Part shown: positions 1 to 51,660 of the stretch, piece by piece | Numbering within the stretch: the stretch's first letter is position 1 | How the letters are laid out: every line of letters starts with the position of its first letter | DNA from: an uncultured Candidatus Saccharibacteria bacterium | GTDB taxonomy: Bacteria > Patescibacteriota > Minisyncoccia > Phycocordibacterales > UBA6065 | NCBI GenBank assembly: GCA_964368565.1 | Contig: CAYJAC010000001.1 | Location: forward strand, 30,571 to 82,230 | Reading direction: 5' to 3' | DNA length: 51,660 nt | Translations under genes and position numbers: made by a program | Notes under the pieces: model-generated | Database searches by the model: none | Told to the model about the DNA's origin: nothing | Seen by the model: the letters and a program-made list of their open reading frames with translations, nothing else

Positions 1-372
1 GGCCCCATTAAACTCGTACTTATGAATCACGAAGTACTGTCAGGTATTGGCAACATCTATTCCGACGAGATACTGTGGCGCGCAGACATTCACCCTTTAG
101 AAAAAATAAAGAATGTGCCGAACGCAAAGTGGTCCCTCGTATACAGGGCAATGATCGAGACTTTAAACAAGGGCATCGACTTTGGCGGTGATTCAATGTC
201 AGACTATCGCAACATCAAGGGCGAGCGCGGAGAATTCCAAGATAAACACAATGCGTATAGAAAAACAGGCACCGCGTGTAAAAAATCTGGGTGCAAAGGC
301 ACGATTATACGAATAAAGATGGGCGGTCGCGGTGCACACTTCTGCGACACACACCAGAAGTTGAGCAAGTAA
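1..372 (+). CDS. mutM: Formamidopyrimidine-DNA glycosylase (Fpg/MutM/Nei family), C-terminal part; the 5' end lies outside the window
   Basis: The frame is open from base 1. It has an H2TH-like 'LSGIGNIYSDEILW' followed by a C-terminal zinc-finger-like 'CKKSGCKG...FCDTHQ'. Stop at 370-372. Confidence 0.8.
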   Translation, partial: GPIKLVLMNHEVLSGIGNIYSDEILWRADIHPLEKIKNVPNAKWSLVYRAMIETLNKGIDFGGDSMSDYRNIKGERGEFQDKHNAYRKTGTACKKSGCKGTIIRIKMGGRGAHFCDTHQKLSK

Positions 373-415
373 TATCTAATTTGAAATAAGAATCAGTATA
401 TCTTTGAAAGAATAA

Positions 416-560
416 TTTCCTCCTTGAAGCTTCTGTGAGGCCCCGCAGGCGCGAGGCTTGGCGGCGTCAAAGGTCTGTCCTTGACGCCTGAGCGCCGAGG
501 ACGGAACGAGCCCTTCGCAGGAGAGGGCGAAGTGGTCGAGCAGAAGCTTCAAGGAGGAAA
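416..560. repeat. GC-rich nested palindromic element (copy a)
   Basis: A perfect 20-bp outer stem (tttcctccttgaagcttctg at 416-435 / cagaagcttcaaggaggaaa at 541-560) encloses a GC-rich interior with internal hairpins, e.g. ggcgtcaa 463-470 / ttgacgcc 481-488. Confidence 0.6.
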
Positions 561-598
561 GCTTGATACTTTCAAGACTCTAGCTGATACTTATCTTC

Positions 599-1570
599 AT
601 GGACATACTCAAGGGAATCTACAAGGAATTTGACTGGTTTATATGGAGCCTCGTCGGCCTAGCTTTTATTTGGTACTTCACCGGCGGAACCCAAAACCCA
701 GATGCACGGGCAGGAGCATATCTAAAGCCTCCCGCCCCTCTCGACAGCGGCGAGGCCTACGGAAAATACTATGCTGGATCAGACGGCTACGGAGAAACAA
801 AGCTCGATCTACCAGACTATCCGAGTGTCTTCTTGCGAAATGCTTCAAGTGAGCTTTCTACCTTCTTCATCAGTACAAAACCTGTGCAGAAATCGCCGGT
901 CGCTTCCTCAGTATTCGCAAAGAGCCTTGCCTTTGATGGTATTGCCGGCCCAAAAAGAGAGCTGACCGAAGAATACGTCCGCATCGTCGCAAACGAGAAA
1001 GCAACGACAAATATCGCCATCTCAGGATTTACTCTTGCTGGTGAGGTCTTGAAATCGAGCGTTGATGTTCCAAAAGCCGTCAACTCGCTGATACTTGGTA
1101 CAGCAGGAACAAAAACCGACATCATACTTACACCGGGCGGACGGGCCCTCGTATCATCTGATCGTTCTCCTGTCGGAACGTCATTCCGCGCAAATATGTG
1201 TACGGGCTACCTTGACCAGTTCCAAACATATACACCCGCGCTTATTGATGAGTGTCCCGAGCCGGTTGAAGAACTTGTCCGCGTGGGCCTCGACAAGGAC
1301 CAGACGTGTGTGGATTTTGTAGAGACACTTCCCCGTTGCCGAATATACCAAGGCACTTACCCTTCTGATGTGTCTGCTTCATGCAAAGCTTTTGTTGTGA
1401 ACAAACTTAACTACAATGCCTGTGCCCTCGATCACAAGAATGATACAGACTTCCTCAAGAACGAATGGCGTGTCTTCCTCGACCAACCTCGAGAGCTATG
1501 GAGCGACAAAAGCGACATCATCCGCCTCATCGATACTAATGGAAAGACGGTGAATGCCCTGGTGTACTAG
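599..1570 (+). CDS. Hypothetical membrane-anchored protein with a Cys-containing C-terminal domain
   Basis: 323-aa ORF with an N-terminal hydrophobic segment 'FDWFIWSLVGLAFIWYF'. I recognised no catalytic motif. Confidence 0.55.
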   Translation: MDILKGIYKEFDWFIWSLVGLAFIWYFTGGTQNPDARAGAYLKPPAPLDSGEAYGKYYAGSDGYGETKLDLPDYPSVFLRNASSELSTFFISTKPVQKSPVASSVFAKSLAFDGIAGPKRELTEEYVRIVANEKATTNIAISGFTLAGEVLKSSVDVPKAVNSLILGTAGTKTDIILTPGGRALVSSDRSPVGTSFRANMCTGYLDQFQTYTPALIDECPEPVEELVRVGLDKDQTCVDFVETLPRCRIYQGTYPSDVSASCKAFVVNKLNYNACALDHKNDTDFLKNEWRVFLDQPRELWSDKSDIIRLIDTNGKTVNALVY

Positions 1571-1581
1571 ATCCCTCTAGT

Positions 1582-2055
1582 CTATTTATCAAACCAGCGG
1601 AAAAGGACAATTCCTGCGGAGACAGAGACGTTGAGCGATTCTTTACGGCCTCGCATGGGGATTTCCGCGATCACGTCGGCCTTTTTCAATATAGATTTGG
1701 AGACTCCCGAAACTTCGTTGCCAAGGATGACTAGGACTTTCTTGCTCAGTTTGGCTTTTTTGTAATCTACCGAGTCAGCGGACTGCTCGATGCAGACAAT
1801 CTGTGTCCCCTCTTTCTTTAGGCGACTGATGAGTGCCGTTGGTGATTTAGCATATTCCCAAGCGATGGTTTTTTCAGATCCCAGAGCACATTTTGCAAAG
1901 TCGAGACGAGGTTGGTTAAAACGATCAAGTGGTGTTGGAGTGATGCCCGTCAGATAGATCTTGGAAATGCCGATCGCGTCCGCGGTGCGAAAAATAGCGC
2001 CTACGTTATAGACGGAACGGATGTCATGGAGGAGGATGGAGACCTGTCGTTTCAT
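1582..2055 (-). CDS. SpoU/TrmH-family RNA 2'-O-methyltransferase
   Basis: 157 aa with SPOUT motifs 'VYNVGAIFRTADA', 'LVILGNEVSGVS' and 'IPMRGRKESLNVSVSAGIVL'. Confidence 0.85.
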   Translation of the reverse strand: MKRQVSILLHDIRSVYNVGAIFRTADAIGISKIYLTGITPTPLDRFNQPRLDFAKCALGSEKTIAWEYAKSPTALISRLKKEGTQIVCIEQSADSVDYKKAKLSKKVLVILGNEVSGVSKSILKKADVIAEIPMRGRKESLNVSVSAGIVLFRWFDK

Positions 2056-2102
2056 ATACCGTAATACTACTTAAGTGTAGGAAAATAGCACGCTTGTCGT
2101 CA

Positions 2103-2227
2103 CGACTCGAATCGGCTCGTCAGCCGATTCGGTCGCGACCCCGCCTCGCCATTTTTCGAAGCGAAAAATATGGCTGCGGCTCGGACAAGCTAAAACCGCA
2201 GATAAATCTGCGGTTTTAGCTTGTCCC
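2103..2227. repeat. Three tandem hairpins at the left edge of the accessory block
   Basis: H1: gtcacgactcgaatcggct / agccgattcggtcgcgac, about 2103-2141. H2: gccatttttcg / cgaaaaatatggc, about 2150-2178. H3: perfect 19-bp stem ggacaagctaaaaccgcag / ctgcggttttagcttgtcc, 2184-2227. Confidence 0.5.
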
Positions 2228-2482
2228 CCGAAGCGGTCTCGGAAATTGTAAAGTGAGATGTCATAAGGATGCTTTGGATTATGTATGCGAGCGGCCGATG
2301 AGGCAAGTCGGTCGGGGTCAATCGGACAAAATATTGCAAAAGTGACAGAGGAACGGGGGTTTTGAGACTGTCACATTCATGTCTCATTCATTCCAAAATA
2401 TGGCTATATTCCGTGCAAACGAGACAAATGAGACACTCCTAGGACATGTTTTGACCGTGTCTCGTTTACAAGAAAAAACGGG

Positions 2483-2809
2483 CTATTCTTCCATTCTTTT
2501 TTTGTCCTTTTTCAAGCTCTCCTCATATTCCAGTAACTTTTCCGCAGGAGACAATCCGCCGAGCGGTTTATGCGGAAAATAGTTCCAAGCATCCGTTACA
2601 GTTTCGATGATATTACTCAGATTTTCCGGTTTGCCGTCATCAAACATGGCGATAGCCTTTTGCATGTCATCGCTGTCTTCCTCGTTGTAGATGACTTCTT
2701 TGACATCATCGAGCGTAAAGTCGCTGTCCGTTTCGTCGAGCAGCTCGTTAATATCCGCCTCGATTTTCATGCGGCGTTCCTTGATTTCTGATATTGATTG
2801 AGGATGCAT
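2483..2809 (-). CDS. Small acidic hypothetical protein encoded 6 nt downstream of the DGR RT (candidate DGR accessory gene)
   Basis: 108-aa ORF whose ATG (2807-2809) is 6 nt after the RT stop, on the same strand. It is Asp/Glu-rich, and the C-terminal 'WNYFPHKPLGGLSPAE' resembles the C-terminal motif of rve-type integrases (weak). Confidence 0.5.
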   Translation of the reverse strand: MHPQSISEIKERRMKIEADINELLDETDSDFTLDDVKEVIYNEEDSDDMQKAIAMFDDGKPENLSNIIETVTDAWNYFPHKPLGGLSPAEKLLEYEESLKKDKKRMEE

Positions 2810-2815
2810 GCAAGG

Positions 2816-3829
2816 TTATTTTAACATAACTATTTCTCTGATTTTCTCCGCGAGCTTATATGAATTTCCATGGTTGATAAGACCAAGATAGGACTGGACA
2901 GATTGCGACTTTTCCTTATTTCGTAATACGCCGTTCATCATCCTCTTTCTCGTCGTTGTTCGGAGTACTCGGTGATCGGGAAAATGTACCCAGCCCAAAA
3001 AATCCACACCTGAAGCGAATGTCTTTATGAATACCTTGTCGGGATGTAAAGAGAGTTTTAACCTTTCTTTGAGAAAACCTGATATCTGAGAAATAAGAGC
3101 CTCGACAGATGCCTTATCCGGTAAAAGAATCGCAAAGTCGTCCGCGTACCGAATATAATATTTCGTCTTCAGTCTATGTTTAGCGAATTGATCGAACTCG
3201 TTCATGTATATATTCACGAGCAGTTGCGAAGTAAGATTGCCGAGCGGCAAGCCGATGCCGAATTTTGTCGAGTAAAAACTTCCACTTATTTCGTATAGAA
3301 GTCCCATAATGTCAGGGTCAGGAATATATCCCTCAAGGATATGAAAGAGCGTCTGTTGGTCTATCGACGCAAAGAATTTCCGTATATCGCATTTCAAAAC
3401 CCACGCTGTCTTTGTCCTATTCTTTGAAACCTTATATCCAAATGCGCGGAATCGTCGTATCGCCCGATGCGATCCCTTCCTCATCCGGCAGGAGTATGAA
3501 TCAGTGATAAAAGTCCGGTCGAAAAATGGGTAGAGTTTTCTATAGAGCGTGTGATGTAAGAGTCTATCCCGTACACTTGCCTTGTGGATATCGCGCGGTT
3601 TCGGATCGTTTATTTTAAAAGCCTCATACGAAGCGTGCCTGTATGATTTAGCAGCGAGGTCTTCGTGGAGAGATATAACGTTCCTCATCAGATCCCGCTC
3701 AAATTCAAGTACGTCTTTCTTCTTGCGTTTACCTGTCCTGAATTCTTTCCAGGCTAACAGAAGATTTTCTAGAGAGATGATATCCTTGTAGGCATGAACA
3801 CATTGAATACGACCCGAACTTTGAGGCAA
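2816..3829 (-). CDS. Diversity-generating retroelement reverse transcriptase
   Basis: 337 aa. It has 'DPKPRDIHKASVRDRLLHH', a DGR-type motif 4 'LGNLTSQ' (I/LGxxxSQ) and the catalytic 'YADD'. It lacks group II maturase/En domains, and a TR/VR pair is adjacent. The predicted start is TTG, so the exact start is uncertain. Confidence 0.9.
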   Translation of the reverse strand: MPQSSGRIQCVHAYKDIISLENLLLAWKEFRTGKRKKKDVLEFERDLMRNVISLHEDLAAKSYRHASYEAFKINDPKPRDIHKASVRDRLLHHTLYRKLYPFFDRTFITDSYSCRMRKGSHRAIRRFRAFGYKVSKNRTKTAWVLKCDIRKFFASIDQQTLFHILEGYIPDPDIMGLLYEISGSFYSTKFGIGLPLGNLTSQLLVNIYMNEFDQFAKHRLKTKYYIRYADDFAILLPDKASVEALISQISGFLKERLKLSLHPDKVFIKTFASGVDFLGWVHFPDHRVLRTTTRKRMMNGVLRNKEKSQSVQSYLGLINHGNSYKLAEKIREIVMLK

Positions 3830-3830
3830 G

Positions 3831-3840
3831 CCCCCCCCCC
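3831..3840. repeat. C10 (G10 on the minus strand) homopolymer between the divergent RT and avd starts
   Basis: Read directly: 'ggcaag cccccccccc aacgg'. It occupies half of the 20-bp gap between 3829 and 3850. Confidence 0.9.
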
Positions 3841-3849
3841 AACGGAATT

Positions 3850-4212
3850 TTGCCCGTTATACACAAGATCAAACAGGCTTATTTGCTGTGGCATGGATTT
3901 TGTAGCGAGCTGCCGAAACAAGACAGATATTCGTTGGGTTTTCGCATAGATTCGTTGTTCGTGGAAGCAATCGAGGCCATCGCTGCCGCCAGTTTCTTGT
4001 CGCCCCAAGAAAAGCATCCGTACGTTCGCCTCGCCATACGCAAGCTCGACGCGCTCAAGGTACTGCTCATGATTCTTTGGGAGACAAAATCGCTCGACGA
4101 CAAGAAGTATATCGCATTATCGGTAAGCCTCGATGAAATCGGCAGAAATTTGGGCGGTTGGAGCGGGCAACTGACCAAACAAAACTCCCCAGCCAAAGCC
4201 GAGGAGAAATGA
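3850..4212 (+). CDS. avd: Avd-like four-helix-bundle protein (23S rRNA intervening-sequence protein family), DGR accessory variability determinant
   Basis: 120 aa. 'ELPKQDRYSLGFRIDSL...EAI..A' and the C-terminal 'EIGRNLGGW' are typical of the family. It lies next to RT and TR, but on the opposite strand. The start is TTG. Confidence 0.75.
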   Translation: MPVIHKIKQAYLLWHGFCSELPKQDRYSLGFRIDSLFVEAIEAIAAASFLSPQEKHPYVRLAIRKLDALKVLLMILWETKSLDDKKYIALSVSLDEIGRNLGGWSGQLTKQNSPAKAEEK

Positions 4213-4217
4213 GCGAG

Positions 4218-4342
4218 TTGCGTGACGGAGAGCCGGGTTGTTGCCATTCCAGTCGTTGTCCAACCAGTTCCAGTTGAGGACAACCTTGCCGCCGTTCTCG
4301 TAGAGATACGGGACGTTGAGGTTGCCGTCGCGGTTCTGCACG
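4218..4342 (-). repeat. DGR template repeat (TR)
   Basis: 125 bp matching 4678-4802 at a constant offset of 460. It is the adenine-rich copy (32 coding-strand A; reading frame rich in AAC/AAT Asn codons: 'NLNVPYLYENGGKVVLNWNWLDNDWNGNN'). Confidence 0.9.
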
Positions 4343-4594
4343 TTATGTGCGCGATGCCTTCCATGCCACCACCCCTTGAATGCTCTCAGGGCTGAATCGT
4401 ATTCGGCATCATAATGCCTTAGCATTGCGCACCAAGTAGCTTCATTTTTGAAGTGTCTGCATATGCCCTCCGTCCGAAACCGTGGCCGCAGACGCTCTCA
4501 GCATATGGATACTAGTTTCGGCCGCGGGAAGCCGTAACCGCCCGCAGATTCGCCTACTACCGGAGTCATCATATCAAATTTCACGTAAAAATTT

Positions 4595-4625
4595 AGCCCG
4601 GACATCGCTTGCGCGACGCCGGGCT
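4595..4625 (-). promoter_or_regulatory. GC-rich hairpin with a GCAA (GNRA) loop downstream of VR
   Basis: The stem is agcccgg / ccgggct (7 bp) plus an inner tcgc / gcga. The loop is ttgc on the plus strand, which reads GCAA on the coding strand. It lies 52 nt 3' of the VR end. Confidence 0.45.
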
Positions 4626-4672
4626 AAGAACTAAGTACAAAGAGCTAATGCTCAGTGTCTTAGGTATGAGAA

Positions 4673-5314
4673 CTAACTTGCGTGACGGAGAGCCGGGTAG
4701 AAGCCATCCCAGTCGCGGTCCAACCAGCCCCAGTCGAGGACAACCTCGCCGCCGTCCTCGTCGAGAAACGGGACGCTGAGGTCGCCGCCGCGGCTCTGCA
4801 CGACCGAAGCCCAACCGAAAGGCACTTTGCCCTTGAGGTATTTCCGGAAAAAGACGATTCCTTTCTTCTGGATTTCCTCTAGGTCGCGCAGTCCGAGACA
4901 GGTCTTGAGAAGTTTGTTGTCCTCCTCCTTGAGCTTGGCATAGACCCTGTTGCCCGTGGTCCAGTTGCCGTTCTTCTGGCCTTCGTGGAGCCACTGATCG
5001 ATTGAGCTCGCGTCGTATTCGGTCGGGCCAACATTCTCCAGTTCGGGATGAATGACTTTCTTCATCCAATCTGGGTAGATCGGCTTGACCGAGCGATCGA
5101 CACGAATGATCGAGTCGATCATGGGTTCCGGCTCAGGGATGGAAACGGGTTTAACCTTGACGGTCAACTCCGCCTCGCCCCGTGCGAGCAGGATGACTGA
5201 TTTGAGGTTCTCTCCGGTCGAGAGCCAGTCCAGGTCGGACGTGATTCCATCATTGCGCTGAAACGCAAACTCGAGCTTTTGGCCGGCGCCCTGACTCATT
5301 GCGAACGTATTCAT
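4673..5314 (-). CDS. DGR target (variable) protein; the C-terminal 41 codons are the VR
   Basis: Intact 213-aa ORF with no obvious signal peptide or TM segment. It ends '...VQSRGGDLSVPFLDEDGGEVVLDWGWLDRDWDGFYPALRHAS'. Confidence 0.85.
   Translation of the reverse strand: MNTFAMSQGAGQKLEFAFQRNDGITSDLDWLSTGENLKSVILLARGEAELTVKVKPVSIPEPEPMIDSIIRVDRSVKPIYPDWMKKVIHPELENVGPTEYDASSIDQWLHEGQKNGNWTTGNRVYAKLKEEDNKLLKTCLGLRDLEEIQKKGIVFFRKYLKGKVPFGWASVVQSRGGDLSVPFLDEDGGEVVLDWGWLDRDWDGFYPALRHAS
4678..4802 (-). repeat. DGR variable repeat (VR)
   Basis: There are 17 mismatches to TR. Sixteen fall where TR has a coding-strand A, none at G or C, and one at a T (4762 vs 4302). Confidence 0.9.
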
Positions 5315-5607
5315 GGTATTTTACTTTCCCTAATATGAGCGAGCTCCGTCGGAGCATGCTCGATTGGTTATGCTTGAATACCGGAGTGGTAGTCATAGCC
5401 AGGAAGCGCCGAAAATCAGCACCTTTTGGCTATGACTGCCCGCAAGTTGTATCAATGAGCTTACGTAAATATTATATACCCTAAAACAACATCTGTCAAG
5501 GGTGTTTGCGGTACAATTTAGTGGCCTAAAACATGGCTATTTAGAAAAATAGCTTACCAACACCTCCCTCCTTGACTCCCTAGAGGGTCTGCGTCATCCC
5601 TGTATGT

Positions 5608-6930
5608 ATGAACAACAATACGATACAAGCGCCTTTGGGAACTCCGGCCAAAATAGTAGTCCCAGTAAAGATGAAATACTGCCTGTACGCGAGGAAATCA
5701 ACGGAATCGGAGGAACAGCAAGTGCTCTCCATCGACTCGCAGATCAAGGAAATGCTCCGCCTGGCCGAGAGCGAAAAACTCGACATAACGGAGATAAAGA
5801 AAGAGTCACATTCTGCCAAGGAGACTGGGCAGAGGCCAGTATTCAATAAGATAGTCGAAGAGATAAAATCAGGAAAGTTCAACGGCATACTCACATGGGC
5901 ACCAGACCGCATATCGAGAAATGCGGGTGATCTTGGCAGAATCGTCGACCTCATGGACGTGGGTAAGCTCATAGAAATCAGGACGTACGGGTAAAGATTT
6001 ACCGATAATCCTAATGAGAAGTTTCTCCTCATGATTCTTGGTTCTCAGGCCAAGCTCGAAAACGATAATCGTCGTATCAATGTGAAGCGAGGCCTCCGAG
6101 TCAGAGTCGAGATGGGCCTCTAGCCATGCGTAGCGCCAACAGGATACATTAACTCAAAGAATAAGGATGAATGCTGTCAGATTAAGATAGACCCCAAGAG
6201 AGGGCCGATAATTCAACAAATATTCCATAAGGTGGCATACGGCAGATACAGCGGTAGGAAAATCTACTCATGGCTCAAAGATGATATACATTTCAAATCG
6301 AGATATGAGAAACCCCTCACCCTTTCTAATGTATACCTCATACTCCGCAACCATTTCTACTACGGTACGTTCGAATACCCACGAAGAAGTGGTAATTGGT
6401 ATCAGGGCAAACACGAGCCACTCATAACTAAAGAGGTTTTCGATAAAGTACAGGAGAGCATAAGCCAGCACATAATTCGGGTGGAGAGCAAAGAATTTGC
6501 CTTCACCAAACTCATGACCTGCGGCCTCTGTGGTTCAGGCATAACAGCTGATGAGAAGTTTAAGAAGCAGAAAAACGGCAATATCCATCGATATGTGTAT
6601 TACAGTTGCACCAAACACAATGACAAGGCATGCACGGGTGGCTATATATCCGAAGAAGCTCTCATAGAACAGCTTGCTGCCGTGGCCGACACAATCGACC
6701 TCAATGAGATCGGTATGAAAGAGAAAATCAAAACGGAAATCGAACGGAACAAGAAATTCCAGTCAGCGATGCTCGGCGTGAAAACCAAAGCGGTTAAAGT
6801 TGAAGATATCGATATACGAAATTACGCAAAGTATGTTTTACGGGAAGGAGCGATGGTGGAAAAACGGGAGCTATTGGGGTGCTTGAAAAGCAAAATCCTG
6901 CTTGCAAACAAAAAGATTAGTCTCACCTAA
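5608..6930 (+). pseudogene. Large serine recombinase (resolvase domain + recombinase domain + zinc ribbon) interrupted by two in-frame stop codons
   Basis: ORFs 5608-5994 and 6232-6930 are in the same frame. The connecting segment translates as recombinase sequence ('RFTDNPNEKFLLMILGSQAKLENDNRRINVKRGLRVRVEMGL*PCVAPTGY'), with TAA at 5992-5994 and TAG at 6121-6123. The catalytic 'YARKSTESEEQ' and zinc-ribbon 'CGLCGS...YYSCTKH' are present. Confidence 0.8.
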
Positions 6931-7311
6931 CTATTTTGCCTCTACGAATTTCTGTGCAAGCTCCTTAATAAGGTGCTCGTACTGATAATCGTATTTACCA
7001 CCATTACCTTGCCAACCCAAGTGGTCCCTCCTAAAGATGCCTTGTAGGAGGATTGTGTCTTCTTCGAGATCAATGATGAGCACTACGCGGAAACCGCCCG
7101 ACTTGCCCTGCTGACGAGCCTTATCTGGCAGTCGAGTAACCCAACATTCAAAGCTCCCGTTCTTGAATATGTTCGTCTGAACATTATGAGGTAACGGAAT
7201 ATTCCGAAACTCCTGAAGAGCCTTCTCGTGGAATTTATAGTTGCTGTCCTCCACATCTTCCTTTTTCCACCACTTATCAAAACTTTCTGTTCGTTGAATC
7301 TTCCAAGCCAT
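6931..7311 (-). CDS. RelE/HigB-superfamily-like toxin
   Basis: 126 aa. 'GKSGGFRVVLIIDLEEDTILLQGIFRRD' resembles the GKSGGxRvi...K core of HigB/RelE-like toxins. It sits 11 nt downstream of the Panacea-domain gene. Confidence 0.55.
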   Translation of the reverse strand: MAWKIQRTESFDKWWKKEDVEDSNYKFHEKALQEFRNIPLPHNVQTNIFKNGSFECWVTRLPDKARQQGKSGGFRVVLIIDLEEDTILLQGIFRRDHLGWQGNGGKYDYQYEHLIKELAQKFVEAK

Positions 7312-7322
7312 GAGGGACAGAG

Positions 7323-7823
7323 TTAGGCCTGAACAGGATTCTTTGAAAAGAATTCGATGTCGTCAGCGTTCTTATAATCGAGAGGTTTGCTTACCTCCGA
7401 AAACACCCATGGTGCTTCGCTGTGCGTCTGTGCAATCATTTCATCAGTACTCCAGTTTTTAAATGTCGTACAGAGATAAGAAAGAAGACTCTTTTCATAA
7501 TCATCAAAAACAGCAACGTTCGACTCTTTAAGTGCCTGATAGCGATTTCGCTTACCAAATTTTGCACTATCGTCTTCAGATTGGGTGATTAGTTTATCTT
7601 TTTCGGCAACCTTAATAATCACATCCTGTAGTTCGGATGCAAATGGGCCCATAGGAAGATGTTTGTATACCTCACCAGTCACATTCTGCTTGCGGTCGCG
7701 ATACGAGATGAAATCGAGGTAGTAGAAAAGCTTGTTGAGCTTGGTAATGCCAAGCTTTTCATTGCCGCAATGGGAAATGAAGTATAGGAGAGCGTTTATG
7801 TACTTTTCTTTATTAATGGCCAT
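7323..7823 (-). CDS. Panacea (DUF4065, SocA-like) domain antitoxin
   Basis: 166 aa. 'GITKLNKLFYYLDFISY...HLPMGPF' matches the KLxKLxY...GP signature of DUF4065. Confidence 0.7.
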   Translation of the reverse strand: MAINKEKYINALLYFISHCGNEKLGITKLNKLFYYLDFISYRDRKQNVTGEVYKHLPMGPFASELQDVIIKVAEKDKLITQSEDDSAKFGKRNRYQALKESNVAVFDDYEKSLLSYLCTTFKNWSTDEMIAQTHSEAPWVFSEVSKPLDYKNADDIEFFSKNPVQA

Positions 7824-7835
7824 ATATTTACTGAC

Positions 7836-7869
7836 ATTATAGCAAATCTTTGTATTGTAAAGACAATAC
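7836..7869 (-). promoter_or_regulatory. Candidate promoter and palindromic operator of the antitoxin-toxin operon
   Basis: A minus-strand TATAAT (7836-7841) lies about 12 nt upstream of the ATG. The palindrome gtattgt-aaag-acaatac (7852-7869) sits over the -35 region. Confidence 0.35.
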
Positions 7870-7912
7870 GATTTACACAGCCTTCTCGGACTCCGAACCT
7901 ATCACATGAATG

Positions 7913-7985
7913 TCCGCCCAGTTGGAATCGAACCAACGACCCACTCCTTAAAAGGGAGATGCTCTACCAACTGAGCTATGGGCGG
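7913..7985 (-). tRNA. tRNA-Lys (anticodon UUU)
   Basis: Hand-folded cloverleaf: acceptor ccgccca/tgggcgg, D arm gctc-agttggta-gagc, anticodon loop cTTTTaa, T arm gttgg-ttcgatt-ccaac. CCA is not encoded. There is an unusual C1:G72 pair and a U27-U43 mismatch. Confidence 0.85.
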
Positions 7986-8056
7986 ATATTATATTGACCG
8001 TCGTTTTATGGGATTTTAGGTAATCACGGAATGAAACCGATAATACCACAAAAGGC

Positions 8057-8773
8057 TTAAATATCTAGCGCGAGCTTCTCGATCTCCCTCTCAAAGTCGA
8101 CTTTGCCACGGTGGGCATCGTGATACATGCGGACGAGACGCGAAAGCAGGCTGTCTATCTCACCTGGTCCGAAATTTACGACATATCGTTTTGCCTTGCC
8201 GTATACAAACGGATTGAGACCAGCCTCCCCTGCCGACCCCGTCTTTTGCGCCAAAGCGAGCGCCTTTGCCTGCCAAAAAAGAATTCCATGGATTTCTTCA
8301 GGAACAGCGTCGTGGTCCATGGCATCTCGAAACAGTTTCCAAAAGTTTTTCTTGTCGCGCATGCCGAGGGCGTCTGCCAACGCAAAAAAGCTTCCAGCCT
8401 CCTTGGGTTTCTCGACCTCAGATTCATATTCGGTTACCTTTTCTGCCCTCTTTTCAAGCTTCTTTAAAACCTCCTTAGTGAGCTTTCCTTCAAAAAAAAT
8501 GAAGATGTTTGGCGACTCAGCAATTGCATCAACCATGTCGAGCATTACCCCGCGCACATCCTTGTTCTCGAGAGTGCGGTCCATATAGAGAATCTGCTTG
8601 TTCTCAAATAGACCCTGAGTCTGGGTGAGCTCCATGAGCTTTTCAGTTGTAATATTCTCTGTCGATAACGATCCGGCCGAAGCGTCGGGCTTTTTCTCGC
8701 GCAATGCATCATAAAGAGCGCGGGATTTCTCGCGTGCTTTGTCGATATCGGTGCCATGGATGACGTAGAGCAT
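8057..8773 (-). CDS. holA: DNA polymerase III delta subunit-like protein (short form)
   Basis: 238 aa. The N-terminal 'LYVIHGTD' and the C-terminal helical region ('FALADALGMRDKKNFWKLF...ILFWQAKAL') resemble HolA. It is directly downstream of polA. Confidence 0.5.
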   Translation of the reverse strand: MLYVIHGTDIDKAREKSRALYDALREKKPDASAGSLSTENITTEKLMELTQTQGLFENKQILYMDRTLENKDVRGVMLDMVDAIAESPNIFIFFEGKLTKEVLKKLEKRAEKVTEYESEVEKPKEAGSFFALADALGMRDKKNFWKLFRDAMDHDAVPEEIHGILFWQAKALALAQKTGSAGEAGLNPFVYGKAKRYVVNFGPGEIDSLLSRLVRMYHDAHRGKVDFEREIEKLALDI

Positions 8774-8780
8774 CTATGTA

Positions 8781-11177
8781 TTATAACTTCTCCATCTCTC
8801 CCCAGTTCTGCCCTATCTTTGCCTCGGTAGCGATGACGATTCCGTGAATATCCCTTGGGTCGATAATCGCTTCCATTATCTTCTTGATATCAGACACAAT
8901 CTTCTTTGCCACGCTGTCTTTCGCCTCGAGCACGATTTCATCATGGACCTGCATGAGTATGTGCACACTGTCTTCAAGCTTCTTTTCTTTTATATAAGCA
9001 GCAATATGGATCATGGCAATCTTTACAATGTCAGCCTCGGTTCCCTGGATCGGCGCGTTGATTGCCATGCGCTCGGCGGCGGCGCGAATAAATGGAAGTT
9101 TAGATTTGAGGCCTTCGAAGTAGCGGCGGCGGCCAAAGAACGTCTCTGTGTAACCGTCCCTCTCCGCCGCCGCTTTAACTGCATCCAGATATCCAGCCAA
9201 ACCGTGGAACTTTTCGAAATAGTCATTATAAAACTTCTGGGCGGTCTTTCGGTCGACACCCATATTCTTCTGCAAAGCATTCACGCCCATGCCATACATC
9301 ACACCGAAGTTAATAACCTTTGCCTGTGAACGCATGGCCTTTGTCACTTGTTCTACAGAAACACCAAACACCTGCGCGGCAACGGCAGCATGAACATCCT
9401 CGCCTCGCCTAAAAATATCTATAAACTTCTCATCTTTTGAAAGAAAGGCGGCGATGCGCAATTCAATCTGGGAATAATCAAATGCAAGAAGCGACCAGCC
9501 CTTTGGCGCAACAAAAGCATTGCGGATCTTTCGTCCCAGCTCGCTCCTATTCGGAATATTCTGAATTGACGGATCCTTTGTCGCCATGCGTCCCGTCACC
9601 GCACCCGACTGGATGGACGTCGGATGAATGCGCGACTCAGAATCGAGCAATGTCGGGATTGTATCAATATATGTGCCCAGTAATTTAGCGAGTTCACGAT
9701 ACTTTAGTATCTCGCCGATAATCGGATGTTCCTCTGCCAGCTTCTCCAATTCAGATTCCTTTGTTGAGAGAGCGCCGCCAGCCGTTTTCTTTTTTGACTT
9801 CAGTCCAAGCTTTACGAACAACACCTCGCCCAGCTGTTTTGGAGATGCGATATTGAATTCCATCCCAGCCATACGCCATATGCTTTTTTCGAGCTTTGCC
9901 AGTTCCTTGTGATACTCCTCGCCAAGCTTTTTCAAATACTCGCCATCGATCTGCACACCCACCTCCTTCATGCGGTCGACAACAGGAATGAGGGGCTTCT
10001 CTATGTCTTCAAAAACCTTCGCCAGGTTTCGTTTTTTGAGCTCGGCCGCTAAAATATCATACGCCTCGTTCAGCGACTTGGCTTTTGTAAAATTCAAAAT
10101 GTCCTCCGCAACAGGATCGGTCAACGTTGAATTAACAAGCCAAAGCATGAGTCCGGCTTCTCGATACTTTTCACTTGACTCCTCTTCCTTGCTAATGGCA
10201 ATCACCTCTTCCGCAACCTTTACTTGAGCATCGCTCGAAACCTCTGTGCCATTTCCTTGTCCTAATATATTTTTAAGCCGCGATGTCATGGTACGAAACT
10301 CAAGCTCAGCAAATAGAGCCGTGGCACGTTCGACATCAACACCGTCTTTCCATGATGTTGTCGGCAATTTCCAGTCTATCGGCGCATCACGCCTAATGGT
10401 GGCCAATACTTTTGAAAAATCTGCATCGTCCCTGCCCTGCACCAGGAGTTCAACGATACGATCAGTTATACCCGCCTCCTTAAACCGCTCTCGGCCGCCT
10501 TCTTTTTCAAGAACTTTGTATATACCATCAATACCACCGAATGTAGTAATCAGCGTCGTAGCAGTTTTTTCACCAATACCTTTAATACCCTTAATATTGT
10601 CGGACGGGTCGCCGCGCAAACCCTTATAGTCAGGCAAAAGTTCTGGGCCAAAACTAAATCGCTCGCGTACCGCGTCTTCATCATAAACAATGGTATCTTT
10701 GATACCTTTTTTCAGCGTGTATACGCGCACTCTTTTACCTGTAACTAGCTGAAGTGTGTCCATATCACCCGATGCAATGATTATATCGATGTCCTTAAAC
10801 TCCTTACCTTTCAAAACTTTTTCTACAATAGTTCCGAGCATGTCATCGGCCTCAAATCCCTCTTTATCAAAAGCAGGAATACCCAACACGTTATATATCT
10901 CACGCGACTTTACGATCTGACTTACCAATTCATTATCAGTTTTTGCACGACCGGCTTTGTAGTCTTTGTATGCCTCGTGACGATGAGTAGGTTTAGGTAA
11001 GTCATATGTAGCAACAATATAATCAGGTTTAAGCTGATCAACTGCACTAAATATCATCGTACAAAGACCATACAGAGCACCCGTAGGAATTCCCGTCGAC
11101 GTCGCAAAATCCGGCATACCGTGATATGCGCGATGCAAGATTGCATGTGAGTCAAGAAGGAGGAGGCGTTTTTGCAT
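8781..11177 (-). CDS. polA: DNA polymerase I (5'-3' exonuclease + polymerase domains)
   Basis: 798 aa. It has the FEN-like N-terminus 'LLLLDSHAILHRAYH', 'DNIKGIKGIGEKTA', Pol A motifs 'DYSQIELR', 'RSQAKVINFGVMYG' and 'QVHDE'. Confidence 0.95.
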   Translation of the reverse strand: MQKRLLLLDSHAILHRAYHGMPDFATSTGIPTGALYGLCTMIFSAVDQLKPDYIVATYDLPKPTHRHEAYKDYKAGRAKTDNELVSQIVKSREIYNVLGIPAFDKEGFEADDMLGTIVEKVLKGKEFKDIDIIIASGDMDTLQLVTGKRVRVYTLKKGIKDTIVYDEDAVRERFSFGPELLPDYKGLRGDPSDNIKGIKGIGEKTATTLITTFGGIDGIYKVLEKEGGRERFKEAGITDRIVELLVQGRDDADFSKVLATIRRDAPIDWKLPTTSWKDGVDVERATALFAELEFRTMTSRLKNILGQGNGTEVSSDAQVKVAEEVIAISKEEESSEKYREAGLMLWLVNSTLTDPVAEDILNFTKAKSLNEAYDILAAELKKRNLAKVFEDIEKPLIPVVDRMKEVGVQIDGEYLKKLGEEYHKELAKLEKSIWRMAGMEFNIASPKQLGEVLFVKLGLKSKKKTAGGALSTKESELEKLAEEHPIIGEILKYRELAKLLGTYIDTIPTLLDSESRIHPTSIQSGAVTGRMATKDPSIQNIPNRSELGRKIRNAFVAPKGWSLLAFDYSQIELRIAAFLSKDEKFIDIFRRGEDVHAAVAAQVFGVSVEQVTKAMRSQAKVINFGVMYGMGVNALQKNMGVDRKTAQKFYNDYFEKFHGLAGYLDAVKAAAERDGYTETFFGRRRYFEGLKSKLPFIRAAAERMAINAPIQGTEADIVKIAMIHIAAYIKEKKLEDSVHILMQVHDEIVLEAKDSVAKKIVSDIKKIMEAIIDPRDIHGIVIATEAKIGQNWGEMEKL

Positions 11178-11184
11178 GCCTCTA

Positions 11185-11634
11185 TTATAAGCTTATTTCC
11201 CGCGTCTGTTCATCTATGAATTTAAAAGAAATCGTGCGGATGTTTTGAGACGGTTTTGGCATCTTCTCCCCCATCTTCTCCGGCCATTCCACTAAAATAA
11301 TATTCGTCGGTTCGGCAATCAGCTTGTCCCAACCAATCTGTGTCGCCTGAGCAGGTGTTTCTAGACGATAGGCATCTATATGTATAAGCTTTCTCCAACC
11401 AAGCATGAGCATCCGTGCATCAGCGACCTCATAGCTTTTCATAATCACAAACGTCGGACTCGTCACCTCATCTGAATTCACGCCAAACTCAGCGGCAAAG
11501 GCCTTCGTAAACGTGGTCTTGCCCGAGCCCAAATCCCCAGACAATGCCAAAATCATGGCTGTCTTCCCCACCTTTAGCTTTTCGGCTATACCTCTAGCAA
11601 TTTTCGCCGTATCCTCAATCGATTTCGATATCAT
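11185..11634 (-). CDS. tsaE: tRNA t6A biosynthesis ATPase TsaE (YjeE)
   Basis: 149 aa with Walker A 'GDLGSGKTTFTKAFA', 'SPTFVIM' and 'HIDAYRL'. Confidence 0.85.
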   Translation of the reverse strand: MISKSIEDTAKIARGIAEKLKVGKTAMILALSGDLGSGKTTFTKAFAAEFGVNSDEVTSPTFVIMKSYEVADARMLMLGWRKLIHIDAYRLETPAQATQIGWDKLIAEPTNIILVEWPEKMGEKMPKPSQNIRTISFKFIDEQTREISL

Positions 11635-11642
11635 AGGATTAC

Positions 11643-11796
11643 TTTAGCATGAGTATTGAGCCCCGCCTGCACAAATGTGCCTCGGAAGAGACTCTCGGAG
11701 CGCGACGGCGCGAGAGTGAAGGAATTCGCTTCAAGCGAATTACCTGTGCTCTTCCGAGGCACATTTGTGCGGGTGGGGTCTTTTATCCATGCTAAA
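11643..11796. repeat. GC-rich nested palindromic element (copy b) filling the tsaE/pilB divergent intergenic region
   Basis: A 30-bp stem spans 11661-11690 / 11749-11778, perfect except for two positions that are G-U pairs on the plus strand. An outer 9-bp stem (tttagcatg / catgctaaa) surrounds it. Two inner hairpins are present (actctcg...cgagagt; aattcgc...gcgaatt). Confidence 0.6.
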
Positions 11797-11804
11797 ATAA
11801 TCCC

Positions 11805-13478
11805 ATGACAGTCACCTTCGACGAAGACCGACAAGACAAGCGCCTCGACGAGTTCAAGCGCCGCGAGCAAGAAGACGTAGCCCAGATCATGGCTTCGCGT
11901 TATGAGCTTGAATACGTAGACCTCGGTCCCGTGCCAATCAACATGGATGCTCTACGCCTCGTAACCGAAGCGGAGGCACGCGAATCCCTCATAGCCCCCT
12001 TCTCTCTCGTTGGACACCGCGCAAAAATCGCCGTCGTCTCTCCAGTAAACGAAAAGACAACCGCAATTATCGAGACCCTCAAAAGCAAAGGTGTTGAAGT
12101 AACACTCGTTGTTGCTTCTCTCACCAGCCTAGAAAAAGTCTGGGGACGCTATGCTGACCTCACATTCGCAACCGTCACAAAGGCGGGCGCCCTCGACATC
12201 TCAAGCGAGGACATAAAAGAGTTCGTCGGCAAAATCCACACCATCGACGACGTCCGCGCACAGATGACAGAAATTCTCAAACTCAAAAAAGGTTTTCGTA
12301 TATCAAAAATCCTTGAAATTGTCCTTTCAGGCGCCCTCGCCACAAAGGCATCCGATGTTCACATTGAACCCGAAGAAGCCTATACCCGTCTGCGTTTCCG
12401 ACTCGATGGTGTGCTCACAGACATCATGCAGTTTGACCTCGAAACGTATCACCTTATCCTCTCTCGCATAAAATTACTCTCAGGACTCAAACTCAATGTA
12501 AAATCCGAGGCTCAAGACGGCCGCTTTAGCGTAAAAGTTGGCGAGGATATGATCGAAATCCGAACCTCAATGTTGCCTGGTGCATACAGCGAATCGATCG
12601 TGCTTCGACTCCTTAATCCAAAATCCATTCAGGTTCCCCTTGAGGACCTGGGTATTCCAAAGAAACTCCTTTCTATCCTTCTTGAACAAGTGGCAAAACC
12701 AAACGGTATGATTCTCACCACTGGACCGACCGGTTCTGGAAAGACGACAACCTTGTATGCATTCTTGCGCAAGATTCATACACCAGACGTAAAAATCATC
12801 ACCATCGAAGATCCTATTGAATACCACCTCCCTGGCATCACCCAGACACAAACCAATACGGACAAGGGTTACACATTCGCCCTCGGTCTTCGCTCTGCCC
12901 TACGCCAAGACCCTGACATAATCATGGTGGGAGAAATCCGTGATAATGAGACAGCGCAGATTGCCATCGATTCGGCGCTCACCGGACACCTTGTTTTCTC
13001 GACTCTGCACACGAATTCTGCTGCCGGTTCCTTCCCTCGTCTCATCGAGCTCGGCGTAAACCCACGTGTTATGTCTTCGGCAATCAACATTACACTGGCT
13101 CAGCGCCTCGTCCGAAAGCTCTGCTCAGAATGTAAGAAAGAGGAGGTGCTCACCGGCAAGGAGAAAGAAACTGTCGACAAAGTGCTCGCCACAATCGTTG
13201 ATCAAACAGAAATACCAACAAAGCGTGATAGTGCTTTCAAACCTGTCGGATGCCCTGCTTGTAACATGACTGGCTACAAGGGACGTCTTGGTATATACGA
13301 AGGTATAATTACCACTGAAGAAATCGACAAGGCGATTGAATTTTCAACCAACGAAAAAGATGTCGCTAAAATAGCAGCCGCGCAAGGAATCTTAACAATG
13401 ACACAGGACGGCGTCCTAAAAACCCTCGCCGGCATCACAACCTTAGACGAACTGGGTCGCGTCATAGATCTTCCTTAA
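11805..13478 (+). CDS. pilB: Type IV pilus / type II secretion assembly ATPase (PilB/GspE family)
   Basis: 557 aa with Walker A 'GPTGSGKTTT', 'MVGEIRD', 'TGHLVFSTLHTN' and a C-terminal Cys cluster 'CSEC...CPAC'. Confidence 0.9.
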   Translation: MTVTFDEDRQDKRLDEFKRREQEDVAQIMASRYELEYVDLGPVPINMDALRLVTEAEARESLIAPFSLVGHRAKIAVVSPVNEKTTAIIETLKSKGVEVTLVVASLTSLEKVWGRYADLTFATVTKAGALDISSEDIKEFVGKIHTIDDVRAQMTEILKLKKGFRISKILEIVLSGALATKASDVHIEPEEAYTRLRFRLDGVLTDIMQFDLETYHLILSRIKLLSGLKLNVKSEAQDGRFSVKVGEDMIEIRTSMLPGAYSESIVLRLLNPKSIQVPLEDLGIPKKLLSILLEQVAKPNGMILTTGPTGSGKTTTLYAFLRKIHTPDVKIITIEDPIEYHLPGITQTQTNTDKGYTFALGLRSALRQDPDIIMVGEIRDNETAQIAIDSALTGHLVFSTLHTNSAAGSFPRLIELGVNPRVMSSAINITLAQRLVRKLCSECKKEEVLTGKEKETVDKVLATIVDQTEIPTKRDSAFKPVGCPACNMTGYKGRLGIYEGIITTEEIDKAIEFSTNEKDVAKIAAAQGILTMTQDGVLKTLAGITTLDELGRVIDLP

Positions 13479-13491
13479 TTAAAATAAAAAT

Positions 13492-13881
13492 ATGATAAAT
13501 AAAAACGGGGACGTGCTCGGGGCACTAAATGCGCTCAAGCGTGAAGTTGCAGGAGAAGACGGAAAACTACGCGATCAGGACGGCAAAATCCGCGAATTCC
13601 ATTCAATGATAGAGAAGGCAAAAATGGAACTTAAAGAGAAAGAAAGTCAGATTAAACAAAAGGAGCTCGAAATCCAGGCCCTGAAGCACCGTATAGCTGA
13701 ATTAGCAAAAAGTGAGGTGCCGAAACATGAAGCAGAGCTTAAAAAAGTAGAGACTGAACACATGGATCTCACACGAAGACACGGTGAACACCAGCGAGAG
13801 ATTCTTGAATTCCAGAGCGAGATTGTAAAAATGCAGCGTGGTGGCGGAAAGAGTCGAGAAAATTTTCCTCTAGCAGCATAG
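13492..13881 (+). CDS. Coiled-coil hypothetical protein
   Basis: 129 aa, Lys/Glu-rich with heptad-like sequence. It starts 13 nt downstream of pilB. Confidence 0.45.
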   Translation: MINKNGDVLGALNALKREVAGEDGKLRDQDGKIREFHSMIEKAKMELKEKESQIKQKELEIQALKHRIAELAKSEVPKHEAELKKVETEHMDLTRRHGEHQREILEFQSEIVKMQRGGGKSRENFPLAA

Positions 13882-14035
13882 TCGTCCAGAGCGCAAGCGA
13901 TTTTAACGATTAAGACACTCATTTGCCTCCCCTGCCAACCCCGTGCTCCCCTGAAAAAATCTATTGCGCGCGTTAAAAGGAAGAGTAATATGAAGAAAGA
14001 AAAAAGCCCGCACAGGGCGGACTCTTCTCAAATAG

Positions 14036-14202
14036 TTTCCAGAATATAAATCTCTAAGCAATACTTAAAGATGTGCATCCAAAGTTAAGCAGAGTTCTTA
14101 GGATAGACCCAGTAGGAACACCGGAGTGTAACCAGAACGTCCCGAGAGTATCAGCTAGTAAACCGTAAAGGTTTAATTGCTTAGAGATTTATAGGCTGGA
14201 AA
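14036..14202. other. 167-nt element closed by a 27-bp imperfect inverted repeat (candidate structured sRNA or MITE)
   Basis: Left arm 14036-14062 tttccagaatataaatctctaagcaat; right arm 14176-14202 attgcttagagatttataggctggaaa. 25 of 27 positions are complementary. It is intergenic, upstream of ruvB. Confidence 0.4.
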
Positions 14203-14255
14203 TGTCGTATTTCAATTCAGCTTTACATTGACCATCTTAGCACAAAGCTTTACAA

Positions 14256-15296
14256 ATGTCAAGTACTTCTGCACCATTATCAGGCGATACTCCAAAGAAA
14301 GGCTCTAACAAAGGGTCTTTTACGAGTGATGAGCTATTCCTCGATACCACACTACGCCCCTCTGTGTGGGATGAATACGTAGGTCAAAAAGCTATTAAGG
14401 AAAATCTTCGTGTTCTCCTTAAAGCAGCTCAGGAACGCAAACATCCGCCAGAACATATCCTTTTTTATGGTCCTCCAGGCCTCGGCAAGACCACTCTTGC
14501 CCATCTAATCGCCAAGGAAACCTCATCACAGCTGAAGGCTACTTCGGGCCCAGCCATAGAGAAAATTGGCGACCTCGCATCTATCCTCACCAATCTCGCG
14601 CCCGGCGATATGCTTTTCATTGATGAAATCCACCGCCTCAACAAAGCGATTGAGGAAGTGCTCTACCCTGCCATGGAGTCAGGTTCCCTTGATATCATTA
14701 TTGGCAAAGGCCCAAGCGCGCGCACCATACAGCTTGAACTTCCTCCTTTTACACTGATCGCCGCAACCACCCGCATCGCCATGTTGTCGGCACCTTTGCG
14801 CTCACGCTTCTCAGGCGGCACATTCAGACTCGAATTTTATACAAACAGTGAAATACAGCAGATAATCCAGCGCTCGGCAAAGCTCCTCAAGATAGAAATA
14901 GACGAAACATCAGCGGCAAAAGTAGCCGAACGAAGCCGTTTTACGCCACGTACAGCTAATTTCCTTCTCAAACGAGTACGTGATCTCGCTCAGGTCGAAA
15001 AGGTACCTGTTTCCCCAGCTATCGTCGACCGCGCTCTCACTATGCTTGGCATAGATGAGCTTGGACTCACACAAAGCGACCGCGACCTTCTACGCACCCT
15101 CATCGACAAATTCGGTGGCGGCCCAGTCGGACTCAATACATTGGCGGCGTCGCTATCCGAAGAAGAAGCAACAGTCGAAGAAGTCCACGAGCCCTACCTC
15201 CTCCAGCTCGGACTCATCGAACGAACTCCGCGCGGACGCAAGACTACGGACAAGGCTTATGGGCATCTTGAAATGAAAAAGGGCCTTGGTCTATAA
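14256..15296 (+). CDS. ruvB: Holliday junction branch migration ATPase RuvB
   Basis: 346 aa with 'GPPGLGKTTLA', 'LFIDEIHRL' and 'LIAATTR', plus a winged-helix C-terminus. Confidence 0.95.
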   Translation: MSSTSAPLSGDTPKKGSNKGSFTSDELFLDTTLRPSVWDEYVGQKAIKENLRVLLKAAQERKHPPEHILFYGPPGLGKTTLAHLIAKETSSQLKATSGPAIEKIGDLASILTNLAPGDMLFIDEIHRLNKAIEEVLYPAMESGSLDIIIGKGPSARTIQLELPPFTLIAATTRIAMLSAPLRSRFSGGTFRLEFYTNSEIQQIIQRSAKLLKIEIDETSAAKVAERSRFTPRTANFLLKRVRDLAQVEKVPVSPAIVDRALTMLGIDELGLTQSDRDLLRTLIDKFGGGPVGLNTLAASLSEEEATVEEVHEPYLLQLGLIERTPRGRKTTDKAYGHLEMKKGLGL

Positions 15297-15329
15297 TCTG
15301 TAGCACAGCACAACTAACTTTTACATACC

Positions 15330-15857
15330 ATGTCAGGACATAATAAATGGTCACAGATCAAGCATAAGAAAGCCAAGACGGATGGTGCAAAGTCCAAGCT
15401 CTATTCAAAGTATTCAAAACTTATCTCTGCAGAGGCGCAAAAAGTCAAAGGCGACAAAAGTGCCCCTTCCCTGCGCGCCATCATCGATCGTGCAAAGGCA
15501 GAGGATGTGACAAACGAGGTTATAGAGCGAGCAGTAAAGAAAGGCGGAGAGCCGGGTGTCGCCCTTGAGTCCATCATATACGAAGCATACGGCCCAGGCG
15601 GCTGCGCTATGATGATTGAGGCCCTTACTACAAATAAAAATAAGGCGGCGCAGGAGGTAAAACACATTCTCTCGGACAACGGATTTGAACTAGCGGCCGT
15701 CGGCAGTGCCGCATGGGCATTTGCACGCGAGGGTGTCACCTGGAAGCCAAATATGACCGTCGAACTATCTGATGAAGATTTGGTAATACTTGAAAAACTT
15801 GTGGGCGATCTGGAAAACAATGAGGAGGTGCAGGAAATATACACGAACGTTGAATAG
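15330..15857 (+). CDS. yebC: YebC/PmpR-family protein, short (175 aa) form
   Basis: 'GHNKWSQIKHKKA', 'YEAYGPGGCAMMIE' and C-terminal 'EEVQEIYTNVE'. It is about 65 aa shorter than typical YebC. Confidence 0.85.
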   Translation: MSGHNKWSQIKHKKAKTDGAKSKLYSKYSKLISAEAQKVKGDKSAPSLRAIIDRAKAEDVTNEVIERAVKKGGEPGVALESIIYEAYGPGGCAMMIEALTTNKNKAAQEVKHILSDNGFELAAVGSAAWAFAREGVTWKPNMTVELSDEDLVILEKLVGDLENNEEVQEIYTNVE

Positions 15858-15902
15858 TAAAATAGCCGTACAGAAATGTGCGGCTTTTGCTATCATACCT
15901 AT

Positions 15903-16385
15903 ATGCGAATCATCTCTATCGACCCCGGCTATGAACGACTCGGCATAGCCATCATAGAAAAACTGCCCAAGCAAAAGGAAAATCTGCTTTATTCGGATTG
16001 CTTCAAAACTTCCAAAGACCTTCCCCATTCCCAACGTCTTGGGCTAATCGGAAAAGAGATCGAACGAGTCATCGCAGAGTTCGCCCCCAAAGCTCTCGCT
16101 CTCGAAAATCTTTTCTTTAGCAACAACCAAAAAACCGCCATCACTGTAGCTGAAGCCCGCGGCGTCATCCTCTATCAGGCGGCTATTCACTCTCTTGCGG
16201 TGCATGAGTACGGCCCCGGTCAGATAAAGGTAGCTGTTACCGGCTACGGCAAAAGTGACAAAGACCAAATTATCGCTATGATCCCCCGCCTGATACAAAT
16301 AGACAAAGCCATCAAGCACGACGACGAATATGACGCGATTGCCGTTGGCCTCACCTGTTTTGCAACAGAAAAATTTCAGTTTTAA
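15903..16385 (+). CDS. ruvC: Holliday junction resolvase RuvC
   Basis: 'MRIISIDPGYERLGIAI' with the catalytic Asp, and 'DEYDAIAVG'. The start is placed at the second ATG of ORF 15876-16385. Confidence 0.9.
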   Translation: MRIISIDPGYERLGIAIIEKLPKQKENLLYSDCFKTSKDLPHSQRLGLIGKEIERVIAEFAPKALALENLFFSNNQKTAITVAEARGVILYQAAIHSLAVHEYGPGQIKVAVTGYGKSDKDQIIAMIPRLIQIDKAIKHDDEYDAIAVGLTCFATEKFQF

Positions 16386-16470
16386 GCCGCGCCACTTTTC
16401 CCCAGGCAGCGGAAGTTGCAAAAAATACCCCATCTGGTACAAATAGAGGCACTTAGAAATTCAACGCAAT

Positions 16471-16707
16471 ATGCCACGCAAGAAAACAGCAATAAAAGAC
16501 GAAGTTGAAGAGGTGGTGAAGCCTCGCGTCAAAGAGGAGGAGGAAAAGGAGAAAGAAGAGGGCGAGGACGACCCAAGTCCAAAGAAAGTGGCAAGCGACG
16601 ATGATGAGGTTACAGAAGACGCAGACATCGATGATTCCCTTGAAGACGAGGAGGATGAAGATGATCCCCTTAAAGACTTCATGACCGAAGAAGAGGAAAG
16701 CTGGTAG
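16471..16707 (+). CDS. Highly acidic 78-aa hypothetical protein
   Basis: The ORF has a basic N-terminus and an Asp/Glu-rich body. A bidirectional terminator follows it. Coding status is uncertain because the sequence is low complexity. Confidence 0.35.
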   Translation: MPRKKTAIKDEVEEVVKPRVKEEEEKEKEEGEDDPSPKKVASDDDEVTEDADIDDSLEDEEDEDDPLKDFMTEEEESW

Positions 16708-16719
16708 TCTTATACAAAC

Positions 16720-16748
16720 AAAAAAACCGCCAGATTGGCGGCTTTTTG
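16720..16748. terminator. Bidirectional intrinsic terminator
   Basis: aaaaaaaccgcca-gat-tggcggcttttt lies between the convergent acidic ORF and tyrS. Confidence 0.7.
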
Positions 16749-16760
16749 TTTATTTCTAAA

Positions 16761-17987
16761 CTAAATTCGTATCTTTATGAACCTCATTTTACCAACCTTT
16801 ACGTCGAGATCGGTCTCTAGTTTAAAATCGTGTGTTTCGATTACCTTACCCGTTGCAACATCTTTTACCGCCTTCTCCCCTACCAGCCTGCGGAACTCAG
16901 TCTTTGAGGCAACGATTTTGTTTTCGACCAACACATCAGCGAGAAGCGCACCCTTTATAACCTTTGCCTCAGGAGCATCTACAGGCATAGCACCCGAAGA
17001 GAATGCTGATGAGAATGCTGCTTGCGCTCTCTCTGCCTCTTCCTTGCCGTAATACAGTGTGGCGACAGTAAGTGCCAATCGAACCTTTGCATCACGCGGA
17101 TTCGCACCGCTCGCTAAATACTTTTTTTCTTTTTCTATTTCTTCGTTTGAAACATTCGTACATAGTTCTAGTCCAGGAATAATCATCCCGTCCGGCCAAC
17201 TCATGATTTTTCCAAACATGTCTTTCGCACTGTCTTGAAGCGTGATCATATTGCCTTCCGATTTACCCATCTTCTTGCCCGAAGGATCAGCAAGGAGTTT
17301 AACAGCAACAACAAACTTTTCCTTGTTGTTGATGGTGCGAGCTAGGTCACGGCCCGCAAGCATGTTGAATGTCTGATCATTGCCACCAATTTCCACATCA
17401 ACACCCATAGCAACACTGTCATAGCCCTGCATCAATGGGTACAGAAACTCGTGCAGGTATATCGGTTTCTTTTCCACCATACGCTTTTCGAACATATCCC
17501 GCTCAAGCATCTGTTGAACCGTAGTGTGTGACGCCAAGTCAACAACATCTGAAAAACTCATCTTTGAAAGCCATTTGCTGTTGAAACGAATCTCGGCAGC
17601 ATTAGCACCCTTGAATGAAAGAAAAGTCTCAGCCTGCTTTTTGTATGATTTGAGATTTTCAAGCACCTCTTTGCGAGTCAAACGCTTGCGAGCGGCGCCC
17701 TTATCTGTGGGATCACCAATCATAGCCGTAAAGTCGCCCATCAAAAGGATGATGTGGTGACCCATCTTTTGAAGAGCTGATAATTTCATCAAAGGAATGG
17801 CGTGTCCCATGTGCAATGTGGGACCAGTCGGGTCAATACCCAGATATATAGAAAGTCTTGTGCCACTCGAAAGCGCTTTTGCGAACGCCTCCTTTGATGG
17901 GAATACGTGTTCTACTCCTCTCGAGAGAAATGCTTCGATGTCTTTTACGTCTGTACTAATAGCTCCTGTGCCCTTGAATAATTTCAT
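16761..17987 (-). CDS. tyrS: Tyrosyl-tRNA synthetase
   Basis: 408 aa with the HIGH motif 'LHMGH', the KMSKS motif 'KMGKS' and a C-terminal S4-like domain. Confidence 0.95.
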   Translation of the reverse strand: MKLFKGTGAISTDVKDIEAFLSRGVEHVFPSKEAFAKALSSGTRLSIYLGIDPTGPTLHMGHAIPLMKLSALQKMGHHIILLMGDFTAMIGDPTDKGAARKRLTRKEVLENLKSYKKQAETFLSFKGANAAEIRFNSKWLSKMSFSDVVDLASHTTVQQMLERDMFEKRMVEKKPIYLHEFLYPLMQGYDSVAMGVDVEIGGNDQTFNMLAGRDLARTINNKEKFVVAVKLLADPSGKKMGKSEGNMITLQDSAKDMFGKIMSWPDGMIIPGLELCTNVSNEEIEKEKKYLASGANPRDAKVRLALTVATLYYGKEEAERAQAAFSSAFSSGAMPVDAPEAKVIKGALLADVLVENKIVASKTEFRRLVGEKAVKDVATGKVIETHDFKLETDLDVKVGKMRFIKIRI

Positions 17988-18055
17988 GGATTTACTCTAG
18001 CATAGCGGTATTTTGTTGTCTTGTGACACCCCTTATTCGATGATATCGTAGGCCT

Positions 18056-20602
18056 ATGACTAAAAAAAGCACCCTCTCAAAGCTCAAACACCACCTCAAA
18101 GCACACACAAAGCGCGACATTTTTGTAATAATCGCGTCAGCGCTCTTTATTGTGATTGGAATTATGATCTTGTGGGTCTCGTCATTCCGACTACCCGACC
18201 TTTCATCGTTCGAGCAGCGAAAGGTGTCTGAGTCCACAAAAATATTCGATCGAACAGGTAAAGTACTCCTCTACGACCTTCATGACAATGTAAAAAGGAC
18301 GATCGTGCCATCGGACAAAATCTCCCCTTTCCTAAAAAAGGCCACTGTCGCCATTGAGGATGCGGATTTTTATGAGCACGGCGGTATCAGAATTTCTTCT
18401 ATTATCCGTGCAGTCCTCGCAAACGTTATTTCAGGTGAGTATTCCCAGGGCGGTTCAACCATCACTCAACAAGTCGTCAAAAACACACTCCTTACAACCG
18501 ATAAACGTATCTCACGCAAACTTAAAGAGTGGGTTTTGGCAATCAAGCTCGATAAAACTATGACAAAGGACGCCATTCTCACGAGCTATCTAAACGAAAA
18601 CCCTTACGGAGGAAACATATATGGAGTCGAGGAGGCGGCAAAGCAATTTTACGGAAAGACGGCTATGGACCTTACCTTGGCGGAATCTGCGTATTTAGCC
18701 GCCATCCCTCAAGCAAGCACCTATTTCTCTCCTTATGGAAAAAATATCGATAAATTAGAGGCCCGCAAGAACCTTGTGCTGAAAAAAATGCTTGAGTCCG
18801 GAACCACAACACAAGAAGAGTACGATGTGGCCACAAAGGAAAAAGTAGTATTTCAGCAACAAGGCAAGTTTGGTATCAAGGCACCTCATTTCGTATTCTT
18901 TGTAAAAGAATACTTAGAAAATATCCTTGGTGTTGGCACCCTCGACGAAGGTGGCTACAAAGTTATCACCACTCTTGATGCCAATCTTCAGGAAAAGGCC
19001 GAGGATCTCATAAAGGAAAAGGCTATTGAGAATTTAGAAAAATACAACGCATCAAATCTTGCCCTCATCGCATTGGATCCTCAAAACGGCGACATTGTAT
19101 CGATGGTTGGCTCGCGCGACTATTTCGATACGGTAATCGATGGTCAGTTCAATGTTGCAATTTCCCCAAACCGCCAACCTGGCTCGACAATGAAGCCAAT
19201 TATCTACGCGCAGGCATTTACGAAAGGATACACACCTGAAACCGTTGTCTTTGATCTCCCTACTTCTTTTTCGACCACCTGTGACCTTGAAGGAAAGCCC
19301 CTCGACCCTGCCGGCGATCCAAAACAATGCTACATGCCAGGAAACTACGACGATTTGTTCCGTGGTCCGATGACACTACGTGACGCACTTGCCCAGTCGA
19401 TCAACATTCCCGCCATCAAAACCCTCTATCTTGCTGGCCTAAAGGATTCTCTTAACTTGGCAAAAAGCATGGGCATCACCAGTCTTACAAATGCCGATCA
19501 GTATGGTCTTACCCTTGTACTTGGAGGTGGTGAGGTTTCTCTTTTGGAAATGGCGAGCGCATACGGAACATTCGCCAAAGACGGCATTCATGTCGCACAC
19601 AGACCAGTTCTTCAGCTCTATGATTCAAAAGGCTCTGAAATAAAACTACCTACACAGAAGCAGAATCAGGTTATGCCAGCCGAAGTGGCACGCAATATCT
19701 CAAGTATTCTGAGCGACAATGTGGCGCGAACCCCTGGATACGGAACAAACTCTGTCCTTTACTTCCCTACGCGTGATGTGGCAGCAAAAACCGGTACTAC
19801 CAACGACTCGCGTGACGCATGGACTGTCGGTTATACACCAAACCTCGTCGTTGGTGTGTGGGCTGGTAACAACGACAACAGCCCAATGGTTAAAAAGGTA
19901 GCCGGGCAAATCGTGGCACCTATATGGGCTTCATTCATGAAGCAGGGATTGGCAGCTGTTCCCGATCAGCGCTTTACTCCTCCTACTCCTGCAGATCCCG
20001 CCACACTCAAACCTGTCATGAAAGGTATTTGGCAAGGAGGAAAAACATACACTATCGACACAGTCTCTGGAAAACTCGCAACGGAATTCACACCCTTTGA
20101 AACACGCAAAGAAGTACCCGTTACCTCGGTGCACTCCATTCTCTACTGGGTGAACAAGGCCGACCCATTAGGTGCTGCTCCGACGAATCCCTCGAGTGAC
20201 TCTCAATTCGAGCGCTGGGAGGCTCCTGTGCGCAAATGGGCGGTGGAAAATGGATACGCAGACCAGAGCGATAGCAGTATCCCAACCCAGTTCGATAACA
20301 TCCATACAGAAAACAATTCATTTAAGGCGCAGGTACAGTCAGTTGATGCTGGACGCATTTACAACATAGATGACACCGTATCGATAACAGTCGGCTCAAC
20401 TGGAAAATACTCCCTCTCAAAGGCCACCCTATATGTAAATGATGTTTTTATTGAAAGGATAGAATCAGGACCTTTCACATTTAGATTCACCCCAAAGGAC
20501 ATATCTGGTATTAAGGAAAGGAACACTGTCCGCATAGTTGCCGTCGATAGCGTCTTTAATCAAACAGAGGCTCGTGGCGAATTCTCGGTGAAACTAGACT
20601 AA
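18056..20602 (+). CDS. Class A penicillin-binding protein (glycosyltransferase + transpeptidase)
   Basis: 848 aa with an N-terminal TM segment. GT51 motifs 'EDADFYEHGG' and 'GGSTITQQ'; transpeptidase motifs 'STMKP' and 'KTGTT'. Confidence 0.95.
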   Translation: MTKKSTLSKLKHHLKAHTKRDIFVIIASALFIVIGIMILWVSSFRLPDLSSFEQRKVSESTKIFDRTGKVLLYDLHDNVKRTIVPSDKISPFLKKATVAIEDADFYEHGGIRISSIIRAVLANVISGEYSQGGSTITQQVVKNTLLTTDKRISRKLKEWVLAIKLDKTMTKDAILTSYLNENPYGGNIYGVEEAAKQFYGKTAMDLTLAESAYLAAIPQASTYFSPYGKNIDKLEARKNLVLKKMLESGTTTQEEYDVATKEKVVFQQQGKFGIKAPHFVFFVKEYLENILGVGTLDEGGYKVITTLDANLQEKAEDLIKEKAIENLEKYNASNLALIALDPQNGDIVSMVGSRDYFDTVIDGQFNVAISPNRQPGSTMKPIIYAQAFTKGYTPETVVFDLPTSFSTTCDLEGKPLDPAGDPKQCYMPGNYDDLFRGPMTLRDALAQSINIPAIKTLYLAGLKDSLNLAKSMGITSLTNADQYGLTLVLGGGEVSLLEMASAYGTFAKDGIHVAHRPVLQLYDSKGSEIKLPTQKQNQVMPAEVARNISSILSDNVARTPGYGTNSVLYFPTRDVAAKTGTTNDSRDAWTVGYTPNLVVGVWAGNNDNSPMVKKVAGQIVAPIWASFMKQGLAAVPDQRFTPPTPADPATLKPVMKGIWQGGKTYTIDTVSGKLATEFTPFETRKEVPVTSVHSILYWVNKADPLGAAPTNPSSDSQFERWEAPVRKWAVENGYADQSDSSIPTQFDNIHTENNSFKAQVQSVDAGRIYNIDDTVSITVGSTGKYSLSKATLYVNDVFIERIESGPFTFRFTPKDISGIKERNTVRIVAVDSVFNQTEARGEFSVKLD

Positions 20603-20605
20603 AGT

Positions 20606-20715
20606 AAAAACCTCACACAGCATTATCGGAGCACGCGTCATGGGGCCCTGACCCATGCGCTCACTCTCGGCCCGTCGGCCTGCGAGAGTCTCCTCTAAAG
20701 CTGTGTGAGGTTTTT
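20606..20715. repeat. Terminator-embedded GC-rich structured element (copy c)
   Basis: The outer stem aaaaacctcacacagc / gctgtgtgaggttttt is flanked by A/T runs. The conserved core blocks 20624-20669 and 20679-20698 are shared with copy d. Confidence 0.75.
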
Positions 20716-20965
20716 ATTTAATATCAGTAATCCTGGTTGTTGGTAGTTTCTCCTTAATCAAAGCCAGTATCCGGGCCTTTCGAGTGAATACCAGTGATTT
20801 AACTAAAGGAGACCCCTTCAAATAGATTATATTTTTACGTATGTCGTATCTAACTGTTCCTGTCCCACAGGTTTCGCTCAATGCAGCCAATATGGCGTCA
20901 TTTTCAACAAGAGTATCCCCTTCTATCTTAGTGAACTTCTTAAAATAATCAGAGATGTTGAACAC
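20714..20965 (-). CDS. Small DUF721-like protein downstream of dnaN (possible DciA-type)
   Basis: 83 aa. It sits after dnaN, and the C-terminal pattern 'IIYLKGSPLVKSLVFTRKARILALIKEKL' resembles DUF721. The assignment is weak. Confidence 0.35.
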   Translation of the reverse strand: MFNISDYFKKFTKIEGDTLVENDAILAALSETCGTGTVRYDIRKNIIYLKGSPLVKSLVFTRKARILALIKEKLPTTRITDIK

Positions 20966-20978
20966 AAAGAGTAATCAA

Positions 20979-22079
20979 CTAACGATTCATCGGCATCACA
21001 AGGTATGTGAATGACTTATCAGAAACACCCTTCATAACAAGGGGTCTGTTTGCGCCACTTATCGACAAAGCAATAGAATCCGCATCGATGGATTGAAAAC
21101 TGTCTGCGATGTACTTGTGGTTAAAATTAATCTCAACATCCTGCCCTGTCACACTCGAATCAATAGCGTTAACATATTCTCCAACATCACTGTTTTTTGT
21201 TGAGATAGTAAATGTTTTCTTTGAAGGGAATGCTTTTACGTTTACCTGATTGAATTTATCCGAAAAAACATGTGAGGTTTTGAGGGAGTCCACAAAATCC
21301 TGCTTCAAAACGATAACCTCGGTCACAAATGTCTTTGGAATGATCTGACGATAATCCGGGAAAGTTGCATCAATTACACGAGACATAAGATACACATCCT
21401 TTGTCTCAAAAGCGATTTGATTCTTATCGAAAAGCACCCTAATGTCATCCCCTACGTTCTCAAGAGTTCGAATAATATCGTTAACATTCTTTGCTGGAAT
21501 GATAACTGACGGGAAATCGAGACTATCTTTGATTTTTACTCTTTTTTCCGCGAGTCGGAATGAATCTGTTGATACGAAAACAAGCTCAGACTCCTCTTTA
21601 AACACATACACACTAGCTAATTCAGGTTTTACGGTCGATTGAGAAGCGCTGTAAACGACCGACTTGAAGCCTTTAACCAAAAGTTTTGGACTGATATCAA
21701 CAGTCTTCTGGGTTTCAAGCTTTGGAATAGACGGAAAATCATCAGGAGAAAACGTTTTGATTAATGTTGTATTCGCAGAGGTCGAAATAACCACGTTTCC
21801 ATCCTTTGATTCAAGGGTAATATTTTTCTCCTTTGGAAGTCCCGCAAGAAGCGAGATCATAACACCTCCATGGAGGGCAATTTCGCCCTCTACGTCCACC
21901 TTAGCTGCAATCTTGACCTCTATGCCGCAATCAAGGTTTGTCGCGCGTATGATGAGGGTATTGCCCTCTGCCTTTATATTCACACATGAAAGAATAGGAA
22001 GAGAAAGATTCTTTCCTGTAAGGCGGTCTGCCTTTGTGATTCCTTCTATTAGTTTTTCTTTAATGCATTCTATTTTCAT
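20979..22079 (-). CDS. dnaN: DNA polymerase III beta sliding clamp
   Basis: 366 aa. Typical N-terminus 'MKIECIKEKLIEGI...LPIL' and C-terminus 'YLVMPMNR'. It is downstream of dnaA. Confidence 0.95.
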   Translation of the reverse strand: MKIECIKEKLIEGITKADRLTGKNLSLPILSCVNIKAEGNTLIIRATNLDCGIEVKIAAKVDVEGEIALHGGVMISLLAGLPKEKNITLESKDGNVVISTSANTTLIKTFSPDDFPSIPKLETQKTVDISPKLLVKGFKSVVYSASQSTVKPELASVYVFKEESELVFVSTDSFRLAEKRVKIKDSLDFPSVIIPAKNVNDIIRTLENVGDDIRVLFDKNQIAFETKDVYLMSRVIDATFPDYRQIIPKTFVTEVIVLKQDFVDSLKTSHVFSDKFNQVNVKAFPSKKTFTISTKNSDVGEYVNAIDSSVTGQDVEINFNHKYIADSFQSIDADSIALSISGANRPLVMKGVSDKSFTYLVMPMNR

Positions 22080-22086
22080 ATCCCCA

Positions 22087-22291
22087 GTATATATTCTTAT
22101 ATTCTATTAAGAAGACTATTATTACTACTAGCGCTGTGTATATGTGTATAACTTTTTCTATCCTTACAGGTCAGCCTTATTTGGATTTCCAATCTTGCTA
22201 TTGTGTGGATATCTTCGGGGACAAAATGATAACTTTTTCTGTTTTCCACAAACCCTTGTTTTTATCCCCAGTTCTTCACTCACTATCCCCA
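22087..22291. other. Candidate oriC segment: AT-rich stretch plus a DnaA-box cluster in the dnaA-dnaN spacer
   Basis: AT-rich region 22087-22135. Boxes: TGTGGATAT 22204-22212 (8/9, reverse), TTTTCCACA 22242-22250 (8/9), TTATCCCCA 22262-22270 (8/9), CTATCCCCA 22283-22291 (7/9). Confidence 0.6.
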
Positions 22292-22304
22292 CCTGATTCA
22301 CACG

Positions 22305-23651
22305 CTATACAATCAGCGAGCGAATGTGATTTACCTCTTGGAGTAGTATTTGATTCGACTTTATATCTTCCTTAATCTTTTCGCAAGAATGAATAACTGT
22401 GGTGTGATCGCGGCCACCAAGTTTTTCGCCGATCGATGGATATGAAATATTCATATCCTCGCGAAGGATGTACATAATAACCTGGCGTGGCTTAACCACT
22501 TCCTTCTTTCGGGTCTTTTCGTATATGCTGCCTTCTTCAATGTTATAGAAGTCCGAAACGATCTTCACTACTTCCTTAACCGAAACAGTTTTCTTTGGCT
22601 TTGCGTTGTTTTTAATAAGATTCTTTACCTCAAGTATATTGATCTCCCTTCCCTTGTGCTGCGTTTGCATGGCAATAGAGTTAACAATACCTTCGAGCTC
22701 GCGGATATTTCCTTCTACCGATTGCGCCAGGAACTCAATAAGGTCCTGTGGAAGGGTTATGTTCTGTCGTTCAAGCTTTGCTTTCAGGATCATGAGCCTT
22801 GATTCATAGTCTGGAGCAGAAACATCAACAATCATACCCGCGCCAAAGCGTGATTTAAGGCGGTCATCGACTTCTGCCAGGTGGTTTGGATGCTGGTCAG
22901 ACGAACAGATGAGCTGCCTGTTGTTTTCTTTCATTGCATTAAAGAGGTGAAAGAATTCTTCTGCAATCTTTTCCTTGCTTGAGAAGAACTGAACGTCATC
23001 CATGATCAAAACGTCGTATTTTCGATACTTTTCCTTAAACTGATTCGCTTTTCCGAGCTGAAGCGAGTTCATGTAATCGACGGCAAACTTTTCAGAGGTC
23101 ACATAGAATACCTTTTTTGCGGGATGATTGGCCTTTATGTGGTTTCCTACCGCCTGCATGAGGTGTGTTTTGCCGCGGCCGGTGCCACCATAGAGATAGA
23201 GGGGGTTATAGGCAATACCGGGGTTCTTAATTACCGCCTGGGCTGCTGCATGAGCCAAATCGTTGAAGGGGCCAACAACATACGCCTCAAACGTGTACTT
23301 TGGGTTGAGGTTGTCGTCCTTGCTGATGTATATATCCTGCAAAGGCAGCTCATATGGGGGCTGTACCTGCTTTCGGGGCTCTTCAGGTGCCTCTTTTCGT
23401 TCAGGAGACTTAGATATGACGTATTCGAGAGACCTTACATCGTTCCCATAATCACGTAAGTACTTAAGGATTGTTTTGTGGAACTTACCTGAAAGCCACT
23501 CTTTGGCGAATATACTAGGAACGGATAGGTATATCACCCCATCTTCTTGTTTATGAATATGAGTGTCCTTGAACCACATTCGGAATGTGGCTATAGATAC
23601 TTCGAGCTCTACCCGTGTCAGCACATTCTCCCAGATTTTTTTGTTATCCAT
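22305..23651 (-). CDS. dnaA: Chromosomal replication initiator DnaA
   Basis: 448 aa starting at 'MDNKKIWENV'. Walker A 'GGTGRGKTHL', 'VLIMDDVQF', and a C-terminal DNA-binding domain 'GGRDHTTVIHSCEKI'. Confidence 0.95.
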   Translation of the reverse strand: MDNKKIWENVLTRVELEVSIATFRMWFKDTHIHKQEDGVIYLSVPSIFAKEWLSGKFHKTILKYLRDYGNDVRSLEYVISKSPERKEAPEEPRKQVQPPYELPLQDIYISKDDNLNPKYTFEAYVVGPFNDLAHAAAQAVIKNPGIAYNPLYLYGGTGRGKTHLMQAVGNHIKANHPAKKVFYVTSEKFAVDYMNSLQLGKANQFKEKYRKYDVLIMDDVQFFSSKEKIAEEFFHLFNAMKENNRQLICSSDQHPNHLAEVDDRLKSRFGAGMIVDVSAPDYESRLMILKAKLERQNITLPQDLIEFLAQSVEGNIRELEGIVNSIAMQTQHKGREINILEVKNLIKNNAKPKKTVSVKEVVKIVSDFYNIEEGSIYEKTRKKEVVKPRQVIMYILREDMNISYPSIGEKLGGRDHTTVIHSCEKIKEDIKSNQILLQEVNHIRSLIV

Positions 23652-23766
23652 AAAAAGTATTATTTCCGAAGTAACGTAAGTATAATGGCTTATAAGAATA
23701 GTAGTACTTGAAACCAAGGCTTAAATGTGTTAATAATATGTGAACAAGTTGTTAATAACTGATTTT

Positions 23767-23904
23767 ATGGCAATCGTATACAAAACAAAGAACAGAAAGC
23801 GAGCTCGAGCTCACGGATTCCTCGCGCGAAAATCTACCCCAACGGGCCGCGCAGTCATCAAGCGCCGACGAAATAAGGGTCGCAAGAAGCTTCTTAAAGT
23901 CTAA
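23767..23904 (+). CDS. rpmH: 50S ribosomal protein L34
   Basis: A 45-aa ORF absent from the ORF track: [45 protein letters not shown]. Confidence 0.9.
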
Positions 23905-24242
23905 TGCTCAAAAAGGCTCTAAGGCTTACAGTGAGCGATATAGAGAGCCTCTCGGCAGGAAAAAGCGTCTTTGGGACGCTTATTTCTATGAGGTTTATAC
24001 CAGCTGTGAAAACAAAGGTGTCGGTAACAGTTTCCAAGAAGGTAGCCAAGACCGCAGTCGACAGGAACCGTATCCGACGCCGAACCTATGCAGCGGTTGA
24101 AAAAGTGTTGGGAAATATGAAAAATCCGGTCTACGCCATGCTTATGCCAAAAAAGGAATTCCTTTCAGCCCCTTTTGAGACCGTATGTGCCGAAGTCGAA
24201 TCTATCTTTAAAAAGGCAGGCTTGATAGTATTGAGTCTCTAA
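23904..24242 (+). CDS. rnpA: RNase P protein component
   Basis: 112 aa. Its ATG overlaps the rpmH stop (taATG). It has a basic 'AVDRNRIRRR' motif and the conserved rpmH-rnpA-yidC order. Confidence 0.85.
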   Translation: MLKKALRLTVSDIESLSAGKSVFGTLISMRFIPAVKTKVSVTVSKKVAKTAVDRNRIRRRTYAAVEKVLGNMKNPVYAMLMPKKEFLSAPFETVCAEVESIFKKAGLIVLSL

Positions 24243-24251
24243 TCAACATAT

Positions 24252-24992
24252 ATGTATACAACGTACGTTTTTAATCCTCTCTATAACGGTCTCATCCTCC
24301 TTGCGGACTGGCTTCCCTTTCTCGACGCAGGTCTCCTGATTGTTCTCTTTACCCTTATTGTTAAGCTTGTTCTTTTCCCTATATCCCGAAAGGCAGTCCG
24401 AACACAGGCTATGATGAAGCAGGTCGAGCCCGAATTACGTGCCATTAAGGAGCGATACAAGGACGATAGACAGCAGCAGGCCCTCGAAACCATGAAGTTG
24501 TATAAGGAAAAACAAGTCAATCCTTTTTCAAGCATTTTCCTTCTCTTGATTCAGCTTCCTATTATCTTTGCTCTCTACCAGATTTTTTATTCAACAGGTT
24601 TTTCTTCAATAAACGCTGACATTCTCTACTCATTCGTCAGTGTTCCTGGTCAGATCAGCACATCATTCCTTGGTTTGCTTGATGTTTCTCAGAAAAGCGT
24701 CATTCTTGCCATTCTTGCTGCGGTTTCTCAGTATTACCAAATAAAGCTCTCTGTTCCGCCAGTGGCTCCGCGTGTTGAAGGTGCAAAGCCAAGCTTTCAG
24801 GACGACCTCGCCCGCAATATGCAAGTTCAGATGAAGTATGTCTTCCCTATTATGATCCTTTTCATCTCATACCACGCTGCCGCGGCTCTTGCGATCTACT
24901 GGATCACATCAAACCTCTTCATGATTGGGCAGGAACTCTATATACGAAAGCAGATGAAGCGAGAGGCTGAGATGAAGTTGCGGGTAATTTAG
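24252..24992 (+). CDS. yidC: Membrane protein insertase YidC (short form)
   Basis: 246 aa and multi-pass. 'KQVEPELRAIKERYKDDRQQQALETMKLYKEKQVNPF' is the typical YidC/Oxa1 amphipathic helix region. Confidence 0.9.
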   Translation: MYTTYVFNPLYNGLILLADWLPFLDAGLLIVLFTLIVKLVLFPISRKAVRTQAMMKQVEPELRAIKERYKDDRQQQALETMKLYKEKQVNPFSSIFLLLIQLPIIFALYQIFYSTGFSSINADILYSFVSVPGQISTSFLGLLDVSQKSVILAILAAVSQYYQIKLSVPPVAPRVEGAKPSFQDDLARNMQVQMKYVFPIMILFISYHAAAALAIYWITSNLFMIGQELYIRKQMKREAEMKLRVI

Positions 24993-25123
24993 TCAGCAAA
25001 AAAGTCCTTATCGGAGCACGCGTCATGGGACCCTGACCCATGCGCTCACTCTCGCGTTTTCGGTTGTGCCACTGGCACAACCTCACCCTGCGAGAGTCTC
25101 CTCTAAGGACTTTTTTGCTGACT
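24991..25123. repeat. Terminator-embedded GC-rich structured element (copy d)
   Basis: Outer 20-bp stem agtcagcaaaaaagtcctta / taaggacttttttgctgact. The core blocks 25009-25054 and 25087-25106 match copy c (1 difference in 46 nt; 20/20). Confidence 0.75.
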
Positions 25124-25126
25124 AAA

Positions 25127-26362
25127 TTACTCTGTTAGATTGTAGCGCCACACCGTCATGTCTTTCTTGTTGGTAAATATAATAACGTTCTCGTTTTGAT
25201 CAAGCGAAGGCTTTATCATGTCCATCGTTAGTCCAATGGTAGAGTCGGGGTTAAGGAGCTCTTCTGTTTCGCCGCTTACAGCGTCTATTTTCCATAGGAC
25301 ATCGTCAAAACCAACCTTCCCTTTATACCAGTCATCTGGGTAGGATGCACTGCGAGGTGATTGAGGAATTGCGCAGTACACCGTCGCGCGGTCCTTAGTG
25401 CTCCAGACACATTTATTGGCGAGAGTCGAAACACTGAGTCTTTGTGATGTTCCAGTTTTTACATCAAAGATTGATGTTGCTAGGGTGTTTTGGTTACTAC
25501 CAGAGAAAAGTACCAAGGTTCCGTCAGTGTTTGCTACGGTTTCAAGGCCATATACCCCACTAAGCGTCTTTGTATAGTCACCATTCGCCGGATTCATCAG
25601 ATATGAACTACCGCCTGTCGCATTGCTTGGTTTTGAGGAGATTACAATTGCCTTTGGAGAGGTCCAGTTGGTTGTCCACTCACCAAATGAAGAGTTGAAG
25701 ATTGCCTCTTTATTACTACCGTCCATGTTTGCCATTATTCCTTGGGCATTAGTGTCTCTCCAGACTAGATAGAATATTTTATTAGCGTTTACCGCTATGT
25801 TTCTGATGCCGTCTGGCAGGAAGAGCCCTTCGAGTGCCTGTTCTGGCCTTTGTGGCATTGCGATTTTCGCGTAGAAGGTACGGATAACATCACTGTCCTC
25901 TTTAAAGTATCGGATGAGGAGACGGGTGGCGTTCTGAGTAAAAATGGCTTCGTAAACCTTTGGAATGGTAATTGTTGATATTTTGGTTACCACCGATTTT
26001 TCGCTGTCAGTTTCGTATATATGACCAGTGGCGCGTTCTATGTAGCGAATCACTGTTGACGAAGCGGTTGATGATGCGACAGCTCCAGCAGTGGGAACGA
26101 ATGATATCTGTCTGAATCGAGGAAGTCGCACTTCCCCGCTGCCGCTCAGGTCTATCTCGCTCTGCGTGCTGGTTCCACTTGTCGTGCTTGTTCCTGTTGT
26201 GTTTGTTGTACCGCCCGGACCGAAAGGAAAAAGGTCTGAATCGGGAGTGGTTCCAGGATTGGTATTTGAAGGGCCCGCCGATTTGTTATACAAATACCAC
26301 CCAAGAGCTGCAAAGATTGCAATAAGGATAATTATAAGTAATGTAAATGCTTTTTTTGACAT
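25127..26362 (-). CDS. Membrane-anchored hypothetical protein (Thr/Ser/Gly linker, beta-rich ectodomain); last gene of the T4SS-like operon
   Basis: 411 aa with N-terminal TM 'LLIIILIAIFAALGWYL'. It starts 1 nt after the upstream gene's stop. Confidence 0.5.
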   Translation of the reverse strand: MSKKAFTLLIIILIAIFAALGWYLYNKSAGPSNTNPGTTPDSDLFPFGPGGTTNTTGTSTTSGTSTQSEIDLSGSGEVRLPRFRQISFVPTAGAVASSTASSTVIRYIERATGHIYETDSEKSVVTKISTITIPKVYEAIFTQNATRLLIRYFKEDSDVIRTFYAKIAMPQRPEQALEGLFLPDGIRNIAVNANKIFYLVWRDTNAQGIMANMDGSNKEAIFNSSFGEWTTNWTSPKAIVISSKPSNATGGSSYLMNPANGDYTKTLSGVYGLETVANTDGTLVLFSGSNQNTLATSIFDVKTGTSQRLSVSTLANKCVWSTKDRATVYCAIPQSPRSASYPDDWYKGKVGFDDVLWKIDAVSGETEELLNPDSTIGLTMDMIKPSLDQNENVIIFTNKKDMTVWRYNLTE

Positions 26363-26363
26363 G

Positions 26364-27662
26364 CTATTGTTTGCAAGCTACGGTTCCTGCAGCCGAAACT
26401 TCAATATCTCTTTGGCAACCCACAATCTTTCCTATCTCCGTATCAAACACTGTCCTTTGGATATTGCTTTGCTTCCTAAACTCTTCAGCCTGGCTAGGGT
26501 CCTTTGCTCGAATAGCTTCTTCGTTGGCTGAGTGCAGTTTAACCAAAGTGTCTCGAGCAACCTGGATTTGCTTTTGAAGGGCTAGTTCATTGGAAAGGTT
26601 GAACTCGGGAGTATATTCGCCTACCGGAGCTGTTATGCCAATAACACTTTGTTTAACATCGATGAGACTTTGGGCGGTCACAATCTGCTGCGTAGAGAGC
26701 ACATTAAATGCCTGAAGTGTAGCCGTTGCTTTATTTTTAGCAGGACCTGGCGGCAAAGCTTCTATCTGACGAATGAGGGATTCCTCGGTTGCTGATTTTG
26801 CATTTGTAGCAAGTCGTATGGCTTCTCGAGGATCCTCCTTGTTACCCTCAACCATTCTTGCGATATCTCGAGACCCATTTGCAGACACAGCATTCATGGT
26901 GTTGAGCGATAAAGTGGCCTGGTAATCAGATACCACTTTTGTCTGCGCCTCAATATCAGCTGTTAGCTGAGGTAAATCTTTCATAATTTTATCCAACCTT
27001 TCAACATCTTCTGGAATCATTGATCCCTCCAGTTCCGCTGCCTCGGCGCGGAGCTGATCCGCCTCTCCTGTGAGCTGATTTAACCTACTTGTCTCAGTTG
27101 CCAAGTTTTGCTGGGCGATTCGAGCCTGTGCGGTTGCATTGCTTGCCCAAGTCTCCGACTGCTTAAGAAGGCCACTTAAGGTCCCTGAGTCGACGCCATC
27201 ACCCCCCACCGGAGTTCCAAGACTTAGATTTATATTCACCAGGTCTATATTTATAGTGCGCAAGAGTAGGTACGAGCACAAAAGAAGAGCCAGTCCGGCA
27301 AATGCGCCATGCCACTTTTCTTTTGCATCCGACTTTCCTGTTATAGCTTCGGCTGTAGCATATTCAACCCCTGCCCAGATGATCATTATTACAGCTAAGA
27401 CCGCGGCGATACCTATGGATACGCCATAAAGGTTTTTAATTTTTTCAAGAGGATTTGTATTGACGCATCCTGCAGTGCTTCCATTTGGTGCTGGTTTGCA
27501 TCCTACGGTAAATCCGGGGATTGTTGTGAGCGCAACATATTTGTCTTCATCGACTGCAGCCACAGCCTCATGTACAAAGGATCCTGAAGCCATAATCATG
27601 AGTCCGAAAAGGGACCCGGCACATACTTTCTTAAGAATATTTCTTGTACGAGCTGTGATCAT
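26364..27662 (-). CDS. T4SS-pilin-like domain protein fused to a long coiled-coil C-terminal region
   Basis: 432 aa with a signal peptide. 'NPLEKIKNLYGVSIGIAAVLAVIMIIWAGVEYA...AKEKWHGAFAGLALLLCSYLLLRTIN' has the two-TM VirB2/T4SS_pilin-like architecture. About 280 aa of Ala/Gln/Glu-rich helical sequence follows. Confidence 0.55.
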   Translation of the reverse strand: MITARTRNILKKVCAGSLFGLMIMASGSFVHEAVAAVDEDKYVALTTIPGFTVGCKPAPNGSTAGCVNTNPLEKIKNLYGVSIGIAAVLAVIMIIWAGVEYATAEAITGKSDAKEKWHGAFAGLALLLCSYLLLRTINIDLVNINLSLGTPVGGDGVDSGTLSGLLKQSETWASNATAQARIAQQNLATETSRLNQLTGEADQLRAEAAELEGSMIPEDVERLDKIMKDLPQLTADIEAQTKVVSDYQATLSLNTMNAVSANGSRDIARMVEGNKEDPREAIRLATNAKSATEESLIRQIEALPPGPAKNKATATLQAFNVLSTQQIVTAQSLIDVKQSVIGITAPVGEYTPEFNLSNELALQKQIQVARDTLVKLHSANEEAIRAKDPSQAEEFRKQSNIQRTVFDTEIGKIVGCQRDIEVSAAGTVACKQ

Positions 27663-28672
27663 TGGAATATGGTTATACCGACAGATGCCCCTTGCAATAC
27701 TTTTCGACTATTCTGGATAACGAGACCTAGATTTGAAGAACCTGTCACCCCTTCGGTTTTACGCAGAACAATCTGATTCTTTCCCGCGAATTCAGAGACG
27801 GTTCCGCCATTAAGGGTCCAGTCAAAAGACAAGAGTCCGGACAGAGGACTGTCAGTAGACATGCCAAAGGGTTCTGCTACGAGTGTTATTTCTTCGTTTG
27901 GGAGAGTGTATGAACCTGCGAGGCCCTTTTCATATAACATCCCATAGAGTGGGCTGTTCTCATAAAAGACTGCCTCGGGCACACTTGGTTTGATTGTTAC
28001 CGAAGCGGATCCCGCATAATTTTCTTTTGGTGAAGATACCTCCACGCCAATCTCTTCCCCATCGCGTAGATAGCTGGTTTGTGACGTTATGTATGAATCC
28101 TTTGCAAACCCTGATGCGTCGCCTTGGACTTCGCCATTCTTCTTCCATGTATAAATGAGATCCTTTGGATTTATTCTCTTTCCGTTAGCGCTATAAAATT
28201 CGGGCAGAGCTGTTACCTTGAACGCACCGCCAAAAGAATGCAGGGCCTTTCCTTGATAAAAAGGAGGGGTGTACGTATCGGCTTCCCACAGCAGGATCAC
28301 TTCAGCTGGTCTAAACGCAAATTCATTTGTGATGATACCAAAGTCGCTTGTGGCTATCTCTACACGTACTGACGTGAATGTACCCGCTTTACCACTCGTG
28401 ATACTGACGTTTTTGACACCAACACCCTCTGTGAAGAGCTTGTTGTTTACATACCACCTAAAAGTAGCTTTATTGAGGTCGGTACTGAAGCTTTGCGCGG
28501 TAAGGTCTACCCTTTCTTGTGGATTTGGGTACTGAGGGATCATTCGAAACGTCACAGGGTCGCTGATACCTGGAACACTTTGTGCATTGGCGTAGAGAAA
28601 GAAGCCAGAGAGTAAAAAAAGAGAAAATAATGTGCTTTTTAACGCGCGAATCATGGCATTATTGTACCACAA
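27659..28672 (-). CDS. Secreted beta-rich hypothetical protein
   Basis: 337 aa with signal peptide 'LFSLFLLSGFFLYANAQ'. Its stop overlaps the downstream start (ATGA). Confidence 0.5.
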   Translation of the reverse strand: MWYNNAMIRALKSTLFSLFLLSGFFLYANAQSVPGISDPVTFRMIPQYPNPQERVDLTAQSFSTDLNKATFRWYVNNKLFTEGVGVKNVSITSGKAGTFTSVRVEIATSDFGIITNEFAFRPAEVILLWEADTYTPPFYQGKALHSFGGAFKVTALPEFYSANGKRINPKDLIYTWKKNGEVQGDASGFAKDSYITSQTSYLRDGEEIGVEVSSPKENYAGSASVTIKPSVPEAVFYENSPLYGMLYEKGLAGSYTLPNEEITLVAEPFGMSTDSPLSGLLSFDWTLNGGTVSEFAGKNQIVLRKTEGVTGSSNLGLVIQNSRKVLQGASVGITIFQ

Positions 28673-28711
28673 TAGATGAAAGCCGCCTGTGAAAAGGCGG
28701 CTTTCATTTCC

Positions 28712-30523
28712 CTATTGTGACTGAGCCTCAGCTCTTTTTGCCTGCTTCATGGCAAGTACCTGCGACGGGTCAGAGGTGATTATTTGGTCCTCTGTGTACG
28801 AAGCGATGATTTTTATAGCCACGTGTTTGAGGCCAACAAAGAATATTCCCTCTCCCACGTCTGATTCCAAGAGGAGGTATTTCTCCTCGTCGGTGAGGTT
28901 GAAGACCTGCTGGAGTTTGTCGATTGATGACGGCGACTGTTTAAGGAGAACTTGTATGGACGAGTTGGTAATAATCGGTAATCCGTATGGAGATTTAAGG
29001 AAGTCATCCACGTCCTGAGTAATAGTAGCTAGTCCGAGGAAGTATTTTCGTCCGCGTTTTGCTAATCCGAGCAGGAACGAGGCCGTGTCTTCGGATTTCA
29101 TCATCCACCAAGCCTCGTCGATCACGAGGAGGCGCTTTTTGAGATTCTTGCGAACTGCATTCCAAATATAGTGTGTAACGATGTACATAGCTACCGGCTT
29201 GAGCTCTTCTTCCATGTCTCGCAATGAGAATACGATGAACTTCGCGCCGATATCGACGTTTGTTGGCCTGTTTATAAAGCCAGACCACGTTCCCTTGGTG
29301 TATTTTGTCAGTCTTTGTACGAGAGACTCCCCTCCCTCCATACCAGCCAGCACTAGTTCAAAGTCTGAAAGGAGTGGTGGTTCGGTCGAGCGGAAGTCAG
29401 AATCAGGAGTAATGTCCTTCAGGGCGTATGTTTCAGAAATCGCTTTGTCGATGATAGCGTCTTCTTCGGGTGTAAGACCGCCCATCATAATACGGAAGAG
29501 TCCGACGAGATTAATAATGTTTGAACGTAGTACGTCTGCGCCAGACTCGTCTTCACGAGGGATTGGGAGGTCGAACGGGTTTATGTGATGTTCAGAATTG
29601 AGGGAAATATTGAAATACTTGCCTCCAGTGGCTTCTGCCAGGAATTCGTATTCTTTTTCAGGATCGATGACGATGACATCGGTATCAAACATGAGTGTTC
29701 GCAGAATTTCGAGTTTAACAGTATATGACTTTCCTGCTCCAGACTTTGCAAATGTGATTGAATTGTAGTTTTCGAGTGAAAATCGGTCGAACAATACTAG
29801 TGAAGAGTTGTGTCGATTGATACCGTAAAGGATTCCTTTGTCGGATGTAAGGTCAAATGAAATAAAAGGGAAAAGGCTCGAAAGAGGGCTAGAATTAAGC
29901 TTGGAATGGACCATGAGCTGGTCAGTGGCTGTTGGCAAATTGCTCTTGTAACCTTGTTCCTGTTGGAAAAGTGCTGGTTTTACATAGACAAGCTTTGATT
30001 CAAGGATGGATTTGATTTCCGACTCGGTTTTATCTAGTTCGGCCGCAGTATCACCATATATAGATATATAGACGCCGACATCAAAAAGTTTTTCCTGTGC
30101 CTGCTGGAGGCTGTCGCGAAGACTCTCGAGATCCTGATATGCAGTATCAAGCATCGGGTCTCGTACCAGACCCTTCTGCTCCCTAATAGAAATCTGGCTT
30201 TGTACCTCGGCTACTTTTTTCTGGAATTGTCGTAGTACTTTTGCTGTTTCTACGGGATGTACGAATATAGAAATGTTAAAAACCTTGTCGAGATTAATGA
30301 TTGGAGCAAACCAACTCTCCCCCAGGAAGCGTGGGTATGAAATAACAAAGAAAGAGCGTACGATTTTGTCGCCGAGCGAGAGTTCGCGGGGACTTACTTT
30401 GAGTGCCGATGGCGCAATGACATCCTTGAGCTCCAAAACACCCGCCTCATAGATTTCCTGTGGCAGGATTGGAGAGATGTTGACCTTATTTTCCTTCTTT
30501 TTTAAAAAATCGAATATTCCCAT
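28712..30523 (-). CDS. virB4: VirB4/TrsE-family type IV secretion ATPase
   Basis: 603 aa with Walker A 'KSGAGKSYTVK' and Walker B 'LLVIDEAWWMM', plus a typical VirB4 N-domain. Confidence 0.9.
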   Translation of the reverse strand: MGIFDFLKKKENKVNISPILPQEIYEAGVLELKDVIAPSALKVSPRELSLGDKIVRSFFVISYPRFLGESWFAPIINLDKVFNISIFVHPVETAKVLRQFQKKVAEVQSQISIREQKGLVRDPMLDTAYQDLESLRDSLQQAQEKLFDVGVYISIYGDTAAELDKTESEIKSILESKLVYVKPALFQQEQGYKSNLPTATDQLMVHSKLNSSPLSSLFPFISFDLTSDKGILYGINRHNSSLVLFDRFSLENYNSITFAKSGAGKSYTVKLEILRTLMFDTDVIVIDPEKEYEFLAEATGGKYFNISLNSEHHINPFDLPIPREDESGADVLRSNIINLVGLFRIMMGGLTPEEDAIIDKAISETYALKDITPDSDFRSTEPPLLSDFELVLAGMEGGESLVQRLTKYTKGTWSGFINRPTNVDIGAKFIVFSLRDMEEELKPVAMYIVTHYIWNAVRKNLKKRLLVIDEAWWMMKSEDTASFLLGLAKRGRKYFLGLATITQDVDDFLKSPYGLPIITNSSIQVLLKQSPSSIDKLQQVFNLTDEEKYLLLESDVGEGIFFVGLKHVAIKIIASYTEDQIITSDPSQVLAMKQAKRAEAQSQ

Positions 30524-30532
30524 GGGTTTAAA

Positions 30533-31168
30533 TTAGGCGAGAGGTATAGGTTTTTCAGTATCACCAGGATTAAAGATCTTGTAGAAGACTTCGACAATCT
30601 CCTCTGTTCCCAGCTCGACGGTTCGAATGCCGCAGCGCACGAGTCCTTGGGTGACGACGCTAACCCTCTGCTCGAGCTGGCTTCGCTGCTCTTCGAAATC
30701 AGCGAGTTTTTTCTCGGCGGTTTCAGCTGCATTCCTCTTCTTGCTAAATACATCACTGACTCCCCCTGCAGTGAGCGAGGCTGGTGAATACGGTACAACA
30801 ACAAAGAATGTCTTTGTCATGATATTCGAATTTTCGGTGAAGTTCTTTATGAACGCAATGTATTCGCGTGTCTGGATTTTGAGCAGATCGCTCATTTGCT
30901 CTTTGAGCCTGCCTTCTAAAAGGGCTATATAGGGCCTGATATCAAGCTTTCGTGATTGAATGAAGATCTGTACAGAAAAGTCGAGTGAGTTCAAGAAGTT
31001 CTGAAACTGCATGATGATCGACTGCTGTTCATCAGCCGACTTCAGGGCAAAGTTGAGTGAGGATGCCATGACAATAGCACGCATAGAATCGTCTTTAAGG
31101 ATGATGATTCCTTGTTTTATTTCTTTGATTGGAACAAAGTCCTGTGTTGTTTTTGCGTTGAGAGCCAT
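30533..31168 (-). CDS. Hypothetical protein resembling a stand-alone VirB4 N-terminal domain
   Basis: 211 aa. 'TQDFVPIKEIKQGIIILKDDSMRAIVMASSLNFALKSADEQQSIIMQFQNFLNSL' mirrors the N-terminal pattern of Gram-positive VirB4-like proteins. It has no Walker motifs. Confidence 0.4.
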   Translation of the reverse strand: MALNAKTTQDFVPIKEIKQGIIILKDDSMRAIVMASSLNFALKSADEQQSIIMQFQNFLNSLDFSVQIFIQSRKLDIRPYIALLEGRLKEQMSDLLKIQTREYIAFIKNFTENSNIMTKTFFVVVPYSPASLTAGGVSDVFSKKRNAAETAEKKLADFEEQRSQLEQRVSVVTQGLVRCGIRTVELGTEEIVEVFYKIFNPGDTEKPIPLA

Positions 31169-31186
31169 ACTATTGCTTTAAGTATA

Positions 31187-31627
31187 CTAGAACGTCTGCT
31201 TGTCCGCTCGCTGCGCCGGATTCTGGCTCTGTTTAATGTCGAGCGACCATGTAAGGTCCTTTAGTTTTGAATCCGAGAGCTTTGGAATATAGAAATCAGA
31301 GACAGTTGTGGTGTCTTTGTCTTGTTCCTTGGCGATAATTGGCTTTTCGACATGCTTCCATATGTAGAGCTTGTTTCCGATGTAATAGTTGAATGCTGCC
31401 TCGACCACGTTTATGAAGGGCTTGTTGTTTATCTTGTAGAAAGCCAATGCTAGGGCAAACCCCACGACGGGTAGGATAAGGATGGCACTAATGAAGAGGT
31501 TTCCGACGAATTTATAGATGATAAAGGAAAGCCCTCCCCCGCCAAGGAGGTATATGAACTGTTTGATCGTAAGGGGGCCGAATATTTTGTCTTCTACTTC
31601 GATGAATTGAGGAACTTGAAATCTCAT
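31187..31627 (-). CDS. PrgI-family (VirB3-like) membrane protein
   Basis: 146 aa. 'VPQFIEVEDKIFGPLTIKQFIYLLGGGG' is followed by two TM segments. Confidence 0.6.
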   Translation of the reverse strand: MRFQVPQFIEVEDKIFGPLTIKQFIYLLGGGGLSFIIYKFVGNLFISAILILPVVGFALALAFYKINNKPFINVVEAAFNYYIGNKLYIWKHVEKPIIAKEQDKDTTTVSDFYIPKLSDSKLKDLTWSLDIKQSQNPAQRADKQTF

Positions 31628-31640
31628 ACAACCATTATAC

Positions 31641-32261
31641 CTAGTTTATCGATTCCCTATAAGGGTCGGCTGTGTAGGTTGCTGGCTTTGGTGCGGGTTT
31701 TGGAGTTGCCGGTGCCGCAGGAGTGGCTGATGACTGCAGGCTAACCGTCGCTTTTTGTGAAGGAATTGCTACGGTTTGAGTGAGTTTGCTGCCAATAAAG
31801 TCATGGGCGACAGTTGTTGCTGTTTCCTGCGCTGGGACGGTTATAGGGTGTGTGGATGGGGTTGGGTTTTCAATTTCGGCGAGGATGTTGTCACGGGTAA
31901 TTGCTGGTTCTGGTGTTACTGCTGTGGCAGCCTGTATTTGGACCTTTTGTATTGCCTTAAGGCTCTCTCGGATGGGTAAAAAAACCTTCTCGTTTATTGC
32001 CAAAGTAACTCCGCGTGCATCCGATGGGCTTAGTGAAAGGTTTGTGGCGATATTTTTTTCAAATGCATCCACACCCTCTACACCAAGAAGAATAAGCATG
32101 GTTTCGGTATAAAGAACCCCAGCTTGGTCTATATGTAGGCCATTCTTTTGAGCTACATCTTGCATGATTGTCTGTAAGGGCAAAGCTGCGATCGATTTTT
32201 TTACATCATCGGGCAGTATTTGATATCGCTCTTTTATAATTTTTTCTATTTCTTGGTCCAT
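31641..32261 (-). CDS. Hypothetical protein with a Pro/Thr/Ala-rich tail
   Basis: 206-aa ORF inside the operon. Confidence 0.4.
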   Translation of the reverse strand: MDQEIEKIIKERYQILPDDVKKSIAALPLQTIMQDVAQKNGLHIDQAGVLYTETMLILLGVEGVDAFEKNIATNLSLSPSDARGVTLAINEKVFLPIRESLKAIQKVQIQAATAVTPEPAITRDNILAEIENPTPSTHPITVPAQETATTVAHDFIGSKLTQTVAIPSQKATVSLQSSATPAAPATPKPAPKPATYTADPYRESIN

Positions 32262-32265
32262 GGTT

Positions 32266-34479
32266 TTATTTGTCTCCTCCGCCGGGAGTTACCGGGGTCG
32301 GTTCAGGTGCTGGACCCCCTCCACCTCCTGATGGTTTTGCTCCGGCATCTCCCCCAGCGTCATCGTCATTCAGATTAGCTATCAGCTTTGAAAGGTCTTT
32401 TTCTTTTTGCTTCTTGCTATCTATTGTTTTACGGAGCTCACCTGCTAATTTTTTATTATCTGAAATAAACTTGTCTGCTGCAAGTCCGGCTCCCTGGGTT
32501 ACTATATTACCAATTGTTTGGACAGCACTCTTTCCAATCTCTCCACCAATAGCATTTCCGAATTTCGCCGCAAGGCCATTTTCTCCTAATCCTTTAGAGA
32601 TAAATTGGGCCACACCCATTCCCAATCCTTCTTCTGCGGCTAGGGCCGCATCCCCTTGTCGCATGGCTGCCTTCATTGCAGTAATCATTGCTTTTCGATC
32701 ATCTTTGTTTAGACGACGCTCCTGCTTAGTTCTTTCGGCGTCAGTTATGTCTGTGTTTGCATCAAGGGCGGCTTGCATTGCACCAAGGTCAGCTGCACTT
32801 GCACTGTCAATATCTTCCAATTGTTCAAGAATCTTGACTTGTTCGGCGTGTATTCTTTTCTTAATGTCATATTCACCGTCAGCATCTACAGCCGCTTTAA
32901 TACTTTCAAGGGCCTTCTTTTGCTTATTGTATTCTTTCAGATCATCAGGACTACCGCTTTGTTTATAGACACCTTGAGCGGTTTTGGTTCTAGTATTCTG
33001 CTGATCATAAGCCTTTCCGTATTCGCCATGTCCTCCGTATGCAGTATCTTCCGCAGCTGAAAGTTCAGATTTGGCAGGCTTTGTATCCTTCGGCTTTGCA
33101 GCAAGCTTTTCAAGCGCCTCTTTCTGTTGCTTTTCATTGTCCTTCATCATACTTGTGTAACCCTTGCCTGGTTTACCCGCTACTCCGGTCAGTGCCCGTG
33201 CGTCAAAATGGAAATCCGCAGCACCCTTCAGACCACCCTGGACTTTGCCTGCTATTGCCCCACCAACACCACCACCAGCAATCAAAGAGTTGAGGCGAGT
33301 ATTTCCAGCAAGTCGTGCTGCTGCACCACCAAGGGCAACTTTGCCTAGTAGTGCTGGGGCTCCACCTGCTATTCCGACAGCAAATTTTCCGAGCCCTTCA
33401 GCGAATCCGCCCACGGCTTTACCCATCTTGCCGCTATTGTCCTTTGCCACACTGAGGCATGCGTGTAGCATGAAAATTATGATGGCGTATTGGAAATACA
33501 GAGAAATACTGATGCCACCTACCAGTGTTTCATCGTTAAGTGCGGCGATGTTCAATATCTTTAGGCTATTGATGAATTGGAGAGATATGTACAGCATTAA
33601 TAAAAAGGCGATGGGAAACATCACTGCACTCGTTAGCTCTTTCTTCCAGTCTTTAGAGTAGTCGCTGAGCTGAGGAAGTACCTCCCCCATGAATCCTACG
33701 GGCGAAAACACCAGAAGGAAGAGTAGTGTAACGCTGCGAGAGATAAAAAGGACCGCACAGTAGAGGAATATGTATATGGCAATCATCACTATGACTAATC
33801 GCAGTATACGGGCAATAAAGCTGCTACTCGGATGATTGACGTATTCGGAAACACTTTTTGGATCGCTAGTATTACCGGTACTGTTGCCACCTAGCTTCCA
33901 CCACTGGGCGATACCAAGGCGGGCGCTTATAAGGTCGCTTAGGCTCGCTACCTCTCCTTTGGCGAGAGTCGCAGGCCCGGTGTTTACTCTAAGGGTGTTT
34001 GTTATGCCACCGTACAGCCATAAACCAAATACATTACTGACATCTACTACTGCTTTGGTGAAAAAGAGGCTGAAGTTTATGAGGAGTGCGGCGATAATTA
34101 CTTTTGTAAGAAGACTCTTTGTACCAAAACTCGTACCGCGCACAATCGTTCCGAGACTGATATATATGAGTATGAATATAAAGAAAATGTTGCAGAGGTC
34201 ACGTACGATAGTCCAGCCAAGGTTGATAGCTGGCGATAGACTAAATATATATGCGGTGTGAAGACTGAAGTCTATGGCGCTGTCTAAAAGCAGGCCAGCT
34301 AACGTGAGTATAGCAGAGGCAAGCGGCAGAATCAGCCATTCAAACAGCTCGCCGATGCCGCCCGTTATCAATTCCTGTACCCACCCCGCATGTGCAAAAT
34401 GCGGCACGGCAAAAATAAGGGCAGCAAAGCCGAATATTGGGAGTAGTGAACTTTTATTCTTAAGTAAAGGTCGACGCAT
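32266..34479 (-). CDS. VirB6/TrbL-like polytopic membrane protein with a long hydrophilic C-terminal extension
   Basis: 737 aa. The first ~400 aa contain multiple TM helices. The remainder is a Gly/Ala-rich then Lys/Asp/Ala-rich region ending 'GGGGGPAPEPTPVTPGGGDK'. Confidence 0.55.
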   Translation of the reverse strand: MRRPLLKNKSSLLPIFGFAALIFAVPHFAHAGWVQELITGGIGELFEWLILPLASAILTLAGLLLDSAIDFSLHTAYIFSLSPAINLGWTIVRDLCNIFFIFILIYISLGTIVRGTSFGTKSLLTKVIIAALLINFSLFFTKAVVDVSNVFGLWLYGGITNTLRVNTGPATLAKGEVASLSDLISARLGIAQWWKLGGNSTGNTSDPKSVSEYVNHPSSSFIARILRLVIVMIAIYIFLYCAVLFISRSVTLLFLLVFSPVGFMGEVLPQLSDYSKDWKKELTSAVMFPIAFLLMLYISLQFINSLKILNIAALNDETLVGGISISLYFQYAIIIFMLHACLSVAKDNSGKMGKAVGGFAEGLGKFAVGIAGGAPALLGKVALGGAAARLAGNTRLNSLIAGGGVGGAIAGKVQGGLKGAADFHFDARALTGVAGKPGKGYTSMMKDNEKQQKEALEKLAAKPKDTKPAKSELSAAEDTAYGGHGEYGKAYDQQNTRTKTAQGVYKQSGSPDDLKEYNKQKKALESIKAAVDADGEYDIKKRIHAEQVKILEQLEDIDSASAADLGAMQAALDANTDITDAERTKQERRLNKDDRKAMITAMKAAMRQGDAALAAEEGLGMGVAQFISKGLGENGLAAKFGNAIGGEIGKSAVQTIGNIVTQGAGLAADKFISDNKKLAGELRKTIDSKKQKEKDLSKLIANLNDDDAGGDAGAKPSGGGGGPAPEPTPVTPGGGDK

Positions 34480-34485
34480 TTGGAT

Positions 34486-43549: not shown

Positions 43550-45091
43550 TTATTTTGCCCTAAAATGCTTTTGTCGATATTGGAGCGCCTCTAGGATGTG
43601 CTCGGTTTCGATAGTTTGTGACTCTTCTATATCCGCGATTGTACGGGCCAAACGGATTGTTCGGTGATATCCACGAGCAGATAGGTCGTATATGCTCGCT
43701 GCCTTGTTCATGGCCACTTCGGCTTGCATTGATAACAAGCAAGTCCGAGACAGTTCTCTGCCCGGTATATCTGAATTGCATGAGATCTGAAGTCCAAACC
43801 TTTCAAACCTGCTTTTCTGGAGAAATCTCGCTCTTAAGACTGTTGAACGGGCCTTTTCCGTTTCGCCTAATTTTGATCGGCCTCGTAATAGACCGTTATG
43901 GTCTATTTTTGAAACTTCGATCCATATATCAATGCGATCCATGATTGGTCCTGATATTTTTCTCTCGTAATCCGCTATGTTTTTAGGTGCACAAATACAC
44001 TCTTTGCCTTTGATTCCTTTATTCCCGCAAGGACAGGGATTGAGTGCAGCAATCAGAATGAAATGCGCTGGAAACTGGGCAGAGCCCCTGGCTCGAGCTA
44101 TTGAGATGAATCGGTCCTCAAGGGGTTGTCGTAGGCATTCGATAGTCTTACGATCGAATTCAGGGAATTCATCCAGGAAGAGGATGCCGTGATGCGCAAG
44201 TGTGACCTCTCCCGGTTTTGGAGTCGAGCCTCCACCAATAATCGATTTGTATGAGGCGGTATGATGTGGTGCTCGGACTGGTGGCTGCCTGATGATGTGT
44301 CCTTCAAGATATCCTGCTATCGAATGAATTTCCGTAGCCTCGAGCATCTCCTGAAAGGTGAGTGGTGGCAGAATGGACCGAAGCGCTCGAGCGAGCATGG
44401 TTTTGCCTGTTCCTGGTGGTCCAAAGAGGGCGATATTGTGGCCTCCGGCGGCCGCTATGACGAGCCCTCTCTTGGCGGCATCTTGGCCGATTACATCGTC
44501 AAGATCTGTGCAGTCACCTTTGTTCGTAAGAGGAGCCAGGTTGGCGGGCTTTGCAGGTTTAATAAGTTTGCTTCCTTCCAGATGCTCTATCGCCTGTCGC
44601 AGATTCTCTATACCGAATACTTGTAAGCCTTCGATTATAGAAGCTTCGGCCACGTTTTCGATAGCCACATACATTTCCTGCATGCCTTCCGCTAGGGCGA
44701 GGCGTGCATATGAAAGAATGCCGTGTATTGGCCGTAGTCTGCCATTGAGTGCCAGCTCGCCCGCAAAAAGTTTTCCTGCGGGGTCAAAGTCAATTTCTTC
44801 GGCGGCCAACAGATACCCAAGAGCAATCGGTAGGTCGAATGTCGGCCCCTCCTTTCGGATATCTGCCGGAGCGAGCGATACGACTATTTTCGCATTCGTC
44901 TGTTTAGGCGATTTGAAGCCCGAGTTTTTGATGGCGGCAGATACCCTGTCTCGGGATTCATCCACAGATTTGTCAGCTAGACCAACGATGGTGAGTGCGT
45001 GCAACGCCCCACGGGATATGTCCGTTTCGACTGATATCAGATGCGCTTTCAGCAGGTGATGCTGGGCGCTGTATATTTTTGAAAATGGCAT
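43550..45091 (-). CDS. comM: YifB/ComM-family Mg-chelatase-like ATPase
   Basis: 513 aa with a Lon-protease-like N-domain, Walker A 'GPPGTGKTMLA', 'LFLDEFPEF' and a Cys cluster 'CPCGNKG...CIC'. Confidence 0.9.
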   Translation of the reverse strand: MPFSKIYSAQHHLLKAHLISVETDISRGALHALTIVGLADKSVDESRDRVSAAIKNSGFKSPKQTNAKIVVSLAPADIRKEGPTFDLPIALGYLLAAEEIDFDPAGKLFAGELALNGRLRPIHGILSYARLALAEGMQEMYVAIENVAEASIIEGLQVFGIENLRQAIEHLEGSKLIKPAKPANLAPLTNKGDCTDLDDVIGQDAAKRGLVIAAAGGHNIALFGPPGTGKTMLARALRSILPPLTFQEMLEATEIHSIAGYLEGHIIRQPPVRAPHHTASYKSIIGGGSTPKPGEVTLAHHGILFLDEFPEFDRKTIECLRQPLEDRFISIARARGSAQFPAHFILIAALNPCPCGNKGIKGKECICAPKNIADYERKISGPIMDRIDIWIEVSKIDHNGLLRGRSKLGETEKARSTVLRARFLQKSRFERFGLQISCNSDIPGRELSRTCLLSMQAEVAMNKAASIYDLSARGYHRTIRLARTIADIEESQTIETEHILEALQYRQKHFRAK

Positions 45092-45133
45092 ACCATGACT
45101 GTATCAGGTATGGGATAAAGGAATCATAAAGGC

Positions 45134-45194
45134 AAATAGAAAAGACTCTTACGCGTCCTTCATCGACCTGGACGCGTAAGAGTCTTTTCTATTT
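45134..45194. terminator. Exceptionally long perfect hairpin (25-bp stem) 3 nt after the dksA-like stop
   Basis: aaatagaaaagactcttacgcgtcc (45134-45158), loop ttcatcgacct, ggacgcgtaagagtcttttctattt (45170-45194). Confidence 0.65.
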
Positions 45195-45197
45195 CTG

Positions 45198-45578
45198 CTA
45201 TTTACCTTCTTTCATGTGAGCAACTGATGTTCGTGCCGATGGATTTGCTTCGAGTCGATCAATCTCAATAGTTTCCCCTGACACTTCGCAGATACCGTAT
45301 GTTCCCTTCTCGATCTTATCGAGGGCGAGTTTTACGTCGTTATACTGCCTTTCCAGAGGTTTCAGGATGGCGGTGTTTGATTCGTAGCTTTCGATATTGT
45401 CTGCAATGTCAGCAGAGTCTGAAGCATTCACATCAACTTCTCCTGATGAAGGTTCCCAATCCTTTGGGTTGCTGGGATTAATATGGCCTACGCTTTTGAG
45501 CTCAGCCTCAAGAGTCTTGAGCTCCTTTTCAAGCATGATCTTAAAGTGTGTGGTGTCTATTTTTGTATTTTTTTTCAT
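45198..45578 (-). CDS. DksA/TraR-family-like protein (degenerate zinc finger)
   Basis: 126 aa with a coiled-coil N-terminus. 'IEKGTYGICEVSGETIEIDRLEANPSA' matches the DksA C-terminal region but lacks the full Cys4. Confidence 0.65.
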   Translation of the reverse strand: MKKNTKIDTTHFKIMLEKELKTLEAELKSVGHINPSNPKDWEPSSGEVDVNASDSADIADNIESYESNTAILKPLERQYNDVKLALDKIEKGTYGICEVSGETIEIDRLEANPSARTSVAHMKEGK

Positions 45579-45613
45579 ATATCTGTGTGTATCAATAGTA
45601 GCTAGTTTTTCAC

Positions 45614-47017
45614 CTACTGTATAGTGCGCACCGTAAGCAGCCTTTCCAGGATGTATTTGAGCGCGCTCTCGCCCGTCGTGACGACAATCGTATTCTTGTC
45701 GGCGAAGGCATATATAAGGACGGTCTTGCCGCTAGCATCTTTCAATGTGCGTGCATCGATGTTAGATACGATGGCATCTTCGAACTGGCTTGATGCGGCG
45801 GTTGCTGTACTTTCGGTGCTATGAGCAACTTGTGAGAGCGGCAACAGGTCCCTGCGCATATCCTTTTCCCACTCCAGCATTCCTGAGAAAGCGTTTTGGA
45901 AAAACGTATTCTTAAGAATGAGGAAAGGATTTTGGGTGTCGTATGTATAGGTTCCGATCATGTAGCTTGAATCAAGCGACCGTGCCAGCCTGCTAGGCAT
46001 AGAAGTACCCTTAAAGACAGATTCTACATCTGCCTGAGAAACCGCTTGGGAGCTCGCGACCGGTATCAGTGCGTGTACGTTGCCGAGGCCTGCATTTGCT
46101 TGCCTTAGCTTTGCACCAATAAGGACAAGGGAGTCGCTTTCTGGATCAAGGACGACCAGGGATGCTTTTGCGTATGGAATTAATCCATCTACTGTCACAG
46201 TTACTGCGGGTTTTGTCTCTACGATTTGCGATGATGAGAACCAGAAATACCATCCCGCACCAAGAACAAGCATAAGGAGGATCACAATCACAATAAAAAG
46301 GCCTGCGTGATGACCTTGCTTCGGTTCCTCATACTGGATTGCGGTCTTTTCCCTCTTTCTTTGCTCTGCTAAGGCAATATCCATCGCAGATACATTTTGA
46401 TATTTTACAGCTTCCTCCGCATCGCTTTTAAAAGTACGGATCTGTTTTATCGAAGGATCGTTAAGCGAGTGCTCAGGCTGTGCGACGGGTGTGTTTGAGG
46501 GAGTTGGTTGTGGTGCGAATGTTGGTGCGACTGTCGGTATTGGCATTGATGGCGCAGCGGCTTGGCGCACTGGTGGTGGAGGTACGGGCATCCTTGGCTT
46601 TGGTGCAGCCTGGAATCCTGTAGGAATCTCTTGGAGCGAGGCAATCAGTTTCGCACTCTCTGTGCTCAGTGAAGGTCTCTCTGCTGCTGTTTGGACAGAC
46701 ACGGGCGGTTTCGGCTGCCTAAACGAGGCGATGATTTCAGCGGCAGTAGGAATACGTACTCCTTTTACGGGATCGTTCTGGGGTATTGCTGTTGGAGCGA
46801 TGGGTGTGACTAGTGTAGTTGCGGGCTCTGCTTGAATAGATTCAGTGTTCTCGATTGGTGTTGTGGCCTCAGGACTTGAGAACTCATTTTCTTCTGAGAC
46901 TCCAGTGCCAACGATATCAATCCCCTCATCATGCATGCTTTCAACCGCCGTCTTTTCGACGTTTTTGGGCACAGACGTATTTTGTTGTTCAGGAATTTTT
47001 TCTGGTTCCATAGGCAT
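45614..47017 (-). CDS. Single-pass membrane hypothetical protein with a Pro-rich disordered N-terminal half
   Basis: 467 aa with TM 'GLFIVIVILLMLVLGAGWYFWF'. Confidence 0.5.
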   Translation of the reverse strand: MPMEPEKIPEQQNTSVPKNVEKTAVESMHDEGIDIVGTGVSEENEFSSPEATTPIENTESIQAEPATTLVTPIAPTAIPQNDPVKGVRIPTAAEIIASFRQPKPPVSVQTAAERPSLSTESAKLIASLQEIPTGFQAAPKPRMPVPPPPVRQAAAPSMPIPTVAPTFAPQPTPSNTPVAQPEHSLNDPSIKQIRTFKSDAEEAVKYQNVSAMDIALAEQRKREKTAIQYEEPKQGHHAGLFIVIVILLMLVLGAGWYFWFSSSQIVETKPAVTVTVDGLIPYAKASLVVLDPESDSLVLIGAKLRQANAGLGNVHALIPVASSQAVSQADVESVFKGTSMPSRLARSLDSSYMIGTYTYDTQNPFLILKNTFFQNAFSGMLEWEKDMRRDLLPLSQVAHSTESTATAASSQFEDAIVSNIDARTLKDASGKTVLIYAFADKNTIVVTTGESALKYILERLLTVRTIQ

Positions 47018-47059
47018 AGTATATCGCTTTGACCGCAGGCGCGCAGGCCCCGGTCCGCC

Positions 47060-47779
47060 TTAGCGGAGTTTTCTGATCACTTTTCGCATTGCACCCGGCC
47101 TTTCTGGTCGATCTTGTCTCTGGGGTCGTGGCTGCATAGGCTGACGACTCTGATTCTGCTGTACCGGAATGTGCTCAGGTGCAAGAGATACTTCGGGAGC
47201 TGGCTGTTGGTCTCGATTGTTGGTACGGTTCTCACGGTTTCCATCTCGTCTCGTGTCGAAACTGCCACGGTTGCTTCCTCCCATGACATAACGTCGTGGA
47301 TCGTCATCCATATCAATGAAGTCGTCTGCTACTTCCTTAAGTTTACCAGAGGCGGACTTCCCAAAGGTAATGACTTCTACCTGGCAACCATTCATCTTTA
47401 GATATTCAACAAGGGGTACAAAGTCTCCGTCGCCAGATGCGAGGACAATAACGTCGAGTTTGTCGGCAAGTTTTACCGCGTCAATGGCGAGACCTACATC
47501 CCAGTCAGCCTTTTTAGAGCCAGACGAGAATATTTGGAGGTCCTTGGTTTTGGTTTCGATACCAATTTTACCAAGAGCTTCAAAGAAGTTTTTTTCCTCG
47601 CCGGTTTCGGTAGTGATTACGTATGCTATGGCACGTACGAGCTGGCGTTCTGCAAGTGCATCCGCAAGGACGTTTTCAAAATTGACCCTGCCATGATGGA
47701 GGTTCTTTGCGCTGTGATAAAGGTTTTGTGCGTCGATAAATATTCCGACGCGCTGATTTGAGTGTTTGATTACTGACAT
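47060..47779 (-). CDS. NYN-domain (LabA-like) protein with an Arg/Gln-rich tail
   Basis: 'RVGIFIDAQNLYHSAK', 'DWDVGLAIDAV' and 'VLASGDGDFVPLV'. Confidence 0.8.
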   Translation of the reverse strand: MSVIKHSNQRVGIFIDAQNLYHSAKNLHHGRVNFENVLADALAERQLVRAIAYVITTETGEEKNFFEALGKIGIETKTKDLQIFSSGSKKADWDVGLAIDAVKLADKLDVIVLASGDGDFVPLVEYLKMNGCQVEVITFGKSASGKLKEVADDFIDMDDDPRRYVMGGSNRGSFDTRRDGNRENRTNNRDQQPAPEVSLAPEHIPVQQNQSRQPMQPRPQRQDRPERPGAMRKVIRKLR

Positions 47780-47905
47780 AAAAATGTTGCTGTTTGTTAT
47801 ATAAAAAATGATACCACGCTATTTCCGCGAAAATGCTGCAAATATTAAAAATACGACCTAAAAGCGAAACGCCCTACTTTTTCAAAAGTAAGGCGGTTTC
47901 GTTGT

Positions 47906-48187
47906 TTACTTCTTCTTGAGGTCGAGCTTCTTTGCGATTTCAGAGTATCTCTTTGGGTGCTTCTTTGAAAGATACTTCATGTGAGTCTGTCGGTCTGCTA
48001 CCATCGCGAGGAGACCTCGTCGAGAGTGCTTGTCCTTATCGTGTTTCTTGAGGTGTTTAGCTAATTCCTCAATCTTTGCGGTAAGGAGTCCGATCTGGAC
48101 TTCTGGAGATCCAGTGTCCGTTGCGTGGACGCCGGCGTTCTTAATTACTTTTGTTTTCTTAATCGTTGAAAGCATGGTGTGATACAT
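47906..48187 (-). CDS. rpsO: 30S ribosomal protein S15
   Basis: 'TDTGSPEVQIGLLTAKIEELAKHLKKHDKDKHSRRGLL'. The true start is probably the second Met (ending at 48175). Confidence 0.9.
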   Translation of the reverse strand: MYHTMLSTIKKTKVIKNAGVHATDTGSPEVQIGLLTAKIEELAKHLKKHDKDKHSRRGLLAMVADRQTHMKYLSKKHPKRYSEIAKKLDLKKK

Positions 48188-48244
48188 CTTAGCACATATA
48201 GTCTAAAATTGCAACCCCCTTCCCATAGTGAAATAAAAAAAGGC

Positions 48245-48679
48245 TTAGTGGGGCCGTTTGGGGTTCAGACAAGAGTCAAGTACTGCTTTTTGTGCCTCTT
48301 GGGGGTGGATTTTTATTGTCCTGAATGTTTCAAGTGGAACCCATTGAGGATCATATACGTTGTCTGTAGTCATCTTTTCCGGCCCTATGCCTAGCTTTGG
48401 AGTACCTGAGATATAGTCGCAAATATAAAAATGGTGTTCAGATGAATAACGGGATTGTACTGGTTCCTTGTTATTGTATACGTACAGTAGCCTATTGATT
48501 GAAGCTGATACAGAAGCTTCTTCGTAAAGTTCTCTGATTACCGCCTGTTCAGTACTTTCACCTGGCTCTACTCCACCGCCAATGAAAGACCAGTACTCAG
48601 TATTCTTATTTATCCTATGCATAAGTAGGATTGAGTCACCTTTTATCACAATCGCAACGGCGCGAATTCTTTTACCCAT
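48245..48679 (-). CDS. NUDIX hydrolase
   Basis: Nudix box 'GGGVEPGESTEQAVIRELYEEASV'. Confidence 0.85.
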   Translation of the reverse strand: MGKRIRAVAIVIKGDSILLMHRINKNTEYWSFIGGGVEPGESTEQAVIRELYEEASVSASINRLLYVYNNKEPVQSRYSSEHHFYICDYISGTPKLGIGPEKMTTDNVYDPQWVPLETFRTIKIHPQEAQKAVLDSCLNPKRPH

Positions 48680-48739
48680 ATCGAAAGTCTAGCATGGATA
48701 CGGGGAGGTTTTTATTGGACGATTTGCTATCATGGCACC

Positions 48740-49540
48740 ATGAAAATACTTTCTTGGAACGTGAACGGTATCCGTGCAAATATTAAAAAAGGTGCATTCG
48801 ACTGGCTTCTACAGCAAAAGGCAGACATATTCTGCCTTCAGGAGACCAAAGCGGAGATATCACAGCTTCCGGTCGAGGTGGTTACGCCGTTTGGCTATAA
48901 ATCATACTTTGACCATTCAAAGGGTCGCAAAGGCTACAGTGGTGTGGCTATATATGTAAAAATTACCCATGTACCACGTATATCCCGGGTTGAATATGGT
49001 TTTGGTTTACCGGAATTGGATCAAGAGGGGCGCCAAATAAGCCTCTTTCTCAATGATAAAGCGGGAAAGCCGTCGTTTTGTCTTATAAATACATACTTTC
49101 CTAACGGCGGCGGCGGTCCTGAACGTTTGGCCTACAAACTGCGCTACTATGATGCTTTTTTGACATATATAGAGAAAATACGAAAACAGGGCTATGAAAT
49201 CATCTTTACAGGCGATGTGAATACCGCACACACCGAGATAGATTTGGCTCGTCCAAAGGAGAATGCTGAAAACACCGGCTTCCTCCCTATCGAGCGCGCA
49301 TGGATAGATAAAGTCGTGGCGGCAAAATATATCGATACCTATCGGGCTGCTAATCCTGGAAAGGTCGGAGCATATACATACTGGGATATGAAGACTTTTG
49401 CGCGAGAAAGAAATGTTGGATGGAGGATAGATTATTTTTTTGTAAGCGAAAATCTTTCGAAAAAGATAAAGAAGGCAGAAATATTTTCTGATGTGCTTGG
49501 GTCTGACCATTGCCCGCTTGGCATAGAAGTCTCTTTGTAG
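48740..49540 (+). CDS. xth: Exodeoxyribonuclease III (AP endonuclease)
   Basis: 266 aa with 'KILSWNVNGIRA', 'DIFCLQETK', 'GDVNTAHTEIDL' and 'SDHCPL'. Confidence 0.9.
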   Translation: MKILSWNVNGIRANIKKGAFDWLLQQKADIFCLQETKAEISQLPVEVVTPFGYKSYFDHSKGRKGYSGVAIYVKITHVPRISRVEYGFGLPELDQEGRQISLFLNDKAGKPSFCLINTYFPNGGGGPERLAYKLRYYDAFLTYIEKIRKQGYEIIFTGDVNTAHTEIDLARPKENAENTGFLPIERAWIDKVVAAKYIDTYRAANPGKVGAYTYWDMKTFARERNVGWRIDYFFVSENLSKKIKKAEIFSDVLGSDHCPLGIEVSL

Positions 49541-49758
49541 AGCCGTTTCCCGGAGTGTCTTTTATAAAGGACAAAAGAAAATGAGTTATCCACATGCTAT
49601 GTCCTTTACATGTCTTTTATGACTGCTATTATTATCCCAGACCAGAAAAGATTCTTCTCTTAGAAAATCTAGATCTGGAAATTGGTTCTTTCAAATATGT
49701 CGGTAATCGTTAAAGTTTGGTCAAAACGTCAGTTAGTTGTTATGGGTTTCTTCGCGGT

Positions 49759-49840
49759 GCTCAACAATGTGTGCTCGTATATCGAACACAGATTGTTGAG
49801 CCTCGGAAGTCTCGCGTAACACGCGAGTCTCTCAAGACTC
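49759..49840. repeat. Palindromic element with motifs shared with copy b (copy e, distant)
   Basis: A 15-bp stem gctcaacaatgtgtg / cacagattgttgagc (1 mismatch) is followed by 'cctcggaag' plus the ctcgcg-taaca-cgcgag hairpin. An overlapping alternative hairpin gagtct-ctca-agactc also exists. Confidence 0.4.
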
Positions 49841-50032
49841 AATATTGTGCGTATGCAACTTCTTAGGCGAACGTAGATATGGCCCTAAATCGGGACAATA
49901 ATATCTAATGATAATAGGCCCGTTCTTTCTGGCCTTCTCCACGTTCACCCCAAGCAGTCCGTACTCACGAGCCGTCCGCACATCTACTGTTCGGGCGGTT
50001 ATTTGTACCCAAAAATCAAATTATAAACGAAT

Positions 50033-50056
50033 AAAACGGCCTTGCTAAGCCGTTTT
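50033..50056. terminator. Intrinsic terminator of the cca gene
   Basis: aaaacggc-cttgctaa-gccgtttt lies 9 nt after the stop. Confidence 0.7.
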
Positions 50057-50064
50057 ACTTTTGT

Positions 50065-51561
50065 CTATTGTACGCCGTGTTTGCCGCGGATTTTGGCTAT
50101 CTCATCCTCCTCTGCCTTCATTTTTTTATCCTTCCCTATTGCGGCGCGCTTCTTTAAATCCTCGTCGGCAAGTTTCACAAGTTCCAAGGTTTGTCCTTCT
50201 AGATACTCGGCGGTATTAAGCTTTGGATTTTCCAAGACTTCTTCAAGAAGAGCGTTCAATATCAGGCCAATCTTCGGATTTGGAGGCATCTTGCTCACCT
50301 CCATTACTCGTTTACCGTCTATTTTCAACATTCCTACAGAGATTGGGTCACGCAGAGCCTCCTCGACCATCGATTTGTATTTGCGTAGACGGTATGGATT
50401 TTCTTTAGGACGTCCGGTGCCGATACGATCGCAGATACGCACATTCATAAGGTTCCAAATGTGTTCCTTGCCAACATTCGCCACCATGCGACGGACGGCC
50501 GATAGCGTGATTTGTTCGGTATCTGAGAAAAACATGTGCCAGCGCACCAGTTTCACGACGTTTTCTATTGTTTTTGACGGAAAATTGAGGTTTCGGAGGA
50601 TTTTCTCAGTCATTCGAGCGCCCACTACCTCATGTCCGTAGAACGTGAACTGATTGGTTTCACGTGAAAACCTACGCGTTGCTGGCTTGCCTACGTCGTG
50701 AAACAGGGCCGCCAGACGGATTTCGAGCGGATACTTCTTGTCTGCCGAGTGTTGAAGGGTTCGGATAAGGTGTTCCCATACATCGTACGAATGGGCCTGG
50801 TTTTGTTCGATTCCATAGCTTTCCTCAAGTTCCTTGGCTATAAACGGAATAATAGCGAGTTCGCGGCACATGATAAGGGCATTCATGGGTGTATCGGACA
50901 TGATAATGCGAACAAACTCGTCTCGGACACGTTCCCTTGCAATATGACCCAACAGCGGCGCGTGGGTTTTGAGGGCCTCAAGTGTTCCCTTTTCTATGGC
51001 AAAGCCAAGCTCGGCCGCAATACGGACTGCACGCATGATACGAAGCGCATCTTCAGAAAGGCGCTCATGAGCGTCCCCTACGGTTCGTATAAGCCTGTCT
51101 TTGATGTCTGTTTGGCCGCTGAAGAGGTCTGTGATGTTTCCCGTGAAACTTCCCTCGTGTTCCTTATCGAGCTTTAATGCCAGGGCGTTTATCGTGAAAT
51201 CACGGCGTTTAAGGTCGTCTTCGATATTCTTGCTAAAGGACACGACATCGGGTCGACGCTTGTCTGTATAAGCTGATTCAAGGCGGAATGGAGTAACTTC
51301 GACAGTTTTAAGGCGTTCGTCAGTAGCGGCATCGTTAACAACACCAACTGTTCCGTAGGTGTTTTCGTAGAACGTATGAGGAAACGCAGCGATAATTTGT
51401 TCCGGTGTGGCATCGGTGGTAACGTCCCAGTCCTTTGGCTCACGGCCGATTATGAGATCTCGTACACATCCGCCTACTAGATATGCCTTAAAACCCTTAT
51501 TTTCAAGGGTTTTTGTTACTTGTGAAACTTCAGAAGGTACGATGAATGAAGTTTTTGACAT
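50065..51561 (-). CDS. cca: CCA-adding enzyme / poly(A) polymerase family protein with an HD domain
   Basis: 498 aa with 'YLVGGCVRDLI', 'DWDVTT', 'RRDFTINA' and the HD motif 'LFHDVGKP'. Confidence 0.85.
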   Translation of the reverse strand: MSKTSFIVPSEVSQVTKTLENKGFKAYLVGGCVRDLIIGREPKDWDVTTDATPEQIIAAFPHTFYENTYGTVGVVNDAATDERLKTVEVTPFRLESAYTDKRRPDVVSFSKNIEDDLKRRDFTINALALKLDKEHEGSFTGNITDLFSGQTDIKDRLIRTVGDAHERLSEDALRIMRAVRIAAELGFAIEKGTLEALKTHAPLLGHIARERVRDEFVRIIMSDTPMNALIMCRELAIIPFIAKELEESYGIEQNQAHSYDVWEHLIRTLQHSADKKYPLEIRLAALFHDVGKPATRRFSRETNQFTFYGHEVVGARMTEKILRNLNFPSKTIENVVKLVRWHMFFSDTEQITLSAVRRMVANVGKEHIWNLMNVRICDRIGTGRPKENPYRLRKYKSMVEEALRDPISVGMLKIDGKRVMEVSKMPPNPKIGLILNALLEEVLENPKLNTAEYLEGQTLELVKLADEDLKKRAAIGKDKKMKAEEDEIAKIRGKHGVQ

Positions 51562-51598
51562 GATTTCAAGGTTTTTAAACCTATGTTAGACCAACAAT

Positions 51599-51660
51599 TG
51601 GTGCTCCCGGAGGGATTCGAACCCCCAACAACGGTTCCGAAGACCGGTATGATATCCATT
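51599..51660 (-). tRNA. tRNA-Arg (anticodon UCG), 3' part; the 5' end lies outside the window
   Basis: The minus strand reads ...ccggt-cTTCGga-accgt-tgtt-ggggg-ttcgaat-ccctc-cgggagc-a-CCA. CCA is encoded. Confidence 0.7.

What the first reader, a model, noticed from the sequence alone, without database searches (positions are those of the whole stretch)
2483..5314. Complete diversity-generating retroelement with an almost pure adenine-only TR/VR mismatch pattern
A 125-bp direct repeat is present at 4218-4342 (TR) and 4678-4802 (VR), at a constant offset of 460 bp with no indels. I counted 17 mismatches by hand.

- Sixteen are at positions where the TR copy has A on the coding (minus) strand.
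- None are at G or C.
- One is at a T (4302 vs 4762).
- The TR copy has 32 coding-strand adenines, so half are substituted.

In the reading frame, all 10 Asn (AAC/AAT) codons of TR are replaced in VR (S, D, S, D, D, G, R, D, F, Y). In total 14 of 41 codons differ.

VR forms the exact C-terminus of an intact 213-aa ORF. A 337-aa RT with LGNLTSQ and YADD motifs and an Avd-like four-helix-bundle gene are adjacent. DGRs are known to be frequent in CPR genomes, so the class is not new. This copy nevertheless looks intact and recently active, and it has several atypical features, listed as separate findings.
Basis: partly seen in the sequence, partly recalled or inferred. Interest (0 to 1): 0.8.

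Follow-up and report, generated by a model that had tools for sequence, protein, structure and literature searches.

The report
Intact CPR-type diversity-generating retroelement
This is a complete, ordinary diversity-generating retroelement of the kind common in CPR (Patescibacteria) bacteria; beyond the finding, its template sits in a ~390-nt non-coding RNA with a conserved 219-nt folded 5' domain that I found in no RNA family or paper available here.

Summary
TR 4218-4342 and VR 4678-4802 differ at 17 sites. Sixteen are at coding-strand adenines and one is at a T. All 10 Asn codons are changed.

The RT's best solved relative is Bordetella phage bRT. Avd is present, and VR ends an intact 213-aa gene. 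About 36 related Patescibacteria loci share the same cassette and the same A-only pattern.

Avd on the opposite strand between TR and RT is not atypical. It is Wu et al.'s architecture B3, which makes up 90% of their CPR DGRs. So this is a new member of a known kind. Whether it is currently active cannot be tested here; two run assemblies carry the identical VR.

Follow-up added four points:
- A 219-nt RNA domain immediately 5' of TR has strong covariation. It has no Rfam match and occurs in at least 120 metagenome stretches, with at least 4 unrelated target families.
- A 9-bp tetraloop hairpin plus U-tract follows TR. This matches the published Avd-binding stem-loop.
- No RNA-level constraint extends further into antisense avd, so a BPP-1-like 3' spacer seems absent.
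- The target's VR domain gives a confident model with no Foldseek neighbour in PDB.

The parts
5471..5499 (-). Promoter-like site upstream of the target gene (TTGACA-17-TATAAT, 12/12 match)
   Evidence: This is a consensus match only. It lies about 155 nt upstream of the ATG at 5314.
4673..5314 (-). Target (variable protein) gene, 213 aa. It has an N-terminal helical part, a linker, and a C-terminal domain (residues ~60-213) that carries VR.
   Evidence: - ORF.
- 224 homologues, all unnamed, from CPR.
- No Pfam, NCBIfam or PDB sequence match.
- AF2 pLDDT 91 for the full protein and 94.4 for the domain.
- No Foldseek neighbour.
4678..4802 (-). Variable repeat (VR)
4678..4698 (-). IMH-like 3' segment of VR (ACCCGGCTCTCCGTCACGCAA). 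It is identical to the TR 3' end and carries no substitution at its 4 A's.
   Evidence: The segment is conserved across loci. Identical IMH/IMH* pairs are described for some DGRs in PMC5758913.
4631..4663 (-). Three-tier imperfect hairpin 15-47 nt after VR. It is the counterpart of the inverted repeat downstream of IMH in BPP-1.
   Evidence: It is predicted at the same place in nearly all of the 29 loci folded, with different stem sequences. No formal covariation count was made.
4584..4627 (-). Strong hairpin followed by AUUUUU; likely terminator of the target gene
   Evidence: Fold. Equivalent G+C hairpin and T-run seen in other loci.
4568..4576 (-). Extended -10-like box TGATATGAT, 6 nt upstream of the first conserved RNA base
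   Evidence: - TGnTAnnnT lies at a fixed distance from GGTAGTAGG in the loci.
- It is the only such box on this strand between 3800 and 4700.
- The promoter role is inferred.
4343..4561 (-). Conserved structured RNA domain immediately 5' of TR. Helices, each given as its 5' arm then its 3' arm (minus-strand order): P1 4561-4536 with 4533-4514; P2 4507-4485 with 4480-4460; small hairpin ~4453-4440; P3 4432-4421 with 4358-4347, which encloses two hairpins.
   Evidence: - 26-sequence alignment A3: 54 pairs, 38 of them with compensatory changes.
- 97.4% of cells are paired, against 36-46% when partners are slid. 0 of 500 shuffles reach the observed value.
- Many G-U pairs fix the strand.
- No Rfam match at E<=10 apart from a chance snoRNA hit.
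- At least 120 metagenome stretches carry it.
- Coordinates.
4439..4447 (-). AAAUGAAGC element of the 5' domain, proposed to pair with GCUCAUUU (4207-4214) just 3' of TR
   Evidence: Over 93 unique loci the cognate duplex energy is -6.80 kcal/mol, against -5.91 +/- 0.11 for permuted partners (0 of 500 as low). Compensatory examples are L027, L025, L032, L055, L056, L081 and L088.
4218..4342 (-). Template repeat (TR). It has 32 A's and 19 codons that can vary, giving about 4.9e17 possible protein variants.
4207..4214 (-). GCUCAUUU, the post-TR strand of the proposed long-range duplex
4175..4206 (-). 9-bp stem with UUUG tetraloop (4206-4185) followed by UUUUGUUUGG. It is an Avd-binding-type stem-loop and a likely intrinsic terminator. 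It is antisense to the avd stop codon and the last ~12 codons.
   Evidence: - Terminator scan.
- Present in 33 of 35 genome loci and 73 of 74 metagenome loci, with unrelated stem sequences.
- Matches the element reported for 207 of 278 Avd-containing DGRs in bioRxiv 10.1101/2023.10.23.563531.
3850..4212 (+). avd (accessory variability determinant), 120 aa, convergent with TR and divergent from RT
   Evidence: It has the same position and orientation in all related cassettes.
2816..3829 (-). DGR reverse transcriptase, 337 aa. R79 corresponds to bRT R74. L196 of LGNLTSQ corresponds to bRT I181. Q202 corresponds to bRT Q187. D148 and YADD 228-231 are also present.
   Evidence: The start codon is uncertain (TTG at 3829).

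Best explanation
The region is a structurally intact, chromosomal diversity-generating retroelement of the Patescibacteria (CPR) lineage. Its layout is target-VR, then TR, then avd on the opposite strand, then RT.

Proposed working, with each step marked shown or inferred:
1. The target gene is transcribed from its own promoter and ends at a hairpin/U-run (inferred).
2. A separate non-coding RNA of about 390 nt starts near 4561, behind an extended -10 box, and probably ends at the U-tract near 4176. It contains a 219-nt folded 5' domain, the 125-nt TR and a 9-bp tetraloop hairpin. The conserved structure and the hairpin are shown. The RNA ends are inferred.
3. A short duplex between the 5' domain (4447-4439) and the 8 nt just after TR (4214-4207) closes TR into a loop. 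This is statistically supported, not proven.
4. RT with Avd binds this RNA. The post-TR hairpin is the counterpart of the Avd-binding stem-loop of the Bordetella phage element. RT copies TR from its 3' end and misincorporates opposite adenines. This is inferred from family knowledge. The A-specific outcome is shown.
5. The cDNA replaces VR, guided by the shared 21-nt 3' segment and the hairpin after VR (inferred).
6. The result is variation at up to 19 codons on one face of the C-terminal domain of a 213-aa protein of unknown function.

There is no sequence constraint antisense to avd beyond the hairpin. The roles played by the 140-nt 3' spacer in the Bordetella phage RNA are therefore most likely taken over by the 5' domain (inferred).
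For: - A-specific TR/VR pattern, P about 1e-10. The codon-level design uses AAY codons.
- The RT is closest to bRT, with an I/LGxxxSQ-type motif and a YADD motif. Avd hits.
- The same cassette occurs in about 36 genome loci and 72 metagenome loci, with A-biased repeats.
- The architecture is B3 of PMC5758913. The clade is cellular and CPR-restricted according to PMC8144416. The RNA motif has 0 matches in IMG/VR.
- 5' RNA domain: 38 of 54 pairs are compensatory, and 97.4% of cells are paired against about 40% in slid controls. TR starts a median of 223 nt after the motif start.
- The post-TR hairpin is near-universal and matches published Avd-binding stem-loops.
- The synonymous-difference fraction in 100 avd genes is 0.5-0.7 for codons 1-108 and 0.25-0.34 only for codons 109-120.
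- Long-range duplex permutation test: 0 of 500.
- Two loci (L117, L190) have target-VR-RNA-TR with A-only mismatches but no avd or RT within about 3 kb. This fits an RNA gene that stands on its own.
Against: - No read-level data: the VR consensus is identical in two sequencing runs, so ongoing activity is unproven.
- One non-A mismatch (T to G) shows some ordinary change since the last homing, or an RT error.
- Avd scores are below the curated cut-offs (52 vs 80 bits; 33.5 vs 40).
- The promoter, the RNA ends and the terminator function rest on consensus matches only.
- A terminator between TR and RT leaves RT expression unexplained. Only weak -10-like boxes exist at 4121 and 4111.
- The priming site is unknown.
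- The RT start codon is uncertain, and a C10 run lies between the RT and avd starts.
- The permutation test for the long-range duplex does not correct for shared ancestry.
- Only the hairpin was compared with the bRT RNA elements; no test was made for thumb-ring or bRT-binding equivalents.
Confidence: 0.85

Rival explanations
1. The cassette is a DGR that is intact in sequence but no longer (or only very rarely) active. VR would then be a frozen product of past homing.
For: - VR is identical in the window and in two independent run assemblies.
- There is one non-A mismatch.
- A C10 homopolymer lies at the avd/RT start region. One extra C would extend avd by 19 codons, as in some relatives.
- About half of the homologous target genes in other genomes have no DGR beside them.
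Against: - RT, avd, the 5' RNA domain, both hairpins and the target ORF are all intact.
- All 14 codon differences are non-synonymous with no stop.
- Non-A mismatches of 0-3 are common in sister loci.
- Consensus assemblies cannot show minority alleles.
Confidence: 0.12
2. The 219-nt conserved RNA is not part of the reverse-transcription complex. It would be a leader or regulatory RNA (for example one controlling TR transcription or stability), and the post-TR hairpin would be only a transcription terminator.
For: - The hairpin is followed by a U-tract in most loci.
- No pairing between the 5' domain and the TR 3' end was found.
- The published analysis saw BPP-1-like elements using only 40 nt upstream of TR.
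Against: - The RNA domain keeps a fixed distance to TR and travels with the TR-(avd)-RT core across at least 4 unrelated target families.
- A covarying duplex links it to the 8 nt just after TR.
- No other conserved RNA is available to play the spacer's roles.
Confidence: 0.15
3. This is not a DGR. The repeat would be a decaying partial duplication of the gene's 3' end, next to an unrelated group II intron, retron or defence RT.
For: - NCBIfam's best hit for the RT is the group II intron RT model (E 6e-38), far below its cut-off (131 vs 300 bits).
- NCBIfam returned no DGR-specific RT family among its hits.
Against: - 16 of 17 mismatches fall on one base of one strand.
- bRT is the best solved relative by 70 bits.
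- The RT has no maturase or endonuclease domains at 337 aa.
- avd is adjacent.
- The arrangement recurs in more than 100 loci, each with its own A-biased repeat.
Confidence: 0.01

Closest known systems
CPR/Patescibacteria DGRs: architecture B3, TR-(avd)-RT, of Wu et al. 2018 (PMC5758913); DGR clade 2 of Roux et al. 2021 (PMC8144416)
   Same: - Gene order and orientation.
- Host phylum.
- Chromosomal (non-viral) setting.
- C-terminal VR in a small protein with no recognisable domain or membrane signal.
- Identical IMH/IMH*-like ends.
   Different: Nothing at the level of the cassette; this is a member. The 219-nt 5' RNA domain and the long-range duplex are not mentioned in the papers I could read. 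Paul et al. 2017 could not be read.
Bordetella phage BPP-1 DGR (mtd-avd-TR-brt) and its bRT-Avd-RNA complex (PDB 8ub7; bioRxiv 10.1101/2023.10.23.563531)
   Same: - RT family.
- Avd.
- A-specific mutagenesis.
- VR at the C-terminus.
- GC-rich 3' boundary segment.
- Hairpin after VR.
- 9-bp tetraloop stem-loop just after TR.
- A duplex joining sequences on either side of TR.
   Different: - avd is inverted and lies where the 140-nt spacer (Sp) would be.
- No constrained RNA lies beyond about 47 nt after TR.
- A large folded domain lies 5' of TR, instead of the 20 nt needed in BPP-1.
- IMH and IMH* are identical.
- The target is not a recognisable C-type lectin fold.
- The element is cellular, not phage-borne.
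RT-10 RNA motif (Weinberg et al. 2017, PMC5737381), the structured RNA between TR and brt
   Same: A conserved structured RNA that belongs to a DGR and flanks TR.
   Different: RT-10 lies 3' of TR. The RNA here lies 5' of TR. It gives no match to any Rfam 15 family, in a scan that would show any of the RT-1 to RT-19 motifs that Rfam holds.
Retron msr-msd RNA
   Same: Layout only: a folded non-coding domain lies 5' of the template in one transcript, with the ends of the template region brought together by pairing.
   Different: - The RT clade is different.
- No msDNA is expected.
- Priming from the 5' domain is a conjecture here.
- The product is used for homing into a gene.

Membership tests
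Diversity-generating retroelement (DGR) | TR/VR repeat pair whose differences fall almost only at TR adenines | tested here: met
   16 of 17 mismatches are at A, P about 1e-10.
Diversity-generating retroelement (DGR) | Reverse transcriptase of the DGR clade | tested here: met
   - The best solved relative is bRT 8ub7, E 5.9e-41, 144 bits, against 73 bits for the best group II RT.
- LGNLTSQ, YADD and the R79 equivalent of bRT R74 are present.
- It is syntenic with TR/VR in more than 100 loci.
- No formal phylogeny was run.
Diversity-generating retroelement (DGR) | VR inside an intact target ORF, usually at its 3' end | tested here: met
   VR is 4678-4802, the ORF is 4673-5314, and there are no stops.
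Diversity-generating retroelement (DGR) | Accessory protein Avd | tested here: met
   - NF033474 matches at E 5.8e-14 over 1-102 of 104 positions, and PF22296 at E 6e-8.
- Both are below the curated cut-offs.
- The position is conserved in all sister cassettes.
Diversity-generating retroelement (DGR) | IMH/IMH* boundary segment and inverted repeat downstream of VR | tested here: met
   - A 21-nt identical, unsubstituted, G+C-rich 3' segment is present.
- A hairpin lies 15-47 nt after VR in nearly all of the 29 loci folded.
- The function was not tested.
Diversity-generating retroelement (DGR) | Ongoing diversification (several VR alleles in a population) | not testable with these tools
   No reads are available. 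Two assemblies carry the identical VR.
CPR DGR, architecture B3 (TR-(avd)-RT) | avd on the reverse strand between TR and RT; host in Patescibacteria | tested here: met
   - Coordinates.
- All 80 related genome loci carry MAG titles that name Patescibacteria groups or are unspecific, apart from a few that name other taxa.
- Definition: PMC5758913.
BPP-1-type DGR RNA (upstream 20 nt + TR + 140-nt 3' spacer) | Avd-binding stem-loop just after TR | tested here: met
   A 9-bp stem with a tetraloop lies at 4206-4185.
BPP-1-type DGR RNA (upstream 20 nt + TR + 140-nt 3' spacer) | Long conserved structured spacer 3' of TR that carries the priming site | tested here: not met
   Synonymous sites of avd are unconstrained except in the last ~12 codons. 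The Rfam scan returned no RT-family motif.
C-type lectin-fold DGR variable proteins (Mtd, TvpA, AvpA, TaqVP) | VR displayed on a C-type lectin / FGE-like fold | tested here: inconclusive
   - No Pfam FGE-sulfatase or DUF1566 hit in 43 members.
- No PDB profile hit.
- A confident model (pLDDT 94.4) has no Foldseek match: best E 1.1, TM <=0.19.
- The order of secondary-structure elements (strand, two helical stretches, four strands) and the C-terminal 'ALRxAS' remind me of the fold, from my own knowledge.
- Foldseek may miss so distant a relative.

The most novel reading that the evidence does not exclude
CPR DGRs, this one included, would use a rearranged template RNA.

- It would be a free-standing non-coding RNA gene of about 390 nt with its own promoter and terminator.
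- A 219-nt folded domain 5' of TR would do the work of the 3' spacer of the Bordetella phage element, namely RT/Avd docking, positioning of the primer and the stop. This domain is tied to the 3' flank of TR by a short duplex.
- The RNA is not in Rfam, and I found no description of it.
- In addition, the diversified domain of the target may be a scaffold unrelated to the C-type lectin fold.
Probability: 0.4. Interest if true: 0.7.

Novelty: new member of a known kind. Interest (0 to 1): 0.5.

Why it matters
As a DGR, this locus adds one more intact example to a clade already catalogued in the thousands.

What could matter is the shared RNA. Architecture B3 puts avd, in antisense, exactly where the only mechanistically understood DGR keeps the RNA that primes and controls reverse transcription. 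The conserved 5' domain offers a concrete and testable answer to how these elements build their ribonucleoprotein. It also gives a compact search handle for finding CPR DGR templates: at least 120 hits with a strict pattern, none in viral contigs, including template loci that lack an adjacent RT.

The target family (more than 220 proteins) has a confident predicted fold with no solved neighbour. It is therefore a candidate for a further natural scaffold that tolerates massive variation.

Tried and rejected
- A search for further VRs of this TR in the window, matching non-A positions only, found none.
- The target protein has no match in Pfam, NCBIfam, PDB by sequence or PDB by profile.
- Foldseek of the full-length model and the domain-only model against PDB, and of the full-length model against BFVD, gave nothing below E 0.29.
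- Pfam scans of four other CPR target families, looking for a lectin link, found only PcfJ in one.
- Rfam at gathering threshold on the whole window gave only tRNAs. At E<=10 on 4100-4720 it gave only a chance snoRNA hit.
- ORF 2483-2809 (108 aa, acidic) as a DGR accessory gene: it has no Pfam or NCBIfam hit and no tblastn match in the 80 related genome loci. I rejected it as part of the element.
- A BPP-1-like spacer RNA antisense to avd is rejected by the synonymous-site test.
- Pairing of the invariant GAGAG internal loop of the 5' domain with the GCUCUC of the TR 3' end: by eye, the loop stays the same where the TR sequence changes. Rejected.
- Pairing of the post-hairpin U-tract with the AACAA of TR has no support in loci that lack AACAA.
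- Reading Paul et al. 2017 (PMC5436926) and the supplement of Wu et al. 2018: neither is held. A 2026 preprint that mentions DGRs and covariation could not be opened.
- The phage origin of the RNA motif was tested: 0 matches in IMG/VR.


Full report
**1. Check of the observation**

The repeat finder returns a single long direct repeat in the region: 4218-4342 and 4678-4802, 125 nt, offset 460, 86% identity, no gaps.

A base-by-base comparison gives 17 mismatches.
- Sixteen have T on the plus strand in the 4218 copy, which is A on the minus (coding) strand.
- One has plus-strand A (4302/4762), which is coding-strand T.
- None is at G or C.

The 4218 copy has 32 coding-strand A's out of 125 bases. 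The chance that at least 16 of 17 mismatches fall on A is 1.4e-10 (hypergeometric).

In the reading frame of the 213-aa ORF 4673-5314 (-), the findings are as follows.
- All ten Asn codons of TR are changed, to S, D, S, D, D, G, R, D, F, Y.
- 14 of 41 codons differ, and all 14 changes alter the amino acid.
- 31 of 32 TR adenines are at codon positions 1 or 2.
- The one non-A change turns TAC (Tyr) into GAC (Asp).

The repeat stops 2 nt into the last sense codon, and TAG follows. No other VR-like copy of TR is in the window.

**2. The genes**

- RT. The 337-aa ORF 2816-3829 (-) matches RVT_1. Among solved structures it is closest to the Bordetella phage DGR reverse transcriptase bRT (8ub7, E 5.9e-41, 144 bits). 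The best group II intron RT scores 73 bits. From that alignment, R79 corresponds to bRT R74, L196 of LGNLTSQ to bRT I181, and Q202 to bRT Q187. YADD is at 228-231. NCBIfam's retron, defence-RT and group II models all score far below their cut-offs.
- Avd. The 120-aa ORF 3850-4212 is on the PLUS strand. It matches the DGR Avd model NF033474 over its whole length (E 5.8e-14) and PF22296 (E 6e-8). Both scores are below the curated cut-offs.
- Target. The target protein has no Pfam, NCBIfam or PDB sequence match.
- ORF 2483-2809. This ORF was included in the finding's coordinates. It has no family match and is absent from all related loci. I do not count it as part of the element.

**3. Relatives**

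The target has 224 homologues, all unnamed. Where a name is given, they come from CPR bacteria. Their alignment shows a conserved scaffold with hypervariable positions exactly where the TR adenines fall.

A scan of one genome per species found 80 loci.
- Nearly all are Patescibacteria MAGs.
- In about 36 of them the target gene is followed by a repeat, an avd on the opposite strand and an RT on the target's strand.
- In those loci the repeat mismatches are again almost all at A.
- The other ~43 homologous genes have no DGR beside them.

The inverted avd is thus a lineage trait. The literature agrees.
- Wu et al. 2018 define architecture B3 as TR-(avd)-RT and state that it accounts for 90% of their CPR set (PMC5758913).
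- Roux et al. 2021 describe a cellular, CPR-restricted DGR clade 2 whose targets lack recognisable domains (PMC8144416).

**4. Cis elements after VR and after TR**

- The last 21 nt of VR and TR (ACCCGGCTCTCCGTCACGCAA) are identical and unsubstituted. Identical IMH/IMH* pairs are known for some DGRs.
- A three-tier hairpin lies 15-47 nt after VR (4663-4631). It is predicted in the same place in nearly all of the 29 loci folded, with different stem sequences. It is the counterpart of the inverted repeat after IMH in BPP-1.
- A second strong hairpin with a U-run (4627-4584) looks like the target gene's terminator.
- Eleven nt after TR there is a 9-bp stem with a tetraloop (4206-4185), followed by UUUUGUUUGG.
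  - It is present in 33 of 35 genome loci and 73 of 74 metagenome loci, often with unrelated stem sequences.
  - It matches the 'Avd-binding stem-loop' reported just downstream of TR in 207 of 278 Avd-containing DGRs: most commonly 9 bp, capped by tetraloops (bioRxiv 10.1101/2023.10.23.563531).
  - Here it overlaps the avd stop codon and C-terminal tail on the other strand.

**5. A structured RNA domain 5' of TR (not in the finding)**

Aligning the VR-to-TR spacers of 35 loci showed that the ~220 nt just before TR are strongly conserved.

On a 26-sequence alignment, RNAalifold predicts 54 pairs, 38 of them with compensatory changes.

Counting those pairs gives the following.
- 97.4% of cells are paired, against 36-46% when partners are slid by 1-3 columns.
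- 229 cells show double changes, against 22-58 in the slid controls.
- No shuffle out of 500 reaches the observed values.

Frequent G-U pairs show that the RNA is read in the TR sense.

An extended -10-like box (TGATATGAT, 4576-4568) lies 6 nt before the first conserved base. It is seen at the same distance in the other loci.

No Rfam 15 family matches. Rfam's scan would have shown any match to the 'RT' motifs of Weinberg et al. that it holds. One of those, RT-10, is the BPP-1 spacer (PMC5737381).

It found none in 2.9 million viral contigs.

In those metagenome loci:
- avd (-) and RT (+) follow at fixed distances.
- TR begins a median of 223 nt after the motif start.
- 72 of 87 testable loci have an A-biased repeat.
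- The targets fall into at least four unrelated families.

The RNA therefore belongs to the TR-(avd)-RT core and not to this particular target.

**6. Is there a BPP-1-like 3' spacer?**

In BPP-1, a 140-nt spacer after TR primes and controls reverse transcription. Here that space is antisense avd.

In 100 unique avd genes I measured the fraction of identical-residue pairs that use different codons (a smaller set is).
- It is 0.5-0.7 for codons 1-108.
- It drops to 0.25-0.34 only in codons 109-120, which cover the hairpin and U-tract.

So no RNA- or DNA-level constraint reaches more than about 47 nt past TR.

Conversely, the 5' domain element AAAUGAAGC (4447-4439) is complementary to GCUCAUUU (4214-4207) between TR and the hairpin.
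- Over 93 unique loci the cognate duplex energy is -6.80 kcal/mol, against -5.91 +/- 0.11 for permuted partners (0 of 500 as low).
- Clear compensatory cases are L027, L025/L032, L055/L056, L081 and L088.
- The same element can also pair locally with CACUUCA (4455-4449), so alternative pairings are possible.

I infer that the template RNA is a discrete unit of about 390 nt, made of the 5' domain, TR and the hairpin/U-tract, and that the 5' domain takes over spacer functions. The RNA ends, the priming site and the protein contacts are not shown.

**7. The target protein**

- AlphaFold2 with the family alignment gives pLDDT 91 for the whole protein. For residues 60-213 it gives pLDDT 94.4 and pTM 0.88.
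- Foldseek finds nothing significant in PDB (best E 0.48 and 1.1; TM <=0.27) or in BFVD. A family profile finds nothing in PDB sequences.
- Known DGR variable proteins use the C-type lectin fold, and Roux et al. expect CPR VR domains to be new variants of it.
- My tests do not show membership, but Foldseek may be too insensitive, so the point stays open.
- The protein has no obvious signal peptide or membrane segment (my reading of the sequence).
- If every A can vary, 19 codons give about 4.9e17 variants.

**8. Activity**

Everything needed is intact, but I cannot test activity.
- Two Logan assemblies from separate runs are 100% identical to the window over 4.1 and 2.0 kb, VR included.
- One non-A mismatch exists. 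Sister loci commonly show 0-3 such mismatches.

**9. Setting**

The cassette lies between a SpoU methylase gene (1582-2055) and tRNA-Lys (7912-7985). In the same interval are a serine recombinase split into two ORFs and a Panacea-domain gene. Housekeeping genes (holA-like, polA, tsaE, a PilB-type ATPase) follow. The setting is chromosomal, possibly in a small degraded island.

**10. Verdict**

The finding is real and correctly interpreted. As a DGR it is a typical member of a known CPR clade, and the 'atypical' gene order is that clade's norm.

The added value lies in three results that hold for the whole clade:
- the conserved 5' RNA domain;
- the evidence against a 3' spacer;
- the target domain without structural neighbours.

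I could not find these described, though one key paper (Paul et al. 2017) was not available to me.

Noticed in passing
window 4343-4561 (-), with loci L003-L081 and L083-L202: A conserved 219-nt structured RNA lies directly 5' of TR. 38 of its 54 pairs show compensatory changes, and it has no Rfam match. It occurs in at least 120 metagenome stretches and none in viral contigs, always next to TR-(avd)-RT whatever the target family.
   Followed up: yes
window 3831-3840: A run of 10 C (G10 on the RT strand) lies in the 20-bp gap between the RT and avd start codons. One more C would join ORF 3794-3949 (MNTLNTTRTLRQAPPP...) in frame with avd, giving an N-terminal extension like the 'PPPxxILPV' seen in several relatives. 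The Logan contig L001 ends at 3869, close to the run. This could be a sequencing error, a slippage site or simply the RT's ribosome-binding region.
   Followed up: partly
L117 and L190; also L092, L112, L128, L148, L162, L171, L173, L178: Some metagenome loci carry the RNA motif but no avd or RT within several kb. L117 and L190 also carry an A-only TR/VR pair. These may be template units served in trans by an RT elsewhere, or remnants.
   Followed up: partly
L010, L012-L015, L021, L026, L031, L034, L038-L040 and about 30 further loci: About half of the genes homologous to the target in other Patescibacteria genomes have no TR, avd or RT nearby. The protein family therefore also exists outside DGR cassettes, or is targeted from a distance.
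   Followed up: no
window 5608-5994 (+) and 6232-6930 (+): A large serine recombinase is split into two ORFs: the Resolvase N-terminal domain, then the Recombinase and zinc-ribbon domains, with about 240 nt between them. It lies right next to the DGR and is probably a pseudogene of an integrated element.
   Followed up: partly
window 6931-7311 (-), 7323-7823 (-), 7912-7985 (-): A Panacea-domain (SocA-like antitoxin) gene sits with a 126-aa partner of no known family, next to tRNA-Lys(UUU). Together with the recombinase pieces, this suggests a small island between the SpoU methylase gene and the tRNA.
   Followed up: no
window 2183-2226: A perfect 21-nt inverted repeat with a 2-nt gap (GGACAAGCTAAAACCGCAGAT/ATCTGCGGTTTTAGCTTGTCC) lies between the SpoU methylase gene and the DGR side of the region.
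   Followed up: no
window 5388-5440 (-) and 5471-5499 (-): A perfect-consensus sigma-70-type promoter lies about 155 nt upstream of the target gene's ATG. A 25-nt imperfect inverted repeat sits in the presumed 5' untranslated region.
   Followed up: no
window 4117-4425 (-); L001 3525-3833, L002 1068-1376: A 102-aa ORF that runs across part of the 5' RNA domain and the whole TR is called as a gene in the public assemblies. It is most likely a spurious call on the template RNA.
   Followed up: partly

What the first reader, a model, noticed from the sequence alone, without database searches (positions are those of the whole stretch)
3829..4342. Inverted avd: the accessory gene lies antisense between TR and RT
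The mismatch polarity shows that the TR RNA must be the minus-strand transcript, the same strand as the RT and the target. The Avd-like ORF (3850-4212) is on the plus strand. It ends 6 nt from the TR boundary (tail-to-tail) and starts 20 nt from the RT start (head-to-head).

In the canonical arrangement (target-avd-TR-RT, all co-directional), the TR-to-RT spacer RNA is part of the functional template/primer RNA. Here any TR transcript that reaches the RT would carry about 360 nt of antisense avd. The alternative is that TR RNA and RT mRNA are separate transcripts. Either way, expression of avd and production of TR-RT RNA would collide, which is potential built-in antisense regulation.

Both divergent starts are TTG and leave no room for promoters between them. 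The promoters must therefore lie inside the neighbouring coding sequences.
Basis: partly seen in the sequence, partly recalled or inferred. Interest (0 to 1): 0.7.

Follow-up and report, generated by a model that had tools for sequence, protein, structure and literature searches.

The report
Known inverted-avd DGR with repeat switch
The backwards-facing accessory gene is real, but it is the normal, already catalogued layout of diversity-generating retroelements in Patescibacteria (CPR) bacteria. The unreported feature is a hypermutable simple repeat where avd and the reverse transcriptase gene meet, which probably switches avd on and off.

Summary
The RT is at 2816-3829 (-), an Avd-type four-helix-bundle ORF at 3850-4212 (+), the TR at 4218-4342 and the VR at 4678-4802. 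Sixteen of 17 TR/VR mismatches fall at minus-strand TR adenines.

The layout is not new. Wu et al. 2018 call it architecture B3, TR-(avd)-RT, and report it for 90% of CPR DGRs. I found RT divergent from avd in 76 of 80 related genome loci, and the TR abutting the avd stop in 133 of 162 loci.

The TR RNA appears to be its own unit of about 390 nt:
- a conserved extended -10 element;
- a roughly 219-nt structured leader with very strong covariation;
- the TR;
- a covarying hairpin plus U-tract lying inside the last 12 avd codons.

The TTG at 3850 is probably not the avd start. Relatives use an upstream ATG (3794 here) and read through a simple-sequence repeat (poly-C 3831-3840). This repeat is present in about 90% of loci, its unit length is never a multiple of 3, and its length differs between otherwise identical contigs. 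Loci without the repeat are almost always in frame. I infer a phase-variable avd; I found no report of this.

The parts
5471..5499 (-). Sigma-70-type promoter upstream of the target gene (TTGACA-17-TATAAT, 12 of 12 matches)
   Evidence: This is a consensus match only. Its conservation in relatives was not tested.
4673..5314 (-). DGR target gene (213 aa), with no Pfam or NCBIfam family match
   Evidence: The VR lies at its 3' end, 3 nt before the stop codon.
4678..4802 (-). Variable repeat (VR)
   Evidence: 125 nt, 17 differences from the TR, 16 of them opposite TR adenines. The last ~20 nt are identical to the TR and GC-rich (IMH-like).
4587..4625 (-). GC-rich hairpin (stem 4595-4625) followed by AAATTTTT. 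Probably the target-gene terminator and/or the inverted repeat that some DGRs carry downstream of the VR.
   Evidence: -27.8 kcal/mol, z = -5.35. A hairpin plus T-run is conserved at this position in 121 relatives.
4568..4576 (-). Extended -10 promoter element TGATATGAT, proposed to drive the TR RNA
   Evidence: The consensus T8-TGnTATAAT is conserved at a fixed distance upstream of GGTAGTAGG in relatives. The function is inferred.
4343..4561 (-). Structured 5' leader of the TR RNA (~219 nt, 11 helices)
   Evidence: 70 pairs, 96.0% of cells paired against 84.2% in shuffles. 49 pairs carry compensatory changes. 607 double-change cells against 167 in shuffles (0 of 500 shuffles reach this). Slid controls stay at or below 50% paired. 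Several positions are dominated by G-U pairs, which exist only on the minus-strand reading. No Rfam family matches.
4218..4342 (-). Template repeat (TR)
   Evidence: The TR abuts the avd stop in 133 of 162 related loci, and 2155 of 2280 TR/VR mismatches there are at TR adenines.
4175..4206 (-). Nine-bp tetraloop hairpin (4206-4185) plus the tail TTTTGTTTGG, inside avd codons 109-120. Terminator-like, and positionally equivalent to the Avd-binding stem-loop of the Bordetella DGR RNA.
   Evidence: - flags it as terminator-like.
- -17 kcal/mol on the minus strand against -6.9 on the plus strand.
- 93.2% of cells paired against 81.9% in shuffles, and 62 double-change cells against 17 (0 of 500).
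- About 64 G-U cells on the minus-strand reading against about 7 C-A cells.
- synonymous sites are frozen in codons 110-112, 119 and 120 (p = 3.5e-4).
3850..4212 (+). Avd core ORF (four-helix bundle)
3794..3849 (+). Probable true 5' end of avd. The ATG at 3794 lies inside the RT coding sequence on the other strand and reads through the poly-C tract. With 10 C it is out of frame with the core in this window; 8 or 11 C would restore the frame.
   Evidence: -: P0001, 138 aa, starts at this ATG.
- contig L081 is identical to the window over 3665-4327 except that it has 8 C.
- codon 1 is TTG 33 / TTA 25 / CTG 6 across relatives, like any Leu codon.
- 12 of 14 repeat-less loci have the ATG in frame.
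3831..3840 (.). Poly-C(10) simple-sequence repeat at the avd/RT junction. It lies in the avd 5' coding extension and, on the other strand, in the RT 5' leader just upstream of the RT start.
   Evidence: - It is the only C/G run of 7 or more in the 51.6-kb window, and 60 of 70 such runs in 667 kb of related loci are at this spot.
- A repeat is present in 134 of 150 loci. Unit sizes are 1 (110), 2 (5), 4 (17) and 7 (2), never 3, 6 or 9.
- Length differs between contigs with identical flanks.
2816..3829 (-). DGR reverse transcriptase (337 aa)
   Evidence: Pfam RVT_1, E = 8e-20. The translation contains LGNLTSQ and YADD. It is 57-67% identical to the RT that lies divergent from avd in 76 of 80 genome loci.

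Best explanation
This is a chromosomal diversity-generating retroelement of the Patescibacteria (CPR) type, with the already described B3 layout: target/VR - TR - (avd) - RT. Its organisation is as follows.

1. The target gene (5314-4673, minus strand) has its own promoter. It ends in a strong hairpin plus T-run.

2. The TR RNA is a separate short transcription unit on the minus strand. An extended -10 element (4576-4568) is followed by a ~219-nt highly structured leader (4561-4343), then the TR (4342-4218). Twelve nt later comes a 9-bp tetraloop hairpin followed by UUUUGUUU (4206-4175). That hairpin is written on the antisense strand of the last 12 avd codons. It corresponds in position and shape to the Avd-binding stem-loop found just 3' of the TR in the Bordetella DGR RNA. 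Together with the U-tract, it most likely also ends the transcript. The functional RNA would therefore overlap avd by only ~35 nt. The RT-binding structured RNA that canonical DGRs carry between TR and RT has in effect been moved to the 5' side of the TR.

3. avd (plus strand) and RT (minus strand) are expressed divergently, and their 5' ends overlap. avd translation starts at the ATG at 3794, inside the RT coding sequence, not at the TTG at 3850. It must read through a hypermutable simple-sequence repeat (poly-C 3831-3840). Repeat length sets the reading frame, so slipped-strand changes switch Avd synthesis on and off in a heritable, reversible way. Because Avd is required for cDNA synthesis in the studied DGR, the same changes would switch mutagenic retrohoming. 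In this window (10 C) the frame is off, or limited to weak initiation at the TTG. In a sister contig with 8 C it is on.

Shown here: the anatomy, the conservation, the RNA covariation, the repeat polymorphism and the frame statistics.

Inferred: the promoter and terminator functions, Avd binding by the hairpin, the translational switch and its effect on DGR activity.
For: Identity and layout:
- establish RT, Avd, TR and VR.
- Wu et al. [quoted passage not shown]
- RT lies divergent from avd in 76 of 80 genome loci.
- The TR abuts the avd stop in 133 of 162 loci. The VR lies 303-615 nt (median 347) beyond it. 94.5% of 2280 mismatches are at TR adenines.

Separate TR RNA unit:
- The VR-to-TR spacer carries a conserved hairpin plus T8, then TGnTATAAT, then GGTAGTAGG.
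- The leader fold has 70 pairs. 96% of cells are paired against 84% in shuffles. 49 pairs carry compensatory changes, with 607 double-change cells against 167 (0 of 500 shuffles). Slid controls stay at or below 50%.
- The 3' hairpin is terminator-like. It shows covariation and strand asymmetry: -17 against -6.9 kcal/mol, and many G-U pairs on the minus-strand reading only.
- Synonymous sites are frozen only in codons 110-112, 119 and 120, with a minor-codon fraction of 5% or less. The 34 other two-fold columns range from 16.5 to 50% (p = 3.5e-4). No such constraint appears further into avd.
- Handa et al. (bioRxiv 10.1101/2023.10.23.563531) place the Bordetella Avd-binding stem-loop at Sp 3-33. 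They report such stem-loops, mostly 9 bp with a tetraloop, just downstream of the TR in 207 of 278 DGRs, CPR included.

Repeat switch:
- A repeat is present at the same spot in 134 of 150 loci. Unit sizes are 1, 2, 4 and 7, never a multiple of 3.
- 60 of 70 C/G runs of 7 or more in 667 kb lie there.
- Contigs with 100% identical flanks differ in tract length: window 10 C against L081 8 C; 11 against 8; 9 against 10; 10 against 8. (CA)n tracts of 33, 31 and 11 nt occur between near-identical flanks.
- Codon 1 of the 'ORF' is TTG 33 / TTA 25 / CTG 6, ordinary Leu usage, and [IL]LPVL is conserved with synonymous variation.
- 28 of 84 out-of-frame loci have no canonical start in codons 1-6.
- 12 of 14 repeat-less loci have the upstream ATG in frame (p = 8e-5 against 1/3). 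Among repeat-bearing loci 40 of 124 are in frame, which equals chance (Fisher p = 1.5e-4).
Against: - There are no expression data of any kind. Promoter, terminator and start codon are all inferred from conservation.
- The hairpin could be only an Avd-binding element, with transcription continuing to RT. U-tract terminators are rarely 100% efficient, and I found no conserved promoter for RT or avd. Read-through may therefore be how RT is expressed.
- The length differences rest on a handful of contig pairs from short-read assemblies, where homopolymer errors occur.
- An in-frame fraction equal to chance is also what a non-coding repeat would give. The coding reading rests mainly on the 12-of-14 result and on codon-1 usage.
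- Long C runs can also cause transcriptional slippage. That would blur an on/off switch into a constitutive low level.
- TTG at codon 1 is somewhat more common in out-of-frame loci (42 of 84 against 13 of 40). Internal initiation may therefore rescue some expression.
- The Avd HMM scores are below the curated cut-offs.
Confidence: 0.7

Rival explanations
1. TR and RT are co-transcribed as in canonical DGRs, so the functional RNA carries about 360 nt of antisense avd. Convergent or overlapping transcription of avd and TR-RT gives built-in antisense regulation.
For: Canonical DGRs use the TR-to-RT spacer as part of the RNA. No conserved sigma-70-like RT promoter was found between the hairpin and the RT start, so terminator read-through is a possible source of RT mRNA. 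avd has no terminator-like site on its own strand before it enters the TR, so some sense/antisense overlap is likely.
Against: A conserved, covarying hairpin plus U-tract lies 12 nt after the TR. Nucleotide-level constraint inside avd stops at codon 109, so no further RNA element is embedded in antisense avd. The large structured RNA domain lies 5' of the TR behind its own conserved extended -10 element.
Confidence: 0.2
2. The repeat is not a translational switch for avd. Avd starts at TTG 3850 or another downstream codon. The repeat lies in non-coding DNA and tunes transcription or translation of RT or avd (promoter or leader length, Shine-Dalgarno-like G-run, reiterative transcription). Alternatively, it is neutral hypermutable DNA.
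For: The repeat lies 1-15 nt upstream of the RT start on the RT strand. The in-frame fraction among repeat-bearing loci is exactly chance, 32%. TTG is the commonest codon 1. Half of the out-of-frame loci have it (42 of 84) against a third of the in-frame loci (13 of 40).
Against: Codon 1 is TTA or CTN in about 45% of loci, and 28 of 84 out-of-frame loci have no canonical start in codons 1-6. [IL]LPVL is conserved as amino acids with synonymous changes. Repeat-less loci are in frame with the upstream ATG in 12 of 14 cases (p = 8e-5). Repeat units are never multiples of three. A neutral repeat would not be kept at one spot in about 90% of loci across many Patescibacteria classes, nor always as C or CA-rich units on the avd strand.
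Confidence: 0.25
3. The hairpin plus U-tract is only the Avd-binding stem-loop of the DGR RNA and not a terminator. The U-rich stretch is the priming or template-pairing strand, and the RNA extends further.
For: Handa et al. describe just such a stem-loop directly 3' of the TR. In Bordetella it is followed by a priming strand at Sp 47-56. TRs are AAC-rich and could pair with a UUUUGUUUU stretch.
Against: The U-tract directly abuts the stem, which is the classic terminator geometry. No constraint is seen beyond it. The two roles are not exclusive. My best explanation keeps Avd binding and adds termination.
Confidence: 0.3
4. The plus-strand ORF is a chance ORF or an unrelated four-helix protein, and the real Avd is elsewhere.
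For: The HMM scores are below the curated cut-offs.
Against: 1901 homologues were found, and the 120 listed all carry Pfam bAvd except one. They sit in the same position next to a DGR RT and TR in 76 of 80 and 133 of 162 loci. The predicted fold matches Bordetella Avd at TM 0.8-0.9.
Confidence: 0.02

Closest known systems
DGR cassette architecture B3, TR-(avd)-RT (Wu et al. 2018, Nucleic Acids Res 46:11, PMC5758913)
   Same: Same order and orientation of TR, avd and RT. [quoted passage not shown] There is a single target gene upstream with the VR at its 3' end.
   Different: Nothing differs in the layout. That survey, as far as I could read it, does not describe the repeat at the avd/RT junction, the structured leader 5' of the TR, or the hairpin embedded in the avd 3' end.
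Bordetella phage BPP-1 DGR (mtd-avd-TR-brt) and its RNP (Handa et al., PMC6182149; bioRxiv 10.1101/2023.10.23.563531; PDB 4dwl, 8ub7)
   Same: RT with the LGxxxSQ and YxDD motifs. Avd with the same fold (TM 0.8-0.9). Adenine-specific TR-to-VR differences. An identical GC-rich 3' end of TR and VR. A ~9-11 bp tetraloop stem-loop immediately 3' of the TR.
   Different: avd is inverted and placed between TR and RT. The RNA 3' of the TR is only about 45 nt long and ends in a U-tract. In Bordetella the spacer is 140 nt and holds the priming strand, the thumb ring and the bRT-binding stem-loop. Here a ~219-nt structured domain lies 5' of the TR. The priming site is unknown.
Simple-sequence-repeat contingency loci (phase variation in Neisseria, Haemophilus, Campylobacter; e.g. 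PMC5084427, PMC8355987, PMC11868660)
   Same: Homopolymer or 2-, 4- or 7-nt repeats in the 5' part of a reading frame. Unit length is not divisible by three. Length is polymorphic between otherwise identical sequences. Frames are scattered among isolates.
   Different: The controlled gene is not a surface or restriction-modification gene. It is the accessory factor of a targeted hypermutation machine. The hosts are environmental Patescibacteria. The same repeat also lies in the 5' leader of the divergent RT gene. No switching rate or expression data exist.
Divergent phase-variable promoters sharing one repeat (recalled from memory: Haemophilus influenzae hifA/hifB TA repeats; Bordetella fim poly-C)
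   Same: One repeat lies between two divergently expressed genes.
   Different: In those systems the repeat alters -10/-35 spacing. Here the evidence points to a reading-frame effect on one gene. This comparison rests on memory and was not checked here.

Membership tests
Diversity-generating retroelement (DGR) | Reverse transcriptase of the DGR type (RVT_1 domain with the (I/L)GxxxSQ motif and YxDD) | tested here: met
   Pfam RVT_1, E = 8e-20. LGNLTSQ and YADD were read in the translation. No DGR-specific RT profile was available.
Diversity-generating retroelement (DGR) | TR/VR repeat pair whose differences fall at TR adenines, with the VR inside a coding sequence | tested here: met
   16 of 17 differences are at TR A. 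The VR is at the 3' end of ORF 4673-5314. 31 of 32 TR adenines are at codon positions 1 or 2, and there are many AAC codons.
Diversity-generating retroelement (DGR) | Avd accessory protein (pentamer-forming four-helix bundle) | tested here: met
   NF033474, E = 5.8e-14; PF22296, E = 6e-8; both below the curated cut-offs. The AF2 four-helix bundle has pLDDT 92 and TM 0.81-0.90 to 4dwl. The oligomeric state was not tested.
Diversity-generating retroelement (DGR) | Mutagenic retrohoming actually occurs | not testable with these tools
   Only the footprint is visible (A-specific TR/VR differences).
Architecture B3 of Wu et al. 2018 | Core order TR-(avd)-RT, with avd on the opposite strand | tested here: met
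   The definition was read in PMC5758913, section 22.
Architecture B3 of Wu et al. 2018 | CPR/Patescibacteria host | tested here: met
   The closest Avd and RT loci are almost all from Patescibacteria MAGs. The taxonomy of the window itself was not determined independently.
SSR contingency locus (phase variation) | Repeat tract, with unit not divisible by three, inside the reading frame between the start codon and the functional protein | tested here: met
   Unit sizes are 1, 2, 4 and 7 only. An upstream ATG is open up to the tract in 71 of 73 loci. 12 of 14 repeat-less loci are in frame.
SSR contingency locus (phase variation) | Tract length polymorphic among otherwise identical genomes | tested here: met
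   Window against L081 and five further sets of contigs with identical or near-identical flanks. The numbers are small, and assembly error is not excluded.
SSR contingency locus (phase variation) | Reversible, high-frequency on/off change of the gene product | not testable with these tools
   No reads, cultures or expression data were available.
Intrinsic (Rho-independent) terminator | GC-rich stem-loop immediately followed by a U-tract on the transcribed strand | tested here: met
   9 pairs, 6 of them GC, loop of 4, tail TTTTGTTTGG.: -17 kcal/mol. The feature is conserved with covariation. Termination itself was not tested.
Avd-binding stem-loop of DGR RNA (Handa et al.) | Stem of about 9-11 bp capped by a tetraloop just downstream of the TR | tested here: met
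   The stem starts 12 nt after the TR and has 9 bp and a 4-nt loop. The description was read. Binding to Avd and flipped-out bases were not testable.

The most novel reading that the evidence does not exclude
In Patescibacteria DGRs, the accessory gene avd is a contingency locus. A hypermutable repeat, placed between its true ATG and the four-helix-bundle core and also in the leader of the divergent RT gene, stochastically and heritably turns targeted hypermutation on and off. Each population would therefore hold diversifying and 'locked' sub-lineages. Alongside this, the DGR RNA of this family is rearranged: a ~219-nt structured domain lies 5' of the TR, and only an Avd-binding hairpin/terminator lies 3' of it, written antisense in avd's own last codons. 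I found no report of either feature in the held literature or in Rfam. Paul et al. 2017, the main CPR DGR paper, could not be read.
Probability: 0.5. Interest if true: 0.8.

Novelty: new member of a known kind. Interest (0 to 1): 0.5.

Why it matters
The inverted avd by itself adds nothing new. It is the standard CPR layout, so it should not be reported as a discovery.

The locus matters for two side results.

First, how DGR activity is regulated in nature is largely unknown. A repeat that scrambles the avd frame gives a concrete, testable mechanism. Tract length in metagenomic reads can be compared with VR diversity in the same population.

Second, the strongly covarying leader 5' of the TR shows that this large DGR clade builds its RNP from a differently arranged RNA. 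So does the hairpin/U-tract written antisense in avd. Surveys that look only 3' of the TR will miss most of this RNA.

The repeat also explains why gene callers annotate these Avd proteins at anything from 83 to 142 aa.

Tried and rejected
- Exact-protein look-up of the window's RT found no record.
- A metagenome scan for the window's own tract flanks with a variable gap returned 0 hits, so no population series exists for this exact strain.
- Rfam at E <= 1 over 2400-5700 on both strands returned nothing.
- A PDB sequence-profile search with the Avd alignment returned nothing. The fold search was needed instead.
- A sigma-70-type promoter scan of 130 loci, for an RT promoter inside avd and an avd promoter inside RT, gave no positional peak.
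- A possible extended -10 for RT, overlapping avd codons -1 to 3 on the minus strand, is weak. Its hexamer is often CAAAAG or CAAAAT. I do not claim it.
- I considered that the conserved C-terminal peptide KQNSPxKxGEK alone explains conservation of the avd 3' end. I rejected this as sufficient, because synonymous sites are frozen and the stem covaries.
- I considered that the poly-C encodes a selected poly-proline. I rejected this because the run is pure C rather than mixed Pro codons, other loci carry CA, GCCA, CAAT or 7-mer units instead, and the frames are random.
- Conserved pairing between the U-tract and the TR 3' end (a priming duplex) could not be tested, because both partners are nearly invariant.
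- Paul et al. 2017 (PMC5436926) is not held.
Full report

Yes. The ORF list gives a 337-aa ORF on the minus strand (2816-3829) that matches Pfam RVT_1 (E = 8e-20). Its translation contains LGNLTSQ and YADD. A 120-aa ORF lies on the plus strand (3850-4212). Twenty bases separate the two first canonical start codons, both TTG.

The repeat finder gives one 125-nt direct repeat pair, 4218-4342 and 4678-4802, at 86% identity. Read on the minus strand, 16 of the 17 differences lie at adenines of the 4218-4342 copy. Thirty-one of its 32 adenines occupy codon positions 1 or 2 of the frame of ORF 4673-5314 (-), which ends 3 nt after the other copy. So 4218-4342 is the TR, 4678-4802 is the VR, and the template strand is the minus strand. 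The avd-like ORF ends 5 nt from the TR, tail to tail.

**2. Is the plus-strand ORF an Avd?**

Yes.
- It matches NCBIfam DivGenRetAVD over its full length (E = 5.8e-14) and Pfam bAvd (E = 6e-8). Both scores are below the curated cut-offs.
- It has 1901 homologues. The 120 listed all carry the precomputed bAvd domain except one, and nearly all come from Patescibacteria.
- An AlphaFold2 model built on 35 homologues is a confident four-helix bundle (pLDDT 92.4).
- Its best PDB matches are Xcc0516 (2gsc), Bordetella phage Avd (4dwl, TM 0.81-0.90) and the Avd chains of the DGR ribonucleoprotein (8ub7, 8ube).

**3. Is the arrangement unusual?**

No. Wu et al. 2018 (PMC5758913, section 22) classify DGR cassettes. 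They define architecture B3 as TR-(avd)-RT, with parentheses meaning the reverse strand. [quoted passage not shown]

I checked this independently. In 80 loci fetched from species-representative genomes with the Avd alignment, 76 carry an RT immediately upstream of avd and divergent from it. With 80 further metagenome loci, 133 of 162 loci have a TR abutting the avd stop with the same polarity. The VR lies 303-615 nt (median 347) further on, and 2155 of 2280 TR/VR mismatches are at TR adenines.

The window is an ordinary member of a known class.

**4. What happens to the TR RNA?**

Either the TR transcript drags about 360 nt of antisense avd to the RT, or TR RNA and RT mRNA are separate. The comparative data favour the second option, on three lines of evidence.

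(a) *A conserved hairpin and U-tract just after the TR.* On the minus strand, 12 nt after the TR, lies a 9-bp stem with a 4-nt loop, followed directly by TTTTGTTTGG (4206-4175). The scan flags it as terminator-like.
- It folds at -17 kcal/mol on the minus strand but only -6.9 on the plus strand.
- In 76 relatives the stem is kept with compensatory changes. 93.2% of cells are paired against 81.9% in shuffles. There are 62 double-change cells against 17 (0 of 500 shuffles), and slid controls stay at or below 67%.
- About 64 cells are G-U on the minus-strand reading, against about 7 that would be G-U on the plus strand. The folded molecule is therefore the TR-sense RNA.

(b) *The element lies inside avd codons 109-120 and leaves a footprint there.* Codons 110-112 (AAA CAA AAC, the complement of the U-tract) and 119-120 (GAG AAA, part of the stem) have a minor-codon fraction of 5% or less. 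The 34 other two-fold codon columns of the gene range from 16.5 to 50% (Mann-Whitney p = 3.5e-4). No comparable constraint is seen further into avd. No additional RNA element therefore seems to be embedded in antisense avd.

(c) *The VR-to-TR spacer is not filler.* Read on the minus strand, relatives share a GC hairpin plus T-run just after the target gene. In the window this is 4625-4595, at -27.8 kcal/mol. A conserved TGnTATAAT follows (TGATATGAT, 4576-4568 in the window). About 7 nt later comes GGTAGTAGG, which opens a conserved stretch reaching the TR.

An RNAalifold consensus of this ~219-nt leader has 70 pairs in 11 helices. On 60 sequences, 96.0% of cells are paired against 84.2% in shuffles. 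Forty-nine pairs carry compensatory changes, with 607 double-change cells against 167 (0 of 500). Every slid control is at or below 50%. Several positions are dominated by G-U, again fixing the strand. Rfam has nothing here.

From this I infer a self-contained TR RNA of about 390 nt, from about 4561 to about 4176. It overlaps avd by only ~35 nt.

**5. Comparison with the studied system**

In the Bordetella element, the 140-nt spacer 3' of the TR holds, in order: an Avd-binding stem-loop at Sp 3-33 (11 bp, tetraloop), the priming strand (Sp 47-56), a thumb ring and a bRT-binding stem-loop. Similar stem-loops (mostly 9 bp with a tetraloop) were predicted just downstream of the TR in 207 of 278 DGRs, CPR members included. 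That survey used 40 nt upstream and 100 nt downstream of the TR (Handa et al., bioRxiv 10.1101/2023.10.23.563531).

The window's hairpin fits that known Avd-binding element in place and shape. What differs is what follows: a U-tract and then unconstrained coding sequence. The large structured domain sits on the 5' side of the TR instead.

I therefore read the hairpin as doing double duty, as Avd-binding site and terminator. Only the shape and conservation are shown here. Where cDNA synthesis is primed in this family remains unknown.

**6. The start of avd and the repeat**

The 20-nt 'intergenic' gap holds a run of ten C (3831-3840), the only C/G run of 7 or more in the 51.6-kb window. This turned out to be the most interesting feature of the locus.

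*The repeat is conserved at this spot.*
- In 150 usable related loci, 134 carry a simple-sequence repeat at the same position. 110 are poly-C of 7-14 (mode 9-10). The rest are (CA)n, (GA)n, (CAAT)n, (CAAC)n, (GCCA)n, (ACGA)n and two 7-mers.
- Unit sizes are 1, 2, 4 and 7, and never 3, 6 or 9.
- Sixty of the 70 C/G runs of 7 or more in 667 kb of related loci are at this spot, always as C on the avd strand.

*Tract length varies between otherwise identical contigs.*
- The ENA contig L081 matches window 3665-4327 base for base, except that it has 8 C instead of 10.
- Further pairs with 100% identical flanks differ as 11 against 8, 9 against 10, and 10 against 8.
- (CA)n tracts of 33, 31 and 11 nt sit between 95-98% identical flanks.

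**7. Why I think the repeat lies inside the avd reading frame**

This is the same usage as at internal Leu positions.
- The residues [IL]-L-P-V-L around it are conserved with synonymous variation.
- Twenty-eight of 84 out-of-frame loci have no ATG, GTG or TTG in codons 1-6.
- An ATG lies 5-50 nt upstream of the repeat, with an open frame up to it, in 71 of 73 loci. In most loci it is the reverse complement of a conserved His codon near the RT N-terminus. In the window it is at 3794, so the two genes overlap head to head by 36 nt.
- Gene callers that see an in-frame tract call Avd from that ATG. One example is P0001, 138 aa and 99% identical to the window.
- The decisive test uses 138 distinct loci. 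Of the 14 that lack a repeat, 12 have the upstream ATG in frame with avd (binomial p = 8e-5 against 1/3). Of the 124 with a repeat, 40 (32%) are in frame, exactly the chance level (Fisher p = 1.5e-4).

Without a repeat the frame is kept. With a repeat it is scrambled. This is the signature of a translational contingency switch, and I infer that avd is phase-variable.

In the window (10 C) the ATG frame runs into a stop at 3949. Only weak initiation at the TTG at 3850 could make Avd. In L081 (8 C) the full 138-aa protein is encoded.

On the RT strand the repeat lies in the leader just upstream of the RT start. It is 1 nt upstream of the TTG in the window and about 13 nt upstream of an ATG in most relatives. 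It cannot shift the RT frame, but it might affect RT translation.

**8. What remains open**

- I found no conserved sigma-70-like promoter for RT or avd. RT could be fed in part by read-through of the hairpin.
- avd has no terminator-like site on its own strand before it enters the TR. Some antisense overlap with TR RNA is therefore possible. The proposed collision regulation is neither supported nor excluded.
- The tract-length differences come from short-read assemblies.
- Long C runs may also cause transcriptional slippage, which would soften an on/off switch.
- The literature searches that combined DGR or Avd terms with phase variation, homopolymers, simple repeats or frameshifts returned nothing relevant. 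The other DGR searches turned up no such report either. The main CPR DGR paper (Paul et al. 2017) is not in the held library, so priority cannot be settled here.

**9. Context**

The cassette sits among ordinary chromosomal genes: a SpoU methylase, DNA polymerase III delta and DNA polymerase I. It lies next to a large serine recombinase broken by two stop codons (5608-6930) and a Panacea-domain antitoxin gene. This suggests a decayed mobile element nearby.

**10. Verdict**

The finding as written is a correct observation of a known, common architecture, and on that basis alone it deserves a low score. The locus nevertheless carries two well-supported features that I could not find described. 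One is a hypermutable repeat controlling the avd reading frame. The other is a rearranged DGR RNA, with a 5' structured leader and a 3' hairpin/terminator antisense to avd. Together these raise the overall interest to moderate.

Noticed in passing
window 3831-3840; L001-L161, just upstream of the avd match: A simple-sequence repeat lies at the avd/RT junction: poly-C 7-14, or 2-, 4- or 7-nt units, never a multiple of 3. It is present in about 90% of related loci and differs in length between contigs with identical flanks. Loci without the repeat are in frame with an upstream ATG in 12 of 14 cases. It is a likely phase-variation switch on avd.
   Followed up: yes
window 4343-4561 (-): A ~219-nt conserved, strongly covarying structured RNA (11 helices, 70 pairs) lies directly 5' of the TR. 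It sits behind a conserved extended -10 element (4576-4568) and has no Rfam family.
   Followed up: yes
window 4175-4206 (-), inside avd codons 109-120: A covarying hairpin plus U-tract is written antisense in the avd 3' end. It freezes synonymous sites, and so part of the conserved C-terminal peptide KQNSPxKxGEK is shaped by an RNA element on the other strand.
   Followed up: yes
window 5608-6930 (+): A large serine recombinase (Resolvase N-terminal, Recombinase and zinc-ribbon domains) is interrupted by in-frame TAA (about 5992) and TAG (about 6121) codons. It is probably a pseudogene and a remnant of a mobile element beside the DGR.
   Followed up: partly
window 6931-7823 (-): A Panacea/SocA-like antitoxin domain gene (7323-7823) lies next to a 126-aa ORF with no family match (6931-7311). 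This may be a toxin-antitoxin pair.
   Followed up: no
window 2183-2226: A perfect 21-nt inverted repeat with a 2-nt spacer (GGACAAGCTAAAACCGCAGAT / ATCTGCGGTTTTAGCTTGTCC) lies downstream of the small ORF that follows RT. Its function is unknown.
   Followed up: no
window 4117-4425 (-): A 102-aa ORF runs through the TR and into antisense avd. It is most likely just the open TR frame and not a gene. It has no family match.
   Followed up: partly
L081 positions ~664 onward (aligned to window 4328 onward): The sister contig is identical to the window up to the middle of the TR and then switches to unrelated GC-rich sequence. This is probably an assembly chimera at the TR/VR repeat.
   Followed up: no
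L078 259-1332, 2046-2055, 3895-3904: This locus holds a second, distant RT (32% identity) and two more C10 runs besides the one at the avd junction. It may be a second retroelement with its own repeat.
   Followed up: no
protein clusters of P0058, P0035, P0031, P0007, P0063, P0056: Within clusters at 90% identity, Avd is annotated at lengths from 42 to 226 aa (mostly 83-142). This is consistent with gene callers falling back on internal starts when the repeat puts the true start out of frame.
   Followed up: partly
window 5471-5499 (-): A perfect TTGACA-17-TATAAT lies upstream of the target gene. The TR RNA, by contrast, appears to use an extended -10 element without a -35.
   Followed up: no

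Follow-up and report, generated by a model that had tools for sequence, protein, structure and literature searches.

A DGR target of the CPR class UVR2 with a putative, highly divergent C-type-lectin-like variable domain and no recognisable export signal

What kind of protein is diversified when the target of a DGR is a small ORF that matches no recognised family, and where does such a protein act? We addressed both questions for one ORF in a window of 51,660 nucleotides, the whole stretch of DNA analysed. The earlier note on this DNA had called the ORF a DGR target, apparently cytoplasmic, which might be built either on a different diversification scaffold or on a divergent C-type lectin (CLec) fold. 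The ORF and its pair of repeats lie as follows.

4673..5314 (-): target (variable protein) gene, 213 aa plus stop, a member of the CPR 'UVR2' class by the ORF list and its homologues
4678..4802 (-): variable repeat (VR), codons 172-212, an ungapped match to TR
4218..4342 (-): template repeat (TR), with 10 AAY codons in the VR frame

The ORF is a DGR target. VR and TR align gap-free over 125 nt with 17 mismatches, 16 at TR adenines and one a T-to-G change, and the core of this pattern occurs twice in the window against 0 copies expected by chance from shuffles. This adenine-specific divergence, together with the adjacent RT and Avd, bears out the identification made earlier. All 10 AAY codons inside the block are altered in VR, or 11 counting border codon 171 (4803-4805(-)), just 5' of the block, where TR AAC stands opposite VR GTC; the mutagenised stretch may therefore begin one codon before the ungapped block. 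The sole mismatch away from an adenine changes TR TAC to VR GAC at codon 185 (window 4760-4762(-)). Adenines occur in 20 TR codons, setting a ceiling of 7e18 protein variants if all vary, whilst the AAY codons alone allow ~10^12 surfaces by our arithmetic (15^10 to 15^11). The final 20 nt of the block are invariant. Homology between the repeats stops at ...CGTCACGCAA, after which VR continues GT-TAG, so that the protein ends Ser-stop one codon past the match; the alignment thus agrees with the protein end read previously.

The ORF list offered no in-frame start further upstream of 4673-5314(-). A search of the 797-kb genome (94.7% complete, and of a size typical for CPR/Patescibacteria) found no paralogue of the target, the sole other match being TR, a short one. 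Searches of the target against Pfam, NCBIfam, PHROG and PDB sequences returned no match, in keeping with the earlier remark that it has no recognisable motif. Over 4676-5314(-) the target gene has 57% GC and 74% GC3, the window having 46% GC; for comparison, GC3 is 48% in polA and 46% in the RT of the same cassette. VR by itself is 69% GC.

The cassette has the order target, hairpin, TR, avd (antisense) and RT, with these elements around the target and its repeats.

5471..5499 (-): perfect sigma-70 consensus promoter TTGACA-17-TATAAT, 12/12 consensus matches, 157 nt upstream of the target ATG, called by consensus match only
4593..4627 (-): GC-rich hairpin with a GCAA loop, then a U-run, about 50 nt 3' of VR, from the RNA fold
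3850..4212 (+): avd accessory gene, on the strand opposite to target, TR and RT, in the CPR 'B3' layout
2816..3829 (-): DGR reverse transcriptase (RT), 337 aa, RVT_1 E 8.2e-20

The RT sequence includes LGNLTSQ, which we take to be the DGR-type (I/L/V)GxxxSQ motif. The avd gene matched two accessory-protein models, each time under the curated cut-off: NF033474 DivGenRetAVD (E 5.8e-14, 52.3 bits against a cut-off of 80) and bAvd (E 6.2e-8, 33.5 bits against a cut-off of 40). The B3 layout, with its inverted avd, is found in 90% of CPR DGRs (Wu 2018, PMC5758913). Between the target ORF and TR the minus strand carries two hairpins, of which the second is the GC-rich one (4627-4593), and the 96-nt stretch 4585-4680(-) folds as RNA at -40.9 kcal/mol (z = -6.4). 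From its sequence, the hairpin at 4593..4627(-) could be the DGR target-recognition hairpin, the terminator of the target gene or both, and could equally well be a terminator. Immediately 3' of TR, at 4185-4206(-), is another terminator-like hairpin followed by a T-run. It falls within the 3'-terminal part of the antisense avd, and might stop transcription of TR or be bidirectional. As read from these elements, the target is part of a complete, probably active DGR. By the Bordetella-phage paradigm, RT and Avd would copy TR RNA into cDNA, misincorporating at adenines, and this cDNA would then replace the last 42 codons of the target gene.

The target was compared with the reference target set of Roux 2021 (Supplementary Data 8), which keeps the class labels of Wu 2018. 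Reference target t354 (LBPL01000001.1), labelled UVR2, matched at 49% identity over 197 residues (BLASTP, E 2e-61). The family is thus already catalogued, which the earlier note had named as counting against its reading. A second UVR2 reference, t345, was homologous over its whole length (hhalign probability 99.2%). It represents subfamily B (IDCDA... LNANVLD... FFWGTIYR...), the source of most of the weaker genome matches, and a Pfam search of subfamily-B proteins was empty. The target's own UVR2 subfamily is 'VDRS / YPDW / HPELE' and neither 'IDCDA / LNANVLD / FFWGTIYR' nor '...RFxAVRK'. By sequence comparison, then, the target is an ordinary member of a large catalogued CPR class, UVR2, and not a new kind of system. 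The UVR2 class is specific to Patescibacteria.

UVR2 was described as a CPR VR class whose fold could not be assigned with Phyre2 or PSI-BLAST; UVR2, 3, 5 and 6 genes had no match with an assigned motif, and the fold of UVR1-6 was left open (Wu 2018, PMC5758913). That CPR targets are missing TM segments and known domains is a published general observation (Roux 2021, PMC8144416; Wu 2018, PMC5758913), and whether they are true non-membrane targets was also left open (Roux 2021, PMC8144416). Given these statements and the match to t354, the puzzle posed by the earlier note was already in print.

The family is large. A word-seeded search gave 224 relatives of the target, mostly 190-230 aa long, that bore only the name 'hypothetical protein' (one from 'Candidatus Taylorbacteria'); no Pfam domain was found among these 224 close homologues. 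An exhaustive profile search put the family at 1349 50%-identity clusters at E <= 1e-3 and 413 at E <= 1e-30. Across an even sample of the phylum, target-family matches occurred in 18 of 400 other genomes, scattered over many families and often with a second short match (TR) ~350 bp downstream. The order target-TR-(avd)-RT is repeated at the loci of three relatives (L003, L007 and L008), where the flanks are unrelated housekeeping genes. Among 110 relatives, VR column entropy was high (2.5-3.3 bits) exactly at the TR AAY, GAC and AAG positions, and low at V172, L179, V181, P182, L184, V191, W195, W202, P207, L209 and R210. These peaks on the mutable codons of TR indicate that the whole family is diversified at homologous positions, and the invariant VR scaffold residues proposed earlier agree with the family alignment.

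Some family members depart from the common arrangement. P0121 (792 aa) and P0122 (658 aa) carry 3-4 tandem UVR2 domains behind a common ~130-aa N-terminal region, and part of P0121 resembles a further class of CPR targets (reference t305, 'misc'). P0045 (locus L005) is flanked by NifU and ferredoxin/PFOR-type genes, has neither RT nor avd within 8 kb, and ends in an unusually hydrophobic VR-like tail; it is a target copy standing alone, and possibly frozen.

We modelled the target with AlphaFold2, both at full length (49-sequence alignment, pLDDT 91.5) and as a core of residues 62-213 (110 sequences, pLDDT 95.1, pTM 0.89). The protein is predicted to consist of three parts: a three-helix N-module, a Pro/Glu-rich linker and a compact ~150-aa alpha/beta domain.

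5159..5314 (-): N-terminal three-helix module (N-module), residues 1-52 (~45 aa), from model and alignment
5120..5158 (-): Pro/Glu-rich linker, residues 53-65, pLDDT 68 over residues 51-60, variable and gapped in the alignment
4676..5119 (-): conserved ~150-aa alpha/beta domain carrying VR, residues 66-213, from model and alignment conservation

In the model, the strands of the domain are 69-71, 84-87, 99-101, 105-108, 172-174, 179-187, 190-197 and 208-211, and its helices are 121-133 and 142-160. From residue ~105 the DSSP order reads beta1-alpha1-alpha2-beta2-beta3-beta4-beta5, a statement of order only, geometry aside. VR spans beta2 to beta5; its mutable AAY codons occur in alternation on the beta3-beta4 hairpin and occupy the loop between beta4 and beta5. 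The invariant residues of VR include W195, W197 and W202, and its likewise invariant tail P-A-L-R-H-A (P207-A212) holds the last strand, 208-211, which is beta5. Invariant Trp, Gly and Pro residues, together with this tail, would form the frame for the variable positions.

This arrangement was compared with the published description of DGR CLec domains, in which two helices lie between beta1 and beta2 and are followed by antiparallel beta2-beta3-beta4(-beta4'), the N- and C-terminal strands (beta1 and beta5) are paired antiparallel, and the hallmarks are an invariant beta5 from the unmutated end of VR and a non-variable aromatic in the binding site (Handa 2016). The order of elements, the position of VR and the invariant frame of the target follow the same logic. 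We thus read the modelled domain as a putative, highly divergent and minimal CLec-like ligand-binding domain, with a probability of about 0.65. The absence of the terminal G-F-R, which had been listed as a departure from classical variable repeats, is a smaller difference than thought: the invariant P-A-L-R-x-A occupies the place of G-F-R / R-F-x-G-V and is the predicted last beta strand of the model. The related claim that the FGE-sulfatase/DUF1566 sequence signature is missing was confirmed, as neither FGE-sulfatase (PF03781) nor DUF1566 gave a Pfam match at E <= 1 in the query and 49 relatives.

The main alternative is that the UVR2 domain is a different, non-CLec scaffold, a new alpha/beta fold evolved in CPR that shows a hypervariable beta-hairpin and loop. 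Foldseek searches with the full-length and domain models found nothing at E <= 0.001 in PDB (350,542 chains) or BFVD, and the want of a significant neighbour for so confident a model (pLDDT 95) favours a new fold. So does the absence of a profile link to CLec families: hhalign against the CLec2 (DUF1566-type) alignment from the Roux reference set gave a probability of 0.07%, phmmer and hmmsearch of PDB for CLec links were empty and, with the Pfam result, no sequence link to CLec families was found. A further point against CLec is the beta-rich N-terminal part of the domain, some 40 residues (66-104, four short strands) that the minimal CLec description does not include. In PDB, however, only one alignment was both long and coherent, and it was to a CLec variant, the C-terminal domain of Bd2740 (8oks_B; 107 columns, rmsd 4.7 A, TM 0.47 on target length, E 1.4, 10% identity). 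With this E value, rmsd and identity the match is not significant, and a TM of 0.47 is under the usual same-fold line; it is nonetheless the single topologically coherent one. A new fold would also have to reproduce an order of elements, a VR position and an invariant last strand exactly as in DGR CLec targets. The failure of Phyre2 and PSI-BLAST to assign UVR2 (Wu 2018, PMC5758913) speaks for a separate scaffold, yet known CLec targets are themselves mutually undetectable by sequence and only weakly detectable by structure (Wu 2018, PMC5758913; Handa 2016), and domains of this sort are expected to be new CLec variants (Roux 2021, PMC8144416). We consider a non-CLec scaffold unlikely, at appreciably longer odds than the CLec-like reading. 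Of the two possibilities raised at the outset, divergent CLec is thus the one that the predicted order of elements fits, whilst no structural or profile match to a CLec reached significance.

The N-module was characterised separately from the CLec-like domain. Its helices in the full-length model are 8-20, 25-31 and 36-44, and it aligns with the N-termini of UVR1 (t357), UVR5 (t365), UVR6 (t364) and other UVR2 references. A profile of the module found 18 ORFs in 18 of the 400 other sampled genomes of the phylum (loci L024-L042). It always starts ORFs of 190-280 aa, whose C-terminal halves belong to at least four different VR-domain types (UVR1, UVR2 subtypes, UVR5 and UVR6). The source genome has one copy, and the module had no match in Pfam or PDB. 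Marginal Myb_Rap1 matches in seven relatives fall outside the N-module, and this identity was rejected. A second N-module (MKYGELNLGQ...) is common to UVR1 references and members of the target family. From these alignments, the sharing of N-modules appears to be domain shuffling of the type that was inferred among DGR targets by Roux 2021 (PMC8144416). That CPR target classes with no other relation exchange the N-module suggests that they have a partner in common, and we regard the module as probably a shared handle, serving either a conserved partner or oligomerisation.

Where the protein acts was assessed with a crude heuristic for export signals, a Kyte-Doolittle 19-residue window plus a lipobox scan, on which a TM helix scores ~1.6. 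The highest 19-residue mean in the target was 0.73 and no lipobox was found; the claim that it has no signal peptide, lipobox or TM helix therefore held in this crude hydropathy test. By the same heuristic, no Sec/Tat signal, lipobox or TM segment was present in ~98% of 267 relatives. Hydrophobic windows above 1.6 occurred in 6 of the 267, only about 2-3 of them at the N-terminus. One relative, P0150 (locus L010), has a ClpX-type C4 zinc finger (PF06689, E 1.2e-17) ahead of the UVR2 domain. GC content shows no break where the two are joined, and a search dedicated to such ClpX zinc-finger fusions turned up no other. P0150 is a singleton on one 1.9-kb metagenome contig, and the fusion may be real or an assembly chimera. 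We thus dropped the zinc finger as proof of a cytoplasmic location and give it little weight, as a weak hint. For other bacteria, DGR targets located in the cytoplasm have already been predicted (Dore 2024, PMC10907252). On present evidence from sequence, the target would be either a soluble cytoplasmic binder or sensor or a protein exported by an unrecognised route, and we put a cytoplasmic location at about even odds.

Export by an unrecognised route would suit an extracellular adhesin, of any fold, for the host of the episymbiont or for particles, with the N-module as the export or docking signal. Among the cellular DGR targets that have been characterised, the majority are proteins of the surface (Roux 2021, PMC8144416), and a part in host interaction has been proposed for the DGR targets of CPR (a proposal cited in Dore 2024, PMC10907252). 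The N-module is strictly N-terminal in several target classes, as a targeting signal would be, and a few relatives (P0041 and P0075) carry a hydrophobic helix in its place. An adhesin has to be reconciled with a family in which ~98% of the 267 relatives have no Sec/Tat signal, lipobox or TM segment, and with a proposed signal, the N-module, that matches nothing in Pfam or PDB. The cytoplasmic targets predicted elsewhere (Dore 2024, PMC10907252) and the relative with a cytoplasmic ClpX-type zinc finger, on its single 1.9-kb contig, also count against it. We regard the adhesin as a serious but tentative alternative, with somewhat less than an even chance. The genomic surroundings bear on another explanation, in which a phage or other particle would use the target as its receptor-binding protein, like Mtd. 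The ~6-kb island that holds the DGR also contains a stop-interrupted large serine recombinase and a toxin-antitoxin-like pair, and adjoins a tRNA gene.

7912-7985 (-): tRNA-Lys(UUU), adjoining the DGR island

Release by lysis would make a signal peptide unnecessary for such a protein, and Mtd-type targets are not known to have one. The position of the DGR in an island by tRNA-Lys, with the remnant of a large serine recombinase, also favours this explanation. However, the island holds only the DGR, the broken recombinase and the toxin-antitoxin pair. No virion gene was found in it or in the loci of the relatives, whose cassettes lie among housekeeping genes, and the target had neither a PHROG match nor a structural neighbour in BFVD. 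The identity of the target as a phage tail fibre was thus rejected, there being no virion genes in the island or the relatives' loci, and we judge a particle receptor-binding role of any kind very improbable. Beside the DGR, positions 5608-7985 of the window contain the broken large serine recombinase gene, a Panacea/RelE-like gene pair and the tRNA-Lys(UUU); the surroundings look like a decayed integrative island.

The DGRs of CPR/Patescibacteria, per genome, exceed those of almost any other group, and this locus illustrates the commonest CPR situation cleanly and in full, with an intact cassette, its own consensus promoter and every AAY codon rewritten. Our results leave the known picture of DGRs unchanged but narrow what to test. 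They add a confident model of the UVR2 domain, which looks like a stripped-down CLec, and the finding that the UVR2 family is very large with export signals almost uniformly missing. A bolder proposal is that UVR2 is a new, non-lectin scaffold for intracellular hypervariable sensors or binders (of phage or host proteins, for example), with the N-module coupling many CPR variable domains to one partner. We hold this combination to be a long shot. If true, ultra-small bacteria would possess a modular recognition system of their own, intracellular and driven by DGRs.

The CLec-like reading of the domain can be set against four known CLec targets: Mtd (Bordetella phage BPP-1), TvpA (Treponema denticola), AvpA (Nanoarchaeota) and TaqVP (Thermus aquaticus). 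The target shares with them a C-terminal, AAY-rich VR of ~42 codons, the predicted beta-alpha-alpha-beta4 order, variable residues from about beta2/beta3, invariant aromatics within VR and an invariant last strand from the unmutated 3' end. It differs in being much smaller and free of long inserts, in its extra beta-rich 40-residue N-terminal part, in a tail that reads P-A-L-R in place of G-F-R / R-F-x-G-V, and in having neither the FGE-sulfatase/DUF1566 signature nor a significant structural or profile match to them. The C-terminal domain of Bd2740 (Bdellovibrio bacteriovorus, PDB 8OKS), with which the target made its only long structural alignment, is described by its depositors as a calcium-free C-type-lectin variant forming a trimer that resembles Mtd. 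Unlike the target, it is the tip of a surface fibre and is not diversified by a DGR.

The DGR targets of multicellular bacteria that are predicted to be cytoplasmic (Thiohalocapsa PB-PSB1; Dore 2024, PMC10907252) resemble the present one in having no export signals and have been proposed to be intracellular sensors. Those proteins join a recognisable CLec to STAND NTPase or MoxR-associated conflict-system domains, and their RT belongs to clade 5, whereas the present target, of the CPR group, has only the 45-aa helical module. Closest of all is UVR2 itself, as represented by t354. The two proteins are homologous over their full length and share the VR frame ...VPYL.E.G..VVL.W.WL...W....PAL..AS, the B3 cassette layout and the absence of an assigned motif. 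Nothing essential separates them, and the target is a new member of the class.

Follow-up and report, generated by a model that had tools for sequence, protein, structure and literature searches.

Dispersed, branched palindromic repeats at gene ends and within genes of Patescibacteria

Two GC-rich modules in the loops of terminator-like hairpins of an uncultured Candidatus Saccharibacteria bacterium, here called copies c and d, belong to a family of dispersed repeats that keeps a conserved branched structure, is distributed across Patescibacteria, and has been gained at particular sites in particular lineages. Copies are inserted in the loops of hairpins, are flanked in some cases by inverted duplications of native DNA, occur in frame within genes, and at two sites belong to different families in different genomes. 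It is very probable that copies c and d are members of a phylum-wide family of small, non-autonomous palindromic repeats that are selfish and cap hairpins. By this account, copying would carry the core to further loci, with a preference for hairpin tips that are already there, which at c and d would be those of bidirectional intrinsic terminators, and inverted copies of native flanking DNA would afterwards supply the locus-specific arms. Because the flanking DNA is copied inverted, each copy would cap a long hairpin peculiar to its own locus.

Structure of copies c and d and of the conserved core

The window, the whole 51,660-nt stretch of DNA that was analysed, contains copies c and d between convergent genes. 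The complete hairpin of copy c occupies positions 20602..20719 (+) and consists of an A-run, a locus-specific stem, the module, the returning stem, and a T-run, with PBP1A (18056-20602, +) on one side and an 83-aa open reading frame (ORF; 20714-20965, -) on the other. Its 72-nt core, at 20625..20696 (+), matches the covariance model of the family with 89.9 bits (E 5e-20). Copy d spans 24984..25130 (+) between yidC (24252-24992, +) and a 411-aa ORF (25127-26362, -), and its arms contain the stop codons of both neighbours; its 95-nt core, at 25010..25104 (+), matches the model with 66.6 bits. Pfam searches of the window confirmed PBP1A (Transgly and Transpeptidase), DnaN, DnaA, and YidC, and with them two of the neighbours named in the preliminary description of this region. 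The label "DUF721-like" given there to the 83-aa ORF is unconfirmed because the ORF has no Pfam match at E<=0.001.

A repeat finder recovered both copies in the places originally reported for them. Of the two blocks of common sequence described earlier, the 20-nt block is identical in the two copies (20679-20698 / 25087-25106), and the longer block has the single mismatch noted before but measures 47 nt (20623-20669 / 25008-25054), not 46. Outer stems are present as well, although the inverted repeats measure 30 nt in copy c (20602-20631/20690-20719, 87% complementary) and 33 nt in copy d (24984-25016/25098-25130, 94% complementary), and not the 15 and 20 bp first given; the measured repeats are longer because they include the GGAG/CTCC ends of the module itself. 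The predicted folds are stable at -64 kcal/mol for copy c (z -9.2) and -86 kcal/mol for copy d (z -14.9). On either strand the modules fold with z-scores between -8 and -15, and no fold as good arose in 200 shuffles.

Across the family, the conserved unit is a Y-shaped three-way junction of about 72 nt that comprises P1 (GGAG/CTCC), a variable hairpin P2, and a conserved P3 with the consensus CACTCTCG..CCGTCG..CTSCGAGAG, which ends in an invariant CGTC tetraloop or, in d-type copies, in a longer alternative arm. The junction strands are CAC, then TC or TCA, then none or AGT, and the sequence common to copies extends only about 5 nt beyond the core on each side. In copy c, P1 pairs GGAG (20628-20631) with CTCC (20690-20693), J1/2 is CAC, P2 occupies 20635-20660, J2/3 is TC, and P3 occupies 20663-20689, with the CGTC tetraloop on a 4-bp P3b. 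Copy d is identical to copy c in P1, P2, and P3a except for one base of the P2 loop, and represents a subfamily in which P3b is swapped for a longer arm composed of TTTTCGG, a 9-bp hairpin, and CCTCAC. This long-P3b subtype is found also in the relatives G017 and G002, and its 9-bp hairpin covaries. The ggag/ctcc pairs, the catggg hairpin, and the actctcg/cgagagt stem of the earlier sub-structure together fold as the three-way junction on either strand, and the additional hairpin of copy d (ggttgtgcc/ggcacaacc) also forms in folding.

Strong covariation is seen in P1, P2, and P3b, almost solely through Watson-Crick pairs. Paired cells account for 93.2% of the total, as against 34-54% in slid controls, and 0 of 500 shuffles match the observed pairing. 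Both sides vary in 22 of the 25 pairs, with two-sided changes in 291 cells versus one-sided changes in 19. Among 3276 cells, G-U/U-G combinations (79) are about as rare as A-C/C-A combinations (57), and this comparison gives no strand assignment. The ortholog of copy c in the closest relative, G015 (C1:19052), carries a compensatory change within P2. The CGTC sequence is the tetraloop of P3b and is closed by a covarying 4-bp stem. In P3a, helix variants covary in a shifted 3-bp register while conserved bases stay unpaired, which suggests that the actctcg/cgagagt helix, although it folds as first proposed, may pair in this shifted register. The P3a pattern looks like a specific recognition fold, such as would be expected if a dedicated enzyme acted on it, or if it had a role as RNA, more than if a palindrome were passively maintained.

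Copies c and d have the layout of bidirectional intrinsic terminators, namely a stable stem that follows an A-run, precedes a T-run, and lies between convergent genes. With "loops" of more than 8 nt, neither is called by a simple terminator scan; at the apex they have a branched module of 76-99 nt, whereas an ordinary terminator has a loop of 3-8 nt, and most members of the family also lack T-run polarity. Judging from the sequence, the module at c and d probably still lets the surrounding A-tract, stem, and T-tract act as a terminator, and it may have a secondary role there as a component of that terminator.

Distribution and sites of the family

In the host genome (G000; 797 kb), the covariance model finds 21 matches at E<=1, of which 16 have E<1e-10 and about five are weak. 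The element is present in 26 of 61 genomes, G000 included, and in 17 of the 21 within the same genus, with none found in the remaining 4. Its spread across the order is patchy: 15 and 23 copies are found in two other families, and most have none. Each of G000, G015, G017, G047, and G020 has 13-25 copies (13 in G015 and 25 in G017), and G030 has 15, while G062 has a single copy and G061 two, both inside genes. An exact-pattern scan returned more than 113 loci, of which all labelled ones are from Patescibacteria. Copies beyond c and d thus exist in the host genome and in its relatives, and a local duplication is refuted. In agreement with the earlier view that the module is not a described RNA family, Rfam 15 searched over the whole window at gathering thresholds returned two tRNAs only, and at E<=10 over 20400-25400 it gave no match on either module; the families searched include the hammerhead, twister, twister-sister, hatchet, and pistol ribozymes. 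Elements of this type in CPR bacteria were not found described in a literature search, and recent preprints on the mapping of intergenic sequences do not mention them. Two further readings were rejected. A viral origin was set aside on 0 matches to the element pattern among viral (phage) contigs, and a DNA uptake sequence on the copy number, which at about 20 per genome is far too low.

Relatives provide empty counterparts of both sites. At the site of copy d, plain terminators are found in the four closest relatives (G015, G021, G006, and G003), and at that of copy c, a plain bidirectional terminator is found in G021, G006, and G003, in each case with the order A-tract, GC-stem, T-tract. A whole-genome comparison of G000 with G015 gave six or seven copies that only G000 has. 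At two of its loci, C2:49252 and C4:33515, the module lies in a loop exactly where G015 has a small hairpin. These sites, together with the plain terminators of relatives at the sites of c and d, support the proposal that the element targets terminator hairpins. The companion proposal, that it creates hairpins, is supported at C2:49252 and C21:13267, where one arm is native and conserved in G015 and the other is an inverted copy of it that G015 lacks. An inverted duplication of native flank is also seen at C10:16557, and at three sites the native and the copied side have no fixed polarity relative to the module (2:1).

Other arms have a different appearance. Inner arms of 12-23 bp at some sites are neither native nor common to the other copies compared; the arms of 16 copies in G000 match no other copy, and no arm donor was found among the compared sequences. 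Arms are common to several copies in G030 and partly so in G047. Two sites, one at C10:25365 and the other at C2:131872 of G015, hold different module families in G000 and G015. At C17:15468, a copy and its immediate surroundings are almost identical in G000 and G015, unlike the genes on either side, and this near-identity hints at constraint or exchange. The comparisons include no strain-level insertion event; with G015, the nearest genome, at about 87% identity in YidC, junctions are blurred and no target-site rule is readable. Direct repeats are not evident at metK, at C10:16557, or at C1:205493 of G015, these genomes being too diverged for base-exact junctions. A metagenome search for an empty copy d site gave no match to the joined-flank pattern and only chance matches to a 20-mer of the yidC end.

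Long open frames contain 24 of 127 copies, all in frame. A Pfam scan of seven such host frames confirmed six, which are UvrD, RecG, PolA (in two genomes), Tgt, and MetK. The UvrD and RecG orthologs in G000 are without the inserted segments, and metK of G062 has a clean insert of 111 nt, or 37 codons, that is absent from five orthologs of the same genus. Copies borne by genes would survive only in the two reading phases that are free of stops, where they would be kept as added in-frame codons and presumably translated into extra peptide loops. The many copies, the patchy distribution, the lineage-specific gains, and the in-frame copies in uvrD, recG, polA, tgt, and metK all favour the mobile or selfish element that had been proposed for c and d.

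Explanations for the spread of the module

The element behaves as selfish DNA and not primarily as a strand-specific RNA. Its orientation is random relative to tandem genes (29 versus 31) and unbiased relative to GC skew (8 versus 11 in G000, 4 versus 6 in G015), 9 copies lie between divergent genes, and the arms are T-rich on the left and A-rich on the right in 42 cases versus 14, opposite to terminator polarity. These observations bear on the explanation that the module is a functional RNA of 3' ends, which boosts bidirectional termination, blocks exonucleases, or binds a protein, and which has spread by recruitment to many operons. Such an RNA would account for the location of c and d at the terminator positions of relatives with A-run and T-run kept, for the strong covariation, for the conserved unpaired bases and tetraloop, and for the one copy that is nearly invariant between G000 and G015; Watson-Crick-only pairing would also be expected if the module folded on both transcripts of a convergent pair. 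It is nevertheless an unlikely explanation, since the family is also found between divergent genes and in frame within genes, is seated on only about 20 of several hundred gene ends, is missing from 4 of 21 genomes of the genus, and has plain terminators as its counterparts in close relatives. The 3'-end RNA role suggested in the preliminary description is unsupported as the main role of the family, given the random orientation, the near-exclusive Watson-Crick pairing, and the copies at divergent promoters and within genes.

A dedicated enzyme was sought among two families only, Y1_Tnp and RVT_1. Nick sites of HUH enzymes (Rep, Y1) usually show a variable stem with an invariant loop above a conserved lower helix. 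P3 has just this look, and its P3a helix covaries next to unpaired bases that stay conserved, as could be expected of a conventional non-autonomous transposon (MITE or REP/REPIN) that depends on an enzyme acting in trans. That enzyme, which might be a RAYT-like HUH nuclease, a different transposase, or a homing nuclease, would recognise the P3 hairpin and its CGTC loop. CGTC-tagged REPs, which include RPE-4 and RPE-6 of Rickettsia, are likewise placed at gene ends and inside uvrD and polA (PMC3733652). Y1_Tnp (PF01797), however, was not found in G000, G015, G017, G047, or G020 and is present in 16 of 35 element-free relatives, and the DNA up to 2.5 kb from the copies holds no recurrent protein family in G000 or G015. 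Moreover, the arms are locus-specific instead of conserved terminal repeats, direct target duplications are not visible at the three loci inspected, in genomes too diverged for base-exact junctions, CGTC is here a tetraloop and not an unpaired terminal head, and G062 and G061 keep their one and two copies inside genes. We regard movement in trans as quite improbable. A small self-cleaving ribozyme or a retroelement-borne RNA (retrozyme-like or SINE-like), copied through a resident reverse transcriptase, is a very remote prospect. A three-way junction with conserved junction bases is the architecture of hammerhead and twister-sister ribozymes, and a reverse transcriptase gene, that of a DGR enzyme, lies in the window 16 kb away from the module; but the junction strands are unlike a hammerhead core, Rfam models, those of ribozymes included, give no match even at E<=10, the two orientations are equally frequent, and there is no preference for G-U pairs. 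Reverse transcriptases occur in 14 of 26 element-bearing genomes versus 9 of 35 element-free ones, an excess that is confounded by relatedness, and RVT_1 was not found in G015 (95% complete, 5 contigs), G017, or G030, rich in copies as they are, nor in G002, G004, or G005.

Returning to the selfish, hairpin-capping repeat, its copying could be transposase-free and driven by replication or repair, a mechanism to which we give somewhat less than even weight within that account. Another copy would serve as template, either in template switching or when a broken hairpin tip is repaired, and the core would thereby be brought in; quasipalindrome correction would then extend the arms. Quasipalindrome correction (Ripley; the Lovett laboratory) is intramolecular template switching by which imperfect hairpins are perfected and grow outward, one arm being copied from the other. 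It agrees with what is seen at C2:49252 and C21:13267, where native flank is present in inverted copy, but is a mutational process and not an element, and leaves the arrival of a conserved core at new sites unexplained. A bolder and more tentative proposal treats the Y-shaped core as a novel type of mobile DNA that can do without a dedicated enzyme. The machinery by which the host replicates or repairs DNA would recognise the fold of the core (the conserved junction bases, the 3-bp covarying helix, and the invariant CGTC loop) at stalled or broken hairpin tips, and the core would be copied from another locus and the neighbouring DNA copied backwards into a private hairpin. If this is true, terminators, promoters, and protein loops would be continually remodelled in the smallest bacterial genomes.

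Relation to known elements

The closest resemblance is to the Rickettsia palindromic elements, RPE-1 to RPE-10, reportedly described by Ogata et al. in 2000. Both are short, hairpin-forming dispersed repeats of reduced genomes, without a transposase of their own, that lie between genes and in frame within housekeeping genes and can be read in different phases or orientations; here, too, dispersed copies of a palindromic repeat occur in frame inside protein-coding genes. The present element is an analogue of the RPEs and not a member, because all labelled hosts are Patescibacteria, and it is set apart by host phylum and probably by core sequence. In place of a simple palindrome, its core forms a three-way junction whose branches covary, it prefers hairpin tips that different families can share, and it caps locus-specific arms that are partly inverted copies of native DNA.

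Di Nocera et al. 2013 (PMC3733652) distinguished REPs tagged GTAG or CGTC, the CGTC families being without a known transposase. The present element resembles REPs in its conserved CGTC tetranucleotide and in its usual place immediately 3' of genes, where ORFs converge or run in tandem and stop codons are often touched, and in having some copies within genes, uvrD, polA, and other repair genes in particular; the copies described here are mainly downstream of ORFs, with some in UvrD, RecG, and PolA. It differs in structure, a REP being a single imperfect hairpin of 20-40 bp with an unpaired tetranucleotide head at one end, whereas here a 72-nt three-way junction holds CGTC as the loop of an inner stem. 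It is not linked to the RAYT (Y1/IS200-like) proteins with which REPs and REPINs co-occur, it numbers tens of copies per genome where REPs number hundreds, and, in contrast to MITEs, its copies have no terminal inverted repeats common to all. Mitochondria of fungi and sponges carry comparable mini-elements, of double-hairpin or repetitive hairpin-forming type, and Allomyces has double-hairpin elements. The mobile GC clusters of yeast mitochondria are also GC-rich, hairpin-forming mini-elements of compact, AT-richer genomes; they change mostly in their loops while stems are kept, and their units merge and shuffle (PMC4478555). They differ in being organellar and in showing putative target-site duplications, which are not seen at the diverged junctions compared for the Patescibacteria element, and inverted copying of flanks is not known to be among their properties.

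How RPE-type elements move is a question that has stood since 2000, and Patescibacteria offer thousands of element-bearing genomes with which to approach it. Because sites occur naturally both with and without the element, and one site can hold different families, it is accessible to population metagenomics and to experiment, and some Patescibacteria are now genetically tractable (PMC10633639). In otherwise extremely streamlined genomes, the element gives shape to the ends of genes, to mirror-image promoter spacers, and to loops on the surface of essential enzymes (UvrD, RecG, PolA, Tgt, and MetK). It is also a trap for annotation: its strong covariation mimics a novel structured RNA or riboswitch, it displaces the start and stop codons that are predicted, and it gives proteins additional low-complexity peptides.

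The window holds a third copy, which had not previously been linked to c and d. Found as an inverted repeat and a covariance model match, it is a hairpin with 60-nt arms at 11631..11808 (-), with its core at 11684-11755 (-; G000:C1:42254-42325, 88.2 bits) and a predicted fold of -116 kcal/mol. This hairpin fills the entire spacer of two divergent genes, and the ends of its arms hold both start codons.

Copies c and d and the extent of family 1

Copies c (20602..20719, after PBP1A) and d (24984..25130, after yidC) lie 4.4 kb apart and belong to one repeat family, family 1, which has a core of about 72 nt folded as a three-way junction (stems P1, P2 and P3, the last comprising P3a and P3b) and arms that are specific to each locus. 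The preliminary description had reported two copies with shared blocks, and both the reading of the sequence and a repeat finder bear this out: a 47-nt block is shared by 20623-20669 and 25008-25054 apart from one mismatch, the 20-nt blocks at 20679-20698 and 25087-25106 are identical, and separate inverted repeats enclose the blocks of copy c (20602-20631/20690-20719) and of copy d (24984-25016/25098-25130). Outside P3b, the two copies differ by a single base. Folding of either strand gave a long stem with a three-way-junction cap for each copy, at energies 8 to 15 standard deviations under those of shuffled controls. The surrounding PBP1A, DnaN, DnaA and YidC genes are supported by Pfam; the 83-aa ORF near copy c had no Pfam match, and its earlier 'DUF721-like' label is not sustained. 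Most likely, the module rides in, and is tolerated by, predicted bidirectional terminators at these loci.

Short-word BLAST with the cores of copies c and d as queries recovered a dozen further copies in the 797-kb source assembly (G000). An alignment of twelve copies (A1) yielded a consensus fold of 25 pairs with compensatory changes in 16, and the covariance model built from it (R1) matched G000 at 21 places, 16 of them at E<1e-10; a third copy in the window was matched at 11684-11755. Matches were found in 26 of 61 related genomes, including 17 of the 21 within the window's own genus, and were patchy outside it: in other families, one genome has 23 copies and another 15, and most have none. 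Local duplication as the origin of copies c and d is ruled out by these counts in G000 and its relatives. Copies in G000 are clustered, with 13 of 19 lying no more than 10 kb from another copy (simulated P about 0.005); together with the near-identity of copies c and d, this fits local copying or gene conversion.

An exact-pattern scan with one genome per species located at least 113 loci. Among the matches listed, all labelled records carry Patescibacteria names (Kaiser-, Nomura-, Yonath- and Taylorbacteria, Paceibacterota, Minisyncoccia, Parcubacteria and some Saccharibacteria), and some are labelled only 'bacterium'; the same pattern was absent from viral contigs. The modules had no Rfam match at gathering thresholds or at E<=10, in agreement with the earlier remark that they were not recognized as a described RNA family. 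Separately, the Rfam model of AsdA (antisense RNA to the dnaA mRNA) matched 23115-23192 (+) below its gathering score (45.1 bits, with 52 required; E 4e-7). The match falls within dnaA, on the strand opposite to the gene, and is probably due to conservation of the dnaA coding sequence.

Core anatomy and level of action

In an alignment of 47 distinct copies (A2), standard pairs fill 93.2% of pair cells and 22 of 25 pairs show change on both sides, a level of pairing that was reached by none of 500 shuffles, with slid controls at 34-54%. Free covariation is seen in P1 (GGAG/CTCC), P2 and the 4-bp P3b, and conservation of sequence in the strands of the junction, in the lower P3 helix and in a CGTC tetraloop. 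Copy d represents a distinct subtype, also found in G017 and G002, in which TTT(T/A)CGG, a covarying 9-bp hairpin and CCTCAC stand in place of P3b. In the conserved ACTCTCG/CGAGAGT helix (P3a), all nine ungapped variants disrupt the long register and keep a shifted 3-bp helix, whose positions include one with four pair types and one with three; the shifted register would leave conserved unpaired bases at the junction. A further alignment (A3) was chosen by a pattern in P3 and is silent on P3 variation.

RNAs under one-strand selection usually show many G-U pairs and few A-C pairs. Pairing in family 1 is nearly all Watson-Crick, with 79 G-U/U-G and 57 A-C/C-A among 3276 pair cells, and one-sided changes occupy 19 cells versus 291 for two-sided ones. 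Orientation relative to tandem genes is random (29 versus 31), and the genes on either side of intergenic copies are convergent in 24 cases, tandem in 60 and divergent in 9. Of 127 non-redundant copies, 24 fall within long open frames, where they keep the frame and contain no stop codon. These four properties point to an element that acts at the DNA level rather than as RNA. An orientation that follows the replication strand was also considered and rejected, as there was no bias with respect to GC skew in G000 (8:11) or in its closest relative, G015 (4:6).

The in-frame copies use two reading phases, one per orientation. Pfam searches of seven host frames identified six real genes, namely UvrD/PcrA, RecG, PolA (in two genomes, both of the window's own genus), Tgt and MetK; one Nomurabacteria UvrD contains two copies, and UvrD and RecG of G000 are without inserted segments. 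The insert in MetK of genome G062 is clean (111 nt, 37 codons) and absent from five orthologs of the same genus, and about 20 nt of arm arrived with its core. Such behavior is that of Rickettsia palindromic elements (RPEs) and of intragenic REPs, for which Di Nocera et al. (PMC3733652) likewise found an enrichment in repair genes, uvrD and polA among them.

Filled and empty sites and the question of mobilization

The preliminary description had proposed a search for plain terminators at empty sites in relatives, and these are present at both loci. At the site after yidC, the four closest relatives carry plain A-tract/GC-stem/T-tract terminators with no module; the stem of G006 (AGCAAAAAACCGGCC...) resembles the outer stem of G000, G020 has a related module, and G017 (locus L066) has a branched GC-rich module unlike families 1 and 2. 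Another branched GC-rich module unlike either family caps the yidC terminator hairpin of G019 (L056), which like G017 is a different species of the genus, and in G008 the arms of even a plain hairpin reach into the last part of the yidC reading frame. At the site after PBP1A, only G000 and G015 carry the module, and G021, G006 and G003 have plain terminators; the G000 and G015 modules have the ends TTATC...TC(T/C)AA in common and are distinguished by a compensatory change in P2, and their inner stems are unrelated.

When every copy was placed by synteny against the whole G015 genome, five or six copies proved common to both genomes and six or seven were confined to G000. At C2:49252 (contig:position in G000, as below), G015 has a small hairpin, TACCCGCC-TCGGCATTTTGCCTT-GGCGGGTA, and in G000 the module lies at the end of that loop, with the loop sequence now flanking it on either side, in inverted orientation. 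At C4:33515, the loop of a 9-bp G015 hairpin holds, in G000, the module and 23-bp inner arms. The left arm at C21:13267 takes in the 3' end of the gene upstream, which is conserved, and the right arm carries an inverted copy of it that is missing from G015. At C10:16557, C21:1246 and G015 C1:205493, the empty site lacks a hairpin, the insert is about 150-180 nt, and the arms have no traced source. Two more sites bear modules of different families at the same position in G000 and G015, at one of them within the same outer arms, made of native sequence and its inverted copy. Arms are common to several copies in G030 and, partly, in G047; those of G000 matched none of the other sequences compared. 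By these alignments, family 1 lands preferentially at hairpin tips, its arms grow through inverted copying of native DNA, though not always on site, and one tip can hold different families in the two genomes. Such landing and copying of flanks support the first interpretation, that of a mobile or selfish structured element targeting or creating terminator hairpins.

We found no candidate mobilizer among the two enzyme families tested or the neighbors of copies. The Y1/RAYT transposase was not found in the genomes richest in the element and is common in those that lack it, reverse transcriptase was not found in G015, G017, G030 and other element-bearing genomes, and no protein family, including a putative nuclease, was seen repeatedly at distances of up to 2.5 kb from the copies in G000 or G015. 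A route that needs no transposase may be proposed: the stable GC-rich cap would stall or break replication at the hairpin tip, repair or template switching would then bring a core copy from another locus, and quasipalindrome correction would perfect and lengthen the arms. The alternative would be a specific recognition partner for the core; the chief observation in its favor is that P3a covaries in a shifted register.

Family 1 is a palindromic selfish repeat, a known kind of element, and works like RPEs and intragenic REPs, yet it belongs to neither because its core is branched, CGTC is a loop rather than the terminal head that it is in REPs, the RAYT link of REPs is missing and its hosts are Patescibacteria. 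Unlike MITEs, it lacks shared terminal repeats, and no target duplication was seen at the filled and empty sites compared between relatives. Hairpin elements of mitochondria other than those of yeast also resemble family 1. A further parallel is with the mobile GC clusters in the mitochondria of yeast (PMC4478555). The insertion signature of family 1 is unusual, and in literature that included recent preprints on the mapping of intergenic sequences we found no published account of the element, or of others like it in CPR bacteria.

Other hairpins and modules

A second module family, unrelated to family 1, is represented at 416-560, where a branched, GC-rich module of 105 nt (436-540) sits in a perfect 20-bp stem; BLAST detected at least seven copies in G000 and at least four in G015, and at two orthologous sites one genome has this family where the other has that of copies c and d. 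At 11631-11808, a single palindrome, whose 60-nt arms enclose a family 1 core, takes up the entire spacer of two divergent genes; the start codons lie in the arm ends (CAT 11632-11634, ATG 11805-11807), giving the two genes mirror-image upstream regions. The inverted repeat at 14036-14202 (27 nt, 93% complementary) differs from the GC-rich modules in that the 113 nt between its arms are AT-rich. Perfect plain hairpins at 45134-45194 (25-nt arms, 11-nt loop) and 2183-2226 (21-nt arms, 2-nt loop) show that G000 also commonly has long perfect palindromes that contain no module. In the copy shared between G000 C17:15391-15644 and G015 C2:124560-124760, module, arms and immediate surroundings (roughly 100-130 nt) are nearly identical and many differences separate the coding DNA on either side; constraint or recent exchange at this locus is suggested. 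In G015, C4:28775-28900 is orthologous to copy C21:9460 of G000 and has, beside its first core, part of a second one (GGCTCAATTCCAGAGCGTCGGGCTCCGAGAGCCCC), a nested or tandem fragment.
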